Translations under genes and position numbers: made by a program
Assembly (NCBI RefSeq): GCF_054482595.1
Contig: NZ_CM137008.1
DNA length: 64,000 nt
Direction: 5' to 3' (one strand)
Notes under the pieces: generated by a model
Told to the model about the DNA's origin: nothing
The model's input: only the letters and a program-made list of their open reading frames with translations
Database searches by the model: none
Part shown: positions 1 through 64,000 of the stretch, one piece after another
How the letters are laid out: every line of letters starts with the position of its first letter
Numbering within the stretch: position 1 is the first letter of the stretch

Positions 1-593
1 CTATTACGCGGATTTTCTCGCTCAGTATTACCACCAACTGGCTGGGCTATATTTTACTGGCAGGGATTATCTTTACCGCAGGCGTGGTGGAGTTGCCGGA
101 CCACTGGTATGTCGATCAAACCACGCTGCGCATTCTCGGCATTGGCTTACTGATGATTATCGCGGTTTATTTGTGGTTTTGCGCTTTCGCGAAGCACCGC
201 CATATGACCATCAAAGGGCAAAAGTTGGTGCTGCCCTCATGGAAATTCGCCCTCGCCCAGATGCTGATTTCCAGCGTTAACTGGATGGTCATGGGAGCGA
301 TTATCTGGCTGTTACTTGGTCAAAGCGTGAACTATTTCTTTGTACTGGGCGTGTTGCTGGTTAGTAGTATTGCCGGCGTCATCGTGCATATTCCGGCGGG
401 GATTGGTGTGCTGGAAGCGGTATTTATCGCATTACTGGCAGGGGAGCATACATCCAAAGGCACAATTATCGCCGCCCTGCTCGCTTACCGTGTGCTGTAT
501 TACTTTATCCCGCTGCTGCTGGCGCTGATCTGTTACCTGTTGCTGGAAAGCCAGGCGAAGAAGCTACGGGCGAAAAATGAAGCGGCGATGTGA
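1..593 (+). CDS. ybhN: Inner membrane protein YbhN, C-terminal part (5' end upstream of window)
   Basis: Open frame from window edge to stop at 591-593; multi-TM hydrophobic translation; assignment by conserved K-12 gene order next to ybhM-ybhL-moa. Confidence 0.6.
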   Translation, partial: ITRIFSLSITTNWLGYILLAGIIFTAGVVELPDHWYVDQTTLRILGIGLLMIIAVYLWFCAFAKHRHMTIKGQKLVLPSWKFALAQMLISSVNWMVMGAIIWLLLGQSVNYFFVLGVLLVSSIAGVIVHIPAGIGVLEAVFIALLAGEHTSKGTIIAALLAYRVLYYFIPLLLALICYLLLESQAKKLRAKNEAAM

Positions 594-628
594 AGTTCAG
601 TTAAGTTCTTTAGTATGTGCATTTACGA

Positions 629-1342
629 CTAATGAAAAAAACGCGTATGCCTTTGCCAGACAAGCGTTATAGCTATCGCGGCAAGTATCCCAAAGAAGCC
701 GATAAAATAGTAATAGAGTGTTAATGCACCTGTAAAAGCGCAACGAACCGGACTCCACAACTCTTCACTATGGCATTTCCCCGCCAATTCAAGGAGCTTA
801 TTTCGTCCATGCGAGATAATGCCTGACCATAACACAATCATTAAGCAACTTATTACCCAAATGGGCCGTTCACTCATTAATGCGGCATTCACGATGATTA
901 CCAGGGCCAACCCTGTCAACGTCATCATAATCATAAAACGGTGAGAACCAGGATCAATATTAAATAATAAACCGGCCAGCATACTGATTAAAAACATCGC
1001 GCCCGCAGTGCTGAACACGACGATAATGGCAGGTACAGGAGCTAAACTAGCAACGACAATCGCCACCAAAGAGAGTAAAAACAGATATATTACGCCTGCG
1101 ATGGCGGCATTTATCTTGTTGATATCCTTACTTAAGCCATACATACAAAGTAATAATAACCCTATGGCGACATACATTGGTGGTGAATCATATTTGGTTG
1201 CCGTAATTTCGAGATACTTAGCACCCCAGGCCAGCCCTGCGGTTGCCACCAAACCTAAAGCGGTAATGAGCCATATACCGTTTAATATCCTGGTCTCGTG
1301 CTGAAAATCTAATTTATTGCTGTTTTGCAAGTATGATTCCAT
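629..1342 (-). CDS. ybhM: Inner membrane protein YbhM (237 aa)
   Basis: 237-aa ORF, polytopic membrane protein; size and position match K-12 ybhM. Confidence 0.65.
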   Translation of the reverse strand: MESYLQNSNKLDFQHETRILNGIWLITALGLVATAGLAWGAKYLEITATKYDSPPMYVAIGLLLLCMYGLSKDINKINAAIAGVIYLFLLSLVAIVVASLAPVPAIIVVFSTAGAMFLISMLAGLLFNIDPGSHRFMIMMTLTGLALVIIVNAALMSERPIWVISCLMIVLWSGIISHGRNKLLELAGKCHSEELWSPVRCAFTGALTLYYYFIGFFGILAAIAITLVWQRHTRFFH

Positions 1343-1549
1343 TCTTTTAGTTGTCCTTATAGAAAAATATTAATATTCATCATGAATAAATTTAAACCCA
1401 CGCATACAAAATACTTTTGTATTTATGGATACGGAAAACGCTTCCGCTCGGCCATAAGGCATATTTTATACCTGGTACTTGTTAAGTGTCGTTTTTAGTA
1501 AGAAAAAAAATCCCGACACATGGCCGGGATATTGATGGTGAAAAAAGAA

Positions 1550-2254
1550 TTAACGGCGGTTGCCAAAAATTCGCAGCAACATCAGGAACAGGTTGATGAA
1601 GTCCAGATACAAGGTTAACGCGCCAAGAATGGAATATTTGCGCAGGTTCGACGCGTCGCGGGTATCTATCTGCTCACCCATATTTTTCAGTTTCTGGGTG
1701 TCATACGCCGTCAATCCGACAAAGACAATCACGCCGATATAGGTGACTGCCCACATCAACGCTTCGCTTTTCAGCCAGAAGTTGACCAGCGATGCCAGCA
1801 CAATGCCGATTAACGCCATAAACAGCATATTGCCAAAGCCACTTAAATCGCGCTTCGTGGTGTAACCGTACAGGCTCATTGCGCCGAACATCCCGGCAGT
1901 AACGACGAAGGTACTGGCGATAGAAGCAGCGGTATAAACAATGAAAATACTGGAAAGCGTAAGACCCGTCAGCGCCGAATAAAGCATAAAGAGCATCGTC
2001 GTTACACCTGCGCTCAGCTTTTGAATCATCGCTGATAACACAATAACCAATGCTAATTGCGCGATGATCAGACCGATTAAAAAGACACGGTTAGTGAACA
2101 ACAGCTCCATCACGGCCGCGGAATTAGCCGCATACCAGGCAACAAATGCGGTCAGCAACAAGCCAACGGTCATCCAGCCATAGACTTGCGCCATATAAGT
2201 CTGCAAGCCAGCCCGGGGTTGTACAATTGAATCAGAACGTGGGAATCTGTCCAT
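1550..2254 (-). CDS. ybhL: Bax-inhibitor-1/YccA family inner membrane protein YbhL (234 aa)
   Basis: ORF 1550..2335 trimmed to internal ATG (MDRFPRSDS...) giving 234 aa; 7-TM profile; lies downstream of moaE as in K-12. Confidence 0.7.
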   Translation of the reverse strand: MDRFPRSDSIVQPRAGLQTYMAQVYGWMTVGLLLTAFVAWYAANSAAVMELLFTNRVFLIGLIIAQLALVIVLSAMIQKLSAGVTTMLFMLYSALTGLTLSSIFIVYTAASIASTFVVTAGMFGAMSLYGYTTKRDLSGFGNMLFMALIGIVLASLVNFWLKSEALMWAVTYIGVIVFVGLTAYDTQKLKNMGEQIDTRDASNLRKYSILGALTLYLDFINLFLMLLRIFGNRR

Positions 2255-2389
2255 GACGATCTCCTGAAGATATAAGGAATATCTTAAGGATACTGCAAAA
2301 TGATGAGGCTGTGCATCGACGCAGCGTAAACGCATGTACTGAGCGGTGAAATTGCCGGACGCAGCGGTGCCTTATCCGGCTAACAAAAA

Positions 2390-2842
2390 CTACCAGCGTT
2401 TTGCCGCCTGCTGATCGCTCTCCCGAGCTTCGACCCAGCGGTCGCCCTCCGGCGTGGCTTCGCGCTTCCAGAACGGTGCGCGGGTTTTGAGATAATCCAT
2501 AATAAACTGCCCGGCTTCAAACGCACTGCTGCGATGCGCACTGGTGACACCGACAAAAACGATTTCATCGCCCGGCCATAATTCCCCGATGCGGTGAATC
2601 ACCGTGACGCGCCCCAGCGGCCAGCGGTTACGCGCTTCATCGACAATTTCTGCCAGTGCTTTTTCAGTCATCCCCGGATAGTGTTCGAGGGTTAATGCTT
2701 TGACGCTGTCGCCCAGGTTATGGTTGCGCACCTTACCGGTAAAGGTGACTACCGCACCGTCTTCGTCACGCTCCGCCAGCCACGGGTACTCTTCTCCTAC
2801 GCTGAACGGCTGCGGACCAACAACAATTTTGGTTTCTGCCAT
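2390..2842 (-). CDS. moaE: Molybdopterin synthase catalytic subunit MoaE (150 aa)
   Basis: 150-aa ORF immediately after moaD; size and operon position. Confidence 0.9.
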   Translation of the reverse strand: MAETKIVVGPQPFSVGEEYPWLAERDEDGAVVTFTGKVRNHNLGDSVKALTLEHYPGMTEKALAEIVDEARNRWPLGRVTVIHRIGELWPGDEIVFVGVTSAHRSSAFEAGQFIMDYLKTRAPFWKREATPEGDRWVEARESDQQAAKRW

Positions 2843-2843
2843 C

Positions 2844-3089
2844 TTAACCTCCGGTTACCGGCGGGAAGAAAGCTACTTCGTCGCCGTCAGTCAGCGGATG
2901 GTCAAAACTCACCAGCGTCTGGTTGACGGCAGCCAGTAATTTGCCATCTTCCAGCGCCAGCGCCCAGCGATCGCTCTGCGCAGCCAGGTGCTGGCGTAAC
3001 GCTTCAACGGTTGGGAAATCCGCAGCCACTTCGGTTGCATCTGTTCCTACCAACTCGCGCACCTGGGCGAAAAAAAGAACTTTAATCAT
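2844..3089 (-). CDS. moaD: Molybdopterin synthase sulfur-carrier subunit MoaD (81 aa)
   Basis: ORF trimmed to [12 protein letters not shown]...; 81 aa ending in Gly-Gly (PVTGG) typical of MoaD/ThiS carriers. Confidence 0.9.
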
Positions 3090-3567
3090 CCGCTTCCACC
3101 TTAAAGTCACCCGACTTGCCGCCGCTCTTCGCCAGCAAACGTACCGGACCAATCACCATATCTTTTTGCACCGCTTTGCACATGTCATAAATGGTCAGCG
3201 CCGCCACGGAGGCCGCGGTTAACGCTTCCATTTCGACACCGGTTTTCCCGGTCAGGCGGCATAAGGTTTCTATACGCACCCGATTGTGCTCCGGCTCGGC
3301 CTGTAAATTGACTTCAACTTTGCTGAGCATCAGCGGATGACACAGCGGGATCAGATCCCAGGTGCGTTTTGCCGCCTGAATACCGGCAATACGCGCAGTG
3401 GCAAATACGTCGCCTTTGTGGTGGCGACCATCAATAATCATCGCCAGCGTCTCGCTGCGCATGGTGACAAAGGCTTCCGCCCGCGCTTCACGCACGGTTT
3501 CCGCTTTGGCGGAGACATCCACCATGTGCGCTTCGCCAGCGGCGTTGATATGGGTCAGTTGCGACAT
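3082..3567 (-). CDS. moaC: Cyclic pyranopterin monophosphate synthase MoaC (161 aa)
   Basis: 161-aa ORF in moaABCDE order; overlaps moaD start by 8 nt. Confidence 0.9.
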
Positions 3568-3569
3568 AC

Positions 3570-4082
3570 TTATTTCTTCAAATGTGGATGGAAATTACAC
3601 GGACGCGTACGGGCATCCAGCTGCGGCGCGATGATATTTTCCCATGCGGTACGGCACGCTTTGGTCGAACCCGGCATGGCGAAAATCAGCGTTTTGTTAG
3701 CGACGCCCGCTACCGCACGAGATTGCAACGTGGAAGTGCCAATCTCTTCAAACGACAACATACGGAACACTTCACCAAAACCTTCAACTTCACGGTCGAA
3801 CAACGGCAGCAATGCTTCGGGAGCCTGATCACCTTCCGTCAGGCCAGTCCCCCCCGTAATCAACACCACTTGTACATCGTCGCTGGCGATCCACGCAGAT
3901 ACCTGAGCGCGAATAGCGTAGCGGTTTTCTTTCACAATGGCTTTATCGACAACGTGATGGCCCGCTTCTTGCGCCGAATCGCGCAAATAGTGACCGGAGG
4001 TATCGTCTTCTTCACCGCGACGATTAGAAACCGTAAGAATAGCAATACGGGTCGGGATAAATTCAGTGCTTACCTGACTCAT
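3570..4082 (-). CDS. moaB: Molybdenum cofactor biosynthesis protein MoaB (170 aa)
   Basis: 170-aa ORF, MogA/MoaB-like translation, between moaA and moaC. Confidence 0.9.
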
Positions 4083-4103
4083 CTGATCTCTCCTTTTGAC
4101 GTT

Positions 4104-5093
4104 TTAGCCGCCAATGTACGATAAGTTTTGCGTAATACCGGTGTTGTTTTGATGCAGGAAATGGGTCTGTTTCTTCTCCCGCAGCGCCGCTGAAATACGC
4201 GCTTCCAGCACCTGTTGCTGGGTATCGTCTTCCAGCAGATCGCGCAGGTTAACGCCGCCTTCACCAAACAGGCAGAGATGGAGTTTACCAATGGAGGAAA
4301 CGCGCAGACGGTTGCAAGTGGCGCAGAAGTCTTTTTCATACGGCATGATAAGGCCAATCTCTCCGGCGTAATCCGGATGACAAAAGACTTGCGCGGGACC
4401 GTCGCTGCGTTGACGTAATTGGTGGATCCAGCCGCGACGCAGTAGCTCGTCACGCAGAACCTGACCAGAGATGTGATGCTTACGGAAGAGCTCGCTGCCC
4501 TCGCCCGTTTCCATCAGTTCGATGAAACGCAGCTGGATAGGGCGATGCTGGATCCAGTTCAGAAAGGTGTCGAGCTGGTGATGATTAACATCACGCATCA
4601 GCACGGTATTGACTTTGACCTTCTCAAAACCGGCCTCAAATGCAGCATCAATCCCTGCCATGACCTGGTTGAATTTATCCTGCCCGGTAATAGCGTGAAA
4701 CTGGCGGGCGTCCAGACTATCAACGCTGACGTTGATGCCAGTAAGTCCAGCATCGCGCCAGTTCGCCACATCGCGTTCCAGACGGTAACCATTGGTGGTG
4801 ACCGCTATCTGGCGAATAGCGTCGTTTTCTCGCACAGCGGCGATGATATCGGTAAAGTCGCGGCGTAAAGACGGCTCACCGCCTGTCAGGCGCACTTTTT
4901 CGGTGCCCAGACTGGCGAAGGCGCGCGTAACCCGGCGAATTTCATCGACGGTCAGAAAGCCTTTATTGGTGACGCCGCTCGGTTTGTAGCCATCCGGCAG
5001 GCAGTAGGTGCAACGAAAGTTACACACATCGGTAATCGACAGGCGCAAGTAGTAAAACTTACGCGCAAATGCATCAGTCAGTTGTGAAGCCAT
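4104..5093 (-). CDS. moaA: GTP 3',8-cyclase MoaA, radical SAM (329 aa)
   Basis: ORF trimmed to MASQLTDAF...; CNFRCTYC radical-SAM cysteine motif near N-terminus; 329 aa. Confidence 0.92.
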
Positions 5094-5240
5094 GTACACC
5101 TTTCCAGATACGGGAGGCGAAGTCATTTCTTCCTTCGCCCTGGTGGCAATCTTTACGAGCATTGTCACGGCCAAAGCACCATATCAGTTGACCCAGGTGC
5201 AGAGGCTAGAGTGTTTAGTGGTTAAGCCGATACTAGCGTG
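5094..5240 (-). ncRNA. moaA 5' leader, expected location of the Moco riboswitch
   Basis: Long untranslated leader upstream of moaA; the riboswitch is placed by established knowledge of the E. coli moaA leader, its conserved fold was not verified here. Confidence 0.35.
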
Positions 5241-5429
5241 TAAATGAGATTTTTACCATCCACACTTTCGCTATGTAATCATGTATATAGCGTCATGATC
5301 GTGCTATTTCGCTACAGAATAAGGGAAAATGGCGGTTTTACTTTGATATACATCATCAGGGAGGCATAGCGTGCATCGTCCTTTAGAGGTAGAAGAAAAT
5401 AGTTTGTATCCTCAATATTGGCAGGTTAA

Positions 5430-6398
<969 letters not shown>

Positions 6399-6455
6399 CG
6401 GAAATCCGAAGGAAAACTCCGGCTTCCTGTTGAAGACAAAGTGCGCGTTGTTTAT

Positions 6456-6552
6456 GCCGGATGCGGCGTGAACGCCTTATCCGGCCTACAAACCGCGCTA
6501 ATTCAATGTATTGCAGAATCATGTAGGCCTGATAAGCGTAGCACATCAGGCA
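6456..6552. repeat. REP/BIME element (two inverted REP units)
   Basis: gccggatgcggcgtgaacgccttatccggcctaca and inverted tgtaggcctgataagcgtagcacatcaggca between ybhK and uvrB. Confidence 0.8.
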
Positions 6553-6588
6553 ATTTTGCTTTTGTCATCTGTCTTCTTCGTTATCCTG

Positions 6589-8610
6589 TCACGAAGCCGC
6601 GATAAACAATTCACGCAGCTGATGCAACTGGTCACGAATTTGTGCCGCTTCTTCGAACTCCAGATTCTGCGCGTGTTGCATCATTAACCCTTCCAGCTCA
6701 TGGATTTTCTGTTGCAACGCTTTAGGCGACATATCCATCGGCACATTATCCGGCTCAACAATCGGTCGCGATTTTCCTCTGCCCTTCGCTTTGGTTTTAG
6801 CAATGTTCTGCCCCAACGCCAGGATATCGACCACTTTCTTGTTCAAGCCTTGCGGCGTAATGCCGTGTTCCTCGTTGTACTTCTGCTGTTTCTCGCGGCG
6901 ACGTTCGGTTTCGCCAATCGCTTTCGCCATTGATGGGGTGATCTTATCGCCGTAGAGAATCGCTTTACCGTTAACGTTACGTGCCGCACGACCAATGGTC
7001 TGGATCAACGAACGTTCGGAACGCAGGAAGCCTTCTTTGTCAGCGTCGAGGATCGCCACCAGCGAAACCTCCGGCATATCCAGACCTTCGCGCAGTAAGT
7101 TGATCCCCACCAGCACGTCGAACTCACCCAGACGCAAGTCGCGGATAATCTCCATACGTTCGACGGTGTCGATATCCGAGTGAAGATAACGCACGCGCTC
7201 GCCATGTTCTTCGAGATATTCGGTGAGATCTTCCGCCATCCGCTTGGTGAGTGTGGTGACCAGTACGCGTTCGTTAATTGCCGCTCGCTGACGAATCTCC
7301 GAAAGAAGATCATCAACCTGTGTCGCCACTGGCCGCACTTCGATAATCGGATCAAGCAATCCGGTTGGACGCACCACCTGATCCACCACATCGCCGCCGG
7401 ATTTTTCCAGCTCATAATTACCTGGCGTCGCCGAAACATAGATGGTTTGCGGCGCTAATGCTTCGAACTCTTCAAATTTCAGCGGACGGTTATCCAGCGC
7501 TGATGGCAGGCGGAAGCCGTACTCCACCAGTGTCTCTTTACGCGCCCGGTCACCGCGATACATGCCGCCAATTTGTGGAATGGTGACGTGAGATTCATCG
7601 ACCACCAGCAGCCCATCGGCAGGCAGGTAATCAAACAGCGTCGGCGGTGGCTCACCCGGTCCACGACCAGAGAGGAAGCGCGAGTAGTTTTCAATCCCCG
7701 AACAGTAGCCCAGCTCGTTCATCATCTCCAGATCAAACTGGGTACGCTGGGTCAGCCGCTGCTCTTCCAGCAGTTTGTTGTTTTCCAACAGCACTTTGCG
7801 TCTGGCGGCCAGCTCTTCTTTGATCTCCTCCATCGCCTGTACGATGCGCTCGCGCGGTGTGACGTAGTGCGTTTTCGGGTAGATGGTAAAACGTGGAATA
7901 GTGGAAACAATCTGCCCGGTCAGCGGGTCAAATAACGACAATCGTTCCACTTCCTCGTCAAACAGTTCCACGCGAAGTGCAATGTCATCCGATTCTGCCG
8001 GGAATATATCAATCACCTCGCCACGAACGCGGAAAGTACCGCGCTGGAATGCCTGATCATTACGAGCGTATTGCAGCTCCGCCAGTCGGCGCAGAATCGC
8101 GCGCTGATCGATAATCATACCGACCGTGAGATGGAGCATCATCTTGAGATATAAATCAGGATCGCCCAGACCATAAATCGCGGAAACAGACGCGACCACA
8201 ACCACATCACGCCGCTCCAGCATCGCTTTGGTGGCGGACAAACGCATCTGTTCGATATGTTCGTTTACCGAGGCATCTTTCTCAATGAAGGTGTCGGAAC
8301 TCGGTACATAGGCTTCTGGCTGATAGTAGTCGTAGTAGGAGACGAAATATTCCACCGCGTTTTCCGGGAAGAACTCTTTCATTTCGCCATACAGCTGGGC
8401 CGCCAGCGTTTTGTTGGGCGCAAGTACCATGGTAGGGCGCTGAAGGTCAGCAATGACATTGGCAATGGTGAAGGTTTTCCCGGAACCAGTCACACCAAGT
8501 AACGTCTGGTGCGCCAGGCCATCTTCCAGCCCCTCTTCGAGACGTCGAATCGCCTCTGGCTGATCGCCAGAAGGTTTAAAAGCGGAATTCAGTTTGAACG
8601 GTTTACTCAT
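6589..8610 (-). CDS. uvrB: Excinuclease ABC subunit B UvrB (673 aa)
   Basis: 673-aa ORF; Walker A GVTGSGKT; helicase motifs; C-terminal UvrC-interaction region. Confidence 0.95.
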
Positions 8611-8684
8611 GAGTCGCTACCTGAAGGAGTTGGGCGGGCAGGTATGTAATTTTACTCGTCGTACTTAATTATGCCAACAAATTA

Positions 8685-8704
8685 TACTGGATAAAAAAAC
8701 AGTT
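8685..8704. promoter_or_regulatory. LexA (SOS) box of the uvrB promoter
   Basis: tactggataaaaaaacagtt = CTG-N10-CAG LexA consensus upstream of uvrB start. Confidence 0.75.
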
Positions 8705-9006
8705 CATCACCATAATATTTCTGTTACAGCGTAAACTCCGCTGTCAATCATGAGCAAAATTTACTCTGTGGCGAGATAAAACTCGGACCTTACCGGGTTA
8801 TCCCCAAAGCAACGGCTTTTTTAACATTTGTCAAGATGAGTGATGTCAGTTTTATGGCAAGAGATGCCTGTTCAGTGACTGCCATTGCAATTATCTAACC
8901 AGTTAAAAAATAAAAGATATTTCTTTGAGCCGTCTTTAACGCCAATTCGCGTGCAAGCCGCGTATTCTCTCGCTTGCCTCGTGTTTTCTAACTCTAATAC
9001 ACATGG

Positions 9007-9029
9007 TTATCCACAGGAATAGTGGATAA
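9007..9029. promoter_or_regulatory. Inverted pair of DnaA boxes in uvrB upstream region
   Basis: ttatccaca ggaat agtggataa; two TTATNCACA-type boxes in inverted orientation. Confidence 0.5.
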
Positions 9030-9188
9030 CTGTCTGCAGCCCCTATCCCCCGCCGCCTGGGCAATTCCCACATTCGCCGCATGATGCGGAAGTAAAATTT
9101 TTTTCATGATTATTTTAGAATTTAATTGGTTAAATTGCAGTCAATCGAAGACGCGATCTCGCTCGCAATTTAACCAAATACAGGATGG

Positions 9189-9866
9189 CTACAACAAGGC
9201 AAGGTTTATGTACTTTCCGGTTGCCGCATTTTCTGGATTTTCTGCAAGCCAGGGGATCTCTCCCAGCAGCGGCGCGGGAATCATGCGGGTGAGCGTGGTC
9301 ATATATTCAGCGTGACGTTTTCCCGGAGGCGTGACATCATTCGCCACCCAACCCGCCAGCGTCAGTCCGGCGTGTTGTATTGCCTGTGCAGTCAACATCG
9401 CGTGATTAATACAGCCGAGTTTCACGCCAACCACCAGTATTACCGGCAGTTGTTCCTGTGTTACCCAATCCGCAAAAGTGAAAGTGTCGGAAAGGGGCGT
9501 AAACCAGCCGCCAGCGCCTTCCACTAACACCCAGTCAGCCTGTTGTTCAAGCGCGCGTAATCCGGCGCTCATTACCGATGATTCTATCGGCCTGCCCTCT
9601 TGCGCGCTGATGATGTGCGGTGAGGTGGGTTCTGCGAAGGTGTAAGGATTTACCGTTGCGTAATCCAGCAGAAGGCTGCTGTTGCGCTGTAACGCCAACG
9701 CGTCACTATTACGTAAACCCTCCGGGGTCTTTTCGCTGCCAGAGGCGACCGGTTTATAACCTGCCGTCCGATAACCTACTGCCTTTGCGGCTTGTAAAAG
9801 TGCACAACTGGCGACAGTTTTCCCCACTTCGGTATCCGTTCCGGTGACAAAATAACGTTTACTCAC
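9189..9866 (-). CDS. bioD: Dethiobiotin synthetase BioD (225 aa, GTG start)
   Basis: ORF 9189..9872; K-12-like N-terminus [19 protein letters not shown] preceded by GTG at 9864-9866; P-loop GTDTEVGKT. Confidence 0.9.
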
Positions 9867-10614
9867 GAACAATCACTCCCAAAAAAAGATGATACGTCAG
9901 AGGATATCGCCCCTGTTGTTGCGGCCAGGCCAGTTGCAATCGCTGCAACTGTGAACGCGTTAATATTCGCTGGTCGCGCCCTTCATGAAGATGCGTGGCA
10001 CCGATGCCTTTCAGCGAACGCATGGCACTGAGCGCATCATCAAACCACAGCGTGATGGGCTGAATATGATGTCGATAATGCACGCCGTTCAGTGACTGTT
10101 CGATTTCATCTGGCGGTAAAAAGCGATTAGCATGCGGGCGCTCGTCCACCGCCTGCCACGCCTGATGCAGTTCGGGTAACGATCCCTGCACCAGCGTGGT
10201 AAACGCGACCACGCCTCCGGGGCGCACCACCCGATACAGCTCGCGGAGTGCCGTTGATAAATTACCGCACCACTGCACCGCGAGATTGCTCCATGCAAGA
10301 TCGAACGTCGCAGTCGCTAACGGCAGGGATTCGATATCTCCCGCCAGATAATGGTCTGCAGCATCTTTCTGGCGGGCTTGCGCAAGCATTGGCGGCGAGA
10401 GATCTAACGCCGTCACCTGCGCGTGACGCTCTCGCCAGTGGCGGCTCATCCAGCCAGGCCCACACCCCGCGTCCAGTACGTGGGTGTATTTACGCTGTGG
10501 GAGCATTGCCAGTAAGACATCAGCACTCTGGCGCTGTAACTCTGCGTGTTGCTCATAGTGCGCGGCTGCCCGACCAAATGCCGCTGCAATGGCTTGTTTA
10601 TTAACCGTTGCCAT
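9859..10614 (-). CDS. bioC: Malonyl-ACP O-methyltransferase BioC (251 aa)
   Basis: ORF trimmed to [17 protein letters not shown]...; SAM-binding LDAGCGPG motif. Confidence 0.9.
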
Positions 10615-11755
10615 GCAGCACCTCCAGCAGACGGTCGATATCCTGCATTTCATGCGCTGCGGTTAGCGTTAAGCGCAGTCGCGCAGTACCAGAGGGTACG
10701 GTTGGCGGGCGAATCGCCGTGACCCGGCAGCCTTGCTGGCGCAGTTTTTCTGCCAGTTGTAACGCACGGCTGTTATCACCGACGATCAATGGCTGGATGG
10801 CGCTGCATGAATCAGCAAGCGTAAACGGCAAATCCTGTACTCCGGCACGAAAACGCGTAATGAGTGCCGCCAGTTTTTCGCGCCGTGCATCACCCTCATC
10901 ACTGCGAATTACCGCCAGTGACGCACGTAATGCCTGCGCCTGAGCGGGCGGCATACTGGTGCTGTAGATAAGATGGCGGGCGAATTGCAGCAGATAATCC
11001 GCCACCGTACTGGAGCAAAGCACCGCAGCCCCGCTGACGCCAAATCCTTTGCCAAAAGTCACTACCAGCAATTCTGGTTTTACCTTTTTCAACCAGCAGG
11101 TGCCGCGCCCCTGCTCCCCGATAACGCCCGTGCCGTGGGCATCATCGACCATCAACCAGCCATTGTGCTGTTGCGTTACCTGCTGGATTTCCGCCAGTGG
11201 CGCACTATCGCCGTCCATGCTGAACACGCCTTCTGTCACCACCAGTTGCTGCCCCGGACAGGGGGAAGCAAGCAGTCGCGCCAGATGAGTGACATCGTTA
11301 TGAAAAAAACGGCGAAGCTGCGACGGGCTTAAACTGGCAGCCTCCAGCAATGAGGCATGGCTTAGCCGGTCAGCGACAATGCGGTCCTCTTTTGCCATCA
11401 TCGCGGCAATGACCGCCTGATTAGCGGCAAAACCAGAGATAAACAGCAGTGCCCGCGAATAGCCCAGCCACTCGGCCAGTTCTTCTTCCAGCGCCTGATG
11501 TGCCACGCTATAACCGCTGACGTGACCGGAGCCGCCGCTACCGACGCCAAATTGCTCCGCCCCCTGCTTCCAGGCACGGATAATTTGCGGATGATGGCTT
11601 AAACCTAAATAATCGTTACTGGAAAAGTTCAGATACTGGCGATCGTCCGCCACCAGCCAGCGTCCGGCTCCTTGCGCCACTGGATAACGGCGACGCAGGG
11701 CATCGGCAGCACGCCGCGCATCGAGCGCCGCGTTGATTTTCTCCTGCCAGCTCAT
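10601..11755 (-). CDS. bioF: 8-amino-7-oxononanoate synthase BioF (384 aa)
   Basis: 384-aa PLP-dependent aminotransferase class II translation in bio operon order. Confidence 0.92.
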
Positions 11756-12792
11756 AGTGCTGCCGCGTTGTAATATTCGTCAGTGTCCGGGGTCATCAGT
11801 GCCTGTTCCAGACGCTGCTGTTGTTCGTTATCGCCCGCCAGCACGGCAGTTTGCTGCGGATTTAGCCCCAGTTTGCGGAACAGTTGCAGGTCTTTATCTT
11901 CTTCCGGATTCGGCGTGGTTAGCAGTTTACAACCGTAGAAAATCGAGTTTGCGCCAGCCATAAAGCACATTGCCTGAGTCTGTTCGTTCATCTGCTCGCG
12001 TCCGGCAGAAAGGCGTACGTAAGAGGTCGGCATCATGATCCGCGCTACGGCAATGGTGCGAATAAAATCAAAGGCATCGACATCATCGTTATCCGCCAGC
12101 GGCGTGCCTTTCACCTTCACCAGCATGTTGATTGGTACGCTTTCCGGCGGCGTCGGCAGGTTTGCCAGTTGCAGCAATAATCCGGCGCGATCTTTTACCG
12201 TTTCGCCTAAGCCCACAATCCCACCTGAGCAGACTTTGATCCCGGCATCGCGCACTTTTTCCAGCGTATCGAGGCGTTCCTGATAAGTGCGTGTGGTGAT
12301 GATATTGCCGTAAAACTCCGGCGAGGTGTCGAGGTTGTGGTTGTAGTAATCCAGCCCGGCGTTCGCAAGGCGCTGCGCCTGAGATTCACTCAACGTGCCC
12401 AGCGTCATACACGCCTCCAGCCCCATCGCTTTTACCCCCTGCACCATTTGTTCCAGGTACGGCATATCGCGTTCGTGGGGATTCTTCCACGCCGCGCCCA
12501 TACAGAAACGCGTCGATCCTGCCGCTTTCGCTTTGCGCGCCGACTCCAGCACCTGTTCAACTTCCATCAACCTCTCGGCTTCCAGCCCGGTTTTGTAGCG
12601 CGAGCTTTGCGGGCAGTATTTGCAATCTTCCGGACAAGCTCCGGTCTTAATCGACAGCAACGTGCTGACCTGCACCTGACGAGGATCGAAATGCTGGCGA
12701 TGGACCTGCTGCGCTTCAAACAGCAGATCCAGCAACGGTTTTTCAAATAATTCTGTGACTTGCGACAATGTCCAGCGTGGGCGGTGAGCCAT
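11752..12792 (-). CDS. bioB: Biotin synthase BioB (346 aa)
   Basis: 346-aa ORF; radical [11 protein letters not shown] motif; first gene of bioBFCD. Confidence 0.95.
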
Positions 12793-12836
12793 GGGGCTTC
12801 TCCAAAACGTGTTTTTTGTTGTTAATTCGGTGTAGA

Positions 12837-12876
12837 CTTGTAAACCTAAATCTTTTCAATTTGGTTTACAAGTCGA
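12837..12876. promoter_or_regulatory. bio operator (BirA binding palindrome) between divergent bioA and bioBFCD promoters
   Basis: ttgtaaacctaaatcttttcaatttggtttacaag; imperfect palindrome TTGTAAACC...GGTTTACAA. Confidence 0.8.
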
Positions 12877-12878
12877 TT

Positions 12879-14168
12879 ATGACAACGGACGATCTTGCCT
12901 TTGACCAACGCCATATCTGGCACCCATACACATCCATGACCTCCCCGTTACCGGTTTATCCGGTGGCAAGCGCCGAAGGTTGCGAGCTAATTTTGTCTGA
13001 TGGCAGACGCCTGGTTGACGGTATGTCGTCCTGGTGGGCGGCGATCCACGGCTACAATCACCCGCAGCTTAATGCGGCGATGAAGACGCAAATTGATGCC
13101 ATGTCGCATGTGATGTTTGGCGGTATCACTCATGCGCCAGCCATTGAGCTGTGCCGCAAACTGGTGGCGATGACGCCGCAACCGCTGGAGTGCGTTTTTC
13201 TCGCGGACTCCGGCTCCGTAGCGGTGGAAGTGGCGATGAAAATGGCGTTGCAGTACTGGCAGGCCAAAGGCGAAGCGCGCCAGCGTTTTCTGACCTTCCG
13301 CAATGGTTATCATGGCGATACCTTTGGCGCGATGTCGGTGTGCGATCCGGACAACTCAATGCACAGCCTGTGGAAAGGCTATCTGCCAGAAAACTTGTTT
13401 GCTCCCGCCCCGCAAAGCCGCATGGATGGTGAATGGGATGAGCGCGATATGGTGGGCTTTGCCCGCCTGATGGCGGCGCATCGTCATGAAATCGCGGCGG
13501 TGATCATTGAACCGATTGTCCAGGGCGCAGGCGGGATGCGCATGTACCATCCGGAATGGTTAAAACGAATCCGCAAAATGTGCGATCGCGAAGGTATCTT
13601 GCTGATTGCCGACGAGATCGCCACCGGATTTGGTCGTACTGGCAAACTGTTTGCCTGTGAACATGCAGAAATCGCGCCGGACATTTTGTGCCTCGGTAAA
13701 GCCTTAACCGGCGGCACAATGACCCTTTCCGCCACACTCACCACGCGCGAGGTTGCGGAAACCATCAGTAACGGCGAAGCCGGCTGCTTTATGCACGGGC
13801 CAACTTTTATGGGCAATCCGCTGGCCTGCGCAGCAGCAAACGCCAGCCTGGCGATTCTCGAATCTGGCGACTGGCAGCAGCAGGTGGCGGCTATTGAAGT
13901 ACAGCTGCGCGAGCAACTGGCACCAGCCCGTGATGCCGAAATGGTTGCCGATGTGCGCGTACTGGGGGCAATCGGTGTGGTCGAAACCACTCGTCCGGTG
14001 AATATGGCGGCGCTGCAAAAATTCTTTGTCGAACAGGGTGTCTGGATCCGGCCTTTTGGCAAACTGATTTACCTGATGCCGCCCTATATTATTCTCCCGC
14101 AACAGTTGCAGCGTCTGACCGCAGCGGTTAACCGCGCGGTACAGGATGAAACATTTTTTTGCCAATAA
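12879..14168 (+). CDS. bioA: Adenosylmethionine-8-amino-7-oxononanoate aminotransferase BioA (429 aa)
   Basis: ORF 12768..14168 trimmed to [20 protein letters not shown]...; class III PLP aminotransferase. Confidence 0.93.
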
Positions 14169-14226
14169 CGGGAAGTCAGCGTGAGGGTTTCTGGCTACAC
14201 TTTCTGCAAACTAGAAAGGAGGGTTT

Positions 14227-14703
14227 ATGAAACTCATCAGTAACGATCTGCGCGATGGCGATAAGTTGCCGCATCGTCATGTCTTTAACGGCATGGGTTA
14301 CGATGGCGATAATATTTCACCGCATCTGGCGTGGGATGATGTTCCTGCGGGAACGAAAAGTTTTGTTGTCACATGCTACGACCCGGATGCGCCAACCGGC
14401 TCCGGCTGGTGGCACTGGGTAGTTGTTAATTTACCCGCTGATACCCGCGTATTACCGCAAGGGTTTGGCTCTGGTCTGGTAGCAATGCCAGACGGCGTTT
14501 TGCAGACGCGTACCGATTTTGGTAAAACCGGATACGATGGCGCAGCGCCACCGAAAGGCGAAACCCATCGCTACATTTTTACCGTTCACGCGCTGGATGT
14601 AGAGCGTATTGATGTCGATGAAGGAGCCAGCGGCGCGATGGTCGGGTTTAACGTTCATTTCCACTCTCTGGCAAGCGCATCGATTACCGCGATGTTTAGT
14701 TAA
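14227..14703 (+). CDS. ybhB: PEBP/kinase-inhibitor family protein YbhB (158 aa)
   Basis: 158-aa ORF downstream of bioA; last host gene before the prophage junction. Confidence 0.85.
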   Translation: MKLISNDLRDGDKLPHRHVFNGMGYDGDNISPHLAWDDVPAGTKSFVVTCYDPDAPTGSGWWHWVVVNLPADTRVLPQGFGSGLVAMPDGVLQTRTDFGKTGYDGAAPPKGETHRYIFTVHALDVERIDVDEGASGAMVGFNVHFHSLASASITAMFS

Positions 14704-14793
14704 TCACTCTGCCAGATGGCGCAATGCTATCTGGTATCACTTAAAGGTATTAAAAACAACTTTTTGTCTTTTTACCTTCCCGTTTCGCTCAAG

Positions 14794-14808
14794 TTAGTAT
14801 AAAAAAGT
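14794..14808. other. attR core (P-O-B' junction, tailspike side)
   Basis: ttagtataaaaaagt = reverse complement of lambda core GCTTTTTTATACTAA with one substitution at the phage-side end; preceded by host cgctcaag, followed by lambda-P-arm-like sequence. Confidence 0.85.
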
Positions 14809-14954
14809 TGAATGTGAAACGGTAAAAACAATTAATATCAACAGCTTATAATTGATTCAGTCTAAAAAATAGACTGCATAATGCTACAAAACACAACATA
14901 TCCAGTCACTATGAATCAACCACTTAGATGGTATTAGTGACCTGTAACAGAGCA

Positions 14955-14996
14955 TTAGCGCAAGGTGATTTTTTTGTCTTCTTGCGCTAATTTTTT
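14955..14996. terminator. lambda sib/tI-like hairpin in residual b-region
   Basis: ttagcgcaag N20 cttgcgctaa followed by tttttt; resembles lambda sib retroregulator region as recalled. Confidence 0.5.
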
Positions 14997-15340
14997 GTCA
15001 ACACACTGGGTTAGCTGAATTTACAACCATGCTCAGTATCTCGATAAGCGCAGAGAAATGATGCAGTGGTGGGCGGATTGGCTTGATGAAAAAGTAGAGT
15101 GAGCGACCTTAATAACTATCGAATAGCACAAAGCCTTGCAGTCCAGTACAAAGCTTTGTGTGCATCAGTTTTGTCTTATCAACCACAGCAAGTCATCGAT
15201 CGATTGAGACTTGGATGATAGACTTCATGTCTTTGATTATTAGCTGACAAAAGAAATGTTAAAGCTATTTGCAAAGTACACCTCGATTGGCGTGCTGAAC
15301 ACACTTATACACTGGGTGCAACGGAATCCCAGGCGCACTA

Positions 15341-17266
15341 TTATTTAGCTTGAACCGTTAATATTTTCCCTCCAGAATATTCTGTAAGATTACTTATTTC
15401 ATTAGCCAAAAGCGCTTTGAACATATTTCGGTCCTGCCCGAAAACAACGCCAGAAAAGAAAGTCCCAAGGTTGCGGTAGCCGCCTACGGTCGGCATACGG
15501 ATAAACAGGTAAGACGTACCCTCGTACGTGCCGGTAAACCAAGCATCATAATCTGTGAGAGATTGGTTATCACAGTGAGCAGCTCTAACTAATTTTGCGC
15601 GGGTAGAGATATTGCTGCCTACTGTATTAAGGTCATACGCACCCGATATAGGATTAAGATCTTCCCCGCTGCGTAATGTATAAATAGTCCCAATGCACCC
15701 TCGTTTCCCATACTGACCACCAACGATACGATAATACGGCCCAGCAGACTGGTCTGGATTCGGCAACGCCATATCCCGACACATAGTGGTACTGAACGTT
15801 GGTATGGTTGCCAGCCCACCAAGATTACCTAATGTAGCGAAAGTTGCAGTTTTCGTGTCGTATGAATTCCTTTGAGGCCACGACGTTTCAAACTTATTGC
15901 TGTACACGATTTCTAACTTAGCACCGTTAGTTAAACGGGCCATCGCGCCATTGAAAGTAGTGGTCGAGCTGGCAATTAGTTGCTTAATACTTACTTTAGC
16001 ATAACCAGATAGGTCAAACATGTAGCTACCTGCAGCCTGCGTTTGATCGTACAGATGTATATTATCTATCTGTAAGTTAGCCCCGGTGCCCTTAATAATC
16101 GTACCGCTGTTCTGACGTGAAGGTTGTTCACAACCTAAAGACGAAATGCTGTACGAGCCTGCGTTAAAAATATACGGAATCCCAGCGCAATCGTCAGCGG
16201 CTAATGGACCAATTTCACAATATGAGCCCGTCAACTCAAAGGCACAGTAGTTTGTTTTAAACGCGTTACATTGGGATACTACGTAGCTTGCCCCCCCATG
16301 TATATGAATACCACCATATATCCCGGTAGCGTCGGAACCTTGGACAACGATTTCGCGGATGGAAACACCAACGAAGGTATTGCCGCCAAAATACATCCCC
16401 CATTTTTGCGCAAGGATAAACAGATCACTAAATTCCTGGTATACGGCGGTATTGGGAGTGTAATACCCGTAACTATCCGTTGTATCGTCCAGGATGCGTA
16501 GTCCACGGACAACATTACCACGTTTACCCTTGTTATAGAAAACAGCGTTAATATCCTGAGTTCCTACCGCCGTTTTGCGAATAATGGATGCACGACCCTC
16601 CCCGACGAATCGGCTACCATTTGGTTGATAGTATTTCTCATTGTAAACATCTTCCAAATCGTAAAGAAGAATAGAGTCCGATATCTCATATTCGCCAGCG
16701 GGCACAAATATAGTTTTTCCCAGTTGCGCGGATACAAGCGATGCTCGATTAAAAGAGAGCGTCCAATCTGGATCTGAATCCAGTTTAAAGTCCAGTACAG
16801 AAATAGTTTCAGAGTTTTTCTGGTGTTGCGTTCGATTTACGGCCCCGTTAAATGGTTGCCGAACAGCTATCTTCGCATCATTAACAATAGTAGGACCATA
16901 GTCTTGCGCCAACTCTGACCTTAGTTGATCAGGGTCATACTTAAGCACATTCGGAAAATAGAACTGCTGTGCACCATATGCATCATAAACAGCCATAGAA
17001 TGGCCTTGCACAGTTACGAACTTGGCAATCTGTCCGTTATATACAGGATACCCGCCAGCGTTAATGATGATTGGCTGTGCAACAGGAACGTGAGAACCGT
17101 CTTCATTCTCTACATAAACCTGAATCTGGTTTTCAGGATTTACCGGGTCAGTGTCAATTTTTCCGATATAAATTTTGCCATTGGCAACCGCTTTAAAAGA
17201 ACGCGCCATAGTGAAGAGTTGCGAAGGCATACTCACTACAACATTGGCATTTATTGAATCTGTCAT
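15341..17266 (-). CDS. P22-type tailspike (641 aa): conserved N-terminal head-binding domain, divergent receptor-binding body
   Basis: N-terminus [62 protein letters not shown]... closely parallels the P22 gp9 head-binding domain (recalled); remainder is beta-helix-like with different sequence. Confidence 0.85.
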
Positions 17267-17465
17267 TTAATTTGCTCCAGATACAAGGAATCGCCGCAGC
17301 ATGGCTACGGTTGATGTTTGTTGCATACCGAAATGGTACGATTGTTGATTTGTACAGTAGGTTTTACGATGCCATTCCACCCATTTGGTGAGGCATTGAT
17401 GATGTACAGCAAATACGATGAGGCGCAGTTCCACTTCGGCATAATGCCATATTTTTTCTTTGCCA

Positions 17466-18194
17466 TTATGCAACATTACTCCCATGAATCAGGTGTTGTA
17501 GTGCTTTAACACCTTCCTCATTGTAGCGGAATGCTTCCACCTGTTTGCTGGAATGCGCAGATTTATCCAGGAAGAACTTCCCGTACTGCTCAGTTTTGAG
17601 GTTGTTTGCGTTAGCAATGCGACCAATCTTGTTGGCCGTTACCCCAAGCTGCTCTGCAACCTCCCCTGCTGAGTAGTAATGCTCTTCTATTGCTGGAAGA
17701 GGTATTGCATTAAAACCAACGATCGGGTTGATTATGCTTGCTGCCGCAGTCTGCTTTGCTTCCGGCGCAAGATTTGGCATCAAATCGAACAGATTGGTAA
17801 CAGCTTCAACCGTCATTTTCAATGTTCGCGCCTGGCGATACTCAACAAGTCCACTAGACGATTTACCGCTTTTAATGTGCGCTTCTTGCATACTTTCAAG
17901 TTGGTCTACAAGTGAGCGGCGAACAGCTTTAGATTCACGAGCAGCCACTCGAAGGGCTTGCTTAATTGACATAACAACTTTTTCAGAAGTTGTCTTGTTT
18001 GATTTTTGAACTACGAAAATTTCGTAGTGCTCACCTTCAAGTTCATCCTTAATGCGTGCAATAAAGTCGTTATTGCGGACTTCTTTTTCCCCGCACTGTC
18101 TACGAGCATGATTGACCATCTCTAACAGGTACTGGCTATCAATGGTTTTATCCGTGACAACGGATCCGATGTTTGCTACATTCTTAAAAGTCAT
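17466..18194 (-). CDS. Putative antirepressor-like/regulatory protein (243 aa)
   Basis: ORF 17466..18245 trimmed to ATG at 18194 with AAGGA RBS; C-terminal region loosely resembles KilA-C/ORF6C-type antirepressor tails; sits between ant and tailspike. Confidence 0.35.
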   Translation of the reverse strand: MTFKNVANIGSVVTDKTIDSQYLLEMVNHARRQCGEKEVRNNDFIARIKDELEGEHYEIFVVQKSNKTTSEKVVMSIKQALRVAARESKAVRRSLVDQLESMQEAHIKSGKSSSGLVEYRQARTLKMTVEAVTNLFDLMPNLAPEAKQTAAASIINPIVGFNAIPLPAIEEHYYSAGEVAEQLGVTANKIGRIANANNLKTEQYGKFFLDKSAHSSKQVEAFRYNEEGVKALQHLIHGSNVA

Positions 18195-18282
18195 TAGGCA
18201 TTCCTTATGTGGTAGTAAGGGTGTGACATAGGCCGCCAGCAGCACACTGGCGGTTTTCTTTTTGCGCCGTCCGGCGCACCAA

Positions 18283-18909
18283 TCAATGAATCCATTCCTC
18301 GCCGCGCAGTTTTGCCAGCATTGGCTGAGCGTTCTTTACGACAAAATTGTTGGTATCAAGATTCTTCATTTCACGAAGAAGTGATTTCTTGGTTTCTTCT
18401 GACATGTAGCGAGTCTCATATGCAATATCGTAAATCCTTCCTGAAAGCTCAGAACCAATTTGCTTCATTCCTGGGTAGATGTGTTTGCACATTTGTTGAC
18501 TCTTCTCCATCCACAATTGTAAGTAGCAGAGATTAACCAGTTCTTCGTCAGTAAACTGTTTTGCAATCGGTGAGCATTCTGCCTGCCGATCCAAAATATC
18601 CAGCACCCAGCGGCGGAACTCTTTGGCTACCTGAGTGCGAGCAAACATCGCGATTAGGTGGGCACCGCGTAGTGAGAAAACACGCACTTTTTTGCGATAA
18701 TTTCCTGAGGTACTCACTTCGAGTACCTGAGTCATTCCGGCGCTAAACTCATCGCTATACTTGTTATAAATCATTGTTACTGCACGACTATTTGCGTATT
18801 TAAGTGCAGATGCAATATTAGATGATGTAAACCAAACACCATGCATATCACGGGTGGGCACCAATTCAACTCCGTGGAAGTTATAATCTGATTTTGCTAC
18901 AATATTCAT
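18283..18909 (-). CDS. ant: Antirepressor with Bro-N domain (about 208 aa; start uncertain)
   Basis: FHGVELVPTRDMHGVWFTSSNIASALKY...FSLRGAHLIAMFARTQVAKEFRRWVLDIL is Bro-N-like; ATG at 18909 has AAGGAA RBS; longer frame to 18993 would overlap arc. Confidence 0.6.
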   Translation of the reverse strand: MNIVAKSDYNFHGVELVPTRDMHGVWFTSSNIASALKYANSRAVTMIYNKYSDEFSAGMTQVLEVSTSGNYRKKVRVFSLRGAHLIAMFARTQVAKEFRRWVLDILDRQAECSPIAKQFTDEELVNLCYLQLWMEKSQQMCKHIYPGMKQIGSELSGRIYDIAYETRYMSEETKKSLLREMKNLDTNNFVVKNAQPMLAKLRGEEWIH

Positions 18910-18982
18910 GTTAGTTTCCTTGCATACGGTTACTGACATAGAGGCCCGGTTTGTGTTCACGCACTGCCGGGCTTCACTATTT

Positions 18983-19156
18983 TTACTGGGCATTAGCTCT
19001 TTCCTCTCTCAGGCTTTTAGCCAGTCGCTGCACAATCGCAGAGTTGATAGAAATTCCATCCATTTCAGCAACACGTCTAATCTCCTCCTTCATTCGCGCT
19101 GGCAAACGAAGCTGGAAACTTTGACTTTTACGACCTGTGTAAAGCACATCTTTCAT
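18983..19156 (-). CDS. arc: Arc-like ribbon-helix-helix repressor (57 aa)
   Basis: MKDVLYTGRKSQSFQLRLPARMKEEIRRVAEMDGISINSAIVQRL resembles P22 Arc (MetJ/Arc RHH fold). Confidence 0.7.
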   Translation of the reverse strand: MKDVLYTGRKSQSFQLRLPARMKEEIRRVAEMDGISINSAIVQRLAKSLREERANAQ

Positions 19157-19183
19157 AAGTAATCCTCCCACAATGATACCAAC

Positions 19184-19199
19184 TTGGTTCTAGAACCAA
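19184..19199. promoter_or_regulatory. immI operator candidate: perfect 16-bp palindrome
   Basis: TTGGTTCTAGAACCAA in the divergent arc-mnt intergenic region. Confidence 0.6.
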
Positions 19200-19267
19200 T
19201 TTAACACCATTTATTTTGATGTCAAGTTGGTGCTATTGTTTAGCGAACATCTTTACGTTGAGGTCAT

Positions 19268-19588
19268 ATGAGCAAGTTCCCTAGTCATGAAATGGATAGG
19301 TTCAATATCAGGCTTCCTGCAGGAATGCGGGATGCTATAGCTGAACGAGCCAAACGTAACGGCAGATCAATGAACTCAGAGATTGTTCAGATACTGGAAG
19401 ATGCCTTGAATGCAGAAAATACACTCGGGGAAATAGCAGATAAAATCAACAGCGTCTCGGTTCCGCTAAATGTTGATGCGCTAGTTCAACTTCAAGCCCA
19501 GGTTATCGCCATGCAAAAAGAAATACAGGAAAAGTTCAGAGAGCAGAACGAAAAGTTGAGAGAACTGCTAAACAAAAAAACCACCTGA
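19268..19588 (+). CDS. mnt: Mnt-like repressor (106 aa)
   Basis: N-terminal RHH motif FNIRLPAGMRDAIAERAKRNGRSMNSEIVQILEDAL and C-terminal coiled coil ending KKTT, as in P22 Mnt (recalled). Confidence 0.75.
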   Translation: MSKFPSHEMDRFNIRLPAGMRDAIAERAKRNGRSMNSEIVQILEDALNAENTLGEIADKINSVSVPLNVDALVQLQAQVIAMQKEIQEKFREQNEKLRELLNKKTT

Positions 19589-19612
19589 CGGTGGGTTAAT
19601 TTTTGCCTTTTT
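19579..19612 (+). terminator. Rho-independent terminator after mnt
   Basis: aaaccacc tgac ggtgggtt followed by T-rich tract. Confidence 0.6.
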
Positions 19613-19686
19613 TGGACCATATTGACTACTCATAAAATGAGATCAATATTTAATCGCCCAATAACGGGTGCATGTTGAGGTATATC

Positions 19687-19866
19687 ATGGCGAAAAAACC
19701 AGGTGAAAACACAGGAAAAAACGGCGGAATATACCAAGAAGTTGGCCCGCGCGGAGGTAAGAAAGACAATTTTGCCACCGTCAAGGACAACGAAAGGCTT
19801 CCGCCAACAACAAAGCCAGGTCATGGCTGGGTATTAGATAAGCGAACTCCAGACAGCAAAAAGTAA
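19687..19866 (+). CDS. Small Gly/Lys-rich protein, YjzC-like (59 aa)
   Basis: ATG at 19687 with GAGG 6 nt upstream; MAKKPGENTGKNGGIYQEVGPRGG...LPPTTKPGHGWVL resembles YjzC-family small proteins (recalled, low certainty). Confidence 0.45.
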   Translation: MAKKPGENTGKNGGIYQEVGPRGGKKDNFATVKDNERLPPTTKPGHGWVLDKRTPDSKK

Positions 19867-19879
19867 TAATCAAGCCGGG

Positions 19880-20245
19880 TCACTCCGGCTTTTTGATATG
19901 TCGCTCGCAGAACTCAACAAGCCTGCTCATTAAGTAGCAGTAAGTCTCGTTGGCTCTTCCTGGTTCAACATCAACGCCGACCCTTGAGCAGATATCGAAT
20001 GCCATGTGAGCGCACTCATGGGCAATAGTAGATAGTTTGCCATTGAACACACCTATCACATGCAAAACACCATTCTCGCTGCTCATTGTATGAGACGCTC
20101 CGTTGGCATCCGAGTCCTGCACGTCCACGCCAAGTTTTTGATGCAGGCGTTGCCATTCTGGAAAGTCTCTGCAAAACACAATTGTACCGCTCTCAAAGAG
20201 CGGAACGAGCATTTTTGGTACGTTTCCAATGTTAACTTTTTTCAT
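19880..20245 (-). CDS. Hypothetical 121-aa protein with HExxH motif (possible minimal zinc metallopeptidase)
   Basis: ATG at 20245 with AGGA RBS; translation contains IAHECAHMAFD (HExxH) and a downstream Glu; no TM segment; stop lies inside hairpin 19871..19893. Confidence 0.5.
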   Translation of the reverse strand: MKKVNIGNVPKMLVPLFESGTIVFCRDFPEWQRLHQKLGVDVQDSDANGASHTMSSENGVLHVIGVFNGKLSTIAHECAHMAFDICSRVGVDVEPGRANETYCYLMSRLVEFCERHIKKPE

Positions 20246-20275
20246 GGTATCCTGCTCAAAACTAAGGAGGTTGGT

Positions 20276-20464
20276 GTGAAGAAAAAATTTGTAAACGTTG
20301 CAAAGTGCGCAATTTTTATATTTTTTATGACCTTTTACGGATTTAGTGCCGGAGAAGGTTTCGATCGTGATGCCAATGCATTCAGTTTCTTTTGTCTGTC
20401 TATAGTGGTCATAATTGTATGGGTGGAATTAAAGCAAACATTGTTTCATGTGCTAGGGAAATAA
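20276..20464 (+). CDS. Small membrane protein (62 aa, GTG start)
   Basis: AAGGAGG 5 nt upstream of GTG at 20276; two hydrophobic helices (AKCAIFIFFMTFYGF, FFCLSIVVIIVWV). Confidence 0.4.
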   Translation: MKKKFVNVAKCAIFIFFMTFYGFSAGEGFDRDANAFSFFCLSIVVIIVWVELKQTLFHVLGK

Positions 20465-20481
20465 CCATCCATGGCATTTAG

Positions 20482-22347
20482 TCACTGCTGTGTTGCCTCA
20501 GTGGCAAGCAGCGGTCTGATGGCATTTGCAGCGTTACTTAATGCTCTTTCATAGGCTGGCGTTCCTGCTTTGGTGTTTGCCAGACGTAAGAGCGCATTCC
20601 TGGCCATAGGGCTTTCATAAACCCTCGACATAAGGCCAATCCCTGTTTCCCCAGCCAATAGCGCGCCTCCGGTTTTTAGGTTACCAATAACCCTTACCAA
20701 AGGCGCGAGTGTCATGCCAGTCTTCGTCACAACATTAGCCTCAGATGCTCTTTTGGTAGCATCGAGAATAGATAACATCCCCTCTATCTCTTTTCCGTTC
20801 TTCCCACCAAATACAGTTTTAAACACCTGACCATTTGCTTGTTTTTGCAGCTTGCCAAGCTCGGTCATCATTTTCTGAGGGCTGTCACCTACCTTGTCAG
20901 CTATTTTGCTGATATATGCCGCCCTTAGCATGTCTTTACCTTTTTGATCGAGTTTCCCGTACAATCGAGCTATATCTGACCCATATTGTCCATACACAAT
21001 GGTATTTACAGCCTCGGGAGTTAAATCTCCTTTGTTTAGAACGTTTTTAAGGCGCGTTTGAGTTGCATGTGTTGCCATTTTTGCATAATCAGCTTTTCCC
21101 GCTCTCCATGCTGAAGCATCTTTTGGGCTAAGTCCTTTCGCTATAGATTTACTAAGGCTATTGGTTAGCGAGTTATAGACCCTGTCGACCATTGTTTGCG
21201 ACATTGATGGCAGAACTGTACGATCGCCTTTTACGTCAATGCGGAACTGAGTTCTCAGCTTATCAAGTAACTCAAAGGCATCATCTCCATTTGTTATCTC
21301 CTGAATGGCATTCTTATAATCATTAAGCGCAGAAATGGTCTGGGTGTCAGAAACACCTTTAAGTTTCCCAAGTTCGTTTACTGCTCCGTCGATAGCTCTT
21401 ATGGCGCCACTTGTATCAACTGGCTTTCCAACCATTCTTCCTGACAGGCTGTTTAGTTTTGACTTGGCTAACGATTTTTCCCTTGCAACGCCTGACTTTA
21501 GACTATCAACGACTACAGATGGATCGTAGTCGCCGTATTTTTCGGTGAAGCGATTAACAAGCTTGGTTCTGGCATCCTGCTGTGCGGCTCTCATTGGTCC
21601 AGTACCAGCTATGACTCCTTCTGAGTAACCCTGCAGTTGATTGCCAAGTTTTGTTTTTGGAGGAACTACATCTGATGTCATAACTGGTACATCTGCCGCA
21701 GCGGCACGCTTGAGCAATTGCTGATCTGCTGGTGATATTTCGCCACGAACAGCAGTAATTCCACGCCCTATTCCCTTTGCTGCTGCGGAAAGAACACCCT
21801 GAGCGGCAAGGTTAACTCCGGCATTTTTAGCTGCATTTTGTGCGAAATCGCCTTTCTGATTTGCGGCCTCTGCCAGTGATCCAATAGCCATGCTTCCTGC
21901 CGTTCCAACTCCTGGAACTAAATACCCGCCAATTGTTTCTCCAGCTTGCGCATAAGGGTCTGTCGGTCGCTCGACAGGGCGATAAACATCATCCAAAACC
22001 TTGGGGCCGCCAAGCCCCTGGCTGATTGCATTAATCAGACTTGCGCCACCCTGCAATACGTCAAATGGTATGTTTACCAGACCGCGACCAGCCTGCTCTG
22101 CAATTTGCCCTGCACTTTGACCACCAGTGAGCCAATCGCCAGCTTGTTGCATCAATGATGGTTCTTCTTTCTGCTGCTGAGGCGGAGGGTATGCTGCATA
22201 AAACTGATCTCTTGCTTCAGCCCATTTGTCACCAGCCTTAGGGGCAACAACCTCATCAAAATATTGCGCTTGAGCCTGTGCTTTCTGTTCTTCAGTTAAC
22301 GCCTGATACTGTGGAGAGGCGATAACATCTTTCCATGCTTTAGCCAT
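20482..22347 (-). CDS. P22 gp16-like ejection (internal virion) protein (621 aa)
   Basis: Size and order after gp20; last gene of the P22-type ejection-protein set. Confidence 0.75.
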   Translation of the reverse strand: MAKAWKDVIASPQYQALTEEQKAQAQAQYFDEVVAPKAGDKWAEARDQFYAAYPPPQQQKEEPSLMQQAGDWLTGGQSAGQIAEQAGRGLVNIPFDVLQGGASLINAISQGLGGPKVLDDVYRPVERPTDPYAQAGETIGGYLVPGVGTAGSMAIGSLAEAANQKGDFAQNAAKNAGVNLAAQGVLSAAAKGIGRGITAVRGEISPADQQLLKRAAAADVPVMTSDVVPPKTKLGNQLQGYSEGVIAGTGPMRAAQQDARTKLVNRFTEKYGDYDPSVVVDSLKSGVAREKSLAKSKLNSLSGRMVGKPVDTSGAIRAIDGAVNELGKLKGVSDTQTISALNDYKNAIQEITNGDDAFELLDKLRTQFRIDVKGDRTVLPSMSQTMVDRVYNSLTNSLSKSIAKGLSPKDASAWRAGKADYAKMATHATQTRLKNVLNKGDLTPEAVNTIVYGQYGSDIARLYGKLDQKGKDMLRAAYISKIADKVGDSPQKMMTELGKLQKQANGQVFKTVFGGKNGKEIEGMLSILDATKRASEANVVTKTGMTLAPLVRVIGNLKTGGALLAGETGIGLMSRVYESPMARNALLRLANTKAGTPAYERALSNAANAIRPLLATEATQQ

Positions 22348-23711
22348 TAATCACCCCATAGTGAAGAAAAGTTACTGCCGGCTGCTGGCTGTGATACCTG
22401 TGTAGGTTGAGATTGCTGCCGCTGAGATTTACCAACATTAACGTTATATTGTTGGTTGTAATTGTCGGTATATTGCTGAATGTCGCGCATTGATTGTTGC
22501 AGTGCTTCAGGGCTTGAGAAATCAACCTGTGGCATACCTTGAAAATACATCTTTGCTTCTGCAACGGTGTTGATACCGGATGCCCCCATGTCTCTGGCTG
22601 CTGCAATGCCCTGATTCTGCATCTTTCCTTGGATTCGCTGTGCAGCGTTGTATAGTTTCCTCTGATCACCACCAGATGCACGGCTACGAATATCTGCACC
22701 AAGAGCAGGAGAACCTGAAGAGCCTGTAATGCCAGTCATGAAGCCAAGATCGTCAATTGATGCACCAGAAATTGCATCAAGATCTTTCTTCATTGCGTAA
22801 TTCTGCGCACTTGCTGCCGATGTAGCCGGAGCGGCAATAGAGCCAGCAGGAACGCGAACCATATTCCCCTCGTTGTCGATACCTTCGTAGAACGCATTAG
22901 CCCCAGCGCCGTGAAGCTTCCCGCCTACCGTTACAGTTCTGCCATCTGCTAACTGAACTGTACGCTCATTATTCCCAACCGACCCTTTCATTGATGCTCT
23001 CTGCATCGATAAATCCTGACCGCGCATCGTGATATTCTGACCACGTGCTGTTAGCGCCTCTCCAGCCTTATTGCTGCGGATTGTCTCTGCCAGCTGGCCT
23101 CGGTCAATCTCACGACCAACCATCTTATCCTGAACAGCAAACGCCTTTTCTGGCCCAAGTGCACCGAGAGACATAGTAGTCAGCATGTGTGATAACTGCT
23201 CTGGATTCTGGATACCTGTCTGAATCATCCAGTCAGCATTCGCACCCACGCGATTTAACCTGTCCTTGTTGTCAGTAATGAATTTACTGTAGGCTTCCGG
23301 TCCCTGAGAAAGAGCAACGTTAGCCCTCATGGCTAAATCGCCCATATCGTTGCGTTGCTGCTCATTAAGACCGGAAAACGCCTGTTGTGCCTGTGCAACA
23401 AACGCTGGATTTTCCTGGGCAAACTTAAATAGTCCCGATGGATCACCAGAAGCCCATGCATCAGCGTGAACCTTATTGAACGCACTAATCGCTTTCTGTT
23501 GCTGTTCCTGCTTATAAATATCAGCAACTCCAGCCAGACCACGTAACGCGGTCAGACCAACGTTATTTGCACCTGAGCGAGCCAGTTCATTGTTTTCGCG
23601 GATCAGACCAAGCGTTGCGTTAATGTCGCTTGCCTTTGGCGCATTCTCATTTTGCGTACCGATGCCAGCCAGAAAACCACCAGAATTAATACCCTGTTGC
23701 CACGTAGCCAT
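22347..23711 (-). CDS. P22 gp20-like ejection protein (454 aa)
   Basis: Position between gp7 and gp16; Gln/Ala-rich translation. Confidence 0.7.
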
Positions 23712-23721
23712 TGATTACCCC

Positions 23722-24414
23722 TTAAAACAACGAGCCAAGCAGACCAAGACCGCCGCCGATCGCAGCCCCCCACGGAGTTGATGAACCAATTAATTTCGCA
23801 AGTCCGGCCCCAGCAATAGCACCAGACGCACCTCCGCCAATAGCAGATTGCATTGCTGATGGTCTGTTGGCATTTGCCGCTGCAAGAGCCGCACTTTGCT
23901 GCGAAATCTGACTCATATTGTTGGCATATGTTTGCCCGGCGTTTGCCTGACCTTGCAGTGCGCCAAGACCAATATTTGCCAGATTCTGGTAGTTGTTCAT
24001 CTGACCAGATAGCCATTGCTGACCAAGCGTTGGTGCGATTGTTGCTAACTGATTACCGGTTGCAGTGGAACCCAATCCACCTGTTGCTTCCGCTGCCGCC
24101 AGACTCTGATAGCGAGCCTGACCAGCAAGATCTTTGTACTGCTGAGAGTTGTAATACTGGTTAAGTGCCTGACCTTGCCCTTCCAGAGACGATAAGTTCT
24201 CGAGGCTGTCGACATACTTATCAGCCAGAGGAGTAAACGGCTTCAGGTTGTTCATGATGGTGTTGAACTGCTGATTTTGCAGGTCTGCGGCATACTTCTG
24301 GGCTTCTGCTGCATACTTTGCGCTTTTATCAGAGCTACCACCTTTCCCGCCTTTTTCAGGGCAATAAGGTTCCTCGCCGCGCAGTTTTCTGCCCAGCTTA
24401 AATGCATATAACAT
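23722..24414 (-). CDS. P22 gp7-like ejection protein (230 aa)
   Basis: 230 aa, Gln/Ala-rich with Gly-rich hydrophobic C-terminus; position after gp14. Confidence 0.7.
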   Translation of the reverse strand: MLYAFKLGRKLRGEEPYCPEKGGKGGSSDKSAKYAAEAQKYAADLQNQQFNTIMNNLKPFTPLADKYVDSLENLSSLEGQGQALNQYYNSQQYKDLAGQARYQSLAAAEATGGLGSTATGNQLATIAPTLGQQWLSGQMNNYQNLANIGLGALQGQANAGQTYANNMSQISQQSAALAAANANRPSAMQSAIGGGASGAIAGAGLAKLIGSSTPWGAAIGGGLGLLGSLF

Positions 24415-24416
24415 GG

Positions 24417-24872
24417 CTATCTCCCGTGATTCAGGAAGTCGATTAGTTCTTCGCGTGTGGCGCTGTAAAACGTCACGTCATCCACGCCTTTGAAGTATTT
24501 CTTGATGGTTCCTACACGATTAAGGCCAATCATTGCGCAATACATCTGACCGTGGCGGAATTTGCGTGCGGCGAACGATGTGACGCACTGAACGGTGGTG
24601 TTAGTCAGAATGTATCGCCAGAACGCCAGCCCGATTTCCTTGCTGAATCCACGAACCTCTGGCAGGTACATGGCGTGGCAATCGAATGTCAGCGGCTGAA
24701 TCTCCTGATAGTAAACAATGCCGCCGAACTGCCCGTGCACGTTCACCTCAAAGTAACGGCAATCATGTTTATAGTCGTATCCATCACCGTTGTTGCTCCC
24801 GGCAATAATGTCAGGGTGATTTCCGACTGCTTCTATCAGGTCGATGTTTCGCGTTGGTTTGAATGTAATCAT
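24417..24872 (-). CDS. gp14-position virion protein (151 aa)
   Basis: Position between tail needle gp26 and gp7 in the P22 gene order; assignment positional only. Confidence 0.5.
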   Translation of the reverse strand: MITFKPTRNIDLIEAVGNHPDIIAGSNNGDGYDYKHDCRYFEVNVHGQFGGIVYYQEIQPLTFDCHAMYLPEVRGFSKEIGLAFWRYILTNTTVQCVTSFAARKFRHGQMYCAMIGLNRVGTIKKYFKGVDDVTFYSATREELIDFLNHGR

Positions 24873-25573
24873 CAGTCAATCAACCCATGAGTCCGTAATG
24901 CATCTTCCAGAGCTTTGATACGCTGCCGCGCCTGCTGCAATCCTGTAGCCATAGCCGACACCTCAGACCGTGTGTATGTGGCACTTACCGTGTATGTCTG
25001 GTTAGCGTTGAATGAGCCGCGAAGAGCTGTACCTGTAGCCGCTGTCCACCCTGTCTGACGAGCACCAATAACCTTGGTGCCGCCGACCGAATAGGATGTT
25101 GTTACATTGAGGGGAGATGCCAGCGATTGTGTTGCAGTGGCTGTTTTCGATACATAGTCGTCCTGTAATGCAGAAATGTTGCTCTCAGCAGTCGTAACCC
25201 GGCCATCAAGAGCGCTGACGTCAGCCTGTAAAGTGACTATTTCTCCTTCAGCCGTGGTTAGTCTGACATCCAGCGCTGCAATTGCCGCAGTATTCGCAGC
25301 AATACGGATTTCATGGTCATCTACTTCAATGCGGAGCTGACGAATTCTTTCTTCGTGATCGACCAGAATCACATCCTGCTCATCATTCCTGACTTGTGCG
25401 TCATAAGCGCCCTGTCCGGCCTCGTTGGCCTTGTTCGCCACGTTACCAACATCAGTACCCTGTGCGATAACGTACAGCAGATACGACTGCGAGAAGATAT
25501 TACGTGGAAGTATTGATGTATCGAGCCGCGTCGCCTGGATGATTACCGGCACATTGAGATTCGAATCCGCCAT
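24872..25573 (-). CDS. P22 gp26-like tail needle (233 aa)
   Basis: [43 protein letters not shown]...[13 protein letters not shown] parallels P22 gp26 along its length (recalled). Confidence 0.85.
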
Positions 25574-26991
25574 TACTCAATCCTTATCTGAGCGCCAGAC
25601 AGAGTGACAGGTGACTTCGTGATAACGCGCAATTTGAAGCCAATGTTTTTCCTGATGCGCCCTACTTTCTTCCACAAAACGCGTTTGTCGTAAACGAACG
25701 GTTCATTCTGCTCAATCATCTGCTCACGACCGTAATTGATGCCGTCAGTGGTTGCAGAGAGGAACAGGCGGTCAGCGTACTGCGCAACGCCAGTTGACGA
25801 TTCAACCTCAAAGTCAAACACTCTGGCGTTATCCGCTTTGAACAACGGAGTAAACAGCAGGTGTTCCTGCTGCTTGTCGTACTGGCTGCTGATATCGAAC
25901 TGCAGTTTCCCGGTAACAGATTCCAGCTTATCGCCGCACGTTATCTGATTGCCTTCGTAAATGAAGTCGATAGCGCGGTACACATCGTCATACAGGCCTG
26001 TTTTCAGTACACACCATTGCGGACCATTGGAGCTTGAAGATGCGTCGTACACCAGAACATGGCGCGGAAGATGGATAATCAGCAGCTCATGCGCATCAAA
26101 TCGCAGAGACTCCATCACACCATCAGCCAGTTCATCAGCAGTGTAGGAGCGGAGAATTTTCTCAATGCTCGCGCTGGCGATTGGTGATACCTGACCGGAG
26201 CCGATGATATACACAGACGGCGCACCTGTTGCCGGATTGCTGATGAACGCATACGAATCAGCAAACGGCGTTTTGCAGTAAGTCCCGGCAATGCCTTTCT
26301 GCACCATCAGCGATGGCTGTGCGACATACAAAGCGGCACCAACGGTGGTTGCCCCCGTCAGGGAGAAATATTCAATCGTCGATGAACCAAAGCAGACGAT
26401 GAAGTCTCGCCATGTGCCGATGCCGATGATGCCGTCCGGCTGCGATTCTGCGCGATATTGTGCGCTGTAACGGTCAGGATGCGATTCGTCTTCAAGGTCA
26501 GTGATAAACCATGAATCAGTACCGTCTTTTGACCACGCATAACGCCCACGTAAGCGTGTAATGTCGCGGACTGAACCTAACTCATACTGCGTAAATCCTC
26601 TGTCTGTAGGCCAGTTTGAGACGGTTTTAACCGTGCCATCATAGCGATACTCGACCAGTTGACCATTAACGCCTACTGCCTGTGATGTCCTACCGTGTGC
26701 CATTGATACGCGACCACTTCCGGCAACATCACCGACCTCGCTTTCGCCCTTATACAGCTTGCCGCCACACACGCGATATACAGCATTCTGCGCCATGTTG
26801 TACTCGACGCCGCGCGATACACCGTTCACATCAGATCGTTTGGCAATGCCCGGGAATGAGCGAAGATATCCGCTGCTGTTGAGGATTTCTTTGGGTGTAG
26901 CCAACATATTCACTGGCAGATAGTCGGTATAGTCGGAGTTTCGAAAGTCTTTGCCGACACCTTTCATAAGCGGAAGTTGCTGAATCGGCAT
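25573..26991 (-). CDS. P22 gp10-like tail hub protein (472 aa)
   Basis: 472 aa, same length as P22 gp10; position between gp4 and gp26. Confidence 0.75.
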
Positions 26992-27492
26992 TTATTCGCT
27001 CCCGTTATCGCAAGGTTCCTTCCGGTGGAAGTAATTCCAACCGTTCCACTTCGCCAACTGATTACCGCTACCAACAGGCATACGGTTTGGATAACCGGAC
27101 TTACATTTAGCAGCTTTTGCTCTGTCCATTGCAGACAGTTTGACGAGTCGCTCTTTCCCGTATCTGGCAGTGGTTATAAGTTTTGCAGACGCTTCCAGCG
27201 CATAATCTGGAGCAATGCGGCAGGCAAGGTTGAAAATGACGGCATTTATAGCGTTATTTGATAAGCCGTGCTCATCGCCCGGATCTGGAGCGACATCTGC
27301 ATCAGCAAAAATGTAGCCAACGTTGATCCCAGGTGACGCATCACCGCCAAGCCATTCAGCCATCATCATTTCAAGGTCGTTGACGCCGTCTTCCATAGAC
27401 TGCGGTTCGACATCGGTTAACGTGGCATTTGATGCCACACCGAGCTTACGTAATGCCGCAAGAACTAAATCACCCTTCGTTGTCAGGTTCAT
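26992..27492 (-). CDS. P22 gp4-like tail adaptor protein (166 aa)
   Basis: ORF trimmed to [33 protein letters not shown]..., parallels P22 gp4 (recalled). Confidence 0.75.
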
Positions 27493-27706
27493 CTGCTGCC
27501 GCCTTAGGTTTTCGACCAGGCTTTTTACGCTGTTTTTCTTCTGGCTCTGGCTCCGGCTCTGCAACATCCTTCAAAAGGTCATCAGGATGTGAAAACCAGC
27601 CAGCATCCAGATATTCCTGAAGCTCTTCGGCTTTCACGATTTCAAAGTCGTATCCAACGCCTTTCCATTTCTTCATGTCGCCATGACGAAAGATCATGTG
27701 TGTCAT
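27470..27706 (-). CDS. Small charged protein (78 aa) between coat and gp4
   Basis: ATG at 27706 with GGAGA RBS directly after the coat terminator; Pro/Glu/Lys-rich tail; overlaps gp4 start by 23 nt. Confidence 0.4.
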
Positions 27707-27718
27707 GCTTGTCTCCAG

Positions 27719-27743
27719 ATAAAAAAGGGAGCCGAAGCTCCCT
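27719..27743 (-). terminator. Rho-independent terminator immediately downstream of coat gene
   Basis: minus strand gggagc ttcg gctccc followed by tttttt. Confidence 0.7.
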
Positions 27744-27750
27744 CTGGTTA

Positions 27751-29046
27751 TCACGCGGTCTGGTTAGGCAGACCAACACCAATTGCCTCTGGTCGTACAG
27801 CACATGCTGAATACCACACAGCAATACGGCACTTACCAGACAGAGTGTTGATATCACCCTGCGTTGCGAAGATGCCGTTAACACCAATGCCAGGAATGCT
27901 GAAGGAAGACGTTTTCATACCAGCAAACAGTTCATGGGTTACCGGGATAGGCTGAGACAGCAGACGGATTGAGTCATCAGCCCAGAACACGTTAGCGGTG
28001 GTCGTTGCCACGTTCAGAACGTTTACCGGAGTGGTATCAGCAAGAGAGGTGTTTACGTTAGCGTAAGCCTTCTCTTCTTTTGTCAGTGACGCGTCATCCA
28101 GTGCAATCGGTTTCGGCGTGATTTCGATGTGAGTACCATCGATCACACGGGTGATTGAGAAAGTCGCATCATCAGTCAGCACGTTCTTCGCCATCTGAGA
28201 CAGGAATTTCACACCAGTGAAACTGATTTTGTCGCCGCGCTTAAATCCGGTGGTGGAGGATACGGTCACCGTTGCAACACGGTTGTCGACGTTCTCTTTG
28301 TTACCATCGGTATCAAGGGTGTATGCCTGCGGCTTAAACTTCTGCGCACCAGAAACAGTTACACCAGTAGCGGTTGACTTGGTAACTGCCGGAAGTTTCG
28401 GTGAGCGAAGAATTTCATCAAAGCCAGCAATCTGACGCTGAATAGTACCGTTGTGATACGCATCTTCAGGAACGCGCCCGAAGATGTCACCATCTACAAG
28501 ATTGCGGCCTGCTTTGCGGTAATCGTCAGGGTTCAGGAAGTAACTGATACCCATGTCGCGGTTGAGTTCGCGGGAGAACATCAGTCGCTCTGCATCAGAC
28601 ACAAAATCCCAGCCAGACAGGCCAGTAGATGGACCAATTGCGCGGGTATCGTGAACAACAAGTGAGCCCATTTCGGTTGCCTGTTTGGCAATTGCTGACT
28701 CAATGTTATTCGCCAGTTTTTTGGCGGATGCCTGGATGCGGCGACGGTAAGAACGCTCATCACGCAGGTCATCTGCACGAAGCTCGAAGAAATCGTTATC
28801 CGGATCGCCCATGTTGCACTTCACGGAGAGTTCCAGAATCCCGGTTGCGTTGCCAGTTAAATCCCAGCCAGTCTGGGTTGGCGCTTCCTGCTCAACAGGC
28901 ATCCACACGGTGTTGCTTGAACGCTGCATGGATTCTGCCGGAGGGGTGTATTTTGTCACTTTGGACGCCATTGGCGTCAGGTTCTGGACGGTTTCGATGA
29001 TTTCATCCAGAGCATACGTGACCAGTTGACCTTCATTTAATGCCAT
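27751..29046 (-). CDS. P22-type major coat protein gp5 (430 aa)
   Basis: [54 protein letters not shown]... parallels P22 coat protein throughout (recalled). Confidence 0.9.
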
Positions 29047-29957
29047 TATCGAATTCCTTTATTCAGTTGCGCCTTAAGCTTGCGGTACGTCTCTACATCC
29101 CCTTTGTTTGCTGCCGCTTCCATCTGCTTTTCAATCGCAGAGATATTTGCAGCAACAGCGTGTCCCTGAATGGGTTCATCAGGTAACGGGGCTTCTGAAA
29201 CAGGCTTGGCTCGAGGCTTGAGAGTTAAACGTTCTGACAGTCGAGTGAGTTCAATCAGCGCGGATTGCCCGTCCATCGCCAGCAACTGGCGTGTTTTCTC
29301 AGGATTAGCACCAAGGTGATACATGAGAGCAGCGGATTTCTCCGGGAAGAGGCGCATGATGTCGGCACCGACTGCTGGCGGCACCAGTTGCATGAATGCA
29401 TCCTCTTTCTCCTGATAGTCAGGGATATTGAGCTTTTCCGCTGCGTCGTAGTGCTTACGGGCTGCCTCGACGTATTGCGCTGATTGCTGGGTGAACTCCT
29501 GAGTTTTGCGACCCTGCTCGGCGACAGCCTGGCTTCGTGCGTCCATAGCCTTGATCTGCCATTCACTGTTTGCCTGCTGGAAGGCAGCCAGTGCTCGGCT
29601 CTGGTCATAGTCGTACTTAGCCAGCGCATCTTCGGAAAGATAATCGTTAGGGTCTGGTTGTTTTGGTAACTCAGGGTTCACCCGCAGGTGCTCCGGCAAC
29701 TCCCCACGCTTAACCGCTTCCATCTGCTGCTCAAGCTCACGCTGGCGTTTGCGTTCGATGCGGCGACGGGCAAATTCAGCATTAGTTGCCGGGTCTTGTT
29801 TTGGTTTCTCATCGTCTTTCAGGACAATCTCGAAGCCTTCTTCCTGACCTGCGTTGTCGTTGGCATTATCGACAACTAAGCCATCAGCAGATGCCGCTGC
29901 ATGATTGCCGGGCAGGGTTAATTCTTCAGAAGCCTGAATGTCGGTGGTTTGGTCCAT
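29046..29957 (-). CDS. P22-type scaffolding protein gp8 (303 aa)
   Basis: 303 aa, highly charged helical protein directly upstream of coat. Confidence 0.8.
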
Positions 29958-29970
29958 GGTTAACTCTCTC

Positions 29971-32136
29971 TTATTGAGGTGTCTCGGCTACTCCGCCGGA
30001 GGGGATTTGAACTTGACGCATAAGATTCGCGAAATCCATGCGTTGTGAATGAGTCTGGTCTGCATCTTTAAGAAGCAGCTCAGCGTTAGCACGAGCATCT
30101 TTGCTGCGCTGTTGCTGGAATTGACCTACGAGCTTGAGGTACTCACGCAGTTCTGCCTGCTTGTCGAGGTCCATATTGTTGAAGATTTCCGCAATCTTCG
30201 CGGCGTTGAGTTGGTTTTGGGCTTCAACCTTGGCGGCTTCAACCTGAATCTGCGCCTGTTGGTTCTCTGCCTTGAGCAATTCAGCCTGACCTTGCAGAAG
30301 GATACCCTGCGCCTGAATTTGCTCTGCTGATGGCTGCTGCGGCTGCTGTTGCGCCTGTTGTACCATCTCCATCTCTTCAGGTGTTTCTGGTTTCTTCAGC
30401 CCCATCATCACCAGTTGCTTGTTCGCGTACTCTCGCATCATCTCGACGCCTTTACCGTCAAGCAGCGTGAAGTATTGCAGCATCAGTATCTGGAACTCTG
30501 GAGTACCTTGCGGAACCTTGGTTAGTAATTCCTGAATCTCTGCGCGGTTCTGTTCCTTCATGCTCTGGAAGGATGGTCCAACGTCTGTATAGCACTCATA
30601 GCGACCACGAATGTCGTTGAGTGTGACCACATTGCCGGACTGGTAATCGACAACTTGCGCATAGAGTTGAACGTCTTTCTCGCTTCCATCTTCAAGTGTC
30701 AGCGTTACATGACGAGGAACGTCATAAATATCATTGACCATTGAGGCATAAATCTCGCCATCACGCCGCATTGCGGTAGCCAGGTTATCCTGAAACACGT
30801 ATGTCTCAAGGTCTGCCCGCATGTTCAGTTGATTGACAGTATCGAAAGCGACCTGAGAGTTTGCTGCCTGCGCATCCACGCCAAGACTAGCCACCTCTTT
30901 CACTGCGTTGGTGGCAGCCTCAAGCATGTAAGCGTTGGCTTGCGGCACTTCAGGGTTTTCCATGTAGGAGATTGGACCAATCGGCAGGTCGTTGCCGTTT
31001 TCATCGGTCTTGTTCTGCAAATAGTACGGATAGTCATCATTTCCACCGTACATGTATTCGTAGCCTTCGATTTGCTCAGGGAAGAAGGTCGGTTTCTTCT
31101 TCGGTGAACGAGCAACAATATCGGCGTTGAATGACATGATCATGTTACGAAGGCGTTGACCGTCTTTCGTCAGCCTTACCACTCCTTCGTAGCACTCCTT
31201 GTCACCAGCGAATGACCATTCTCCATACACTGGAACGATTGGAATATGCTCTCCGGCTATCTTCTCGCGGTCTTTCAGTATCTGCGTGCAGGTGATGATC
31301 GACTTATACACACGCCGACGCTTCACCTTGCGCTCTGCTACCTTCATGAATCCACGATTAGCCAGGTCGTCGATGACGTCTTTGATATCCTGCTGGTAAT
31401 AGCTGACCGGCTCACCTGTCAGCGGGTCGCGGTAGATGAAGACCTTCTCTTTCTTCTCTTCTACCTCGTAATACTCAGCGACGTAGACGACATCATTCGA
31501 TACCCACGGAAACAGCCATGTGTCGTTCGGATTCTGGAAAGATGGCAGGGTGTCAGGATCAATACCGTAATCCTCTGCGAACTCTTTCCAGCCATTGCGT
31601 GACAAAGCGTTAATCACCGTGCAGTGCTTAGCGTCGCTCTTATCCATCTGCTTGCTGTTGGCGTCCCATATGACGTGTGAGCAGGCTTCATGGATTGGCA
31701 GGCGTCGGATTACCTGATTGTTGCTTGTTGGATCGTTGTCTTCGTACTGCGTGACCAGACGCCATGCACCAACGCCAGACTCTATCTGCTCACGAACGCC
31801 AACGTTAACAGCAATCTTTGCCGTGTTATGGCGCATATCAGTACGATACATCCCCATCAACACATCGGCTGCATCAGGATTAGCTCCGTCTTTTGGTCTG
31901 AATAGAACGTCGATAGGGTTCCGGCGCATCTCTGCGACCAGTTTCCTGACCACTGGGCGAACAACATCGAATTGTCCGCGATATTGCAGGGTGGTGTAGT
32001 TTGATAGCCAGTCATCCCATTGCGACACTCGGCTAAAAAACAGGTCATTTGTCGCCTCGGTTCTGGCTTCATCGCTCGCCATCCAGTCTGCGTCAAACTT
32101 ACACAGAATGGAATTGAGTCTGTTTTCGTCGGCCAT
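29971..32136 (-). CDS. P22-type portal protein gp1 (721 aa)
   Basis: [45 protein letters not shown]... parallels P22 portal, including Gln-rich C-terminal barrel region. Confidence 0.9.
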
Positions 32137-33636
32137 TTAAGTTCTCCGTGCGATGGGCCTGATTGGGGCTGGTATCTTTTTCTCTTTTGGTTTTTTGATG
32201 TCGCGCATCATTTTGGCGAAGCGGCGCATCATGTATGCATAGCGAACAGCTGAGAGAACGTCGTCGTTAAGCTTGACGATTTTCCCGTTTTCATCACGGT
32301 GATAGAGGCGGAACTCCTCAAAGAATGGCTCACAGGTGTTGAATACTTTGAAGCGACCGTCGAGCATCATGTCTCGCAATTCAGTGATGCCAGGCTCAAC
32401 AGCATTACCGCCATCAGGCCATGTCGCATGCTCCTGCAACATCATAAATCCAGCGTCTGCATACTGCCCTTTGAGCTGCTCACCGCCGCCCTTCTCGTGC
32501 TGGTTTCCGTCATGAGGCCATGCTGTTGGCACTTTATGCGCCCATGATTTAACCGCTCCCCATGCCTGAACGGCTGTTTTTTCTTTCGCCTTCCACACGC
32601 GTGAAACGTAGATTGTGTCTGCGTCCTTATCCCACCAAATCTGAACCTGCGCCTGCGGGTGATCCCATCCGAAATCCATCCCGCCAATTACGTAGAAGTG
32701 ATCAGGACACTCGAACGGCTGACACTTAATCGTCTCTTCCGGTATCTGGAAGATTCGACCACTACCCATCGTAGGAATACCGCGAGCACGCGCCTCTCTC
32801 TCATGCTCAGGATAGGATGCGATGATTTGCTCTTTCTGCTCGTCGGTATAGTGCTCAGCGTCATAGATGGTCATGTTGACCACTTTCTGCGACTTGCTGG
32901 GATTCTTCAGGAACTTGGTAACAACGTCAGACATCCCCATCAGCGGGGTAAATGTCAGAATTGAGAATTGCCCGTATTTGTTGGTACGGGTAAGACCTTC
33001 GCCATAAATGCTGTATGGTGGCTCTTCGTCAAACCACACGCCGTGGATTGTGTCACCCTGCCAGCGAGCACGGCCTTGCGAGTATGGCTTGAAGTAGCAG
33101 ATTGAAATGCCATCTTCAACGCCATCAGCCGTGTGATGCTTAACCAGAAGATGATCAACAAGGTTCGGAAAGAAAGGAGACTTCTTCCAGCTAATGATGT
33201 CTTCTTTCGGTATGGAACCGTAGCCAGGCTCATCATTCTCTTCGATACGACCGCACAGGATGCGTTGAGTCGTTTTGGTTACAGTCTCGTTTGTCTCTCC
33301 ACCAATCCAGAAGACAACAGGCTCATAGAAACGCTTACCTTTCCACTCACCGCCATATTTACCATCAGCAGGATAGCCTTTTGTGCCCGGATAACGACCG
33401 GTAAGGTGAAACGCGACTTCAGCAGCACCAGTAAATGACTTACCAAGCTGGTTACCAGCCATAAAACATCGCTCTGGATAGTCATGCCCGGCGTCGATGA
33501 ACTCACGCTGCTTGCTGTATGGCGTAAATTCATATAGCAGGTGTGTGTTCCGGTAGTTCTCTTCTTCTTCGAGTAGCTCGAGCAACTCGATTTGCTCTTC
33601 GTCGCTCAGGTTATCAAGAATCGCGTCCAGTTCCAC
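32137..33636 (-). CDS. Terminase large subunit, P22 gp2-like (499 aa)
   Basis: 499 aa; ATPase and nuclease domains; position between terS and portal. Confidence 0.88.
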
Positions 33637-34102
33637 GGTTGAATAGCTCCTTGATACGAGAGCGCCGCTTATCGCGATCTCCCTTATCAGGTGTCACGTC
33701 TTCAACTTGCGACTGCTCTTTGAGGCCCAAATCACGGGCGATGATGTTAGCGTTGAGAAGGTCAGCGGCTGCGCCAGAGAATTTCTGGTCGTAGATGACC
33801 TGTTCTGCTCGCGTAACGACTTCAGATAAATCTTCTCGCAGGCGATATGTGCGCCATGTTTCAAGCGTCACATCAATGAACAGAGTGAGGCCGGTAATGG
33901 TCATCGCTCGCATCTTGGCGATAGGCTCTTGTATTACTTCACCCTGATACGAGAACGCCTTCATCTCCCATAGCGGGTTAGCTTCCACCCACTCGAAGTA
34001 TTCACAACAAGCAGCCCACAGCGCCTCAGGCGATTCGAATTTAGGATTTCGCCCATGACTACTGCGGGCCTCCCAAAATCGGTTGCCCTTTGGTGCTGCC
34101 AT
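33614..34102 (-). CDS. Terminase small subunit, P22 gp3-like (162 aa)
   Basis: [55 protein letters not shown]... matches P22 gp3 as recalled. Confidence 0.88.
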
Positions 34103-34181
34103 ATTGATTATTTCCCTTCTGCTTGCTTATCCCATTCATCGCGGAATTTGGATGGGTTGTCGAAACCTTGAGTTGCCATGT

Positions 34182-34424
34182 TTATGCTCCTGTAGTGAAC
34201 AGATCTAACGCTTCCTTCGATTTACGCACCGCTTCGATAGTGCGGGTCGTGATATCTGAATTAGCGCCGCCTGACTGGAAGTGAATTTTGAATAGCTCAA
34301 GCTTCAACTCGTCAGTGCCAATGAACTGAAATGCTTCTTCTGCGGCTGCGTTCTGGTTCATGACCAGTTTGTAAATCTCTAACTGGAATTTCTGTTCTTC
34401 AGTCATGGGAATAATCTCTGCCAT
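34182..34424 (-). CDS. Hypothetical protein (80 aa)
   Basis: Compact ORF upstream of terS; no recognisable motif. Confidence 0.4.
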   Translation of the reverse strand: MAEIIPMTEEQKFQLEIYKLVMNQNAAAEEAFQFIGTDELKLELFKIHFQSGGANSDITTRTIEAVRKSKEALDLFTTGA

Positions 34425-34571
34425 TGTTGGCTCCGTTTATCCGTTAAAAGGGATATCAGTTAAGTTATCCCGTGTAGGGTATAAGCCATTATCAAAGCCA
34501 CTCTGTAGGGAATGGCTTTTGTGATGGCAATAAAAAAGGCCGCCTAAGCGACCTTTCATTTTTCATCCGTT

Positions 34572-34790
34572 TTAATCATCTGGGTAATTAAGCGGCATCC
34601 AGTGTGTAACCTTGCTTGCTCCTGAATCGATGAATGCCTTGGTTCTCTGCCAGTAAGAGCCCATACATGATAGTTTGAACACGTCACCAGTATCAGTAAG
34701 AGCTATAACCTCTTTAGACCACATCCCTTCTTTGCTTTCTGGTAGCCGGTGTTCAACATTGATCCATTGGTTTCCGTTATCATCCATCAC
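34572..34790 (-). CDS. DUF551-like phage protein (72 aa)
   Basis: WINVEHRLPESKEGMWSKEVIALTDTGDVF...THWMPLNYP resembles the DUF551 domain common in enterobacterial phages. Confidence 0.5.
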   Translation of the reverse strand: MMDDNGNQWINVEHRLPESKEGMWSKEVIALTDTGDVFKLSCMGSYWQRTKAFIDSGASKVTHWMPLNYPDD

Positions 34791-35226
34791 AACCTCGTCT
34801 AGTTGTTCGTCATAGATTCAGTGGCTGGCGGTGACGATTCCGCTTTTCGGGAGCTACCCTAGCCACTGTTTTATTCTATCCGATGTCTTTCCATCAGTCC
34901 GCCACCACAAAGAATCTTTTTTGCCATAAGGCAGGAGGTTCATCTTTCAGTGGCTGCCAGTGTTATTTCCCCACCTACTGGCTTGGGTTGTTTCGCTGTA
35001 CTGCCGTAACTGGTTGCCCAGAATAAATTCCGGTTTCATTATCAAGCCCACCCGTAGATAGGCTTTGTAATGAACCGGCTCTTATCTCAACGCAGCCCCT
35101 TACCGCGCGCCAGATGCTCAATATCAAGCATCAGCAATGAGATGTTTAATCTGGATTCACTCCAGAAGTGATCACCACCCTGTCTACAGAGCCAGATGTG
35201 AAGGATGATGAGTAAAATTATCGCTA

Positions 35227-35664
35227 TCATCGAAGGCATTGCGTCCTGATGTATTCCTGCAGGTAGTCAACCTGCGCGGTTATCCTGTCGATTCCACTTC
35301 GGAGACGGTAATAATTGAGTTCAGCATCTGCTGTAAGTCTTGGGCTTTCTCCATTGCCCATGCCGCTGGCTCCGGTCGTTGACTTTGCACAGGTGGCGGC
35401 GACTTGCAGGCGCTTACGACCAGCAGAAACATCAGCACGGAGACTTTCGATAGTCGCGTTAGCATCAGCAAGCTCCTTTGTGTATCTGGCGTCAAGTTCT
35501 GCTACATCACGTTGACGCTTCTGCATGTCAGCGATTGTGGATGTGGCTTTATCACGTTGCTCTTTGTAGGCGATGGCGTTATCACGGTAATGATTAACAG
35601 CCCATGACAGGCAGACGATGATGCAGATAACCAGAGCGGAGATAATCGCGGTTACTCTGCTCAT
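35227..35664 (-). CDS. Rz: i-spanin Rz (145 aa)
   Basis: [31 protein letters not shown]... N-terminal TM plus coiled coil, lambda Rz-like. Confidence 0.88.
35280..35465 (-). CDS. Rz1: o-spanin Rz1 lipoprotein (61 aa), embedded in Rz in +1 frame
   Basis: [20 protein letters not shown] lipobox followed by Pro-rich segment; fully inside Rz. Confidence 0.8.
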
Positions 35665-36137
35665 ACCTCAATCTCTCTGACCGTTCCGCCTGCTTCTTTG
35701 AATTTTGCAATCAGGTTGTCAGCCTTATGCTCGAACTGACCATAACCAGCACCCGGCAACGAAGCCCAGATATTGCTGCAACGGTCGATTGCCTGACGGA
35801 TGTCACCGCGATCAATCATCGGTAAAGCGCCACGCTCTTTAATCTGTTGCAATGCCACAGCGTCCTGGCTTTTGGGAGAGAAGTCTTTCAGGCCAAGTTG
35901 CTTGCGGTAGGCATCCCACCAACGTGAAAGAAGCTGGTAACGTCCGGCGGCTGTTGATTTGAGCTTTGGGTTTAGCGTGACACGTTTGCGAGGGTGATCG
36001 GAGTAATCAGTGAATAGCTCTCCGCCAACAATGACGTCATAACCATGATTTCTGGTTTTCTGACGTCCGTTATCAGTTCCCTCCGACCACGCCAGCATAT
36101 CGAGGAACGCCTTACGTTGATTATTGATTTCCACCAT
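35661..36137 (-). CDS. R: Endolysin R, lambda-type lytic transglycosylase (158 aa)
   Basis: [51 protein letters not shown]... near-identical to lambda R as recalled. Confidence 0.93.
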
Positions 36138-36444
36138 CTTCTACTCCGGCTTTTTTAGCAGCGAAGCGTTTGATAAGCGAACCTATCGAGTCAGTACCGA
36201 TGTAGCCGATAAACACGCTCGTTATATAAGCGAGATTGCTACTTAGTCCGGCGAAGTCGAGAAGGTCACGAATGAACCAGGCGATAATGGCGCACATCGT
36301 TGCGTCGATTACTGTTTTTGTAAACGCACCGCCATTATATCTGCCGCGAAGGTACGCCATTGCAAACGCAAGGATTGCCCCGATGCCTTGTTCCTTTGCC
36401 GCGAGAATGGCGGCTAACAGGTCATGTTTTTCTGGCATCTTCAT
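36121..36444 (-). CDS. S: Holin S, lambda-type with dual start (107 aa)
   Basis: [64 protein letters not shown] matches lambda S105/S107. Confidence 0.93.
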
Positions 36445-36689
36445 GTCTTACCCCCAATAAGGGGATTTGCTCTATTTAATTAGGAATAAGGTCGATTACT
36501 GATAGAACAAATCCAGGCTACTGTGTTTAGTAATCAGATTTGTTCGTGACCGATATGCACGGGCAAAACGGCATGAGGTTGTTAGCGCAGCCTCTTGCCA
36601 CCCGCTTTCACGAAGGTCATGTGTAGAAGGCCGCAGCATAACTATCACTGATGAATTCAGGACAGCTAGTGGCTACGGCTCAGTTTGGG

Positions 36690-36761
36690 TTGTGGCGGCC
36701 GGAATCGAACCGGCTTCCATCGGTGCGCTGCCGATTGCAGTACGCGCGGCGGTCAGCTACA
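36690..36761 (-). ncRNA. tRNA-like remnant (intact T-arm and anticodon-arm-like hairpin; degenerate acceptor and D stems)
   Basis: minus strand GCCGG-TTCGATT-CCGGC T-arm; ATCGG-CAGCGCA-CCGAT hairpin; acceptor pairs 5 of 7; position 33 is A not U. Confidence 0.3.
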
Positions 36762-36980
36762 TGACTAGTATTTTCACTATCGCCTATCTGCTAGCTCGCC
36801 ATTGAGCTTCACCACAACGATAAGAGCACTGCGCGGCACCTTTCACCAATTCCGCGAGGTCTGCGGGTTCAATGCTCTTACCTGTTGTGCAAATAAAAAA
36901 GCCACCGTTGCAACTTAAGAGTCACTAACGGCAGCTTATGCGAATAGTGTTGCTCATTTGTTCAATGATGTCAACACGTT

Positions 36981-37469
36981 CTATGCTACATGTTTAATTT
37001 TCTCTACACGTTTCCGGTTTTTAAACGCACTATCCAGAACTGGGTAAATCATAAACAACGAAGCATTGAGGATTTCGTCAACTTCCCGGCGACAGGTTGC
37101 GAGCGATGGTTTTTGAATACGCCCGCCGCCCCGGCATAACATCTTGCGAGGTCTTGCGACACGATGATAGTAAGATGCAATGGCATGCTTGGAAGATCCA
37201 TGAGCGTAGTAGCTGAGGAGGATGCCAAAGGCTTTCTTGTCAATGCACATGACGGAATCGACGACCTGAGAAATCAACATTCCATCATCATCATTACACA
37301 TTGGCCTTGTCATAACTCTTCCCGGCTCTACGCTCTCCATGAACTTCGCTATTACGCTGCTCATGCGCTTTTCCAGGCGACCTGAATAAACCCATGCGCC
37401 CCACAGTTCAAGCCAGCCATTCAGCCACTCGTGCTGTTCTTTGGTGAGGTTTAGTTCTCTTATGCTCAT
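36981..37469 (-). CDS. Q: Late-gene antiterminator Q (162 aa, short Q21-like type)
   Basis: Position after ninH and upstream of the S holin with a 536-bp pR'/qut-type gap; Cys/His-containing translation. Confidence 0.6.
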   Translation of the reverse strand: MSIRELNLTKEQHEWLNGWLELWGAWVYSGRLEKRMSSVIAKFMESVEPGRVMTRPMCNDDDGMLISQVVDSVMCIDKKAFGILLSYYAHGSSKHAIASYYHRVARPRKMLCRGGGRIQKPSLATCRREVDEILNASLFMIYPVLDSAFKNRKRVEKIKHVA

Positions 37470-37654
37470 CGCCTTCCCCTCTTGCCCTGTTTGACCATCA
37501 GGACGCCGTTAACTATTACGTGACGCTCACCTTTGCTGTCTCGGTTGTACTTGAGCACTGTTCCTCTTGCACAGGAAAGCATCCTTGCCACTTCGGTCTG
37601 ATTGCCTCGTGTCTGGATAAGAAGCTCTGGTATCGTTTGAATTGTGGCGTTCAT
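37466..37654 (-). CDS. ninH: NinH-like protein (62 aa)
   Basis: MNATIQTIPELLIQTRGNQTEVARMLSCARGTVLKYNRDSKGERHVIVNGVLMV parallels lambda NinH (recalled). Confidence 0.75.
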   Translation of the reverse strand: MNATIQTIPELLIQTRGNQTEVARMLSCARGTVLKYNRDSKGERHVIVNGVLMVKQGKRGRR

Positions 37655-38013
37655 ACGTTCTCCAGTTCGGTGATTTTTATTCCAAGCCTTCCGCCTGGTA
37701 CTTTCACACCACGAATTACGCGAATGTCATCGAATTGCTCGTCGTCTTCCGCAAATCCGGCGTGGATAAGGGAGTCGAGTAAACCCTTCAGGATGTTATC
37801 GAGGTCGCGGCGGCGGGAGTCTGGAACGTCTGCGATGACTTTGATGCGGAGTCGTGATTTGGTGAAAATGTCTAACTTGAGTTGGCGGATGATTTGCTGA
37901 ACGTCTTTTCGGTATTTCTGGCCTTTATCGCTGATGTAGTATTGGCTTCCCCGTCTTCGCCAGTAGGTGTTCACCGACGGCGGGTAAGGAAGCACAAACT
38001 GATATTCGTTCAT
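37651..38013 (-). CDS. rusA: Holliday junction resolvase RusA (120 aa)
   Basis: LPYPPSVNTYW...DVPDSRRRDLDNILKGLLDSL...RLGIKITE matches RusA family motifs. Confidence 0.85.
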   Translation of the reverse strand: MNEYQFVLPYPPSVNTYWRRRGSQYYISDKGQKYRKDVQQIIRQLKLDIFTKSRLRIKVIADVPDSRRRDLDNILKGLLDSLIHAGFAEDDEQFDDIRVIRGVKVPGGRLGIKITELENV

Positions 38014-38300
38014 GACTTAATCTTCCCCTCCTTCAGCAGTATCGCCTGCGTCCTGATTACGCCTTCGAGGTGGTAAAGTCTGGCGTCTTTGTTGTCGAGA
38101 TTATGGGTGCGTCGGTCGATCTCCGCGTGGCAGTCACTACAAGCCCATGCGCCGATCAGGTCGTCAGGCTTCATTCCCGTTCCGCAAATTCCAGCCATCC
38201 GGTAATGTGCCAGAACTGTAGTTTCAGGGTTGCCATTGCATACGCCGTAAATACGTACCTGACATTCTCTTCCGCGCGCTTCTTTGCGTAGGTTAGCCAT
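38010..38300 (-). CDS. DUF1364-family protein (YbcO-like, 96 aa)
   Basis: Cys-rich 96-aa protein immediately upstream of rusA, as in DLP12-type nin regions. Confidence 0.6.
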   Translation of the reverse strand: MANLRKEARGRECQVRIYGVCNGNPETTVLAHYRMAGICGTGMKPDDLIGAWACSDCHAEIDRRTHNLDNKDARLYHLEGVIRTQAILLKEGKIKS

Positions 38301-39022
38301 TAAGCAGCCTCCCCTGTTACTTTCAGCATTCCGTTATCGAGCAGCTTTCTGGTCAGCCACTGTTGACCACGCCCGGTGATTTTTGTGGTAAACGATATCT
38401 GTATTCCGTGATTTGTGTTGACCGCTGTTTCTTTCACTGTGAAATAGCCGCGATCCATATATTCCTGCATTGGCACATTGCGCCGGGAACCTGAAGCAAT
38501 AAGGATTTTGTGATCGCGCATCCATGCAAACAGTTTGTTTGGACCAATACCAACAACCTTTGCATAGTTTCCAATCAAAATTCCGCTGGCCTCGCCAACT
38601 CGATCGGCAAACTCAACTTTAGGTGCGGCAATTGCGAGCTGGTTTTCCAGTTGCATTTTCTGCTCAGCAAGATCAGCAGCAAGGCGCAACGCTTCCGGTA
38701 ACGTTTTGGGGATATTAACCGCAGTTTCTTCAAGCTCTCGCCAACGGTCAACAAGACGAGCGGTGAATTCCGGCGACAACTGGGCTACAACGACAATACT
38801 GTCTCGCTTTCCTTGTTCGCCTTCGAAGACGTAAGCCTCGACACTACGGCGCAGCCCTAAGTTATTGATTTTTTCGAAAACCTGCAATGCAGGAAGTTGA
38901 ATAACTCCAGATTTAGCCAGGCGCTCTATTGATATTTTTACGTTATCTGGACGACTTCCCACCAACTCAGCGATTTCAATGCTTGTCATTTTGATGGCAT
39001 TGCCATTTATTAACTCATTCAT
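38300..39022 (-). CDS. Rha-family phage regulatory protein with KilA-C-like C-terminal domain (240 aa)
   Basis: N-terminus MTSIEIAELVGSRPDNVKISIERL (Rha/ORF6N-like) and C-terminal KilA-C-like region. Confidence 0.65.
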   Translation of the reverse strand: MNELINGNAIKMTSIEIAELVGSRPDNVKISIERLAKSGVIQLPALQVFEKINNLGLRRSVEAYVFEGEQGKRDSIVVVAQLSPEFTARLVDRWRELEETAVNIPKTLPEALRLAADLAEQKMQLENQLAIAAPKVEFADRVGEASGILIGNYAKVVGIGPNKLFAWMRDHKILIASGSRRNVPMQEYMDRGYFTVKETAVNTNHGIQISFTTKITGRGQQWLTRKLLDNGMLKVTGEAA

Positions 39023-39191
39023 CGTCTTCTTCCTCGTACATTGAGCTATTCGGATCGCTCATCAGTTCTGCGCAGCAGTGCTTACACACGTGAACTTCCA
39101 GCACATGCAGCTTCTGACCGCAGTTAGCGCACGTTAAAGCTCGCTCGACGCTTTCTTTCTGGTATTGAAGGGATTGGGATGGGCTAAGCAT
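39015..39191 (-). CDS. ninF: NinF-like zinc-ribbon protein (58 aa)
   Basis: [43 protein letters not shown]...; start overlaps upstream stop (TAATG); below ORF-track size cut-off, found by manual translation. Confidence 0.6.
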   Translation of the reverse strand: MLSPSQSLQYQKESVERALTCANCGQKLHVLEVHVCKHCCAELMSDPNSSMYEEEDDE

Positions 39192-39568
39192 TATTGGATT
39201 CTCTGCATCATGAGAAAGACAATCATGGCGGCGCGGAGAGGTCTGGTATCAAATATTGGGCTTACACCTTTTGCATCCACACACCATTCAGTTAACTGGT
39301 CTAAGATAGAAATCCGGTATTTCTCAATAATCGGCCATGAGGCGCTCGGATCATTGCAGTAGTCAGGTAAAGGGTTTAATGGCTCAAGACTTGTATCAGA
39401 ATTTCCGTAATACCATTTATTGGTGTTATTCCCTGATGTTTCCGGTTTACATGCCCAAAGGCCTTTAAAAATTATGTCTCCTACCATTCTGTTAATTTCA
39501 AAATCACTTAACTGTGAATAATCCATTGTCATTTCCTCGCACGATGTATTAGCCACCGGATATCCCAC
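39191..39568 (-). CDS. Hypothetical nin-region protein (up to 125 aa; start uncertain)
   Basis: ORF between ninC-like and ninF; no recognised motif. Confidence 0.45.
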
Positions 39569-39701
39569 AGGTGAGCCGTGTAGTTGAATGTTTTTACGTC
39601 AGATTCTTTTGGGATTGGCTTGGGTTTATTTCTGGAGCGTTTCGTTGGAAGGTATTTGCAGTTTTCACAGATTATGTCGGTGATGCTTCGTCGCTGTCGT
39701 C

Positions 39702-40547
39702 TCATGCCGCATCCTCAAAATTAAATCCAAGCTGACATGAAAATGCTTCACATGATTCAGAACACGAACCTGAATCATACTGTCGCATTGATGTCATTCT
39801 TGAGGCTAACTCATCTCTTGATATATCACTAAACAAGGCAATCAGTGATTTAAGTGTATTATTCCCTCGATACATAACCGGTTCCTTTCCTGTTTTTATT
39901 TCTGTATCAAGGATGTTGATAAATGCATCTGCAAGTTCTGGCTCATCCATGGCTGCCAGCGCAACCTTTTGCATACTTTTTTTTATACAGAAAACACAAT
40001 TACCAAGATGCTCCTGTATGCCAAGATCAAACTTCTGCCCACTCCACCAATCAAGCACATCCTGTTTTTCAAAATCGCTTATATCAGCCAGGTACCGAAA
40101 ACCATTAGCCCTTTTAAGCCTGTTTGGTTCATCTGTGCGAATGCCAAGCCATGTGATGTAATTTCCTTTCCCAAACTTTTCCTGACAATATTTGGTGAAT
40201 GGAACAGACTTCATTCTGTCGGTACAGAACGCACCGCCGATATATGGATGTCCGTATTTATTTAACATCCTTTTCCACGGTATAAGATCTGGACCAATAT
40301 CATTGACACCTATCTCTTCATAACTACTGGCCTTCCCCATTTCTGGATTAGGTATTACACGAAGGCAATGTAAGTCTATTTTCCAGTTACTGACGATATT
40401 TCGGATGAACTCATATGTTTTAGGGTGCTCTGCCCCTGTATCCATGAAAACGTAATGCACGTCTTCACCTGACTGTCGCTTTTGCTCCATTAGCCAGAGC
40501 AAATATGCTGACGTCCTGCCACCTGAGAAACTAACGACATTTACCAT
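39702..40547 (-). CDS. PAPS reductase-like protein (NinC/Orf290 family, 281 aa)
   Basis: ORF trimmed to [22 protein letters not shown] (SGGxxS PP-loop-type motif). Confidence 0.7.
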
Positions 40548-41071
40548 GCAGCCCTCCTGACGCCCTGCCCGATCGCCATCAATGCCGCTTTGGATACGGT
40601 AGTAAACATCCGTCGAGGACTGATGAACGGTCGCCAAATCAGCAGCATGGAGCCTTTGCTGTTTCCCTTCTTCTCCAGCCCTGTCGATGGTTCGATAAAA
40701 TTAATCCGTCCATCAGTGATGATGCGAACTTCGTCAATACTCTCCAGAGCCTTGCTGAACCATCCGACAGACATATCCTCTGGCACAAGCATCACTACCG
40801 TCTGTCGCTGTTGTATGCACTGCTCAGCGGCTTTTTCCACCCACGGCCTGATATTGCTGTACGGTGGGTTATTCCAGATTGCACCGTGGCTTATCCACTC
40901 AGAATTTAGCGCGTCGTCGGCCTCAGTTAACCAGTGAGCGCACAGAGCATTTTTGTCGCTCGCTGCCGAATCCAGCCAGAATCCAAACTCAATATCCAGT
41001 GCATCAAAAAGCCAAAGCGGCGTTTGCCAGCAGTCCTTGTCGTGTGCTGGCGTATTTGATTTGATAGTCAT
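40541..41071 (-). CDS. Phage DNA N6-adenine methyltransferase (Dam family, 176 aa)
   Basis: ORF trimmed to MTIKSNTPAHDKDCWQTPLWLFDAL...; catalytic NPPY motif; start overlaps ninB stop (ATGA). Confidence 0.75.
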   Translation of the reverse strand: MTIKSNTPAHDKDCWQTPLWLFDALDIEFGFWLDSAASDKNALCAHWLTEADDALNSEWISHGAIWNNPPYSNIRPWVEKAAEQCIQQRQTVVMLVPEDMSVGWFSKALESIDEVRIITDGRINFIEPSTGLEKKGNSKGSMLLIWRPFISPRRMFTTVSKAALMAIGQGVRRAAW

Positions 41072-41508
41072 GCAGCCCGATCTCCCCATCTCGCTTTCCA
41101 CTCCAGAGCCAGTCTCGCTTCGTCTGACCACTTAACGCCACGCTCTGTACCGAATGCCTGTATAAGCTCTAATAGCTCCGCAAATTCGCCTACACGCATC
41201 CTGCTGGTTGACTGGCCTATTACCACAAAGCCATTCCCGGCAAGGTTAGGAACAACATCCTGCTGCTTTAATGCTGCGGTAAACACACACTTCCAGCTTT
41301 CTGCATCCAGCCAGCGACCATGCCATTCAACCTGACGAGAGACGTCACCAAGGCAAGCCCAAAGCTTTCGATTCTGGTCTAAGCTGCGGTTGCGTTCCTG
41401 AATGGTTACTACGATTGGTTTGGTTGGGTCTGGAAGAATTTGCTGTACCGCGTGAATAGCGTTTTGCTGATGTGCTGGAGATCGAATTTCAAAGGTTAGT
41501 TTTTTCAT
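41068..41508 (-). CDS. ninB: NinB (Orf-family recombination mediator, 146 aa)
   Basis: MKKLTFEIRSPAHQQNAIHAVQQILPDPTKPIVVTIQERNRSLDQNRKLWACLGDVSRQVEWHGRW... matches lambda NinB as recalled. Confidence 0.88.
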   Translation of the reverse strand: MKKLTFEIRSPAHQQNAIHAVQQILPDPTKPIVVTIQERNRSLDQNRKLWACLGDVSRQVEWHGRWLDAESWKCVFTAALKQQDVVPNLAGNGFVVIGQSTSRMRVGEFAELLELIQAFGTERGVKWSDEARLALEWKARWGDRAA

Positions 41509-41584
41509 GACTTCCCTCTCCCCCAAATAAAAAGGCCTGCGATTACCAGCAGGCCTGTTATTAGCTCAGTGATGTAGATGGTCA

Positions 41585-43021
41585 TCAGAATCCTCCTTTC
41601 TTCTTGGACTGCGGTTCCTCGCGTTCACGTCGGCGCATTTCAGCAGACTGTTGGTCTGTGTCATAAATAGCGCCATTTGCCTGAATGCAATACACCGTGC
41701 CGGTATTGCCATGACGATTGAGACGAAGGATTAGTTCGGTTTCACCAGGCGGAACACTGTCATCAAAAGCACCTTCACGATGGATCCCCACCCAATAATC
41801 GCAATCCTGTTCAATCTGCCCTGTATCGCGCGAGTCACTTGGTAATGGGCGTTTATTGGTTCGGCTTTCCAGTGCGCGGTTAAGCTGCGTCAGAAGCACA
41901 ACAACGCAATCAAGCTCTTTGGCAAGGTTCTTCAGTCCTTTGGTGATCATGCCGTAAGCAAGGTCGTTGCGATCGGCCTTCTCAGCGGTCATTAGTGTCA
42001 GGTAATCGACCAGAATCATGCCAACACATCCTTTTTCTCGCTTGATTCGACGGCTTTCGCTGACGATTTGAGCCAGAGATAATCCCGGCGTGTCGTCGAT
42101 GTAAAGCAGGTCGATTTCACTCAAGCGATTGGCTGTTTCGATCGCCCTGTTGAAGTCACCATCGTAATCACCCTGATAGCCGTCATCAGCGTCATTTGTC
42201 GCCGGAAGGTAAAAAATATTCGGGTTAACACCTGACTTCTGTCCCACCAGTTTTTCCAGTATCTGGTCACCTGGCATTTCAAGGCTGAACATCAGAGCGG
42301 GCTTTTTCTCATGCACTGCGCAGTTGATTGCCATCTGGCTGTATAGCGTCGTTTTCCCCATCTTAGGGCGAGCGCCAATGACAAACAGAGAGCCTTTCAC
42401 CAGACCTTTCGGTGACAGCATCCTGTCCAGCGATGGGATCCCTGTGCTCATTCCCCGTTGTTCGCCTGATGGGTCAAATCGCTTCTCAAGGTCGCTAACC
42501 CAGTCTTCCATGACCTCACCAAATGAACGAAGGCCGCGACGCGATCCGGTTTTTGCATGGTCTGTCAGTTGCGTGAAAATCGACTGAATAGCTTCGTACT
42601 TCTGCGTTGCAGTCATTCCGTTGCGGGAATAGAGCAATTCCGTCGCTTCAGTCATGCGGTTGATGGCGTAGCGTTCCATTGCGGTTTCACGAACCTGCAT
42701 TGCATAGGCAACGATGTTTGCGGCGCTTGGCGTGTTCTTTGCGATCTCAGCGATATAAGCAAAACCGCCAACAGACGCCGTTAACGATTTACGCTCCAGT
42801 TCATCGAAAAGCGTCAGGCCATCTACTGGCTTTTGCTCCCGGTGCATTCTGGTTATTTCTTCGAAAAGGATTTTGTGTGGCCGGCTGTAAAATGAGTCAG
42901 GCTTCAGCATCGCCAGAACTTTCTGGACGCGCTCACTGCTGTCATCATCCAGAAGCAATCCACCAATCACCGCCTGCTCTGCCTCGATGCTATGGGGCGG
43001 CGCATAAAAATTATCGGTCAT
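41585..43021 (-). CDS. Replicative DNA helicase, DnaB-type (P22 gene 12-like, 478 aa)
   Basis: ORF trimmed to MTDNFYAPPHSIEAEQAVIGGLLLD (DnaB N-terminal signature); Walker A GARPKMGKT. Confidence 0.88.
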   Translation of the reverse strand: MTDNFYAPPHSIEAEQAVIGGLLLDDDSSERVQKVLAMLKPDSFYSRPHKILFEEITRMHREQKPVDGLTLFDELERKSLTASVGGFAYIAEIAKNTPSAANIVAYAMQVRETAMERYAINRMTEATELLYSRNGMTATQKYEAIQSIFTQLTDHAKTGSRRGLRSFGEVMEDWVSDLEKRFDPSGEQRGMSTGIPSLDRMLSPKGLVKGSLFVIGARPKMGKTTLYSQMAINCAVHEKKPALMFSLEMPGDQILEKLVGQKSGVNPNIFYLPATNDADDGYQGDYDGDFNRAIETANRLSEIDLLYIDDTPGLSLAQIVSESRRIKREKGCVGMILVDYLTLMTAEKADRNDLAYGMITKGLKNLAKELDCVVVLLTQLNRALESRTNKRPLPSDSRDTGQIEQDCDYWVGIHREGAFDDSVPPGETELILRLNRHGNTGTVYCIQANGAIYDTDQQSAEMRRREREEPQSKKKGGF

Positions 43022-43901
43022 CGTGTTCACCCTCACGAACTTTCAGGTAGGTATTGTCGTTAAGCAGGAAATCAAATCCCTTTTTGTGCCAGACGGTTCC
43101 GCGTTGATGGTTTGGACGCTCTTCGAACATCCATCGGCAATTTTCGCCTACGTAGCTCAAATAATTTCTCCAGTCCTGCATCGTGAACCCATGCCCGTCA
43201 AGCTGGCGGGTTATCACTCCGGCTTTGCGCCAGAACGTTCGGATCTGGTTTTTACGCTTGTCATTCAGTGCGCGGATTCTTGGCGCTTCAGGAAGGATTT
43301 CGTGGTAAGCATCGACAACATCCTGACAGCTGACGGAAGGTTTTTTCTTGTCAGACTTTTTGTCTGCTGTGGCACTCTCTAATACGTCAGTATTAGAGAT
43401 ATTATTTATATTATTGTTTATGGACAACCGTTGGACAACCGTTGGACAATCTCCGCTGAGAGCCGCACCATTACTGGTGTTTGCGTTGGACAACTGTTGG
43501 ACAACCGTTGGACAATTTTTTGCCTGAAAATCGTCATATTTAACGATTGTAAACAGGCTAAATTTCTTCCCCATCGAGCAAATATTAAGCATACCTTTCG
43601 ACTCAAAAGTCCGTAATAAGCTCCGAACTTTGTTGTCGGGGATGAATGTTTCTCTGACCAGCGACGGGCGTCCAGTTATCATCTGACCGCGATCAACAGT
43701 TATCGGACCGATATCCGTATTGACGACAGTAGATTCGTGATTAGCCTTGAGGATTAAGTGAAGCCAAAGATGTACTGCCTGAGAGTCCTTATAGAGCCTG
43801 CTGTCCATAAACTGGCGGTGTATAGAGACATACCCCATACTGGATGCCTCCTGATGTTGTACAGGGTTATGCCTGTAATCAGCTAACTTAACGACGCCCA
43901 T
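43011..43901 (-). CDS. O: Replication initiator O-type protein (296 aa)
   Basis: AGGAG RBS before ATG at 43901; gene contains iterons encoding repeated CPTVVQQLSN/CPTVVQRLS segments. Confidence 0.75.
   Translation of the reverse strand: MGVVKLADYRHNPVQHQEASSMGYVSIHRQFMDSRLYKDSQAVHLWLHLILKANHESTVVNTDIGPITVDRGQMITGRPSLVRETFIPDNKVRSLLRTFESKGMLNICSMGKKFSLFTIVKYDDFQAKNCPTVVQQLSNANTSNGAALSGDCPTVVQRLSINNNINNISNTDVLESATADKKSDKKKPSVSCQDVVDAYHEILPEAPRIRALNDKRKNQIRTFWRKAGVITRQLDGHGFTMQDWRNYLSYVGENCRWMFEERPNHQRGTVWHKKGFDFLLNDNTYLKVREGEHDDR
43419..43527. repeat. Phage origin of replication iterons inside O gene
   Basis: Six copies of CCGTTGGACAA-type units in two clusters (43423..43455 and 43484..43516) followed by an AT-rich stretch. 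Confidence 0.8.
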
Positions 43902-44083
43902 GTTTCACTCCTGCTTTGGCTAGTCTGTAAACACCAACAAGGCGCTCTGCGAACGCCCTGTTATTTGCTGCGGCTACCACTAATCCCTCAGGTGAATCAG
44001 GGTGTCGAATCTCTTCTTTTTCCTGGTATTTCTTACGACGTTTTGTCATAATTACTCCTGTGGATTGATCCAGTCTTTCTACA

Positions 44084-44362
44084 TCAGGCCTCGAAGAATT
44101 CGCCGTTCTTCGGGGCTTTTTCTTTTGTCAGCATTCTGGCTACTTTCTTAGCCAGTTCCGCCAACTCCTCGTCTTCAACACCCCATTCAAGAACAGCCAG
44201 AAGCATTCCCATTTTTGGGATGAAGCTGTCTTTCCATCGCGAAATTTGCGATTCATTAATCCCTAATGCATCAGCAACCTTTCGCTGACCACGTACAGCA
44301 ATTCGATTCAGGATGTTGCTTGTAATTGCATTCGCTTTCTTGCGAGTACTTGTAAGTTGCAT
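44084..44362 (-). CDS. cII: CII-type transcriptional activator (92 aa; start chosen downstream of nutR)
   Basis: ...RKVADALGINESQISRWKDSFIPKMGMLLAVLEWGVEDEELAELAKKVARMLT parallels lambda CII HTH and C-terminal region. Confidence 0.75.
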   Translation of the reverse strand: MQLTSTRKKANAITSNILNRIAVRGQRKVADALGINESQISRWKDSFIPKMGMLLAVLEWGVEDEELAELAKKVARMLTKEKAPKNGEFFEA

Positions 44363-44420
44363 ATGTAAGTATTTCCTTAACAAATAAGAAGTTATGCGCA
44401 TCAACTTATGCGCGTTGTAT

Positions 44421-44464
44421 TCCCGCATTTCGGCGGGAATGAGGACCATGACTGTTAAAGAGCG
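44421..44464 (-). promoter_or_regulatory. nutR (boxA + boxB) between cro and cII
   Basis: minus strand boxA CGCTCTTTAACA (44464..44453) then boxB hairpin TCCCGC-CGAAAT-GCGGGA (44438..44421). Confidence 0.7.
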
Positions 44465-44471
44465 GTGTTAC

Positions 44472-44696
44472 TTATGCTGCCTGATTCGGTTTTGGAAACA
44501 GGTGTGGCAAATCGGGGCGAATTTCGTAAGCCTTGATCTGCCCTCCAGTGGCGTTAACGATGGCGGTAACTTTCTCTGGAGAGACCAACCCGCCTTTCAG
44601 CCATTTGTGTACTGCTGGCTGCGTTACACCACACTTGTCGGCAAGACGCTTTTGGCTACCGACAATTTTCAAGGCTCGTTGAATTACTAAATTCAT
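44472..44696 (-). CDS. cro: Cro-type repressor (74 aa)
   Basis: ORF 44472..44717 trimmed to ATG at 44696 (AAGAGG 7 nt upstream); HTH QKRLADKCGVTQPAVHKWLKG. Confidence 0.75.
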   Translation of the reverse strand: MNLVIQRALKIVGSQKRLADKCGVTQPAVHKWLKGGLVSPEKVTAIVNATGGQIKAYEIRPDLPHLFPKPNQAA

Positions 44697-44717
44697 GAGC
44701 ATACCTCTTGTGGTCAT

Positions 44718-44807
44718 TACTTATAACCAAAGATAACTCAAGTTATAAAAATTAGCAATAACCTTTGTTATTTTACTTTGGATAACCGTAGTTATAGATT
44801 TGTGGGT
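44718..44807. promoter_or_regulatory. OR operators with divergent pR/pRM promoters
   Basis: Repeated imperfect palindromes with ATAAC...GTTAT half-sites (ataactcaagttat, aataacctttgttatt, ataaccgtagttat). Confidence 0.6.
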
Positions 44808-45515
44808 ATGAAAACATTCGCAGAAAGACTAAATGCAGCCATGAGCTCAGCAGGGGTATCACAATCACAGCTTGCTGACATGGTTGGAATATCTCAGCCA
44901 GCCATACAGAAGATGTCGTCCGGTAAAACAAACGGATCTCGCAAGATGGTTGAATTAGCCAATGCTTTAAAAGTGCGTCCTGAATGGCTTAGTTCTGGTA
45001 TTGGTGAAATGAGGGATGGTGCACATGAAGAACCATCCAATGTCCGTGAGTCATCTTTAAAAGCTGTGGTATGGGAAGACATTAAAAGAAACGATGACGA
45101 GTTTGTTGCGTTGCCTCTTCTTAACGTTTCGCTTTCAGCTGGAAGCGGTAGCTGCGAGCTAGAGGAATCATCGGAGTTCTCTTTGGTTTTCAGAAAGCAC
45201 TATCTGAAAAAGATGGGAGTATCTGAAAGATCAGCCAAGCTAGTTAGGGTTGTAGGGCAAAGCATGGAACCAACGCTTCACGATGGCGATGTTGTTGGTG
45301 TTAACACGCAAGATACCACAATCAGAGATGGTAAAACCTACGCTATTTGCCAGTCTGATTTGTTACGAGTAAAAACATTAATCGCCACCCCTACATCGGT
45401 GATAATCAGATCAATAAATCGCGAAGAGTACCCGGATGAAGTAATGGATAGAGATGAATTTCATAAAACCGTAAGGATTATTGGCAGAGTATTCTGGTCG
45501 TCTCATAGTTGGTAA
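44808..45515 (+). CDS. cI: CI-type prophage repressor, HTH + S24 LexA-like autopeptidase domain (235 aa)
   Basis: ORF 44778..45515 trimmed to MKTFAERLNAAMSSAGVSQSQLADMVGISQPAIQKM; C-terminal GQSMEPTL with Ser and later Lys of S24 peptidases. Confidence 0.85.
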   Translation: MKTFAERLNAAMSSAGVSQSQLADMVGISQPAIQKMSSGKTNGSRKMVELANALKVRPEWLSSGIGEMRDGAHEEPSNVRESSLKAVVWEDIKRNDDEFVALPLLNVSLSAGSGSCELEESSEFSLVFRKHYLKKMGVSERSAKLVRVVGQSMEPTLHDGDVVGVNTQDTTIRDGKTYAICQSDLLRVKTLIATPTSVIIRSINREEYPDEVMDRDEFHKTVRIIGRVFWSSHSW

Positions 45516-45757
45516 CCGATAATCAGAAGAAGACTTACGGAAGTGCGGAGGGATAATGGAATTTCTGATAGTTTTTGTTGTTGTTTTGGTCATCATTCTT
45601 TTTGTTTTGCTAAGCATTAGCAAAAAGCTATCTCAAATGATTGAACATAGCTCTAATCGCGCAAAATAGACTGGCCCCCTGAATCTCCAGACAACCAATA
45701 TCACTTATTTAAGTGATAGTCTTAATACTAGTTTTTAGACTAGTCATTGGAGAGCAG

Positions 45758-46123
45758 ATGATTGATGTCTTAGGACCGGAGAAACGCAGACGGCGTACTA
45801 CACAGGAAAAGATCGCTATTGTTCAGCAGAGTTTTGAACCGGGAATGACAGTCTCCCTTGTTGCCCGGCAACACGGTGTGGCAGCCAGCCAGTTATTTCT
45901 CTGGCGCAAGCAATACCAGGAGGGAAGTCTTACTGCTGTGGCCGCAGGAGAACAGGTCGTTCCTGCCTCTGAACTTGCTGCCGCCATGAAGCAGATTAAA
46001 GAACTCCAGCGCCTGCTCGGCAAAAAAACGATGGAAAATGAACTCCTTAAAGAAGCCGTTGAATACGGGCGTGCAAAAAAGTGGATAGCGCACGCGCCCT
46101 TATTGCCCGGGGATGGGGAGTAA
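45758..46123 (+). CDS. insC: IS2 transposase OrfA (InsC, 121 aa)
   Basis: [58 protein letters not shown]3-family HTH OrfA. Confidence 0.9.
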
Positions 46124-46986
46124 GCTTAGTCAGCCGTTGTCTCCGGGTGTCGCGTGCGCAGTTGCACGTCATTCTCAGACGAACCGATGACTGGAAAGAT
46201 GGTCGCCGCAGCCGTCACTCAGATGATACGGATGTGCTTCTCCGTATACACCATGTTATCGGAGAGCTGCCCACATATGGTTATCGTCGGGTATGGGCGC
46301 TGCTTCGCAGACAGGCCGAACTTGATGGTATGCCTGCGATCAATGCCAAACGTATTTACCGGATCATGCGCCAGAATGCGCTGTTGCTTGAGCGAAAACC
46401 CGCTGTACCGCCATCGAAACGGGCACATACCGGCAGAGTGGCTGTGAAAGAAAGTAATCAGCGATGGTGCTCTGACGGGTTCGAGTTCCGCTGTGATAAC
46501 GGAGAAAAACTGCGAGTCACGTTCGCGCTGGACTGCTGTGACCGTGAGGCACTGCACTGGGCGGTCACTACGGGCGGCTTCAACAGTGAAACAGTACAGG
46601 ACGTCATGCTGGGAGCGGTGGAACGCCGTTTCGGCAACGAGCTTCCGGCGTCTCCAGTAGAGTGGCTGACGGATAATGGTTCATGCTACCGGGCTAATGA
46701 AACACGGCAGTTTGCCCGGATGTTGGGGCTTGAACCGAAGAACACGGCGGTGCGGAGTCCGGAGAGTAACGGCATAGCAGAGAGCTTCGTGAAAACGATA
46801 AAGCGTGACTACATCAGTGTCATGCCCAAACCAGACGGGTTAACGGCAGCAAAGAACCTTGCAGAGGCATTCGAGCATTATAACGAATGGCATCCGCATA
46901 GTGCACTGGGTTATCGCTCGCCACGGGAATATCTACGGCAGCAAGCCAGTAATGGGTTAAGTGATAACAGGTGTCTGGAAATATAG
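46081..46986 (+). CDS. insD: IS2 transposase OrfB (InsD, 301 aa; expressed as InsCD by frameshift)
   Basis: DDE integrase-type translation overlapping orfA 3' end in a different frame. Confidence 0.9.
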
Positions 46987-47191
46987 GGGCAAATCCACAA
47001 AAGAAGAAGAGCATCTAATTGATATAAAAGAGATTCTATCTGATATAAAAATCACATTAGATGAAATAAAATACACAACAGATCTAATTGAACAGTATAA
47101 AATACCAACCCCAAACGAGAGAAAAGCAATAGATCAATATCGTATTGACTTAGAAATCGACGAAATGCTAAGCAAAAGAAAAGACTAAAAA

Positions 47192-47220
47192 CACCCGGCC
47201 TCAGCGCCGGGTTTTCTTTT
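47192..47220 (+). terminator. Rho-independent terminator after the IS2-split gene
   Basis: cccggcc tcag cgccggg followed by ttttctttt. Confidence 0.7.
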
Positions 47221-47349
47221 CCTGCCGTTCACCACCCAATCACCCATCATCATCATAGACAAGCATCAAGCCAAAGGTAACACCTTCACCCCGCACGCAA
47301 GCCCTCAAACACCAATCAATCAGCAACATTTACAAAAATAAAATACATT

Positions 47350-47426
47350 TGTTATCCATCACTTATAACTTATTTACCACAAAATATAAGTTAGGTTATT
47401 GACCACACCTATAACCTAAGTTATCT
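47350..47426. promoter_or_regulatory. OL operators / pL region
   Basis: Same half-site family as OR (ataagttaggttat, ataacctaagttat) upstream of nutL and N. Confidence 0.55.
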
Positions 47427-47472
47427 TTAAGCCATCAGCAGGACGCTGGTAGCCAAACGGAACAGATTGGCA

Positions 47473-47514
47473 GGCTCTTTAACATTGATGGGATTGTCCC
47501 GCCGAAATGCGGGA
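47473..47514 (+). promoter_or_regulatory. nutL (boxA + boxB)
   Basis: boxA GGCTCTTTAACA (47473..47484) and boxB TCCCGC-CGAAAT-GCGGGA (47497..47514), identical to nutR boxB. Confidence 0.7.
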
Positions 47515-47708
47515 ACCAAAGAGTAGTTGGCTTTGGGATTGGATGAATGAGCAGGCTGATGCTCGACCAATGTATAAACAGCGCTCATGGCAAGCAGTAA
47601 CCAATCTGCGCCTCAAGACAGCGTCACTGGTAGTGCGGGCGCTCTAACCAGTAAGCCGGAATTCAGCACCGGCCATCCAATCACCAAAGTCAATCATCGG
47701 AGGTCAAC

Positions 47709-48008
47709 ATGACAGTAGTCATTACATATCTGGCTGACGATAACGCCAGAAATCGCCGCAGAGCACGCAGACAGACTCAACGTGAACAGGCAATGCAAGA
47801 GCAGCGACTGGCGCGAAAAATTGCGCTAAAGCTCTCTGGTTGCGTCAGAGCAGATAAAGCAGCATCACTCGGAAGCCTTCGCTGCAAGAAGGCAGAAGAA
47901 GTCGAGCGTAAACAGAACCGTATTTACTACCGCAAGCCACGCAGTGAAATGGGTGTGACTTGTGTTGGTCGCCAGAAAATGAAATTAGGCAGCAAACCAC
48001 TTATTTGA
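47709..48008 (+). CDS. N: Antiterminator N (99 aa)
   Basis: Arg-rich N-terminus (NARNRRRARRQTQREQ) and C-terminus RIYYRKPRSEMGVTCVGRQKMKLGSKPLI paralleling lambda N. Confidence 0.8.
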   Translation: MTVVITYLADDNARNRRRARRQTQREQAMQEQRLARKIALKLSGCVRADKAASLGSLRCKKAEEVERKQNRIYYRKPRSEMGVTCVGRQKMKLGSKPLI

Positions 48009-48016
48009 GGTGAGAT

Positions 48017-48439
48017 GTGGAAGAACAAGCAAACAAGATTCTCGTAGAACTACTGCAAAAAGCCAGCAATGGAATAGACGCGGCTGTTTCATTTAGCCAG
48101 GCACAGATTCCTGATGTTGTTCATCAGTTGCTAATATGGAGTTTTGTCCATAGCGCACTTTTCCAAGTGACTGGGTTGTTGCTTTTAATTGCAGCAATGA
48201 AACTTCCTAGTTTTGCAAGAACGGCAAGAAATAATGGCGAGAGATGGACGTCTTTCGATGGATGTCCAAATGATGGATATTTTATATCTTCGTTTTATTA
48301 CGATATATGCACTGTATTTGCTCCTGTATTTGGCCCAATTATTGGCGTTTTAATTATTGCCTTCAATTTCGAATGGTTGAAGATTTGGCTTGCACCTAAG
48401 TTATTCCTAATTGAATATGCAGCGTCATTGGTTAAGTAA
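48017..48439 (+). CDS. Hypothetical membrane protein (140 aa, GTG start) directly after N
   Basis: GAGG 7 nt upstream of GTG 48017; two or three predicted TM helices. Confidence 0.5.
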   Translation: MEEQANKILVELLQKASNGIDAAVSFSQAQIPDVVHQLLIWSFVHSALFQVTGLLLLIAAMKLPSFARTARNNGERWTSFDGCPNDGYFISSFYYDICTVFAPVFGPIIGVLIIAFNFEWLKIWLAPKLFLIEYAASLVK

Positions 48440-48625
48440 TTTCAGGCCGAATATTCGGCCTTTATTTTTAGCATAAACAACAGAGGTGAATATGAACGCA
48501 GTTGAATTTACAAAATGGATGGCAGAGCAAGATATCACAGGAGCCGACGAAAAGGCTGTGTACTACATGGCTATGCTATGGATTCACAAAGCAAAAGAGG
48601 CTGCAAATGCTCTTGGAGGTGAGTG

Positions 48626-48826
48626 ATGTGCGAGTTTTATGAAGCAGATATCAAACGCCCAGAAATGGCAAGTGATGCGACATTACGTGATTACTTCGCA
48701 GCAAAGGCTATGCAAGCAATGATTAGCAATCCATCGATTATCGATAATGATTCTGATGGAGATGTTAATTATGCAGCAAGCGCTGCATATAAGTTTGCAG
48801 ACGCAATGCTCAAAGCTCGCGAATAA
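48626..48826 (+). CDS. Hypothetical protein (66 aa)
   Basis: ATG at 48626 preceded by GGAGG; acidic translation. Confidence 0.4.
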   Translation: MCEFYEADIKRPEMASDATLRDYFAAKAMQAMISNPSIIDNDSDGDVNYAASAAYKFADAMLKARE

Positions 48827-48921
48827 GCACTGTGTATTCATTCCAACGAGTGAATACACGGAGCAATGTCGCTCGTAACTAAACAGGAGCCGACTTGTTC
48901 TGATTGTTGGAAATCTTCTTT

Positions 48922-48949
48922 GCCCTCCAGTGTGAGGGCAATTTTTTTT
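48922..48949 (+). terminator. Rho-independent terminator within pL operon (antitermination target)
   Basis: gccctc cagtgt gagggc followed by aattttttttg. Confidence 0.65.
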
Positions 48950-48961
48950 GATGGAGGATAT

Positions 48962-49930
48962 ATGAGTGAAGTAACAGATTTAGTTGTTATTGAAAAAGCA
49001 AATGCAATGACTGTATTTCAGTCTGCCGACCAGATTGAAGAAATTCTCCAAAAGGTTGAACGTGAAGTTATGTCATTTGTGCCTGATATCACAACGGCAA
49101 AGGGCAGAAAGGAGATCGCTTCTCTGGCGTATAAAGTTGCGCAGACGAAAACATATCTCGATGGTCTTGGCAAAGACCTTGTTGCTGAACTGAAGGAAAT
49201 TCCAAAGCTAATTGATGCCAACCGCAAGACAGTGCGCGATCGCCTTGATGAACTGAAAGCCAAGGCGCGCCAGCCTCTTACTGATTATGAGGAAGAACAG
49301 GCGCGGATTAAAGCCGAAGAAGAAGCTAAGGCAGCAGCTGAAGCTCTCGCAAAGCAAATTGAGTCTGACCATGAAATAGCGATTTTGATGGATCGCGAAT
49401 TTGACCGCCAAAGAGAAGAGGCAAGACTCAAAGCGGAGCAGGAAAAGCGAGAGCATGAAGAACGATTAAAAAGAGAAGCTGAAGAGAAAGCCAGAGCTGA
49501 AGCCGAAGCAAAGGCAAAAGCCGAAATTGAAGCAGCAGCAAGACGAGAAGCAGAGGCTAAGGCCGCAGCGGAACGTGCAGAGCGTGAACGCATTGAAGCC
49601 GAGCAACGAGCACAGCGCGAAGCAAAAGAGGCAGCAGAACGAGCTGAAAGAGAAAAGCATGCGGCAATTGAAGCAGAACGCCGTAAAGCACAGGAGGAGG
49701 CAGAACGAATCCGGCGCGAGGCTGAAGCAAAAGAGCAAGCCAGAATAGCAGAAGAAAAAAGAATCAAGGACGAAGAAGAGCGTAGAGCAAAGGATAAAGC
49801 TCACCGGAAAGAAGTAAATAACAAAATACTTGCTGACCTTATCAAGGTTGGCGCATCAGAAGATGTTGCTAAAAATATCATAACAGCCATCGTAAAAGGC
49901 GAAGTATTCGCAACAAAAATAACCTACTAA
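48962..49930 (+). CDS. Hypothetical protein with long Ala/Glu/Lys/Arg coiled coil (TolA-like central region, 322 aa)
   Basis: GGAGG RBS then ATG 48962; about 150 residues of EAKAKAE/AERAERE-type repeats. Confidence 0.55.
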   Translation: MSEVTDLVVIEKANAMTVFQSADQIEEILQKVEREVMSFVPDITTAKGRKEIASLAYKVAQTKTYLDGLGKDLVAELKEIPKLIDANRKTVRDRLDELKAKARQPLTDYEEEQARIKAEEEAKAAAEALAKQIESDHEIAILMDREFDRQREEARLKAEQEKREHEERLKREAEEKARAEAEAKAKAEIEAAARREAEAKAAAERAERERIEAEQRAQREAKEAAERAEREKHAAIEAERRKAQEEAERIRREAEAKEQARIAEEKRIKDEEERRAKDKAHRKEVNNKILADLIKVGASEDVAKNIITAIVKGEVFATKITY

Positions 49931-49954
49931 TAAAACCAACATAAGGAACCACCC

Positions 49955-50086
49955 ATGATTTACGCAATCGCGGGAGGCGCTCGCATGGGTGCCTTCCAAT
50001 TAAATGAATCTTTACTTGAACGAATCACCCGTAAATTACGTGACGGATGGAAAAGAGTTGAGGTCTTATTATGCGCAATGAAATAG
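49955..50086 (+). CDS. cIII: CIII-like protease inhibitor (43 aa)
   Basis: MIYAIAGGARMGAFQLNESLLERITRKLRDGWKR; core LLERITRKLRDGWKR matches lambda CIII as recalled; found by manual translation. Confidence 0.7.
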   Translation: MIYAIAGGARMGAFQLNESLLERITRKLRDGWKRVEVLLCAMK

Positions 50087-50223
50087 CCATTAATCACCAG
50101 ATGCTTCGTGCGGCACAAAACAAAGCAGTAATAGCCAGATTTATTGGTGATTCCAAAATGTGGCTTGAAGCAAATAAAGCGATGAAATCAGCTATCAACC
50201 TTCCGTGGTATCGCAGGAAATGA
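50071..50223 (+). CDS. kil: Kil-like host-killing protein (50 aa)
   Basis: MRNEIAINHQMLRAAQNKAVIARFIGDSKMWLEANKAMKSAI resembles lambda Kil; overlaps cIII end. Confidence 0.5.
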   Translation: MRNEIAINHQMLRAAQNKAVIARFIGDSKMWLEANKAMKSAINLPWYRRK

Positions 50224-50477
50224 GTTTTACAGATAACTGGTCAGACGAAGAATTCATTCGTCAGATGAAAGATTTAATCGGTAACGAAGGAGATATTCAT
50301 GTCACTTGCAACCACAGTGAAGGAGAGCAAGTTACAGAGACGCATGTACACGCAGAAAGCTCTCTGGTATCGCCATAATGGCGACCGCGAAGGAATGCGG
50401 GTATGCCTTAATTTGTCCCGAGTCGAAGTATTAAATCAGCGTTATTTCCTTGGGCCATGTCCATTCTGAGGTGAATT

Positions 50478-51185
50478 ATGGATTTGAATAAATTCGATGA
50501 GCCATTCAGCCCTGAAGATATCGAATGGCGAATACAGCAAAGCGGTAAAACACGCGATGGCAAAGTGTGGGCTATGGTGCTGGCTTATGTCACGAACCGG
50601 GCAATCATGAAACGCCTGGACGATGTTTGCGGCAAAGCAGGATGGCGCAATGAATACCGCGATATTCCCAACAACGGCGGCGTTGAATGCGGCATATCAA
50701 TAAAGATTGATTCCGAATGGGTAACCAAATGGGATGCTGCTGAAAACACGCAGGTAGAAGCCGTCAAAGGTGGTCGTTCCGGTGCAATGAAGCGCGCTGC
50801 CGTTCAGTGGGGAATCGGTAGGTATCTGTATAACCTTGAGGAAGGTTTCGCACAAACATCTCTCGATAAAAAGCAGGGGTGGCACAGGGCAAAACTCAAG
50901 GATGGAACAGGATTTTACTGGCTCCCTCCATCGCTGCCGGGATGGGCAATCCCAGCATCAGATAACAAACCATCACCAGAAAATACCAACCAGAAATCTC
51001 CATCGGTTAACTGCGAACAAATCCTGAAAGACTTCAGCGATTATGCGTCAACAGAAACTGACAAGAAAAAACTCATCGAGCGTTATCAGCGTGACTGGCA
51101 ATTAATGGCTGGCAACGAGGAGGCGCAGGCTAAATGCGTTCAGGTAATGAACATCAGAGTTAACGAGCTAAAACAGGCGGCATAA
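50478..51185 (+). CDS. Rad52-type single-strand annealing protein (Sak-like, 235 aa)
   Basis: DIEWRIQQSGKTRDGKVWAMVLAYVTNRAIMKRLDDVCGKAGWRNEY...AVKGGRSGAMKRAAVQWGIGRYLY, Rad52/Rad22-like. Confidence 0.75.
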   Translation: MDLNKFDEPFSPEDIEWRIQQSGKTRDGKVWAMVLAYVTNRAIMKRLDDVCGKAGWRNEYRDIPNNGGVECGISIKIDSEWVTKWDAAENTQVEAVKGGRSGAMKRAAVQWGIGRYLYNLEEGFAQTSLDKKQGWHRAKLKDGTGFYWLPPSLPGWAIPASDNKPSPENTNQKSPSVNCEQILKDFSDYASTETDKKKLIERYQRDWQLMAGNEEAQAKCVQVMNIRVNELKQAA

Positions 51186-51659
51186 ATGGCAAGTAGAGGC
51201 GTAAATAAGGTGATCATTATTGGTCGCCTTGGGCATGATCCAGAAATCAGATATTCACCATCAGGAACGGCATTTGCAAACCTTACAGTTGCTACGTCAG
51301 AACAATGGCGTGATAAGAAAACTGGAGAGCAAAAGGAGCAGACGGAGTGGCACCGCGTGGTAATGAGCGGGAAACTGGCAGAAATTGCCAGCGAATATCT
51401 GCGAAAAGGCTCTGAGGTTTATCTTGAAGGAAAATTGCGGACAAGAAAATGGCAGGATCAAAGCGGACAGGATAGGTTCACTACCGAAGTCATCGTGGGC
51501 GTTGGTGGAACCATGCAAATGCTTGGTGGCAAGCAAGGAGGCAATGAACAGTCTTCACCTCAGCGAAATAACGGTCAGCAACAAAGACAGCAATCTCAGC
51601 AGCAGGGGAATCACAGCGAACCACCTATGAACTTCGACGATTCGGATATTCCGTTCTAG
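51186..51659 (+). CDS. ssb: Single-stranded DNA-binding protein (157 aa)
   Basis: OB-fold N-terminus [36 protein letters not shown], Gln/Gly-rich linker, acidic tail DDSDIPF. Confidence 0.9.
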
Positions 51660-51668
51660 GAGCTGAAT

Positions 51669-52148
51669 ATGAAAATCTGCTCAAGATGCCATCAACAGAA
51701 GGAAGAAAGGGACTTTCAAATCAGAAGAGCATCCAGAGATGGATTAACTGCCGCTTGCCGGGCTTGCCTGGCTGAATATGACAAAGAGCGCGCGGGATTG
51801 CCACATCGAGTATCAGCAAGGAGAAAATATCAATCATCGGAACGCGGAAGAGAACGGTGTAACGCAGCCAAAAAGCGGTTCATTCAGAGCAACCCATGGA
51901 AAAGAAAAGCCCACATCATCGTGGGTAATTTTTTGCGCGACGGTAAGCTAATCCGACCACCACAATGTGAGTGCTGCGGATCAGAATGTAAACCACAGTC
52001 GCACCACTGCGACTACAGCAAACCAACCGATGTGATGTGGCTCTGCAAGTCATGTCATGTCGAGTGGCACAAACATAACAAACCTATCTACCCAGACGAG
52101 GAACCAGTAACTCTCCCCTTCCCTCGTCACGCTATTCACGCAATTTAA
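51669..52148 (+). CDS. HNH-type endonuclease-like Cys-rich protein (159 aa)
   Basis: CSRCH...CRAC and CECCGSE...HHCDYSKP...CKSCHVEWH zinc-binding HNH-like arrangement. Confidence 0.55.
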   Translation: MKICSRCHQQKEERDFQIRRASRDGLTAACRACLAEYDKERAGLPHRVSARRKYQSSERGRERCNAAKKRFIQSNPWKRKAHIIVGNFLRDGKLIRPPQCECCGSECKPQSHHCDYSKPTDVMWLCKSCHVEWHKHNKPIYPDEEPVTLPFPRHAIHAI

Positions 52149-52156
52149 GGACTTAC

Positions 52157-52705
52157 ATGAATCACTTGATGGTTGACCTTGAAACAATGGGCAACGGGCC
52201 ATACGCGCCAGTTATTTCTATTGGGGCGGTATTCTTTGATCCGAATACCGGAGAAACAGGAGAAGAGTTCTCGGTAAATATCTCGCTTGAATCATCAATG
52301 CGATATCGAGCGCGTCCTGACGCTTCAACGATTTTATGGTGGCTGGAACAGAGTGAAGAAGCCAGAAAATCGCTAACCAGCAACACTCAGGAGCTTTCAA
52401 CGGCTCTTTCATGGTTATCTGAATTCATCATAAAGAACGCTAACCACAAATTCGTTCAGGTTTGGGGGAATGGAGCATCATTTGACTGCGTTATTCTCCG
52501 AAACAGTTATTCGCTGACAGGGCAGCCAGTTCCGTGGCAGTGGTGGAATGACCGCGACGTAAGAACAATCGTCGAACTTGGGAAGGTAATAGGATTCGAC
52601 CCTAAGCGAGATATGCCATTCAAAGGAACTCGCCACAACGCTCTTGATGATGCCATTCACCAAGCCAAATACGTTTCAGCGATCTGGAAAAAGTTAGCTA
52701 AATAA
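52157..52705 (+). CDS. DnaQ-like 3'-5' exonuclease (DEDDh family, 182 aa)
   Basis: Exo I motif MVDLETMG, Exo III motif HNALDDAIHQAKY. Confidence 0.7.
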   Translation: MNHLMVDLETMGNGPYAPVISIGAVFFDPNTGETGEEFSVNISLESSMRYRARPDASTILWWLEQSEEARKSLTSNTQELSTALSWLSEFIIKNANHKFVQVWGNGASFDCVILRNSYSLTGQPVPWQWWNDRDVRTIVELGKVIGFDPKRDMPFKGTRHNALDDAIHQAKYVSAIWKKLAK

Positions 52706-52721
52706 TCAACAGGAGAAAACC

Positions 52722-53018
52722 ATGCCAGCGCCTCTGTATGGTGCGGATGACCCGCGCCGCTGTTCCGGCAATTCCGTATCGGAGGTGCTGGATAAATTCA
52801 GAAAAAACTACGATCGGATAATGTCGCTACCTCAGGAAACGAAAGAGGAAAAGGAATTTCGCCATTGTATATGGCTTGCAGAGAAAGAAGAACGCGAGCG
52901 AATTTACCAGACATCAATCCGACCATTCCGCAAAGCCACATATACCCACTTCCCTGAATATATCGACCCGCGCCTGCGTAATTACCGCTCACGCTATGGC
53001 GCTATCAGTAATGACTGA
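52722..53018 (+). CDS. Hypothetical protein (98 aa)
   Basis: ORF with no recognisable motif. Confidence 0.4.
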
Positions 53019-53189
53019 GGAATTTACCATGAGAGGACTTGCATACAATCCCGGCATTCTTCCGGCAGAAATGATTATTCGCCAACGCGTAAAGCCAATG
53101 CCATCGAGAGAGGGATTACTTAAGCGAAACTCGTTTCCATCAGTGAATCAAAACAAATATCTGAATGCGATGTGGCGGAGTGGGAAGAA

Positions 53190-53576
53190 ATGAAACAAAT
53201 GTCACTAATTGAGATGGATGGTTTTCTGAAAGGTAAATGCATCCCACGAGATTTAAAGGTTAACGAAACAAACGCTGAATATCTGGTGCGTAAATTTGCT
53301 GAAGCGGAGGCCAAGTGCGCGGCGCTGGCAGCGGATAATGCGGCGCTTAAACAGTCGGAGAAGGAATTTAATAACTTCTGTCGTCAGGAGTACTACGGTT
53401 GGGAGGACAACTTCACGGAAACCCCAGCCACCGATGCTTTCCTGGCTGAAGTACGGGCGCAGGGTGTGGAGATGGCTATGGAGCATATGCAGTCGAGCGG
53501 TTCGTTAACATTTGGAGATTGCTACATATCACTTAACGAGTTCGCCGCAGAGCTTCGCAAAGGAGGTAACCAGTGA
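53190..53576 (+). CDS. Hypothetical protein (128 aa; start uncertain)
   Basis: ATG at 53190 overlapping upstream stop; no recognised motif. Confidence 0.4.
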
Positions 53577-53872
53577 GTGTATATCTCATTGATAAACGCC
53601 GACGTGGGCAACAAATACCACCTGTAGGAATTCCGAATCACACATGGTTTTGCGTACTTGATATCGATGGCATGGATAAGTTTGTTGACACTCGTCATTA
53701 CTGCGATACCGCAACAGCTACTCCGGCGAAAGCAAAGAAAATGGCTGCTCTGATAGAAAACTGGACTCCACCTGATGGGTGGTGCAATGGGAATGATCGA
53801 GATTGGCATGAAAAAATGAAGGGCTATATCTGCGATTTCTTACGTAAATGCAACGGCTTCAGGGTGATGTGA
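53573..53872 (+). CDS. Hypothetical protein (99 aa)
   Basis: ORF coupled to flanking genes by overlapping start/stop. Confidence 0.4.
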   Translation: MSVYLIDKRRRGQQIPPVGIPNHTWFCVLDIDGMDKFVDTRHYCDTATATPAKAKKMAALIENWTPPDGWCNGNDRDWHEKMKGYICDFLRKCNGFRVM

Positions 53873-53873
53873 C

Positions 53874-54554
53874 ATGAACAAGATTGACTATCAGGCACTG
53901 CGTGAGGCAGCAGAAAAAGCAACGTGTGGTGCGTGGTCGCTCGAATATGGAGAGGAGAGATTTGATGCTGGTGATGCGCTAATTCATCGTGAAGTTGTTG
54001 GATATCTTCCCATTTGCAGAATTGAAGGAGCGCATCCTGAAAGCGGTTTCGATGAAGATTTCCAAATGGAACAGCAGGCCAATGCTGAATTCATCGCCGC
54101 AGCCAATCCGGCTACCGTCTTGGCGCTGCTTGATGAACTGGAAGCCGCAGAGAAGCGTATCGCTGAATTGGAGTCACTGACTGTACCACAGTTACCGCAG
54201 CAAGCGGTGCCGGATGAAATGCCGGAGCCAGATACCGCGAGAATGTTCTTTACCGATGCAGTTGTGGCAATAGCTAAGGTTCAAGGCTGGAACGCCTGCC
54301 GCGCTGCCATGCTTCATAGTGCCGAACCTGTAAGCCAGGCTTACAAGTTGAACGCGCTGGATGGCAACTCTCCGGTAACTCCGGATGGTTGGGTTATGGT
54401 GCCGAAGGAGTTAACGCCGGAAATGATGAGAGCCGTTCAGATTAGAAGTGAGCTTGGAGGGTATGCCACTTCCAATCTATCTGGTGCATACAATATGTTT
54501 TCTGAGTTCTGGAATGTTGCTGTCTCAGCTGCGCCTAAGGTGGATGATTTATGA
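53874..54554 (+). CDS. Ead/Ea22-like family protein (226 aa)
   Basis: N-terminus MNKIDYQALREAAEKATCGAWSLEY typical of Ead/Ea22-like prophage proteins. Confidence 0.6.
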   Translation: MNKIDYQALREAAEKATCGAWSLEYGEERFDAGDALIHREVVGYLPICRIEGAHPESGFDEDFQMEQQANAEFIAAANPATVLALLDELEAAEKRIAELESLTVPQLPQQAVPDEMPEPDTARMFFTDAVVAIAKVQGWNACRAAMLHSAEPVSQAYKLNALDGNSPVTPDGWVMVPKELTPEMMRAVQIRSELGGYATSNLSGAYNMFSEFWNVAVSAAPKVDDL

Positions 54555-54853
54555 ATCTCTATCGCTGCCCATTCTGTGGTTCCACTGTGCTTAACATCGG
54601 ATACTCATTCAGTATCAGAGGGAAAATGCGCTATGTGTCATGCAAATGTGGTGCCCAAGGACCAGAAAAACGAACTAGATCTGAAGCGATTTCTTCATGG
54701 AATAGTCGAATGAAAGTATGGGTTTATGATCCAGAAACCATATTAAACGCTGAAGAGCGCAGGAGAACGGAAGTCTATATTCATAACCTTAATGAAGATG
54801 GATTTACACCAGTGCTTGTAAAGGCTACTCCGCAGGAGGTTAACCATGGCTAA
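54551..54853 (+). CDS. Lar-family (restriction alleviation-like) zinc-ribbon protein (100 aa)
   Basis: CPFCGS...CKCGAQGP...EAISSWNSR resembles Lar family N-terminal domain. Confidence 0.5.
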   Translation: MNLYRCPFCGSTVLNIGYSFSIRGKMRYVSCKCGAQGPEKRTRSEAISSWNSRMKVWVYDPETILNAEERRRTEVYIHNLNEDGFTPVLVKATPQEVNHG

Positions 54854-54940
54854 CCTGCAACTTGACGTCAAAGGTGAATAACAATCCTCGCATTCGCGGG
54901 GATTTCTTTTATCTGAACTCGCTACGGCGAGTTTTATTTT

Positions 54941-55252
54941 ATGGAGATGATTATGACCTGTTCAACATTCAACCCTCTAACGTTACAGAAATACCAGCCA
55001 GACCCTGAAGATTTATGCTCACTGTGTGGCGGAAATCATGGTAAAGCCGCCATGATCGAATGTAAGGACAAAATCCACATTTGCCTTAATTGCGTTGATG
55101 TCCTCGTTGATATCAAAAATGAGAGAGAAGATAAAAAGCGTAGCGAGGCTGTTAGCGCCTTAGATTCATGGATGCGAGATGGGTATAGTGCCGCGCAAAT
55201 TTATGACTTAGCCATTTCAAAAGGCGAAATACCAGGAGTACGCATCGAATAA
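54941..55252 (+). CDS. Hypothetical Cys-rich protein (103 aa)
   Basis: CSLCGG...C-x-N-C pattern; no recognised family. Confidence 0.4.
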   Translation: MEMIMTCSTFNPLTLQKYQPDPEDLCSLCGGNHGKAAMIECKDKIHICLNCVDVLVDIKNEREDKKRSEAVSALDSWMRDGYSAAQIYDLAISKGEIPGVRIE

Positions 55253-55292
55253 GACATAACCGATATTCGAATTGAAGAACTGAAAGAACACC

Positions 55293-55318
55293 AAGCCGCC
55301 TGATGGCGGTTTTTTCTT
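55293..55318 (+). terminator. Rho-independent terminator upstream of xis
   Basis: agccgcc tgat ggcgg followed by ttttttctt. Confidence 0.6.
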
Positions 55319-55342
55319 GCGTGTAATTGCGGAGACTTTGCG

Positions 55343-55561
55343 ATGTACTTGACACTTCAGGAGTGGAACGCACGCCAGCGACGCCCAAGAAGCCTTGAAA
55401 CAGTTCGTCGATGGGTACGCGAGTGCAGGATATTCCCTCCTCCGGTTAAGGATGGAAGAGAGTATCTGTTCCACGAATCAGCGGTAAAGGTTGACTTAAA
55501 TCGACCAGTAACAGGTAGCCTTTTGAAGAGGATCAGAAATGGGAAGAAGGCGAAGTCATGA
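55343..55561 (+). CDS. xis: Excisionase Xis, lambda-type (72 aa)
   Basis: MYLTLQEWNARQRRPRSLETVRRWVRECRIFPPPVKDGREYLFHESAVKVDLNRP matches lambda Xis as recalled. Confidence 0.93.
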   Translation: MYLTLQEWNARQRRPRSLETVRRWVRECRIFPPPVKDGREYLFHESAVKVDLNRPVTGSLLKRIRNGKKAKS

Positions 55562-56609
55562 GCGCCGGGATTTACCCCCTAACCTTTATATAAGAAACAA
55601 TGGATATTACTGCTACAGGGACCCAAGGACGGGTAAAGAGTTTGGATTAGGCAGAGACAGGCGAATCGCAATCACTGAAGCCATACAGGCCAACATTGAG
55701 TTATTTTCAGGACACAAACACAAGCCTCTGACAGCGAGAATCAACAGTGATAATTCCGTTACGTTACATTCATGGCTTGATCGCTACGAAAAAATCCTGG
55801 CCAGCAGAGGAATCAAGCAGAAGACACTCATAAATTACATGAGCAAAATTAAAGCAATACGGGGGGGGCTGCCTGATGCTCCACTTGAAGACATCACCAC
55901 AAAAGAAATTGCGGCAATGCTCAATGGATACATAGACGAGGGCAAGGCGGCGTCAGCCAAGTTAATCAGATCAACACTGAGCGATGCATTCCGAGAGGCA
56001 ATAGCTGAAGGCCATATAACAACAAACCCTGTCGCTGCCACTCGCGCAGCAAAATCAGAGGTAAGGAGATCAAGACTTACGGCTGACGAATACCTGAAAA
56101 TTTATCAAGCAGCAGAATCATCACCATGTTGGCTCAGACTTGCAATGGAACTGGCTGTTGTTACCGGGCAACGAGTTGGTGATTTATGCGAAATGAAGTG
56201 GTCTGATATCGTAGATGGATATCTTTATGTCGAGCAAAGCAAAACAGGCGTAAAAATTGCCATCCCAACAACATTGCATGTTGATGCTCTCGGGATATCA
56301 ATGAAGGAAACACTCGATAAATGCAAAGAGATTCTTGGCGGAGAAACCATAATTGCATCTACTCGTCGTGAACCGCTTTCATCCGGCACAGTATCAAGGT
56401 ATTTTATGCGCGCACGAAAAGCATCAGGTCTTTCCTTCGAAGGGGATCCGCCTACCTTTCACGAGTTGCGCAGTTTGTCTGCAAGACTCTATGAGAAGCA
56501 GATAAGCGATAAGTTTGCTCAACATCTTCTCGGGCATAAGTCGGACACCATGGCATCACAGTATCGTGATGACAGAGGCAGGGAGTGGGACAAAATTGAA
56601 ATCAAATAA
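55539..56609 (+). CDS. int: Integrase Int, lambda-type tyrosine recombinase (356 aa)
   Basis: MGRRRSHERRDLPPNLYIRNNGYYCYRDPRTGKEFGLGRDRRIAITEAIQ... matches lambda Int as recalled; overlaps xis end. Confidence 0.95.
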   Translation: MGRRRSHERRDLPPNLYIRNNGYYCYRDPRTGKEFGLGRDRRIAITEAIQANIELFSGHKHKPLTARINSDNSVTLHSWLDRYEKILASRGIKQKTLINYMSKIKAIRGGLPDAPLEDITTKEIAAMLNGYIDEGKAASAKLIRSTLSDAFREAIAEGHITTNPVAATRAAKSEVRRSRLTADEYLKIYQAAESSPCWLRLAMELAVVTGQRVGDLCEMKWSDIVDGYLYVEQSKTGVKIAIPTTLHVDALGISMKETLDKCKEILGGETIIASTRREPLSSGTVSRYFMRARKASGLSFEGDPPTFHELRSLSARLYEKQISDKFAQHLLGHKSDTMASQYRDDRGREWDKIEIK

Positions 56610-56682
56610 TGATTTTATTTTGACTGATAGTGACCTGTTCGTTGCAACAAATTGATAAGCAATGCTTTTTTATAATGCCAAC

Positions 56683-56697
56683 TTAGTATAAAAAAGC
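56683..56697. other. attL core (B-O-P' junction, int side)
   Basis: ttagtataaaaaagc = reverse complement of GCTTTTTTATACTAA; 56610..56682 matches lambda P' arm as recalled; followed by host aggc... Confidence 0.9.
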
Positions 56698-56743
56698 AGG
56701 CTTCAACGGATTCATTTTTCTATTTCATAGCCCGGAGCAACCT

Positions 56744-58027
56744 GTGAACACATTTTCAGTTTCCCGTCTGGCGCTGGCATTGGCTTTTGGCGTGACGCTG
56801 ACCGCCTGTAGCTCAACACCACCCGATCAACGTCCTTCTGATCAAACTGCGCCTGGTACCTCTTCTCGCCCGATTCTGTCGGCAAAAGAAGCGCAGAATT
56901 TCGATGCTCAACACTATTTTGCATCCCTGACACCAGGTGCTGCAGCGTGGAATCCGTCCCCGATAACCCTGCCTGCGCAACCTGACTTTGTTGTCGGCCC
57001 GGCGGGTACTCAAGGTGTAACGCATACCACGATTCAGGCGGCGGTAGATGCGGCAATTATCAAGCGCACCAACAAGCGCCAGTATATTGCCGTGATGCCT
57101 GGTGAGTATCAGGGAACGGTGTATGTCCCTGCTGCTCCAGGTGGAATTACTCTGTACGGTACAGGTGAAAAACCGATTGATGTGAAGATTGGGCTTTCCC
57201 TTGATGGGGGCATGAGCCCTGCCGACTGGCGTCACGACGTCAACCCGCGCGGCAAATATATGCCAGGTAAACCAGCGTGGTATATGTACGATAGCTGCCA
57301 GAGCAAACGCAGCGACAGTATCGGTGTTCTGTGTTCTGCGGTCTTCTGGTCACAAAACAATGGCCTGCAACTGCAAAACCTGACCATCGAAAACACGCTG
57401 GGTGATAGCGTAGATGCGGGTAACCATCCGGCGGTGGCACTGCGTACTGACGGTGACCAGGTACAGATTAACAACGTTAACATTCTCGGTCGTCAGAACA
57501 CCTTCTTTGTCACCAACAGCGGTGTGCAGAACCGTCTGGAAACGAATCGTCAGCCGCGTACGCTGGTGACCAACAGCTACATTGAAGGGGATGTGGATAT
57601 CGTTTCTGGTCGCGGCGCAGTGGTGTTCGATAACACCGAATTCCGCGTGGTGAACTCACGTACTCAGCAAGAAGCGTATGTGTTTGCACCGGCTACGCTG
57701 TCCAACATTTACTACGGTTTCCTCGCCGTAAACAGCCGTTTCAATGCTTCCGGTGATGGCGTGGCACAACTGGGCCGCTCGCTGGATGTTGATGCCAATA
57801 CCAACGGTCAGGTGGTGATCCGTGATAGCGCCATCAACGAAGGTTTTAATACGGCTAAACCGTGGGGCGATGCGGTGATCTCTAATCGTCCGTTTGCGGG
57901 TAACACCGGCAGCGTTGACGATAGCGACGAAATACAGCGCAATCTGAATGACACTAACTACAACCGCATGTGGGAATACAATAACCGCGGCGTGGGTAGC
58001 AAAGTGGTTGCAGAGGCGAAGAAGTAA
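56744..58027 (+). CDS. ybhC: Pectinesterase-like outer membrane lipoprotein YbhC (427 aa)
   Basis: Signal peptide with lipobox LTAC; 427 aa; host gene on the gal side of attB-lambda. Confidence 0.88.
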   Translation: MNTFSVSRLALALAFGVTLTACSSTPPDQRPSDQTAPGTSSRPILSAKEAQNFDAQHYFASLTPGAAAWNPSPITLPAQPDFVVGPAGTQGVTHTTIQAAVDAAIIKRTNKRQYIAVMPGEYQGTVYVPAAPGGITLYGTGEKPIDVKIGLSLDGGMSPADWRHDVNPRGKYMPGKPAWYMYDSCQSKRSDSIGVLCSAVFWSQNNGLQLQNLTIENTLGDSVDAGNHPAVALRTDGDQVQINNVNILGRQNTFFVTNSGVQNRLETNRQPRTLVTNSYIEGDVDIVSGRGAVVFDNTEFRVVNSRTQQEAYVFAPATLSNIYYGFLAVNSRFNASGDGVAQLGRSLDVDANTNGQVVIRDSAINEGFNTAKPWGDAVISNRPFAGNTGSVDDSDEIQRNLNDTNYNRMWEYNNRGVGSKVVAEAKK

Positions 58028-58043
58028 GAGCTATTAACTATTT

Positions 58044-58152
<109 letters not shown>

Positions 58153-58167
58153 TTCACATGGCGCTTT

Positions 58168-60429
58168 TTACATCTGACGGTTTTTATTGAAGTTAATCAA
58201 ACTACCCGCCTTGATAATCTCGCGCTCTTCAGCAGTCAGACTTTCCATATAGAGCGTAATTTCCGTTACCGGCGCATCTTCATGGATCACATAACCTTTA
58301 AACGTCGTACCCGGATTATCCAGCGCCGCTTTAATGCCAGGGATGTAAATGTAATCCCCCACTTCAAAGGTTGGCACTTCCGCCATCTGCAGAGGTAACA
58401 TCCCCCAGTTGATGACGTTAGAACGGTAGCGTTTAGTCGCGTACTCCTCGGCAATATTCGCCAGACCGCCAATCACACGCTGACAACTCGCCGCCTGTTC
58501 ACGCGCAGAACCATCGCCTGGTTTCACCGCATAGACCATGCTGCCAATTTCAGTTTGCAGCGGATCAATATGCTCCTGACCAGCAATCTGCTTAATGCGC
58601 GCAAACACCTCTGTCAGCTCGCTGACATTCCCCGCCAGACGCTGATTTTCCAGCTCAGCAGTCGCTTTACTTCTGCCAACATAACCTGGATCGCGGCGTG
58701 ACAGGGTAAACTCCGCCAGACCAATCGGATTTGAACGATAAGAAGAGGTTTCACCGGAAGGAATCAGTTCGTCGGTGGTGGTCACTTCGTCGAGGATCTT
58801 CGAGCACACTTTGAGGACGATATTGTCAGTCAGCGCCCCCAATTCCGGCCAGTCTTTAATGTTCGGTCCGTAAATCAGCGGTTGCTGAGTTGCCCCTTTC
58901 ACAATGCCCTGATAAACACGGTTTTTATACGGCGTTACATCGAAGGCGTACTCCGGCACGTTGTCCCAGCAATCAAGTTCGCTGGCAGAGGTTAAATAGC
59001 CACCGTTTGCCGCAGTCGCAGCGATAGAACGAGCGTCCATCAACGCCACCGCTGACATCTGCCCATTAGCTGGCTTAGAGCCTTCGCGGTTCGGGAAGTT
59101 ACGCGTGGTGTGGCGAATACTCAAACCGTTGTTGATTGGCGTATCGCCCGCGCCAAAGCATGGGCCACAGAACGCGGTTCTGATAATTGCGCCTGCGCCA
59201 ATCAAATCTGCTACCACACCTTTTTTGGCTAAATCCATAAACACCGGCTGTGATGACGGGTAAACCGCCAGCGAGAAGGTGTCATTGCCACAGGATTGAC
59301 CGCGCAGTGCATTCGCCGCCGCGATGACGTTTTCGTAGTTACCGCCAGAACAGCCCGCGATAATCCCCTGCTGCACTTTCAGGCGACCATTTTCCACTTT
59401 ATCCAGCAGCGAGAGTTTGGCCTTACCGTGCGCCACGCGTTCGGACTCAATTTCAATCTCACGCAGAATGTCGGTCAGGTTCTGGTTCAGTGTGTCGATT
59501 TCATACACGTTGCTCGGGTGGAACGGCAGCGCAATCATTGGTTTGATGGCACTTAAATCAACGCTGATGCAGCCATCGTAGTACGCCATCGGTTGAGGGT
59601 TAAGCTGGCAGTAATCCTGGCCGCGACCGTGCAGCGTCAGCCAGTTATGGACTTCTTCATCGGTTTGCCAGACAGAACTTAAACAGGTCGTTTCAGTGGT
59701 CATAACGTCAACGCTGTTACGGAAATCGGTAGAGAGCGCAGCAACACCGGGACCTACGAATTCCATCACTTTGTTTTTGACGTAGCCGTTTTTGAACACG
59801 GCACCGATGATAGCCAGCGCCACATCCTGCGGCCCCACATACGGCGCTGGTTTTCCGGTCAGATGCACCGCAACAACTCCCGGATAGTCGATATCCCAGG
59901 TGTCATTAAGCAGCTGTTTTACCAACTCACCGCCGCCCTCACCGACTGCCATTGTCCCTAATGCACCGTAACGGGTGTGGCTGTCTGACCCGAGGATCAT
60001 TTTGCCCCCGCCTGCCATCATCTCACGCATATATTGATGGATGACCGCAATATGCGGAGGCACAAAAATACCGCCATAACGCTGAGCTGCCGATAAACCA
60101 AAAACATGGTCATCACCGTTAATGGTGCCGCCGACGGCGCAGAGTGAGTTATGGCAGTTGGTCAGCACATACGGCAGCGGGAAACGTTCCATTCCGGACG
60201 CTTTAGCGGTCTGTACAATACCAACAAAGGTAATATCGTGAGAGGCTAATGAATCAAACTTAATTTTAAGTTTATCCATATTTCCGGACGTATTATGAGA
60301 ATAGAGAATAGACCAGGCAATAGTGCCTTTTTTGGCTTCTTCTTTTTTAATTTCGCCGGTGAAATGTTCTTCGGCAATTATTTCGTTATTACTGGCGAGA
60401 AACACGCCTTTTTCAGATAACTTGATCAT
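58168..60429 (-). CDS. ybhJ: Aconitase-family protein YbhJ (753 aa)
   Basis: ORF 58168..60453 trimmed to [10 protein letters not shown]...; aconitase-like Fe-S hydro-lyase translation. Confidence 0.8.
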
Positions 60430-60611
60430 CAAATGCTCCAGACATCTGCGCACCGTGAAGTGCGCAGCAAGAAAATAAATGGATATACTCTAAATAATTC
60501 GAGTTGCAGGAAGGCGACAAGCGAGTGAATCCCCAGGAGCTTACATAAGTAAGTGACTGGGGTGAGCGAACGCAGACGCAGCACATGCAACTTGAAGTAT
60601 GACGAGTATAT

Positions 60612-62045
60612 TTACAGCATGTTCCAGCCGATCAGCATATTCCACCACCACACTCCGAGGGTGATATGCACCAGGAAGGTTAATATCGTCAGTACCGCAC
60701 CGACCAACCACCAGGATTTAATATCGTTGTAACCCACGCCAAAGATGACCGGACCTGCCGCGCCGCCATAGTGAGTAACCATGCCGCCATAGGAGTTGGA
60801 GAACAACAGTGCCAGCGCGGTTAACATTAACGGTGCGCCGGAGACGTTCGCCAGCATGGCAAATACCGGTAACATAGCAACGATATAGGCACTACCGGAA
60901 GCGAAGAAATAACGCACGATGATGCTGAGGAAAATAATAACGAAGAAAGCAACGTTACCGTGACCATCAAATGCCAGGTTATTTTTAAAGACTTCAGCTA
61001 ACCATTCGAAAAATTTAACTTTCGATAATAAGGAGCTTAAGCCGATAATACCGCCGTACCAGATTAAGGTATTCCAGCCGCCTTTATTTTTAACCACGTC
61101 TTCCCAGGTAACGATACCCAGCAGCAGCATAGTCGCCATAACAACGATTGCCACGGTGGATTCATCAACCCCCAGAGACTTACTGAAAATCCAGCCCAGC
61201 AGCGCCAGCACAAAGACACCGAGCAGCATTTTTTCGCGGATTTTCATCGGTCCCAGTTCGGCAAGGCCCGCTTTAGCGATGGTTTTGTTATCCACCTTCT
61301 TAATTTCTGGTGGATACATGGTGTAAATCACCAGCGGGGTGACCAGCAGCATAATGATGCCCGGCAATCCGGCGGCCAGCGCCCATCCACCCCAGCTAAT
61401 TTGCAGGTGCAGAATGTCGTTGATCATTTTCAGCGCCAGAATGTTCCCCGCCATTGCGGTAAAGAACATATAGCTGGTGGTTTTGGTGACCATGTAAATG
61501 GACATCATCAGGTAATGTCCGACACGACGCGGACTTTTTTCCGGTTCGGACCCCAAAGCCACCGCCACGCTGTTGATGATCGGTAACACAATGCCGCCCG
61601 CACGCGCGGTGTTAGACGGTGTTGCCGGAGCCAGTACCAGATCGAGGAAAACCGTAACGTAACCCAGACCCAGCGTGGTGTTACCGATTTTACCAATCAG
61701 CAGATAGGCAATACGTTTACCTAAACCGGTGGTCACAAATGCGGCGCTTAAGGTAAACGCCGAGAACACCAGCCAGGTAGTACCTGAAGAGTAACCGCTT
61801 AATACGGCGGTGGTTTTAAACGCACCGTCGGATAAGTTACCGACCACCACCATGGAGGCAGCAACGGCAATTAACAGTACGACAGGTTCCGGGAAAGGCT
61901 TGATAACCAGCCCCACAATGGCCGCCAGGTAAATACCAAAAAGCACCCACGCCAGTTCGCTTAATCCTGCCGGAGCTGGCATAAAGCCAATAATACATGG
62001 GATCGCTAATATCAGAATTAGCTTCCATAACGATTTCTTATTCAT
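60612..62045 (-). CDS. ybhI: DASS-family anion transporter YbhI (477 aa)
   Basis: 477-aa polytopic membrane protein in K-12 order. Confidence 0.8.
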   Translation of the reverse strand: MNKKSLWKLILILAIPCIIGFMPAPAGLSELAWVLFGIYLAAIVGLVIKPFPEPVVLLIAVAASMVVVGNLSDGAFKTTAVLSGYSSGTTWLVFSAFTLSAAFVTTGLGKRIAYLLIGKIGNTTLGLGYVTVFLDLVLAPATPSNTARAGGIVLPIINSVAVALGSEPEKSPRRVGHYLMMSIYMVTKTTSYMFFTAMAGNILALKMINDILHLQISWGGWALAAGLPGIIMLLVTPLVIYTMYPPEIKKVDNKTIAKAGLAELGPMKIREKMLLGVFVLALLGWIFSKSLGVDESTVAIVVMATMLLLGIVTWEDVVKNKGGWNTLIWYGGIIGLSSLLSKVKFFEWLAEVFKNNLAFDGHGNVAFFVIIFLSIIVRYFFASGSAYIVAMLPVFAMLANVSGAPLMLTALALLFSNSYGGMVTHYGGAAGPVIFGVGYNDIKSWWLVGAVLTILTFLVHITLGVWWWNMLIGWNML

Positions 62046-62120
62046 TTAAAATCCTGTTCTTTCTGTATGACTCATACAGAAGTCCTTTATTGATTGTCCT
62101 TATCCTGACAACGAATCTTT

Positions 62121-63173
62121 TCAGGGAAGATAAACTTCACCGGAAAATATTTTTCTGGTCGTCCGAATAACAGATGCGCGTAACGTCGTGGCATCCTGAC
62201 CTTCATTACTTAAATGAACGTCGAGCGCACCACTGGGGTGTTCAATATTGATATTGCCATATCCTACAGAAGGGATGATTTGTCGGGTGACGGTGCCTTC
62301 CAATGCACAACTACTGGAAATAGCAATAGCACCGGTTATCGCCAACGCGCGATGGCAAGAATGCGGCATAAAATAACGCACATTAATTGCCCCGCCTTTC
62401 TGCGCTGGAGAAATAAGCACAGGTTTAGGGATAACCATATTACTGACATCACCTAAGCCCATTGCTTTACCCGCTTGTAGACGGATAGATTCAATGCGGG
62501 CTAATAATGCTTTGTCGGCATCCAGTTCCGCCGGTAATTCATAGCCTGTTTTTCCCAGATATTCAGCCGGAATAATGACGACTGGCATCGCCATATCGAT
62601 ACAGGTCACCGGGACATCGTCAAAATAATCAATCTGATTATCAGTCGGGAAAACTTTTCCGGTTTTGGTTCCAGCGGCATTCAGGAAAGTGAGCGCAACC
62701 GGTGCGGCAGTACCCGGTACGCCGTCAATTCTGGCACTACCCTCGTACTCGACAACACCATTTGGCGTTTGCACATCAGCTTCGATGAACGTACCCGTAT
62801 TGACGTTGCGGATACGTACGCGGGTAACTGGCGAAGTCGCTGCAATCAAACCATTTTCAATGGCGAATGCCCCAACGCCAGACAGCATATTGCCGCAGTT
62901 AGGCGTGGTATCGACACGTTGCTCATGGACGATAACTTGAGCAAACAGATAATCAACATCAGCACGCGGATCGCTGGAACGGCTTATAATGGCGACTTTA
63001 CTGGTCAGTGGATTACCGCCGCCAATACCGTCAATTTCCAGATCGTTACCGGAACCCATAATTGCCATCAATATTTTATCGCGCTGCGTTTGATCTTCGG
63101 GTAAATGTTCCGCTAACAGGAACGCGCCCCTCGAGGTTCCACCTCGCATCATCACGCAGGGTATTTTTTTCAT
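62121..63173 (-). CDS. ybhH: PrpF-family isomerase YbhH (350 aa)
   Basis: 350-aa soluble protein in K-12 order. Confidence 0.8.
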   Translation of the reverse strand: MKKIPCVMMRGGTSRGAFLLAEHLPEDQTQRDKILMAIMGSGNDLEIDGIGGGNPLTSKVAIISRSSDPRADVDYLFAQVIVHEQRVDTTPNCGNMLSGVGAFAIENGLIAATSPVTRVRIRNVNTGTFIEADVQTPNGVVEYEGSARIDGVPGTAAPVALTFLNAAGTKTGKVFPTDNQIDYFDDVPVTCIDMAMPVVIIPAEYLGKTGYELPAELDADKALLARIESIRLQAGKAMGLGDVSNMVIPKPVLISPAQKGGAINVRYFMPHSCHRALAITGAIAISSSCALEGTVTRQIIPSVGYGNINIEHPSGALDVHLSNEGQDATTLRASVIRTTRKIFSGEVYLP

Positions 63174-63356
63174 AATAATGCCCTCAATTTAAAAACATAA
63201 CTTATTGCGATATGGTTACATTAAGGGCAAAGCATCTCTAATGACTTTAGCTCAACGATTAATAACATTTTTTCATTAATTTAAGTTGGCTAAATGCAGT
63301 TAAAATTTTTAACGGCCAGCCACCCAAAATCAACGCTTCCATTTTCCGGAGTAATA

Positions 63357-64000
63357 ATGAAGCATGAATTATCAAGTATGAAGGCATTTGTCATACTGGC
63401 AGAGTCCAGTTCATTTAACAATGCCGCTAAATTACTCAACATTACGCAACCTGCATTAACGCGAAGAATAAAAAAGATGGAGGAAGATTTACATATTCAA
63501 CTATTTGAGCGTACAACTCGCAAGGTTACGTTAACAAAAGCAGGAAAAAGGTTGCTCCCGGAGGCGCGGGAATTAATAAAGAAATTCGATGAAACGCTTT
63601 TTAATATTCGTGATATGAATGCTTATCATCGTGGTATGGTGACGTTAGCGTGTATTCCGACCGCAGTATTTTATTTTTTACCGCTGGCAATCGGTAAATT
63701 TAATGAGCTGTATCCCAATATTAAAGTGCGGATTCTGGAACAAGGCACGAATAATTGCATGGAATCGGTGCTATGTAACGAATCAGACTTTGGCATAAAC
63801 ATGAACAACGTCACAAATTCATCCATTGATTTTAGCCCACTGGTCAACGAGCCGTTCGTGCTGGCCTGTCGGCGTGACCATCCATTGGCCAAAAAGCAGC
63901 TTGTAGAATGGCAGGAGTTAGTGGGTTACAAAATGATTGGCGTACGCTCCTCCAGCGGCAACCGACTGTTGATAGAACAACAGCTAGCCGACAAGCCCTG
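63357..64000 (+). CDS. ybhD: LysR-type transcriptional regulator YbhD, N-terminal part (3' end beyond window)
   Basis: MKHELSSMKAFVILAESSSFNNAAKLLNITQPALTRRIKKMEEDL = LysR HTH; open to window end; absent from ORF track because no stop in window. Confidence 0.8.
   Translation, partial: MKHELSSMKAFVILAESSSFNNAAKLLNITQPALTRRIKKMEEDLHIQLFERTTRKVTLTKAGKRLLPEARELIKKFDETLFNIRDMNAYHRGMVTLACIPTAVFYFLPLAIGKFNELYPNIKVRILEQGTNNCMESVLCNESDFGINMNNVTNSSIDFSPLVNEPFVLACRRDHPLAKKQLVEWQELVGYKMIGVRSSSGNRLLIEQQLADKP

Follow-up and report, generated by a model that had tools for sequence, protein, structure and literature searches.

A probable iteron-type replication origin within the initiator gene of a P22/Sf6-like prophage

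Six short direct repeats within the stretch of DNA analysed here (64 kb; hereafter, the window) very probably form the theta-replication origin of a P22/Sf6-like (Lederbergvirus-type) prophage, as far as can be judged from sequence comparison, and are placed in the linker-coding part of the replication initiator gene. The assignment builds on the anatomy of the element, its conservation among homologous loci, its co-variation with the two domains of the initiator protein, and the homology of this protein to the replisome organizer G38P of phage SPP1.

Repeat array

A repeat search and TRF located six in-phase 11-bp direct repeats at positions 43417–43515 of the window, five of them full-length and the sixth truncated (Table 1); TRF reported a period of 11 at 43421–43449 and 43484–43515. 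The repeat unit reads TTGTCCAACGG on the gene strand and CGTTGGACAAC on the + strand, and the individual units show no dyad symmetry. Start-to-start steps of 11, 11, 44, 11, and 11 nt group the units in two triplets, and since the triplets are 66 bp, i.e., 6 × 11 bp, apart, all six units share one 11-bp phase. The sixth unit, nearest the AT-rich tract, has only TTGTCCA left, and this truncation after CCA recurs in every homologous origin. The original prediction of six repeats in two clusters of three within an initiator gene was confirmed by the repeat search, TRF, and counts of the 9-mer GTTGGACAA; the sequence it had named, CCGTTGGACAA, is the same repeat in another register, and the span it had given, 43419–43527, takes in both the array and the A6/T6 tract next to it (43516–43521).

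The 9-mer GTTGGACAA is present in five exact copies, all within 86 nt, and is absent from the remainder of both strands of the 64 kb, as compared to a chance expectation of approximately 0.5 copies (128,000 positions / 4^9). Copies with one mismatch number nine elsewhere in the window, versus about 15 expected from shuffled sequence. The repeats are far above chance and confined to one site of the 64 kb.

The translation of the open reading frame 43011–43901 (– strand) contains KNCPTVVQQLSNANTSNGAALSGDCPTVVQRLSINNNINNISNTD and reads CPTVVQQLS...CPTVVQRLS, so that the repeated CPTVVQ(Q/R)LS segments described in the original prediction are indeed encoded here. Because the 11-bp period is not divisible by three, the three units of a triplet, 11 codons in all, are each read in a different frame; the second triplet has the same frame as the first.

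Table 1. Coordinates of the candidate origin and of neighbouring genes in the window
Feature	Position	Strand	Remarks
Cro-like gene	44472–44717	-	Pfam; upstream, same rightward early operon
CII gene	44084–44449	-	Pfam; upstream, same rightward early operon
Replication initiator gene, "O-like", 296 aa	43011–43901	-	ORF; PHROG 345
A6 tract	43516–43521	-	Directly upstream of first iteron; A/T run at this place in all homologues
Iteron triplet 1	43483–43515	-	TTGTCCAACGG TTGTCCAACAG TTGTCCAACGC (gene strand)
Units of iteron triplet 1	43505–43515, 43494–43504, 43483–43493	-	Gene order
Inter-triplet spacer, 33 nt	43450–43482	-	Length constant in all 13 origin types
Iteron triplet 2	43417–43449	-	TTGTCCAACGG TTGTCCAACGG TTGTCCAtaaa (gene strand)
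Units of iteron triplet 2	43439–43449, 43428–43438, 43417–43427	-	Gene order
AT-rich tract (presumed DNA-unwinding element)	43400–43421	-	ATAAACAATAATATAAATAATA (gene strand); one G/C in 22 nt
Perfect palindrome, 10-bp arms, 4-nt centre	43376–43399	.	TCTCTAATAC-TGAC-GTATTAGAGA
Phage DnaB-family replicative helicase gene	41585–43021	-	Overlaps 3' end of initiator gene

Initiator gene, protein and gene neighbourhood

The protein encoded by the repeat-bearing gene matches PHROG 345, "replication initiation O-like", with an E-value of 2.5e-85, and belongs to the family of Sf6 gene 43, HK022 O, and phage L gp18. The gene itself is 98.9–99.3% identical to genes of the phages ECP1, HK542, HK629, HK75, IME10, and Sf6. 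Pfam and NCBIfam searches with the initiator yielded no family, the match to DUF7376 being sub-threshold; the C-domain likewise has no Pfam match, and a sequence search of the PDB with the initiator-family profile gave no match. In the AF2 model, an N-domain (residues ~25–125) and a C-domain (residues 190–296), both with pLDDT >90, are connected by a linker (~130–177) which is predicted to be disordered (pLDDT <50 at 130–170). According to this model, the origin sits in the DNA coding for the predicted disordered interdomain linker. Foldseek comparison of the initiator with the PDB returned winged-helix proteins with weak E-values of 0.025–0.1, which we take as a hint only that the N-domain may be of the winged-helix type.

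The gene directly downstream, which overlaps the initiator gene, codes for a protein with the Pfam domains DnaB and DnaB_C and a score of 584 bits towards TIGR03600 (phage_DnaB; cut-off 499), in agreement with the DnaB-like helicase partner that had been postulated. It is syntenic with Sf6 gene 44, and its start was set from the annotation of that gene. No separate loader gene is located between the initiator and helicase genes. Upstream of the initiator gene, the Cro-like and CII genes belong to the same rightward early operon, the layout of which was taken as annotated in Sf6; a small conserved ORF is also present upstream on the same strand, a CI-type repressor gene is divergently oriented, and genes of NinB and Dam lie downstream of the helicase gene. 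The initiator gene is thus part of a cro-cII-initiator-helicase module, and from the ORF layout, as assessed by eye, the window looks like it carries a P22-like prophage. The closest relatives of the origin region are Lederbergvirus and HK-series phages, and the origin haplotype of the window is identical to that of four viral contigs. A plasmid database contained 13 matches to the initiator; the close matches are records of phage size or very large ones, and so do not demonstrate a natural autonomous mini-replicon.

AT-rich tract and palindrome

Along the gene, the elements are arranged in the order A6 tract, iterons, AT tract, and palindrome. An AT-rich stretch following the repeats had been noted in the original prediction, and corresponds to the tract listed in Table 1, which lies beyond the repeats as the gene is read and therefore has the lower + strand coordinates. 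This tract is presumed to be the DNA-unwinding element. The 40 nt from 43380 to 43419 have a GC content of 17.5%, a value reached by 0.066% of all 40-nt segments of the 64 kb.

A conserved palindrome directly after the AT tract had escaped the original prediction. Its single strand is predicted to form a hairpin of 10 bp with –7.5 kcal/mol (z –6.4), on either strand, and the same applies to five other lineages. Since an Rfam scan of the region from 40 to 48 kb matched no family, the palindrome is not explained by any curated RNA.

Conservation among homologous loci

For comparison, seven annotated homologues and 160 loci from viral contigs (~170 loci in total) were used; one scan of the viral contigs gave near-identical loci, which served for the analysis of polymorphism, and another, with a reordered alignment, gave divergent lineages. 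The loci comprise 13 origin types, and repeats are present in all of them. Twelve of the 13 types consist of three units, a 33-nt spacer, and three further units with the last one truncated after CCA, followed by an AT tract of 21–24 nt and a 10/4/10 palindrome. The sole length variant (locus L088) is longer by exactly 66 bp, which results in a third triplet and thus in nine iterons. The six cores are alike inside one genome and different between lineages, the CCA being invariant. Core types are TGTCCAAC, TGTCCAGC, TGCCAAC, and TACCAGC. TGTCCAAC is found in the window, ST64T, and ENT47670, TACCAGCA in HK022, HK620, and the viral-contig locus L153, TGCCAACA in Klebsiella phage phi13.1, and TGTCCAGCC in the Chronis group, while a Yersinia phage has a mixture of cores.

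Within 68 haplotypes of the window's own origin type, the cores, the AT tract, and the palindrome together showed no polymorphism at 33 third-codon sites, as compared to 44 polymorphic sites out of 249 in the rest of the gene (p 0.004); for the iteron cores alone, none of the 18 third-codon positions was polymorphic. The spacer and the 2-nt linkers, on the other hand, were polymorphic at 17 of 43 sites versus 71 of 747 in the rest of the gene (p 5.5e-7), i.e., they are about four times more variable, and the variation affects all codon positions. Taken together with the constant geometry, the reading of the units in three frames, and the protein model, these patterns show that the DNA elements are under selection, that the peptide is a tolerated by-product, and that the spacer matters by its length only.

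Could the repeat instead be kept for the sake of the protein, with CPTVVQ(Q/R)LS acting as a functional duplicated motif, e.g., a Cys-containing one, and the periodicity of the DNA being incidental? We consider this very improbable. The peptide is duplicated, and its P and Q are invariant across homologues, but the latter follows from the invariant CCA(A/G) of the core. With a period of 11 bp, selection at the peptide level cannot maintain the repeat, and a reading of the units in three frames arises only from constraint at the DNA level. Moreover, the lineages encode wholly different peptides here (CPTVVQ, VPADYQ, VPTECQ, CPADVQ) despite their constant geometry, the segment is predicted to be disordered, and the distribution of polymorphism, with invariant third-codon positions in the cores and a spacer variable at all positions, is at odds with a constraint on the protein.

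Natural domain swaps

Identity matrices were calculated separately for the N-domain, represented by the 100 residues preceding KYDDFQ, and for the C-domain. The N-domain clusters coincide exactly with the iteron types and the C-domain clusters with the palindrome types, and the two groupings assort independently of each other. Chimeras share 99–100% identity in one domain and 48–63% in the other. The window's initiator and that of HK022 are 100% identical in the C-domain and 48% in the N-domain; L153 and Chronis likewise share the C-domain (100%; N-domain 63%), and locus L156 and Chronis share the N-domain (99%; C-domain 50%). The module junction is located in the AT tract in all three chimeras.

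This pattern is the one expected if the N-domain reads the iterons. For lambda O, reading of the iterons by the N-domain is established, the binding being assigned to its N-terminal 162 residues. Linkage rather than matched function could account in part for the association of iterons with the N-domain and of the palindrome with the C-domain, since each element lies next to the region coding for its domain. A stronger argument for a match of N-domain and iterons than the swap pattern is that all six cores of any one genome are alike.

The position of the junctions also bears on the idea that the repeats are merely a product of recombination or slippage at the boundary of mosaic modules and have no function of their own, which appears even less probable than a role of the peptide. 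Module junctions do adjoin the repeats, and one relative has the 66-bp duplication mentioned above; the junctions, however, fall within the AT tract instead of the repeats, the cores are more strongly constrained than the sequence around them, and repeat number, phase, and spacer length are constant across lineages whose proteins are only 41–77% identical. Both the protein-repeat and the recombination-scar explanations are effectively excluded.

In the alignment of 12 origin types, seven of the ten pairs of the palindrome are changed on both sides, with 99.2% of the cells being paired. None of 500 shuffles reached the observed percentage of pairing, the covariation score, or the number of cells changed on both sides. 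In slid controls, 27–44% of the cells were paired. The initiator of a further locus (L173) is a chimera in which a lambda-O-type N-domain and lambda-type iterons are combined with a C-domain 59% identical to that of the window; a DnaB-type helicase gene comes next, and a 12/4/12 palindrome with a TGAC centre follows the AT tract. The conserved pairing, together with the palindromes of lambda and L173, indicates that dyad symmetry is a general and selected part of these origins. The palindrome may act either as a hairpin or as a site for a dimer.

It is conceivable, if rather doubtful, that the origin is of a two-part nature, with the iterons matched to the N-domain and the palindrome, as a helicase-side element, to the C-domain and the helicase, and that the combination of an 11-bp array and an AT-rich array is ancestral to the G38P-type family. 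If the two-part reading were true, the palindrome would not be a passive neighbour but a specific signal at which the phage DnaB-type helicase enters or is loaded. An ancestral signature, if real, would be common to phages of Gram-positive and Gram-negative hosts, and origins could then be predicted from protein sequence alone.

Proposed mechanism

We infer the binding, unwinding, helicase recruitment, and firing of the origin to proceed as follows. The N-terminal domain, possibly of the winged-helix type, would bind the 11-bp repeats head to tail, probably as one monomer per repeat, and the 11-bp period and the 66-bp offset of the triplets would put all six repeats on one face of the helix. 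The resulting nucleoprotein array may strain the DNA and open the adjacent AT tract, whereupon the C-domain would recruit the DnaB-family helicase which the phage itself encodes in the adjacent gene; direct recruitment by the C-domain is suggested by the lack of an intervening loader gene. After entry of the helicase, host primase and polymerase would take over. The palindrome bordering the AT tract would be part of the helicase-side half of the origin, where it might signal helicase entry, as a hairpin or a dyad, or might set a limit to unwinding. Transcription starting at PR and running through the initiator gene and the origin may assist, as the analogy with lambda suggests, and the repeated peptide CPTVVQ(Q/R)LS would be carried along passively.

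Binding sites alone are no proof of firing, and the repeats might instead be initiator-binding sites for control, such as titration or handcuffing, autoregulation, or a fork barrier promoting a switch to rolling-circle replication, with initiation taking place elsewhere. There is precedent in SPP1, where oriR, a second site bound by G38P, was proposed to stall replication forks and to trigger the theta-to-sigma switch (PMC6316719), and lambda iterons carried on a plasmid can sequester O and thereby inhibit replication. We nevertheless regard a mainly regulatory role as improbable: the array is the only one of its kind in the 64 kb, the replication module showed no other element resembling an origin, and the array is joined to an AT tract and a palindrome in the order of the proven lambda origin. 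SPP1 gene 38, which contains the proven oriL, moreover shows the same succession of an 11-bp array and an AT-rich array. GC skew, which in a temperate phage of 40 kb is largely set by the direction of transcription, was given no weight in the assignment. An origin of theta replication is our preferred reading of the element.

Implications

As the expected origin of a common family of lambdoid/P22-like prophages, the element has little discovery value. Its description does, however, help to avoid mistaking the repeats for CRISPR or for a protein repeat, and provides exact coordinates of the iterons, the unwinding element, and the palindrome. The natural series of domain swaps offers a ready-made design for experiments on specificity. 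The same replication module (HK022-type O and P) is also present in Shiga-toxin phages such as VT2-Sakai, Stx2 phage 86, and Stx1/Stx2 II; toxin output of Shiga-toxin phages depends on phage replication.

Comparison with known systems

The element is already known as a putative origin in near-identical phages. The rep_origin feature of Sf6 (28385–28480) maps onto positions 43421–43516 of the window, and its GenBank entry describes it as "putative", with repeats reminiscent of the phage lambda origin and similar to HK620. The record of HK620 contains a rep_origin in the O gene at the corresponding place, and the genome paper of phage L describes the repeats of gene 18 as the "likely" origin. 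Given these annotations, the original prediction rediscovered a known putative feature; its central claim, an iteron-type origin in the initiator gene, is supported by the Sf6 and HK620 rep_origin annotations and by the comparative tests, which point to function at the DNA level. The origins of Sf6, HK620, and phage L are the same element as that of the window, with 3+3 repeats of 11 bp in a homologous initiator gene: phage L and ST64T have TGTCCAACGGA-type repeats in the 3+3 layout of the window, and HK620 and HK022 have the window's layout and a different core, TTACCAGCA. Compared to Sf6-type origins, the window copy shows no difference of substance; its one change, A for G in the linker of iteron 2, also occurs in other relatives. 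The palindrome and the phasing are absent from the published annotations of the Sf6/HK620/phage L type. A search of the open-access literature found no experimental test of this type of origin.

The lambda origin (NC_001416, read directly) consists of four 18-bp iterons with dyad symmetry, an AT-rich tract, and a 12/4/12 palindrome, GTCAGAGAATTC-TGGC-GAATCCTCTGAC; a role of this palindrome was not found in a search of the open-access literature. In both systems, the origin is located centrally in the initiator gene, flanked by the parts coding for an origin-specific N-domain and a partner-specific C-domain; iterons, AT tract, and palindrome succeed each other in this order, the centre of the palindrome being 4 nt long (12/4/12 in lambda, 10/4/10 in the window); and the gene is placed in the PR operon after cro and cII. 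They differ in the iterons, which in lambda are four dyad-symmetric sites of 18–19 bp binding O dimers and in the window six 11-bp direct repeats, and in the source of the helicase, since lambda P captures host DnaB whereas the window phage encodes a DnaB-family helicase of its own. The likeness to lambda ori that was originally proposed hence holds for the layout, but not for the type of repeat. Similarly, the term "O gene" is appropriate for position and role, but similarity to lambda O was not detectable (BLASTP E 4.5; hhalign probability 1.2%; no match to PF04492, Phage_rep_O), and the N-domain has its homologue in G38P.

Iterons of the plasmids RK2, F, P1, R6K, and pSC101 are typically 17–22 bp long, and the origin is located outside the initiator reading frame. 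The initiators of these plasmid origins belong to other families, and the window's initiator is without a match to plasmid Rep families in Pfam. The arrangement of the repeats in the window is one typical of plasmid iterons, and these bind monomers (PMC5043065).

A CRISPR array was considered as a candidate and rejected, in line with the caution given in the original prediction: the units are 11 bp long, abut each other, and lie inside an ORF conserved in ~170 phage loci, as opposed to CRISPR repeats of ~23–47 bp, which alternate with unique spacers of about the same length and lie outside coding sequence.

The N-domain has a counterpart in SPP1. A profile of 60 family members aligned with the N-domain of G38P over 108 columns (hhalign probability 99.3%, E 2.3e-20), and PF09681 (Phage_rep_org_N) is matched by nine of the 60; the protein of the window stays below every Pfam threshold. 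These profile matches indicate that the N-domain of the window initiator is homologous to that of G38P. G38P, which has been characterised experimentally, is the replisome organizer of SPP1 and binds the direct repeats of oriL, an origin that lies within gene 38 beside an AT-rich unwinding element. Theta replication has been reconstituted with G38P, G39P, and the DnaB-type helicase G40P (PMC6316719). Directly after the region coding for the N-domain, SPP1 gene 38 has an array with a period of 11 bp (4.6 copies), followed by an AT-rich 9-bp array, and two distant relatives show the same arrangement, with 5.9 copies of AACCAGCAACT in L174 and 4.6 copies of GTGAACAACAG in L175. Among the best 150 of 8,747 family cluster representatives (E ≤ 0.001), 63 contain an exact five-residue repeat, and in these 63 the repeats are mostly located just after the N-domain, at a distance of 11 or 22 residues. 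Five-residue repeats of this kind are the shadow that 11-bp arrays cast at the protein level.

[quoted passage not shown] In SPP1, however, a separate loader, G39P, is encoded between initiator and helicase, whereas the helicase gene of the window overlaps the initiator gene. The C-domains are unrelated, G38P having a Phg_2220_C domain to which the window protein shows no match; the repeats of SPP1 are contiguous, as opposed to the 3 + 33 bp + 3 arrangement of the window, and SPP1 additionally possesses oriR. The system of the window is lambda-like in layout and SPP1-G38P-like in ancestry and iteron type, and the fitting experimental model for its initiator is G38P/oriL of SPP1 rather than lambda O.

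Variation of the iteron array and the inter-triplet spacer

No part of the initiator gene is more polymorphic than the 33-nt spacer separating the two iteron triplets, with variation at 12 of its 33 sites and at all codon positions among 68 haplotypes of this origin type; its length is constant across every lineage compared. The origin also occurs naturally in a variant form: in IMGVR_UViG_2579778784_000007 (locus L088), it carries an exact 66-bp duplication, resulting in three triplets, i.e., nine iterons, and in a linker longer by 22 residues. Since this is the sole length variant among approximately 170 loci and differs by exactly 66 bp, the iteron array varies by whole 66-bp steps.

At the protein level, a threshold of E ≤ 0.001 gave 8,747 cluster representatives for the initiator family. 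Exact 5-residue repeats were detected in 63 of the 150 best representatives (P0001–P0150), the majority located just past the N-domain with a spacing of 11 or 22 residues. For linker-embedded origins, the protein sequence by itself would probably suffice for prediction throughout this large family.

Genes surrounding the replication module

Downstream of the helicase gene, the nin-region contains genes coding for a PAPS-reductase-like protein and a Dam-type methyltransferase, which look like accessory prophage genes. The initiator gene overlaps at its start with a 53-aa ORF; annotations place a small ORF there as well, between cII and the initiator gene, in Sf6, ST160, HK620, HK022, and the Klebsiella and Yersinia homologues examined.

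An IS3-family element with imperfect terminal inverted repeats lies between the genes of a CI-type repressor and an N-like antiterminator. Copies with 97–99.8% identity are carried by thousands of enterobacterial plasmids. The phrog_18389 gene appears to have lost its first ~32 residues to the insertion, which may affect the immunity and early-left region of the prophage; the insertion spares the replication module.

None of the complete E. coli RefSeq genomes contained at least 80% of window positions 41000–48500 in one place, the best covering 74% at 98% identity. Either it is uncommon for this immunity region, IS insertion, and replication module to occur together, or the prophage has a host other than E. 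coli, perhaps Shigella.

Locations of features in the window and in compared loci
Feature	Location	Remarks
PAPS-reductase-like gene	39702-40637	nin-region
Dam-type N6-adenine methyltransferase gene	40541-41131	nin-region
NinB gene	41068-41526	adjoins Dam-type gene
Inter-triplet spacer	43450-43482	
53-aa ORF	43888-44049 (-)	phrog_1331 (function unknown); homologue of Sf6 gene 42/HK97 gp53
CI-type repressor gene	44778-45515	
IS3-family element	~45661-47002	ORFs HTH_Tnp_1 and rve
Terminal inverted repeats	45676-45707/46958-46989	
phrog_18389 gene	46961-47188	
N-like antiterminator gene	47709-48008	
Duplicated-array variant	L088:601-1554	
Iteron (11-bp) plus AT-rich array	L172:2438-2527	SPP1 gene 38
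Iteron (11-bp) plus AT-rich array	L174:750-856	
Iteron (11-bp) plus AT-rich array	L175:736-824	
Chimeric initiator	L173:1840-1995	

Comparison with related origins

A chimeric initiator was observed in a contig of Logan SRR29694067 (L173). Its N-domain is of the lambda-O type (PF04492) and its C-domain is 59% identical to that of the window's initiator; a DnaB-family helicase follows. The four iterons are lambda-type, with dyad symmetry, and a 12/4/12 palindrome (83% complementary) is located after the AT tract, sharing the TGAC centre with the palindrome of the window. An AT-rich array of 9-bp period, comprising 3.6–4.6 copies of the units AACAATGAT, AAGAACTTA, and AATAAGGTT, comes directly after the 11-bp iteron array in SPP1 and in two distant relatives, whereas the AT tract of the window shows only a weak two-copy echo of such an array (AACAATAAT/ATAAATAAT).

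Follow-up and report, generated by a model that had tools for sequence, protein, structure and literature searches.

Two identical boxB hairpins of a P22-like prophage, probable nutL and nutR elements of the HK620 specificity type

Two identical hairpins, one on each strand, lie in the early region of the prophage carried by the window, i.e. the whole stretch of 64,000 nucleotides (64 kb) that was analysed, and the question is whether they are the boxB elements of nut sites and, if so, which kind of N protein would read them. An earlier note on this DNA had described them as the boxB of nutL, before N, and of nutR, between cro and cII, and both statements hold: TCCCGCCGAAATGCGGGA occurs exactly at 47497-47514 (plus strand) and 44421-44438 (minus strand), and the gene map with its family assignments places the first between pL/OL and N and the second between cro and cII. 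For matches to an 18-mer with up to three mismatches the chance expectation is about 0.04 per window. The only further boxB-like match, at 19315-19332 with three mismatches, falls inside an Arc-like CDS without boxA and was discarded as fortuitous.

The motif GCTCTTTAACA occurs at two places only in the 64 kb, and these are the boxA of nutL and nutR. On the plus strand, nutL consists of boxA GGCTCTTTAACA (47473..47484), whose positions 2-9, GCUCUUUA, are those of rrn BoxA, of a 12-nt spacer TTGATGGGATTG (47485..47496) almost invariant among relatives, and of the boxB hairpin UCCCGC-CGAAAU-GCGGGA (47497..47514). On the minus strand, nutR consists of boxA CGCTCTTTAACA (44453..44464), the first base of which is C or T among relatives, of a 14-nt spacer GTCATGGTCCTCAT (44439..44452) and of the same boxB (44421..44438), which reaches 8 bp with its flanks. 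Both sites display a boxA (GCUCUU[UA]A), a spacer of 12-14 nt and a hairpin of 6 bp and 6 nt; one is found early in each of the two divergent early operons, past a promoter (pL or pR) that the repressor controls. These data support the view that they form the nut pair, nutL and nutR, of an N system of the lambdoid kind. Rfam, in which no nut/boxB family exists, matched only a Moco riboswitch and an int-alpA RNA over the whole window.

The surroundings are those of a lambdoid early region. OL contains two operators ATAAC-N4-GTTAT (47386-47399 and 47411-47424, plus strand, within 47386..47434) together with a pL-like promoter, TTGACC-17-TATCTT (47399-47427, plus), whose start is set at about 47434 by alignment to the annotated pL start of phage 21; the same operator motif is found three times between cro and cI (44733, 44758 and 44782, within 44733..44795), in OR with the divergent pR/pRM. 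Upstream of nutR stands cro (44472..44717, minus strand), with which the pR operon begins; in E. coli E7476, RefSeq calls a shorter version of cro, of 74 aa. The first gene past nutR is cII (44084..44362, minus), for which the true start is the ATG preceded by AAGGAA. Directly after nutR, a hairpin GCGCAUAAGUUGAUGCGC (44396..44413, minus) belongs to the region annotated as tR1 by the depositors of HK620; as the terminator consensus scan gives no call there, we did not retain it as an intrinsic tR1, this name being the depositors' annotation only. On the other side, the leader of N contains a long-range helix (47526..47694, plus), in which 47526-47545 pairs with 47674-47694 around a variable insert, and which is the counterpart of the lambda N-leader hairpin. 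The N gene (47709..48008, plus; 99 aa), with a Shine-Dalgarno GGAGG at 47699-47703, begins 194 nt after the boxB of nutL, and an intrinsic-terminator-like site downstream of N and of the next ORF (48444..48461, plus) is a candidate tL1.

The 18-mer folds into a 6-bp stem closed by the 6-nt loop CGAAAU (-9.7 kcal/mol, z = -2.9), and this hairpin is retained when nutL and nutR are each folded in a context of 61 nt, so that the failure to fold which the earlier note had considered did not occur. Covariation points in the same direction: 92% of the cells pair, against 39-63% in slid controls, and three of the seven pairs are changed on both sides; a stem mismatch, C-A or C-C, appears in three nutR variants. 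As proposed, the loop differs from those of lambda (GAAGA/GAAAA), P22 (GACAA) and phage 21 (CUAACC); on the other hand it is the same as the one annotated in HK620, so that identity with a known type, which goes partly against the proposal, is found for HK620 and for none of the three others. Indeed both nut sites agree in every base with the “putative nutL/nutR” of this coliphage, which were annotated in 2001 (GenBank AF335538): the sites are not new, and the specificity type, although distinct from the three classical ones, is not newly discovered. The element is moreover widespread, since the nutR module is present in 500 of 5,426 complete E. coli genomes (~9%, about one in eleven) and in 27 phage records; in that respect the finding is an ordinary one, such regulatory elements being standard in a prophage type that is common. 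Our literature search on HK620, boxB and N specificity, run without the HK620 genome and phage 21 NMR papers, brought no characterisation of the HK620 class, nor any binding or antitermination assay for it in the literature covered; the mEp paper, which deals with a different, non-lambdoid group, was rejected as a source.

The N protein appears composed of two parts of different kinship. Its residues 1-33 (47709-47807, plus strand) form an HK620-type module that contains the arginine-rich motif (ARM), identical to HK620 N at 32 of 33 positions, while its residues 34-99, on the same strand, form a phage-21-type body binding NusA and RNA polymerase (RNAP), 97% identical to phage 21 N. The ARM, A-R-N-R-R-R-A-R-R, aligns with those of lambda, P22 and phage 21, and this alignment, suggested earlier as a check, reveals that it differs from all three types. 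Residues 62-99 match residues 74-110 of chain N in 6GOV (chain numbering; in native lambda N, of 107 aa, these are residues 74-107) with E = 2.6e-4 PDB-wide and, pairwise, with 57% identity and E = 5e-11; the RNAP-binding segment is in this way homologous to the C-terminus of lambda N, a segment resolved in the antitermination complex 6GOV. The PDB search with N matched this C-terminus alone, the short N-peptide entries not being among the matches. With the Pfam model PF25694 (N_peptide) N scores 19.6 bits, under the gathering cut-off of 27.9; this model appears not to cover the present combination of ARM and body, the homology of which is nevertheless shown piece by piece by sequence comparison. 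RefSeq labels the identical protein “hypothetical”; there is thus an annotation gap, N being a hypothetical protein in RefSeq and missed by Pfam N_peptide.

Each of the 134 classifiable distinct nutL contexts that contain this boxB precedes an HK620-class ARM (DDNARNRRRARRQ), and the ARMs in those contexts are joined to at least four different C-terminal modules. When loci were selected by their N protein, the exact boxB was recovered in 74 nutL out of 74, with polymorphic flanks; the search with a 4-sequence N alignment returned only proteins 96-100% identical; of no use for diversity, it did allow the invariance of boxB to be tested without bias, and the diversity of the class was obtained with the diverged L193 N as query. 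Among 11 reference phages the type of boxB follows the N-terminal ARM of N and not the remaining protein: the ARMs of lambda, P22, phage 21 and HK620 go each with their own boxB, and a single C-terminal module (..GVTCVGRQKMKLGSKPLI) is found with all four ARM types. The same nut pair also surrounds several immunity cassettes, with spacings of ~1.15, 1.70, 1.74 and 2.3-3.4 kb, and occurs with two unrelated cII types. Certainly the co-inheritance of boxB and ARM could come partly from their physical linkage, ~200-600 bp apart; on the other hand nutR, 1.2-3.4 kb off across swapped immunity regions, still matches, which counters this explanation.

The present system has both marks of the HK620 class, the hairpin UCCCGC-CGAAAU-GCGGGA (more broadly an N-GNRA-U hexaloop) and the ARM core [NT]A[RK]NRRR[AE][RK]R, and its loop and its ARM both differ from those of lambda, P22 and phage 21. 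This supports the HK620 specificity type as a separate class, as far as sequences can tell. The claim that the loop implies an N of distinct specificity gains from natural domain swaps, in which a phage-21-type body is associated with a different ARM; in all the phages examined, the type of boxB follows that of the ARM. On this comparative ground, boxB and the ARM codons behave as a small two-piece cassette that recombines freely with N bodies, cII genes and immunity regions. Such swaps offer clean evidence that a peptide of ~30 residues and a hairpin of 18 nt co-evolve as a portable specificity cassette.

Altogether it is very probable that the two hairpins are the boxB of nutL and nutR in an antitermination system of the lambda N type, with HK620 specificity, in a P22-like prophage. 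If this system follows the lambda paradigm, loss of the repressor would let RNA polymerase start at pL and pR and transcribe the nut sites; the rrn-consensus boxA RNA would recruit NusB/NusE, and the N-terminal ARM (residues ~10-30, DDNARNRRRARRQTQREQ) would bind the boxB hairpin. The C-terminal part of N, phage-21/lambda-like, would then with NusA and NusG render the polymerase resistant to terminators, so that the tR1 region before cII, the tL1-like site after N and later terminators might be read through. What the comparisons show is the sequence and placement of the sites, their hairpin, the homologies and the co-inheritance of boxB and ARM; binding and Nus dependence we infer from the lambda model, as we infer the GNRA fold and the orthogonality taken up below. 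With a boxA of the rrn type, a dependence on NusB/E resembling that of lambda imm21 would be predicted.

Could the sites be genuine but their specificity not distinct, the loop difference being neutral and the N proteins of this prophage, lambda and phage 21 recognising each other's boxB through a GNRA-like turn? With GAAA as its core the loop has a GNRA sequence, comparable to the fold taken by lambda GAAAA (PMC12550061), lambda N binds GNRA-like loops, the geometry of 6 bp and 6 nt is that of phage 21, and the ARM retains the family pattern A-x-x-R-R-R-x-R-R. However, were ARMs and boxB freely interchangeable, strict co-segregation would not be expected, and the two types co-segregate without exception in the 11 reference phages and in more than 130 contexts, even where the remainder of N is swapped. 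Besides, boxB is invariant while its flanks vary, and the residue aligned by eye with the loop-stacking Trp18 of lambda is an Ala here. We hold such cross-recognition for unlikely. That the hairpins would not be N targets at all, but the stems of ordinary terminators or attenuators, or inverted repeats lying by chance near a boxA-like sequence, is scarcely credible: their stems are GC-rich, and past nutR come another hairpin and a tract with U, but neither boxB is followed by a U-run, the terminator scan calls neither of them, and they are the hairpins of the annotated HK620 nut sites, in two exact copies placed in mirror behind pL and pR, 12-14 nt past the sole two boxA of the 64 kb.

An IS2 of 1331 bp (45667..46997, plus strand), with a CAAAA target duplication, is inserted in the 98-aa gene downstream of cI, between cI and pL; it falls inside the reported interval and outside the nut system. 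The prophage might then be cryptic or disabled, and its nut sites idle relics: the IS2 junction is private to the present strain, and the gene of the cI operon that carries it is destroyed. Against this, a tIMM-like terminator ending the cI operon (47193..47212, plus), at the same relative place as tIMM in HK620, is intact and separates IS2 from pL, while relatives free of the interruption share 99.5-100% identity over OL, pL and nutL as well as over the leader helix, the Shine-Dalgarno and a full-length N ORF. The prophage itself, P22-like and integrated at the att-lambda locus, is full-length: the tailspike, coat and terminase genes, Q, the lysis genes, O/P, erf and int make up a full complement. 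The insertion leaves the nut/N system intact, and we judge a relic very improbable, although less so than hairpins foreign to N.

Returning to nutL and nutR as probable sites of the HK620 type, their boxA were said to differ at one position, and this is position 1. In more than 130 copies of nutL boxA is kept, and its sole variation is precisely the first base (G, T, A or C); a change at position 1 is tolerated according to a structural study of NusB/NusE (PMC3177189). The difference between nutL and nutR, at a naturally variable and tolerated position, is unlikely to be functionally meaningful. For the boxA type as a whole, rrn-type BoxA binds NusB:NusE at 5-8 nM, compared with 80-90 nM for lambda nut (PMC2800207). 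A pairing of nutL boxA (GCUCUUU) with AAAGAG after boxB, present in the MFE folds, was not significant (z = -0.7), and its partner AAAGAG is replaced in some relatives, so that this reading was dropped.

The structure of the loop deserves a more speculative comment. Diverged members of the class have the loops CGAAAU, AGAGAU and CGCAAU, i.e. the pattern N-GNRA-U, which suggests a true GNRA tetraloop within a hexaloop of the phage 21 style; in PDB 1NYB the CUAACC hexaloop of phage 21 adopts a GNRA-like turn with a flanking C-C pair (PMC12550061). By analogy, boxB is most likely a stem of 6-7 bp topped by a C-U pair of non-Watson-Crick type and, within it, a genuine GNRA tetraloop (GAAA), an arrangement which would most likely combine the hexaloop architecture of phage 21 with a lambda-like GNRA core; the literature search found no description of this reading for the HK620 class. 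The predicted fold would bridge the lambda and phage 21 solutions. There is about as much to be said for as against the further idea that the HK620 class is a structurally distinct fourth N-boxB solution, in which a Trp-less ARM would read a canonical GNRA tetraloop (GAAA, GAGA or GCAA) set within a non-Watson-Crick N-U pair of a hexaloop, and which would be functionally orthogonal to the solutions of lambda, P22 and phage 21. Were it so, the class would provide an uncharacterised peptide-RNA pair already validated by nature, which could serve as a fourth orthogonal tag for tethering, and viral contigs would show at least ten classes of this kind, the present one included. Lambda-N/boxB and P22-N/boxB being in wide use for tethering, further orthogonal pairs, from the HK620 class or from others, could be useful.

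Among the known systems HK620 is the closest. Its boxA, spacer and boxB, like those of HK630, HK140, mEpX2, CUS-3, IME10 and vB_EcoP-611R6, are base for base the same, its ARM is one residue apart (A in HK620, T23 here), and the two agree in gene order and in being P22-like; past residue 64, by contrast, N has here a phage-21-type body and in HK620 an H-19B/HK97-like tail, the leader from nutL to N is 87 nt longer here, the immunity region (cI/cro) is different and IS2 is added. Phage 21 (PDB 1NYB; the lambda imm21 system) has the same pL leader and boxA (GGCUCUUUAACA) and a boxB of the same geometry, in which a stem of 6 bp carries a hexaloop with its four central bases in a turn between two pyrimidines, but its loop is C-UAAC-C instead of C-GAAA-U, five of the six stem pairs differ, and its ARM is KGTAKSRYKARRAELIAER where ours is DDNARNRRRARRQTQREQ. 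Lambda (PDB 1QFQ; complex 6GOV) shares the layout of boxA, spacer and boxB, the positions behind pL and pR with N as first pL gene, the C-terminal RNAP-binding segment (57% identical), a GNRA-type loop core and, in the long-range helix of the N leader, the same base sequence GGCUUUGG/CCAAAG; it differs by a GAAAA/GAAGA pentaloop, closed by U-A and with one extruded base, in place of the hexaloop, by a weaker boxA (CGCUCUUA[AC]), by its Trp18, without equivalent in the present ARM, and by the middle of N, which is unrelated. P22, with its gp24-boxB (PDB 1A4T), resembles the present prophage in its virion and in the backbone of its genome, and shares with it a consensus boxA and, at the N-terminus, the leader MTV(V)ITY; it uses a GACAA pentaloop and the ARM GNAKTRRHERRRKLAIERD, and its two boxB stems differ from each other, whereas those of the present prophage are identical.

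Both nut sites of this prophage carry the same boxB, TCCCGCCGAAATGCGGGA, matched exactly over 18 nt at 47497-47514 (+) for nutL and at 44421-44438 (-) for nutR, as the earlier note had claimed; shuffles of the window give a chance expectation of 0.04 matches with up to 3 mismatches. A third boxB-like match at 19315 (3 mismatches) was set down to chance, because it falls within the coding sequence of an Arc-like ribbon-helix-helix protein and lacks a boxA. The 11-mer GCTCTTTAACA occurs only twice in the 64 kb, upstream of the two boxBs at a distance of 12 nt (nutL) or 14 nt (nutR); it follows a G (47473) in nutL and a C (44464) in nutR, in agreement with the one-base boxA difference previously reported. 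The boxB 18-mer folds into a 6-bp stem with a CGAAAU loop (-9.7 kcal/mol, z = -2.9), and the hairpin is retained in a 61-nt context, where the flanks lengthen the nutR stem to 8 bp. The AUG within the boxB loop (CGAAAUG) starts a 46-codon ORF (window 47507-47647; 3759-3899 in the related locus L001), for which phage vB_EcoP-611R6 has the annotation “repetitive proline-rich cell wall protein 2”; this gene is almost certainly a false prediction that runs across the nutL leader.

The base that differs is BoxA position 1, where rrn and lambda imm21 have U, lambda has C and Aquifex G; according to the NusB/NusE structural paper (PMC3177189) the difference is tolerated, U1C giving only small NMR shifts. 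Among relatives, nutL has any of the four bases at this position, nutR either C or T. It is thus very unlikely that the one-base difference has functional weight, position 1 being tolerant and variable, and positions 2-9 (GCUCUUUA) being those of rrn BoxA. As the latter binds NusB:NusE about 10 times tighter than lambda's (5-8 nM vs 80-90 nM, PMC2800207), the nut boxA is predicted from this match to bind NusB/E strongly, like that of imm21. At nutL, the boxA core GCUCUUU (47474-47480) can pair with AAAGAG 3' of boxB (47520-47526), which would hide boxA; this pairing is part of the MFE structures of both the window and HK620, is not significant (z = -0.7), and its AAAGAG partner is swapped for other sequence in some relatives.

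The loop is indeed unlike those of lambda and P22. In a panel of arginine-rich motifs (ARM) and boxBs taken from phage sequences, the lambda-type ARM (lambda, HK542, Sf6) goes with GCCCUGAAGAAGGGC or ..GAAAA.., the P22-type (P22, SH2026Stx1) with GCGCUGACAAAGCGC or CCGCCGACAACGCGG, the phage 21-type (21, PA28, mEpX1) with a CUAACC hexaloop (CUAACA at PA28 nutR), and the HK620-type (window, HK620) with the CGAAAU hexaloop. A single C-terminal N module (..GVTCVGRQKMKLGSKPLI) is joined, in this panel, to all four ARM types.

The exact boxB was collected in 265 distinct contexts. In all 134 nutL copies an HK620-class ARM comes next, on at least four N bodies (phage 21-type, HK620/H-19B-type, P22-like and others). 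Another 123 belong to nutR and stand upstream of two unrelated cII types, five lie at contig ends, and the three left unclassified turned out to be an R21H point variant of the ARM, a diverged ARM of the same class, and one unrelated GC-rich match. When loci are chosen by the N protein alone, boxB is invariant in 74 of 74 nutL sites while flanking positions are polymorphic, and one case shows a mosaic breakpoint 3 nt past the nutL hairpin. The co-inheritance of nutL and ARM could reflect their physical linkage; linkage, however, leaves unexplained that nutR matches too, although the immunity region in between is swapped. The nut-pair spacings (about 1.15, 1.70, 1.74 and 2.3-3.4 kb) show that the same nut pair surrounds different immunity cassettes. 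The segment that holds nutR, the hairpin and the ribosome-binding site (window 44363-44420) is conserved as far as the cII start codon and, in relatives, continues into either of two unrelated activators, of lambda-cII type (84 contexts) or of P22-c1 type (39), a mosaic junction at the ATG. Three lines of natural variation thereby support, at the sequence level, that the boxB type implies the N specificity. The distinct specificity proposed in the earlier note is supported in that boxB follows the ARM, but the type is not new, the sites being those of HK620.

At least eight further ARM/boxB pairings occur in L214-L258 (related IMG/VR loci), e.g. KARELRKRLRAEAHREQ with GGGGA-UGAUUCG-UCCCC hairpins, NSVSRRYLKRGELIAKRR with UCUCCCGCCCUUGUGGGAGA, NSKQRYNAKRAAEHR with CUACCUGAUGCAGGUAG, and a phage 21-like ARM, AK[MA]RYRARR, with CUUACA/CUGACA loops. 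N specificities are thus far more diverse than the three textbook types, and a distinct specificity is the rule among lambdoid phages, no surprise; the epsilon34 genome paper infers N specificity in like manner for that phage (PMC2629481).

N is a mosaic protein. Its first 33 residues are those of HK620 N but for one substitution, residues 34-99 are 97% identical to phage 21 N, and the segment 62-99 has its homologue in the terminal part of lambda N that binds RNA polymerase, as seen in the 6GOV complex (57% identity). Pfam N_peptide scores 19.6 bits on the protein, below the gathering score of 27.9; this score excepted, the sequence features of a lambdoid N/nut system are all present, and boxB and ARM place the system in the HK620 class, outside those of lambda, P22 and phage 21. 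The identical protein of E. coli E7476 (4279-4578 in locus L212; window 47709-48008) is labelled “hypothetical protein” by RefSeq/PGAP. Together with the low Pfam score, this makes an annotation gap for a protein that hundreds of E. coli genomes carry.

The surrounding interval is a lambdoid prophage immunity region, reversed relative to the lambda map. Family assignments give a P-like helicase, O, cII (PF05269, E = 4e-42) and cro on the minus strand, a cI-type S24 repressor and the 99-aa N candidate on the plus strand. Operator-like ATAAC-N4-GTTAT motifs lie at 47386 and 47411 (OL) and at 44733, 44758 and 44782 (OR), a pL-like promoter (TTGACC-17-TATCTT) at 47399-47427, a tIMM-like terminator ending the cI operon at 47193-47212, and a terminator-like site past N and the next ORF at 48444-48461. 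Aligned to the annotated pL start of phage 21, the transcript starts at about 47434, some 40 nt 5' of boxA. A strong terminator-like hairpin (44086-44118, +), antisense to the cII 3' end, occupies the position of the lambda oop RNA terminator. An IS2 (45667-46997, 1331 bp, CAAAA target duplication) interrupts a 98-aa gene of unknown function directly downstream of cI; lying upstream of tIMM, it leaves OL, pL, nutL and N untouched. E. coli E7476 has the same arrangement without IS2 and with the gene intact (99.5-100% identity), and a search of 5,426 complete E. coli RefSeq genomes did not find the IS2 junction.

The pL leader folds much better than shuffles (z = -5.1), forming a 20-bp long-range helix, 47526-47545 with 47674-47694, which encloses a variable insert and spans from just 3' of nutL to just 5' of the N Shine-Dalgarno. 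Lambda and HK620 have the same helix, with a common base (GGCUUUGG/CCAAAG) and compensating upper parts, and in relatives the boxB-to-ATG distance runs from 107 to 618 nt. The helix looks like the counterpart of the RNase III-processed N-leader of lambda.

The host element looks like a complete, full-length P22-like (Lederbergvirus-type) prophage, at about 15300-56700, with a tailspike head-binding domain, P22 coat protein, terminase, Q and an Erf-like recombinase; its lambda-type integrase (55539-56609) adjoins ybhC/ybhJ, the classical att-lambda locus, and no tRNA gene was found in the whole window. Rfam matches an int-alpA RNA (34807-34869, -, 42 bits) in the stretch that separates the small terminase gene from the lysis genes and, in the flanking chromosome, a Moco riboswitch (5081-5225, -, 104 bits), presumably the moa leader. 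The 72-nt nutR module was found in 500 of the 5,426 complete E. coli genomes; 27 phage records also have it, among them HK620, HK630, HK140, mEpX2, CUS-3, IME10 and several Stx phages; the exact boxB is in more than 120 viral-contig stretches, a lower bound. MT713136.1 (“Aeromonas phage AP1”, 254 kb) carries this E. coli-type module at 253449-253520 with 100% identity, about 1 kb from the record end, perhaps as the result of a chimeric assembly or of contamination.

Diverged members of the HK620 class, retrieved as relatives of a diverged N, keep the ARM core [NT]A[RK]NRRR[AE][RK]R, and the loops of the class, CGAAAU, AGAGAU and CGCAAU, are all N-GNRA-U. Their stems compensate: in a small sample of seven distinct variants 92% of cells pair, against 39-63% in slid controls, and three of seven pairs change on both sides. 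Three nutR variants are mismatched (C-A or C-C) at the third pair counted from the loop. In the diverged loci (L193, about 1060-1097 (-); L215, L219, L220, L230) the mismatch is in the nutR hairpin and not in nutL, and the nutR hairpin has an extra outer C-G pair, loop and 5' arm being conserved. In PDB 1NYB (PMC12550061) the hexaloop of phage 21, CUAACC, has its central UAAC folded into a GNRA-like turn, with a C-C pair on its flanks. By analogy, C-GAAA-U would most simply be read as a true GNRA tetraloop with a flanking C-U pair, that is the geometry of phage 21 with a lambda-like core. The ARM residue aligned to lambda's loop-stacking Trp18 is Ala, and the N-GNRA-U hexaloop with its Trp-less ARM may form an orthogonal peptide-RNA pair. 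The literature covered contained no experiments on this class and no structure of it.

As a sequence feature the nut sites are already known, since they were annotated in 2001 and are widespread: the “nutL/nutR; putative N-utilization” features of HK620 (AF335538) are identical in every base to those of the window. Phage 21 shares its pL leader and boxA DNA with the window, base for base, but diverges strongly in two patches, the boxB hairpin and the ARM codons.

Follow-up and report, generated by a model that had tools for sequence, protein, structure and literature searches.

Which gene did an IS2 element interrupt when it entered the repressor operon of a lambdoid Escherichia coli prophage, and what might the product of that gene do for a lysogen? 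We addressed this question in a stretch of 64,000 nucleotides (contig NZ_CM137008.1 of NCBI RefSeq assembly GCF_054482595.1; hereafter the window), which carries a P22-like prophage with its tailspike gene at 15341-17266, its portal gene at 29971-32136 and its integrase gene at 55539-56609. The interval between cI and N, in which the element lies, is a mosaic hotspot of diversity that holds rexAB in phage lambda and, in BTP1, a P22-like prophage, the gene bstA, which acts in abortive infection (Owen et al., PMC8585504). From the letters of the window alone, the original prediction had proposed that the element splits one small gene at the position where lambda carries rexAB.

An IS2 isoform splits a small gene downstream of cI

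The element and the two parts of the gene comprise the following features:

45547-45551, plus strand: Shine-Dalgarno sequence GGAGG of the small gene, within the 40-nt spacer between cI and the gene (read from the sequence)
45556-45666, plus strand: 5' fragment of the 98-aa gene (orf98), codons 1-37, with the predicted transmembrane helix and a short linker; ATG start at 45556
45662-45666, no strand: left copy of the target-site duplication, CAAAA (read from the sequence)
45667-46997, plus strand: IS2 isoform of 1331 bp, its transposase genes co-directional with cI
45758-46123, plus strand: IS2 orfA (insC/TnpA), 121 aa; NCBIfam NF006928 'IS2 repressor TnpA', 276 bits versus a cut-off of 229
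46075-46081, plus strand: A6G slippery motif inside the orfA/orfB overlap (read from the sequence)
46081-46986, plus strand: IS2 orfB (insD/TnpB, with the DDE transposase domain), 301 aa; NCBIfam NF006918 'IS2 transposase TnpB', 710 bits versus a cut-off of 597
46998-47002, no strand: right copy of the target-site duplication, CAAAA (read from the sequence and from the break in the alignment with strain E7476)
47003-47188, plus strand: 3' fragment of the 98-aa gene, codons 38-98 and the stop codon, with the conserved two-helix domain (read from the sequence)

The sequence bore out every coordinate of the predicted insertion, a 1331-bp IS2 that begins 151 bp past the cI stop codon and is flanked by a CAAAA duplication. 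Compared with the copy annotated 'insertion sequence:IS2A' in K-12 MG1655, the element is equal in length, aligns without gaps and is 95.6% identical. Since 59 substitutions among the 1331 positions separate the two copies, we regard the element as an IS2 isoform; copies at 100% identity are found on many E. coli chromosomes and plasmids. Its ends form imperfect inverted repeats that have the core CCCC..TCCAGACA..ATCACTT in common when aligned with gaps. The terminal inverted repeats of IS2 are imperfect and about 41/42 bp long, and a target duplication of 5 bp is expected of this element. The A6G motif at 46075 is presumably the site of a programmed -1 frameshift, as judged from what is known of the IS3 family. 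Most E. coli genomes contain IS2, and prophages are frequent targets. The insertion event itself is routine, that is, ordinary transposition of a common element.

When IS2 and one copy of CAAAA were removed in silico, a single ORF of 297 nt (98 aa) was restored, which ends at a clean terminator made of a hairpin and a U-run, as predicted. The 37 codons to the left of IS2 encode MEFLIVFVVVLVIILFVLLSISKKLSQMIEHSSNRAK and are followed directly by a TAG codon (45667-45669), which is the first triplet of IS2 and lies in frame with the small gene. The downstream fragment lacks an ATG start codon. An in-frame ORF of 75 aa reads into it from a GTG (46961) within the right end of IS2, and the NCBI entry WP_458928476.1 is exactly this IS2-fused product. 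The fusion ORF has no obvious ribosome-binding site, and its product would be missing the membrane anchor.

Related prophages carry the uninterrupted gene

To describe the site as it stands in other genomes, we joined both flanks without IS2 into an empty-site query of 565 nt and compared it with 5,426 complete E. coli genomes. In strains E7476 and MS20674, 565 of the 565 nucleotides were identical to the joined flanks, and the empty site of E7476 has a single CAAAA. Altogether, 98 of the 5,426 genomes (about 2%) harbour the uninterrupted site at a query coverage of at least 80%, and in every record among the matches listed the joined flanks matched as one unbroken piece. A query with the gene only repeated this result in the same genome set: all 98 complete genomes with the gene have it uninterrupted.

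The annotations of O26:H11 strain 11368 and of E7476 show one 297-nt CDS at this site, directly 3' of the repressor gene ('hypothetical protein', WP_000394868.1 and WP_033558356.1). The E7476 prophage is 99.2-99.5% identical to the window over a stretch of 8.5 kb, and the alignment breaks exactly at 45666/46998. Because this near-identical prophage runs continuously across the junction, the split-gene structure is not due to chance. The comparison with related prophages free of IS2, which had been suggested as a check, thus yielded a single intact CDS of 98 codons. We also looked for two independent genes at this site in the relatives, or for a reading frame that is not conserved. Neither was found; with a single CDS in the relatives and a conserved frame, the two-gene alternative fails.

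The reconstructed 98-aa protein occurs verbatim on 739 public contigs and is 98-100% identical to WP_000394868.1 and WP_033558356.1, which stem from Stx1-type and other lambdoid prophages. That one gene is split by IS2, as originally read, is therefore borne out by the 98 uninterrupted complete genomes and by the wide distribution of exact protein matches. In collections of phages and plasmids, tblastn matches were confined to one phage of the Stx1a type and a single large replicon of E. coli.

The small gene travels behind divergent repressors

The surroundings of the gene are those of a lambdoid immunity region:

44733-44795, no strand: OR, three palindromes ATAAC-N4-GTTAT (exact, at 44733, 44758 and 44782) in the interval between the cro-like and the cI-like gene
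44808-45515, plus strand: cI-type repressor with HTH and S24 peptidase domains, 235 aa (annotated in relatives as XRE family transcriptional regulator, 708 nt)
47193-47222, plus strand: intrinsic terminator closing cI-orf98, stem at 47193-47212 plus U-run, -13.7 kcal/mol
47386-47427, plus strand: OL operators (47386-47399 and 47411-47424), overlapping a PL-like promoter TTGACC-17-TATCTT (47399-47427)
47709-48008, plus strand: N-like antiterminator, first gene of the PL operon (phrog_271 'anti-termination protein N-like', E = 1.6e-36)

The motif ATAAC-N4-GTTAT matched six times in the window versus 1.6 matches expected by chance, and five of the six lie at OR or OL. For the repressor of the window, the HTH-repressor and LexA/S24 matches were weak; the equivalent gene of homologous loci carries HTH_3 and Peptidase_S24. 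The small gene was found where lambda has rexAB, as the original prediction had it: between cI and OL/PL-N, on the repressor strand, bracketed by operator palindromes. The ORF ends 4 nt upstream of the terminator, whose hairpin is GC-rich and comprises 7 bp.

The gene order cII, cro, cI-type repressor, small gene and N recurs on the chromosome of Citrobacter freundii and in another three lineages, so that the small gene is found in lambdoid prophages with repressors of four or more unrelated types. Across the lineages, the gap between the repressor gene and the small gene measures 12-40 nt, and an intrinsic terminator lies immediately 3' of the small gene in four of the five (L001, L003, L005 and L008). 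The repressors of these loci share 20-56% identity, the small proteins 38-78%. Synteny that is kept behind divergent repressors is the pattern expected of a cassette co-transcribed with the repressor, and it also shows that this cassette is exchanged independently of immunity specificity. The genes of the two most distant family members whose context could be used (L010 and L017, on short contigs) do not visibly adjoin a repressor gene, which limits the synteny to the enterobacterial lambdoid subset; the context of a third (L018) was uninformative.

No terminator-like site was detected when the spacer between cI and orf98 was scanned. The sole candidate for an internal promoter of the small gene (45481-45509, 9 of 12 positions) was not adopted, since promoter-like sites in this region are no commoner than in shuffled sequence. 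The small gene is thus probably co-transcribed with cI, which is well supported by the common strand, the short gap, the Shine-Dalgarno sequence and the placement of the terminator.

With regard to RNA genes, an Rfam scan of 43500-48500 gave zero matches. The small RNA svsR of prophage NC-SV does not correspond to the gene analysed here; it sits within the 3' end of cI.

A conserved family of small, probably membrane-anchored proteins

In the database search that had been proposed for the reconstructed protein, PHROG 18389 was matched over the full length (residues 1-98 on positions 1-98 of the 98-position model, E = 5.2e-62), in addition to the verbatim copies described above. Ten distant homologues match PHROG 18389 only. 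An exhaustive profile search among 1.8 billion representative proteins revealed no more than 14 clusters at 50% identity, with lengths of 94-126 aa. In the family alignment, the hydrophobic helix at the N-terminus is followed by a linker that varies and by a C-terminal segment that is conserved and contains the motif IKYTTDxIEKYKLP..ER..ID...E. Length and motif are kept down to 26-40% identity, and other prophages preserve the reading frame at identities as low as about 40%. In comparison with the C. freundii homologue (77% identity), dN was 0.128 and dS 0.83 (dN/dS 0.15). Judged from these comparisons, the 98-aa ORF is a real gene under purifying selection.

One might still suppose that the ORF is non-functional, or that it consists of two independent small genes, and that IS2 entered non-coding or decaying DNA; the ORF is indeed short and AT-rich and comes without a known domain. 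The dN/dS ratio, the conserved length and motif and the full-length PHROG match contradict this view, as does the single continuous CDS in every uninterrupted relative, and we consider it very improbable.

The AlphaFold2 model consists of helices at residues 2-38, 45-68 and 74-97 (mean pLDDT 81, pTM 0.29). The transmembrane helix, FLIVFVVVLVIILFVLL, contains no acidic residue. In all 17 aligned members, K and R are absent ahead of this helix, and one to four of them occur within the 15 residues that follow. According to the positive-inside rule, this distribution places the short N-terminus in the periplasm and the acidic two-helix domain in the cytoplasm. The product is thus probably a single-pass inner-membrane protein with a 2-residue N-terminus outside and its conserved acidic domain inside the cell.

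Searches for function returned little. Pfam (searched with the single sequence and with each of the 17 aligned members), NCBIfam and PADLOC yielded no significant match. Marginal, composition-driven matches to DUF5385, MscL, ZorB/MotB and DUF4446 reflect a hydrophobic helix and coiled segments. A profile search of the PDB found only designed coiled coils, sodium-channel segments and weak MotB transmembrane helices. Foldseek searches with the AlphaFold2 model gave no match in PDB or AFDB50 and a single match in BFVD at E = 9.7. We found no paper that mentions the RefSeq accessions or the PHROG, and what the literature searches on the family brought up was general work on the cI-N hotspot. A stator subunit of the MotB/ZorB type, which has a conserved protonatable Asp in its transmembrane helix and a C-terminal domain that binds peptidoglycan or is equivalent, was considered as well. 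The matches were marginal (E = 0.009 to 0.5) and cover the hydrophobic helix and a coiled segment only; we rejected the idea because the transmembrane helix lacks this Asp and any other acidic residue.

The insertion removes the conserved domain and looks recent

Translation of the interrupted gene now ends after residue 37. The membrane helix is kept, and most of the invariant positions of the family are lost together with residues 38-98, in which they lie. As the in-frame TAG of IS2 limits the product to a 37-aa stub that lacks the conserved domain, the gene has almost certainly been inactivated by the insertion. The stub, or the 75-aa IS2-fused ORF, might still be active to some extent or have acquired an activity. 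The cI gene is intact after the insertion, and its transcript would now enter IS2. Read-through to PL and N is unlikely, since the native terminator still stands 3' of the element. We consider it almost certain that IS2 has knocked out a conserved gene of the repressor operon.

The IS2 junction was absent from the 5,426 complete E. coli genomes, the GTDB representative genomes, the JGI metagenomes and IMG/VR. With flanks identical to the intact allele and a junction that is absent elsewhere, the insertion looks like a recent, strain-specific event, private to this genome as far as the surveyed collections go.

A separate observation concerns the same CAAAA in other prophage backgrounds. Three draft E. 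coli assemblies (GCA_011942965.1, GCA_012914465.1 and GCA_012024725.1) hold the O26/Stx1-type allele, which has Ile for Leu at residue 42 and differs in the genes that follow. In two of them a contig starts exactly at CAAAAGAAG, and in the third one base earlier. In one metagenome scaffold, the similarity to the window stops at exactly 46998. A repeat element at the same CAAAA in these backgrounds would fit such ends, in which the inserted element itself is unseen.

These contigs, which start at or within 1 nt of CAAAA in three O26/Stx1-type drafts, and the scaffold that loses similarity exactly at the insertion point also bear on the idea that the insertion was selected. The intact protein might be costly or mildly toxic in this host, or might block a useful incoming phage or element, and the site might have been hit repeatedly. 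Contig ends are, however, indirect evidence as long as the element is not seen in those assemblies. Furthermore, no interruption exists among the 98 complete genomes with the gene, the collections surveyed hold no second copy of the exact IS2 junction, and one single event requires no selection. We therefore regard selection for the insertion as improbable.

Comparison with known occupants of the cI-N slot

The rexA and rexB genes of lambda are abortive infection genes transcribed with cI, and RexB is a membrane protein. orf98 occupies the same slot, 3' of and co-directional with the repressor gene and upstream of OL/PL and N, and its product is predicted to be membrane-associated as well. In contrast to Rex, which combines a sensor with a multi-pass membrane protein, orf98 encodes one single-pass protein of 98 aa and there is no second gene. 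Homology to RexA or RexB was not detected; PADLOC returned the ZorB/MotB-like transmembrane match (E = 0.009) and no Rex model.

Small inner-membrane proteins that act in superinfection exclusion and are made by lysogens or infected cells include SieA of P22, Imm of T4 and the lactococcal Sie2009, whose gene adjoins the repressor gene within the lysogeny module. The orf98 product resembles these proteins by description, as a small prophage-encoded inner-membrane protein. Since its conserved domain is probably cytoplasmic, a block of DNA entry fits less obviously.

BstA of the P22-like Salmonella prophage BTP1 is encoded directly 3' of cI and has its own Rho-independent terminator (PMC8585504), as does orf98. 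The protein is highly expressed in lysogens, and the architecture 'behind the repressor' is conserved (PMC8585504). Both rexAB and bstA are presumably driven by the strong repressor promoter (PMC8585504). BstA differs from the orf98 product: it is far larger, resides in the cytoplasm, associates with DNA, acts by abortive infection and comes with a DNA-based self-immunity element (aba). No BstA homology was found in the 98-aa protein. While PHROG 18389, WP_000394868.1 and WP_033558356.1 represent intact genes, the copy in the window is interrupted.

Protection of the lysogen as a possible role

Because the cI-N slot holds rexAB in lambda and bstA in BTP1, our guess for the intact protein is that it protects the lysogen from other phages, by superinfection exclusion at the inner membrane or by abortive infection. 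This assignment by analogy is tentative, with a somewhat less than even chance of being correct, and is still the function that we rate highest; lysogeny control or an effect on host physiology comes next and seems rather unlikely.

Under that second reading, the same IS2 knock-out would have hit a protein that does not act against phages. It could, for example, be a membrane-anchored modulator of a host inner-membrane protease or transporter that influences the stability of the repressor or CII, induction or host fitness. The protein travels with the cI/cro/cII switch region, its conserved domain is probably located in the cytoplasm, where switch proteins and host factors act, and none of the PADLOC defence-system models matches it. 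On the other hand, the gene is freely exchanged among repressors whose specificities are unrelated and is absent from most lambdoid immunity regions, as its presence in about 2% of the complete E. coli genomes illustrates; both point to dispensable cargo rather than to a part of the switch. The characterised occupants of the cI-N slot are, moreover, defence genes (PMC8585504).

Taken as a whole, the explanation we prefer, an IS2 knock-out of a cI-operon gene with a suggested role in lysogen protection, falls just short of an even chance; its structural part holds whatever the role of the protein. According to this explanation, a P22-like lambdoid E. coli prophage would possess a two-gene lysogeny operon, the cI-type repressor gene followed by the PHROG 18389 gene, which an intrinsic terminator would close shortly before OL/PL. 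An IS2 isoform has transposed into codon 37-38 and left a 5-bp duplication. The TAG of IS2 halts translation, so that only a 37-aa membrane stub can be made. The conserved domain is severed from the start codon and the membrane anchor, and the repressor and the terminator remain unaffected.

The value of the locus thus lies in the broken gene, a member of a small conserved hypothetical family that is probably expressed in lysogens and sits at a known defence hotspot. The PHROG 18389 gene would ride on the most strongly expressed lysogenic transcript. By analogy, the family may represent a previously unrecognised single-gene prophage defence, N-out/C-in, expressed from the repressor promoter and mobile between immunity regions, although we hold this broader proposal to be possible rather than probable. 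The knock-out in the window and the near-isogenic intact allele of E7476 form a ready comparison pair. The prophages that carry the PHROG 18389 cassette include Stx1-converting prophages of O26 STEC. If the defence reading is true, the window holds a natural IS2 knock-out of such a defence gene. A role in defence or exclusion would add a very compact, membrane-anchored one-protein system to the defence repertoire of prophages and would help to explain which phages superinfect STEC lysogens.

Prophage context and operators

The IS2 insertion lies within a P22-like prophage (window ~15300-56600) with the following features:

15341-17266, tailspike
29971-32136, portal
32137-33636, terminase
41585-43036, DnaB-type helicase
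48866-49930, large TolA-like repeat protein in the PL operon
55539-56609, integrase

No tRNA genes were found in the whole window. Within the immunity region, the palindrome ATAAC-N4-GTTAT occurs in five copies, distributed over OR and OL:

44733-44795, OR palindromes, three copies with 24-25 bp spacing
47386-47424, OL palindromes, two copies overlapping with a PL-like promoter

These palindromes are presumably the operators for this prophage's immunity type; a third copy at OL was not found when one mismatch was allowed.

Reading frames and promoter-like sites around the split gene

Around the 98-aa membrane-protein gene that IS2 interrupts, two features stand out:

45481-45509, plus strand, weak sigma-70-like site TTGGCA-17-CATAGT within the 3' end of cI
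46961-47188, plus strand, 75-aa ORF with a GTG start within the IS2 right inverted repeat

The former is located 47 nt 5' of the small gene's ATG and is reminiscent of lambda's internal rexB promoter; promoter-like sites in the region were not more frequent than in shuffled sequence. The 75-aa ORF runs in frame into the interrupted gene's 3' portion, and its predicted product is identical to WP_458928476.1 of the NCBI annotation. No obvious ribosome-binding site was found for this ORF.

Among the homologous loci, those of Citrobacter type have an ORF call of 68-74 aa in the reverse orientation, in the interval that separates the terminator of the small gene from N:

6324-6530, minus strand, opposite-strand ORF of Citrobacter-type locus L003
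4383-4607, minus strand, opposite-strand ORF of Citrobacter-type locus L004

IS2 isoform and target site in other genomes

Compared to K-12 IS2A, the window copy (45667-46997) differs at 59 positions (95.6% identity), while IS2 copies 100% identical to it occur in many E. coli genomes of clinical or animal origin. Judged by sequence identity, this seems to be a distinct IS2 isoform in wide circulation.

Contigs of three further E. coli assemblies (GCA_011942965.1, GCA_012914465.1 and GCA_012024725.1) carry a different small-gene allele. These draft contigs (L012, L013 and L014) start, at positions 1-10, with the CAAAA target site, exactly or at most 1 nt off. At position 234 of a metagenome scaffold (L011), the sequence changes to unrelated sequence at the base matching window 46998. 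From such junctions, a repeat element may have inserted more than once at the CAAAA site, or the interrupted segment may have spread through recombination.

Follow-up and report, generated by a model that had tools for sequence, protein, structure and literature searches.

An Agt/Mog-family protein and a predicted membrane protein in the N-controlled early-left operon of a lambdoid prophage

The block described here belongs to the window (the whole 64-kb stretch of DNA that was analysed) and forms a mosaic segment within the early-left operon of a P22-like/lambdoid prophage, an operon under N control. It has two unrelated accessory genes. The features of the block and of its surroundings are the following.

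47399..47427, + strand: pL-like sigma-70 promoter match (TTGACC, 17 nt, TATCTT; 9/12 matches), between the cI-like gene and N
47474..47513, + strand: nutL-like site by direct sequence reading, boxA GCTCTTTAA at 47474-47482 and boxB-like hairpin CCCGC-CGAAAT-GCGGG at 47498-47513
47709..48008, + strand: N-type antiterminator gene, 99 aa (phrog_271, E 1.6e-36; lambda N by tblastn, E 1.7e-7)
48017..48439, + strand: 140-aa protein with a GTG start and two hydrophobic segments, Sf6 gp34/PHROG 3054 family (phrog_3054, E 2.5e-52, residues 1-140)
48444..48470, + strand: terminator-like hairpin, AGGCCGAATATTCGGCCT then TTATTTTT, directly 3' of the 140-aa gene (hairpin 48444-48461; dG -11.9, z -3.9)
48492..48626, + strand: 44-aa ORF, PHROG 24660 (E 2.7e-34, full length)
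48626..48826, + strand: 66-aa ORF, PHROG 2201-like (E 1.2e-18)
48829..48862, + strand: strong hairpin lacking a T-tract, in lambda-identical intergenic "boundary" sequence (dG -21.9, z -6.8)
48920..48949, + strand: predicted rho-independent terminator, lambda tL2a homologue (8-pair stem with 5 GC at 48920-48941, 6-nt loop, T8 at 48942-49)
48953..48957, + strand: ribosome-binding site GGAGG, 4 nt 5' of the ATG (48962) of the 322-aa gene
48962..49930, + strand: 322-aa Agt/Mog-family protein (Sf6 gp33, PHROG 1376; automatically named "TolA"; phrog_1376, E 3.9e-110, residues 1-322)
49955..50223, + strand: cIII (49955-50086, phrog_550) and kil (50071-50223, phrog_2055)
50478..53018, + strand: recombination module with Erf (50478-51185), SSB (51186-51659), HNH-type endonuclease (51669-52148), DnaQ-like exonuclease (52157-52705) and the Abc2 anti-RecBCD protein (52722-53018)

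The features placed after N in the earlier note (the 140-aa GTG ORF, the terminator, the GGAGG and the 322-aa ORF) were all recovered, at most 2 nt from where it had put them. Its assignment of the block to an N-dependent early-left (pL) operon was likewise borne out by both flanks, with the cI-like repressor, the pL-like promoter, the nutL-like site and N on the 5' side, and cIII, kil, Erf, SSB and Abc2 on the 3' side. The promoter match, a putative pL, was situated in an operator-like region 3' of an IS2 insertion, and the nutL-like site is one that we take to resemble the lambda and P22 nut sites. No sigma-70-like site was detected on the + strand between pL and position 50226. Beyond the 322-aa gene the order was cIII, kil, two small ORFs, Erf, SSB and, further on, Abc2. 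Profile matches in the recombination module were to phrog_1097, phrog_2340, phrog_255 and phrog_656 (E 7.8e-57), and the SSB was named from its position and sequence and from the annotation of the matching Sf6 gene. Parts of the block matched 2,312 of 5,426 complete E. coli genomes; the locus itself is therefore ordinary, and both accessory genes are new members of already catalogued families.

Closely related were Sf6 (genes 33/34) and CUS-3 (ECRS218_0048/49 and 0047), in which the DNA of the block was about 98% identical and the order gp34, boundary sequence, tL2A, gp33, cIII, kil, Erf was the same. They differed by the presence of ral between N and gp34 and by the absence of the 44-aa and 66-aa ORFs. 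The CUS-3 record splits the 322-aa gene into two CDS, and neither the Sf6 nor the CUS-3 record assigns a function. The earlier note had placed the block in the slot where lambda and P22 carry ral/sieB-type genes. The position is indeed that one, but a relationship did not emerge: lambda Ral and SieB gave only E 2.0 and 0.74 against the window, neither of the two proteins is related to them, and in CUS-3 and Sf6 the 140-aa gene adjoins ral instead of replacing it.

The GTG of the 140-aa ORF is preceded six nucleotides upstream by GAGG. This start is supported by the homologues, which share the start column (M-[EN]-EQANKIL in the alignment), and by 12 close relatives with an ATG at the exact position of the GTG. 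That the product is a predicted membrane protein agrees with its hydrophobicity profile. Hydrophobic segments at approximately residues 38-61 and 95-119 showed 19-residue Kyte-Doolittle peaks of 1.9 and 2.4, and the two segments were kept in all 32 aligned relatives. Identity with the CUS-3 protein was 95%. Across the family the N end (residues 1-46) and the C end (117-140) were conserved, and the TM hairpin with its loop was hypervariable. The topology is ambiguous; a charge bias just after TM1 (108 K/R versus 33 D/E), together with an acidic N-tail, favours a termini-out arrangement. Pfam contained no family for the protein itself, and NCBIfam and PADLOC gave no match. A Pfam Claudin_2 match (E 5.4e-4) was obtained with a single member among the 32 relatives and was taken as spurious, and the best Foldseek match in the PDB (E 1.9, helices of pore-forming toxins) was not meaningful.

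The first terminator-like hairpin, at 48444..48470, comes only after the 140-aa gene; its 3' half falls in a junction sequence common to lambda 3' of ral (GGCCTTTATTTTT.GCATAAA.AACAGA). Following the lambda paradigm, the 140-aa gene would be immediate-early together with N, and not N-dependent. Its product would be a small inner-membrane protein co-transcribed with N. The Sf6 gp34 family occupied varied accessory sites: its genes followed N or ral, stood between lysis and terminase genes in PhiR46_1, and belonged to the early region in Vibrio phages and in the virulent phages phi92 and SP-058. In phi92 the gene precedes those for an AAA ATPase and an endonuclease, in the Vibrio phages it is flanked by DUF2800 nuclease-family genes, and in Citrobacter K1M it is behind a beta-clamp-like gene. 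These early and DNA-metabolism surroundings could indicate that the protein serves the phage's own early DNA metabolism at the membrane, where it might, for instance, anchor replication or recombination complexes; conserved short termini around a variable TM hairpin would suit such a role. We consider this unlikely, as the gene is dispensable in most relatives (it was present in only 10 of the 79 related loci bearing the 322-aa gene), a homologue also resides between lysis and terminase genes, and the conserved termini may, to judge from the charge bias, be periplasmic. Since the gene moves in a moron-like manner among related phages, its product would most likely target the host envelope, for example in the exclusion of other phages or in early host takeover. 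The family could represent an early membrane effector that is broadly conserved and common to temperate and virulent phages.

The 322-aa gene is placed behind a different signal. The segment 48827-48955 is almost base for base the ral-ea10 intergenic region of lambda, differing at a few positions, and for this reason the hairpin at 48920..48949 is not a chance occurrence; terminator-like sites were not enriched across the region as a whole (10 versus 8.0 +/- 2.4 in shuffled sequences). Judged by this alignment, the terminator is a near-identical homologue of lambda tL2a. The Sf6 record labels the homologous hairpin tL2A, and in 63 of 77 related loci a hairpin of this type preceded the ATG by 18-21 nt. 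As in lambda, the hairpin and its T-run stand just before the gene preceding cIII; lambda has ea10 next, whereas an Agt-family gene follows here, and the terminator here is predicted from sequence. With a tL2a homologue in front of the gene and no sigma-70-like site on the + strand from pL to 50226, expression of the 322-aa gene would naturally be N-dependent (delayed-early). Being the first gene after a terminator of the lambda tL2a type, it would be translated into protein only upon N readthrough.

A mechanical ORF of 354 aa opens at 48866. It was rejected in favour of the start at 48962 because the extension crosses the terminator and the homologues begin at the later position with MSE[VTI]TDL. 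This beginning was shared by 17 of 18 aligned homologues including phi80 Agt, the exception being an over-called ORF (P0020).

The 322-aa protein aligned end to end with gp39 of phage phi80, called Agt or Mog (322 versus 322 aa, 51% identity, BLASTP E 2e-64), and is a full-length member of the phi80 Agt/Mog family (PHROG 1376) by sequence comparison. The phi80 record describes gp39 as "agt, anti-toxin for Gam; Mog (modifier of Gam)" and the neighbouring gamL as "toxic without Mog"; the records of HF4s and Erwinia Eho49 draw the same link. The note in the phi80 GenBank record is the sole functional statement on the family, and a full-text literature search for Agt, Mog, Sf6 gp33/gp34 or phage "TolA" returned no paper. 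The earlier note held the function of both proteins to be unknown. This no longer describes the 322-aa protein, the homologue of which is annotated as an antitoxin for Gam. Homology to a characterised phage protein, named there as an argument against its reading, was in this way found in part. The protein and phi80 Agt/Mog (gp39, YP_007947961) have in common their length, the N-domain, the charged helical spacer, the C-terminal module and a place in the early-left operon promoter-proximal to the recombination genes. They differ in what follows: in phi80 the next gene is gamL, the toxicity of which is reportedly neutralised by Agt, whereas in the window cIII and kil come next, then Erf and Abc2.

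The description of the protein as TolA-like did not hold beyond composition. A long helical stretch rich in Ala, Glu, Lys and Arg does recall domain II of E. coli TolA. However, TolA has a membrane anchor, a specific C-domain and a location in the tol-pal operon, and the 322-aa gene is a phage early gene with none of these. The maximum 19-residue hydropathy was 1.03, with no segment reaching 1.6 that could be a TM anchor; Pfam gave no match to TolA domain III; and the TolA model TIGR02794 scored 9.1 bits against a cut-off of 59.45, so that identity with TolA was rejected. The "cell envelope biogenesis protein TolA" that annotation pipelines report in thousands of enterobacterial genomes should accordingly be corrected to an early phage protein belonging to the phi80 Agt family. 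These observations also weigh on the possibility that both genes of the ral/sieB slot are envelope-directed, as a membrane exclusion protein and a TolA-like envelope-spanning protein interfering with Tol-Pal or with superinfecting phages. Both genes do occupy the variable accessory zone 3' of N. The 140-aa protein has a predicted membrane-embedded nature and is moron-like, and the spacer of the 322-aa protein, which the pipelines named TolA, has the composition of domain II. Yet the latter protein has neither a TM or signal-like segment nor the TolA C-domain; it is a phi80 Agt homologue, and wherever its context was examined it was in synteny with recombination genes. Moreover, neither protein resembles Ral or SieB, and the two genes were found together in only 10 of 79 loci, a count that also led us to reject them as a single functional system. 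A common envelope function is thus very unlikely.

The 322-aa protein consists of a conserved helical N-domain (approximately residues 1-160), a helical spacer rich in E, R, K and A (approximately 161-280) and a conserved C-terminal module. In the family this module covers about 42 aa and ends with I-x-[YF] (I-x-Y here), and the N-domain carries the motif P-D-x-[ST]-T-x-K-G-R, present in the alignments. The same three-part architecture recurs in phages of gamma- and alpha-proteobacteria, and the family amounts to 3,589 clusters at 50% identity (E <= 1e-10). The centre had been described as a low-complexity coiled coil. Low complexity was found for residues 111-285 (E 28%, A 25%, R 16%, K 11%), but a coiled coil was not, as no heptad seam was detected in residues 161-280 (power at period 3.5 of 0.04). 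These 120 residues are 62% charged, with 28% Ala and 6% bulky hydrophobic residues (7/120), and are rich in opposite-charge pairs at i/i+3 and i/i+4. In this composition the spacer resembles a single alpha-helix more than a heptad coiled coil. The ER/K-type single alpha-helix (SAH) spacers, for example those of myosins, are similarly about 60% charged, with dense i/i+4 opposite-charge pairs and almost no hydrophobic seam, and tolerate changes of length; the likeness is one of composition alone. Natural Agt variants of 245-333 aa differed by single in-frame indels, all of them in the central helical region (approximately 122-240). Exact tandem DNA repeats were rejected as the source of this variation, only degenerate dispersed repeats being present. 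AlphaFold predicted helices of about 156 and 91 residues (pLDDT 84.6) in an uncertain global arrangement (pTM 0.39), with the helix folded back as a hairpin.

The searches disclosed no DNA-binding, enzymatic or known interaction domain in the 322-aa protein. Pfam gave no match even at E <= 10 for it or for 113 relatives, NCBIfam and PADLOC gave none for it, and a sequence-profile search of the PDB returned only compositional matches (ensconsin, ATP synthase b). With Foldseek the best match had an E of 2.2 in the PDB, and AFDB50 yielded one family member only. Weak PHROG cross-matches were obtained to phrog_10477 ("exonuclease", E 2.6e-4) and phrog_16469, the labels of which are unverified.

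In every context examined the Agt-family gene was at most about 0.6 kb (up to about 1 kb in one case) from recombination genes (Erf, RecT/Bet, Sak4-like, SSB or exonuclease). At 76 of 80 D3-type loci, the match to an ssDNA-annealing protein of the panel (Erf-type) was 3' of the Agt gene, with a median gap of 11 nt (-63 to 2938); the remaining four had either Sak4-like genes or, ahead of Exo and SSB, a gene without assignment. The order is agt-gamL-recT-exo in phi80, kil-agt-GamL-bet-exo in Mulock, agt-erf-exo in D3, JBD44 and phiLM21, agt-bet-exo in TCUAN1, agt-cIII-..-recE-recT in Yersinia 29.18, agt-..-erf in Eho49 and Sak4-SSB-agt in Seahorse. An annealing protein or SSB was also found immediately 5' of the Agt-family gene in metagenomic loci, among seven look-ups of which three concerned contigs below 1.4 kb without usable flanks and one a 2.7-kb contig with unannotated neighbours. 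Because several annealing-protein families are represented, a single specific phage recombinase is unlikely to be the conserved partner. Lambda carries the unrelated ea10 at the Agt position, and the Agt protein is therefore not a universal part of recombination modules.

In E. coli-type phages the Agt gene is separated from the recombinase by cIII and kil. The 79 loci of this type with an Agt gene all contained cIII, and Kil was present in 68, Abc2 in 70 and GamL in none. The window conforms to this, with Abc2 and Erf present and no Gam or GamL detected (best E 0.7-1.7), so that the one documented Agt activity has no obvious substrate here. It is conceivable, on account of this constant neighbourhood with cIII and usually kil instead of the recombinase, and of kil being just 5' of agt in phi80 and Mulock, that the family has no recombination role and is a passenger stably kept with the cIII-kil regulatory block (it might, for instance, modulate the lysis-lysogeny decision, FtsH or cell division), the proximity to the recombinase being a relic of operon order. 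This appears rather improbable. Phages of Pseudomonas, Sinorhizobium, Acinetobacter and Vibrio have no annotated cIII or kil, and the Agt gene still abuts Erf, Bet or Sak4/SSB, with gaps commonly of about 10 nt. The phi80 annotation, furthermore, ties Agt to Gam.

We propose a joint reading of the locus, to which we give a probability of roughly 40%: a mosaic pL operon with a membrane protein of 140 aa and, under N control, an Agt-family accessory of the recombination/anti-nuclease module. In this model the 322-aa protein would be soluble, elongated and all-helical, and would be co-expressed with cIII, kil and the recombination genes. Its two heads, a conserved one at the N-terminus and a small, conserved one at the C-terminus, would be spaced by a stiff charged helix of variable length. 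The heads would bind and tether partners common to such modules, such as host RecBCD-type nucleases, SSB or DNA ends, and not one phage protein. Such tethering might moderate the host-toxic side effects that come with anti-RecBCD activity of the phage, in line with the phi80 record on Agt and GamL; the anti-RecBCD partner would here be Abc2, not Gam. We infer the role with recombination modules from gene order and one database note, and the tethering or moderating step is, above all, the conjectural part of the model. Against a recombination role, gene order in phage operons can persist by co-inheritance alone.

RecBCD inhibitors, and likewise phage SSB or annealing proteins, can set off defence systems. 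The Agt family might then be a counter-defence protein or decoy which shields the recombination and anti-RecBCD proteins, or the inhibition of RecBCD, from host sensors such as guard-type abortive infection, and the toxicity of Gam without Mog would reflect the activation of a host system. An early gene directly beside the proteins that would be sensed, a rapidly varying spacer length and a very wide distribution in temperate phages would all be in keeping with this. However, the protein matched neither PADLOC models nor known anti-defence families, and the strong conservation of its N-domain between distant hosts is atypical of an arms-race protein. We regard a counter-defence function as quite unlikely and retain the accessory of the recombination module as the preferred reading.

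It is a more speculative suggestion, and a doubtful one at present, that phage homologous-recombination modules widely include the Agt/Mog family as a component so far overlooked. The protein would have two heads and a stiff single-helix spacer, tunable in length, and would physically couple DNA ends or host nuclease/SSB complexes to whichever annealing machinery is present. The family is very large and consistently found beside annealing proteins of differing families, yet it has no domain entry, no structural relative and essentially no literature. In the sections and terms covered, a 2025 survey of lambdoid recombination modules (PMC12315714) discusses GamL without mention of Agt, Mog or TolA. 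If the family does act with recombination modules, this would bear on the way phages handle RecBCD and on recombineering toolkits.

A comparable gene position is seen with Siphovirus Gp157 (PF05565; PHROG "Mu Gam-like end protection"), the gene of which is immediately 5' of a Sak4-type annealing-protein gene in Streptococcus phage Sfi21. The two families have no detectable relationship. The N-domain was rejected as a Gram-negative counterpart of the Siphovirus Gp157/Mu Gam-like proteins, with no PHROG cross-match and an hhalign probability of 0.14 from a shallow Gp157 alignment (10 sequences, 85-93% identical) that leaves room for a very remote link.

Several elements between the two accessory genes came in addition to those described earlier, namely the hairpin at 48444-48461, the 44-aa and 66-aa ORFs and the hairpin at 48829-48862. 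The last is identical in lambda, Sf6 and CUS-3. The 44-aa ORF was found in 4 of 79 related loci and the 66-aa ORF in 6; the start of the second overlaps the stop of the first (TGATG), making them a translationally coupled pair.

The + strand of the window runs here in the direction of the leftward early operon of lambda. The elements of the locus are arranged as follows:

44778-45515: cI-like repressor gene (gene call and profile match)
about 45668-46996: IS2 copy
47193-47212: bidirectional terminator
47399-47427, + strand: pL-like promoter in an operator-like region (sequence match)
47474-47513, + strand: nutL-like boxA/boxB (read from sequence)
47709-48008, + strand: N (phrog_271)
48017-48439, + strand: 140-aa ORF with a GTG start (phrog_3054)
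48444-48461, + strand: hairpin with a T-rich tail (fold computation)
48492-48626 and 48626-48826, + strand: coupled 44-aa and 66-aa ORFs (PHROG matches)
48829-48862, + strand: strong hairpin (fold computation)
48920-48949, + strand: terminator (hairpin scan and fold computation)
48953-48957, + strand: GGAGG (read from sequence)
48962-49930, + strand: 322-aa ORF (phrog_1376)
49955-50223, + strand: cIII and kil (PHROG matches)
between 50223 and 50478: two small ORFs
50478-53018, + strand: Erf, SSB, HNH-type endonuclease, DnaQ-like exonuclease and Abc2

Each of the elements named in an earlier note on this DNA was found in the window. The closest sequenced phages were the P22-like Lederbergviruses CUS-3 and Sf6, with approximately 98% DNA identity in the shared parts; the 140-aa and 322-aa proteins are called gp34 and gp33, respectively, in Sf6. 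Parts of the block matched 43% of the complete E. coli genomes. The exact combination of N, gp34, the 44-aa and 66-aa ORFs and gp33 was uncommon, with a best coverage of 87% and 43 genomes at 80% or more. Both genes belong to catalogued families, one of which has a named member, Agt of phage phi80. These families, the classical lambda terminator and the frequency of the parts in E. coli make the locus itself ordinary. The remaining interest lies in the Agt family, a very large and uncharacterised group carrying the wrong name, whose position beside phage recombination genes was conserved in every context examined.

The 322-aa protein aligned end-to-end with gp39 of phi80 (51% identity, 322 aa each, E 2e-64). 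The phi80 record describes gp39 as agt, "anti-toxin for Gam; Mog (modifier of Gam)", and the adjacent gamL as "toxic without Mog". The Agt-Gam link was likewise present in the HF4s and Erwinia Eho49 records. When residues 1-159 served as the query of an exhaustive search, 3,589 cluster representatives were collected (E <= 1e-10), and the phages carrying the family infect Escherichia, Enterobacter, Klebsiella, Yersinia, Erwinia, Pseudomonas, Vibrio, Acinetobacter and Sinorhizobium. No relatives beyond the family were detected by sequence or by fold in a PDB profile search and Foldseek. The pipeline name of the protein was "cell envelope biogenesis protein TolA", and the earlier note had also seen it as TolA-like. 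This identity failed every test: a hydropathy scan revealed no hydrophobic segment, no Pfam domain was found in the protein or in 113 relatives, and the TolA model scored 9.1 bits against a cut-off of 59.45. An envelope function, which the pipeline name evokes, is a rival to the recombination-linked role proposed below, and these negative results count against it.

The true start of the gene is at 48962, the equivalent position being the first one in 17 of the 18 homologues aligned. The upstream ATG at 48866 was ruled out because of these homologue starts and because the extension would cross the terminator. In the CUS-3 record (3765-4734), the Agt-family gene is split into two overlapping hypothetical CDS of 351 and 645 nt, pointing to a frameshift or a sequencing error in the low-complexity spacer.

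The architecture of the family was constant across the alignments. A conserved N-domain of approximately 110-160 residues, with R49, G70 and E110 invariant and the motif P-D-x-[ST]-T-x-K-G-R, is followed by a charged helical spacer and by a conserved C-terminal module of approximately 42 residues (H-[RK]-[RK]-x-[IV]-N, with I-x-[YF] at the end). The AlphaFold model, built from a 114-sequence alignment (pLDDT 84.6, pTM 0.39), was dominated by two long helices of about 156 residues (46-201) and about 91 residues (205-295), together with two short ones and a small helix at the C-terminus. The predicted fold-back is not reliable, given the low pTM and the low-confidence turn. The centre of the protein had been read as a coiled coil, a reading that the composition does not bear out. 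In the segment 161-280, 62% of the residues are charged and 28% are Ala; it has only seven bulky hydrophobic residues and many i/i+3 and i/i+4 opposite-charge pairs, and it gave no heptad signal. Judged from its sequence, the spacer bears the signature of an ER/K-type single alpha-helix and not of a classical coiled coil. The lengths of natural variants ranged from 245 to 333 aa through single in-frame indels, all in the central helical region (residues ~122-240), and the DNA of the spacer contained degenerate dispersed repeats only.

The gene order around the Agt gene was as follows in annotated phages:

Gene order at Agt loci
phi80: agt, gamL, recT, exo
Mulock: kil, agt, GamL, bet, exo
D3, JBD44 and phiLM21: agt, erf, exo
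TCUAN1: agt, bet, exo
Yersinia 29.18: agt, cIII, two small ORFs, recE, recT
Eho49: agt, about 1 kb, erf
Seahorse: Sak4, SSB, agt

Among 80 D3-type loci recovered from viral contigs, 76 had a panel match to an Erf-type annealing protein 3' of the Agt gene; the median distance was 11 nt (range -63 to 2938). In the other four, a Sak4-type ATPase gene was adjacent (two loci), a Sak4-like gene was present (one), or an unassigned 313-aa gene preceded an exonuclease and an SSB (one). Three metagenomic loci showed, upstream of the Agt gene, an annealing protein at 4 nt, a directly adjacent SSB-like gene with Erf and YqaJ further away, and a YqaJ-type exonuclease with an unassigned gene, respectively. 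Downstream of the gene in the 79 E. coli-type loci were cIII (79/79), kil (68/79) and Abc2 (70/79), and GamL was found in none of them. That the Agt gene is a passenger of the cIII-kil block is a second rival, to which the D3-type gene orders run counter. Proximity to a recombination module was the sole stable feature across hosts and phage types, while the annealing and anti-RecBCD families varied. This argues, short of proof in either case, for a role tied to the module and for a partner that every such module shares (a host nuclease, SSB or DNA) and not one phage protein.

We propose that the Agt-family protein would act as a two-headed tether working with the recombination/anti-nuclease module, and that it would limit the harm done by this module to the host, as recorded for GamL of phi80. 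The anti-RecBCD function in the window would be that of Abc2. Beside the observed identities, architecture, gene order and terminator homology, this mechanistic account of the block has in our estimate a probability of about 0.4, and its details a lower one.

In lambda, the same slot is occupied by ea10, which is unrelated to Agt. In the Streptococcus phage Sfi21 (region 5258-6429), from a Gram-positive host, the same position, immediately 5' of a Sak4-type annealing-protein gene, is taken by the unrelated Gp157 family, whose PHROG label is "Mu Gam-like end protection". The slot 5' of the annealing-protein gene may in general accommodate accessory genes for end handling. In a 2025 survey of lambdoid recombination modules, term searches and section 12 revealed no discussion of the Agt family. 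A metagenomic phage contig (L012) carries at 6771-7226, approximately 0.6 kb downstream of its Agt-family gene, a gene with a precomputed Pfam Tad2-like match (PF11195); anti-defence genes can therefore share the early region. A counter-defence function is the third rival to the tether. Between SSB and Abc2 (51669-52705), the window encodes a 159-aa HNH-type endonuclease (phrog_2340) and a 182-aa DnaQ-like 3'-5' exonuclease (phrog_255), whose genes were present in only 12-14 of 79 related loci.

The terminator hairpin placed by the earlier note before the 322-aa gene is present. It is no chance hairpin, since the lambda ral-ea10 intergenic region recurs almost unchanged in the 125 bases 5' of the gene, the homologous hairpin is labelled tL2A in the Sf6 record, and a tL2a-type hairpin lies 18-21 nt 5' of the Agt-gene ATG in 63 of 77 related loci. 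By its sequence, 48920-48949 is a classical lambda element. On the lambda model, pL transcripts would stop at the hairpins at ~48470 and ~48949 when N is absent, and N acting at the nutL-like site would extend them to the Agt-family gene and on through cIII, kil and the recombination genes. Just 5' of the tL2a homologue, the hairpin at 48829-48862 (dG -21.9 kcal/mol, z -6.8, no T-tract) is identical in sequence in lambda, Sf6 and CUS-3. This hairpin may belong to the lambda tL2 cluster, serve as an RNA-processing site, or form part of a recombination "boundary sequence", named bsq4 in the Sf6 record. The 44-aa (PHROG 24660) and 66-aa (PHROG 2201-like) ORFs at 48492-48826 overlap by TGATG, are translationally coupled and are flanked by lambda-like junction sequences; they resemble an inserted mini-module, and were found in only 4-6 of 79 related loci.

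The 140-aa protein belongs to the family of Sf6 gp34 and CUS-3 0047 (PHROG 3054). Its GTG start is credible: the relatives align from the same first residue, and 12 close ones have ATG at this exact position. Two strong hydrophobic segments were present in all 32 aligned relatives. The first 46 and last 24 residues are highly conserved, including in Vibrio and virulent phages. Both membrane helices and the intervening loop are variable, in length as well as in sequence. Acidic residues predominate in the N-tail (76 K/R vs 154 D/E over the alignment) and basic ones in the first 12 residues past helix 1 (108 K/R vs 33 D/E). Under the positive-inside rule this charge bias favours, not decisively, a topology in which the loop is cytoplasmic and the two conserved ends lie outside. 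The AlphaFold model (helix-loop-helix-helix, pLDDT 81) had no meaningful fold match in the PDB by Foldseek.

This gene is a mobile accessory gene. It was present in only 10 of 79 Agt loci, and homologues were located between sieB and cIII in Salmonella phage 118970_sal4, which has no Agt gene there, between lysis and terminase genes in PhiR46_1, and in early or DNA-metabolism regions in phi92, N4-like SP-058, Vibrio phages and Citrobacter K1M. Lying 8 nt past N and before the first terminator-like hairpin, it should be immediate-early under the lambda paradigm. Envelope-directed exclusion or host takeover is ranked first among its possible functions, tentatively; a membrane anchor for early DNA transactions comes second and is unlikely.

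Upstream of the block, an inserted, complete IS2 (45668-46996) separates the cI-like gene from pL, with TnpA at 45758-46123 and TnpB at 46081-46986 (NCBIfam, 276 and 710 bits, both above cut-off). It is flanked by the 5-bp direct repeat CAAAA (45663-45667 and 46997-47001), and pL, nutL and N downstream appear intact. The insertion splits a 98-aa gene (45556-45667 and 47002-47188) located just downstream of cI and followed by the bidirectional terminator. Once rejoined, this gene matched PHROG 18389 end-to-end (E 5e-62), and its product combines an N-terminal TM helix with a charged helical tail. Its position, which resembles that of lambda rexAB, makes the gene a candidate for an exclusion function expressed in the lysogen, inactivated here.
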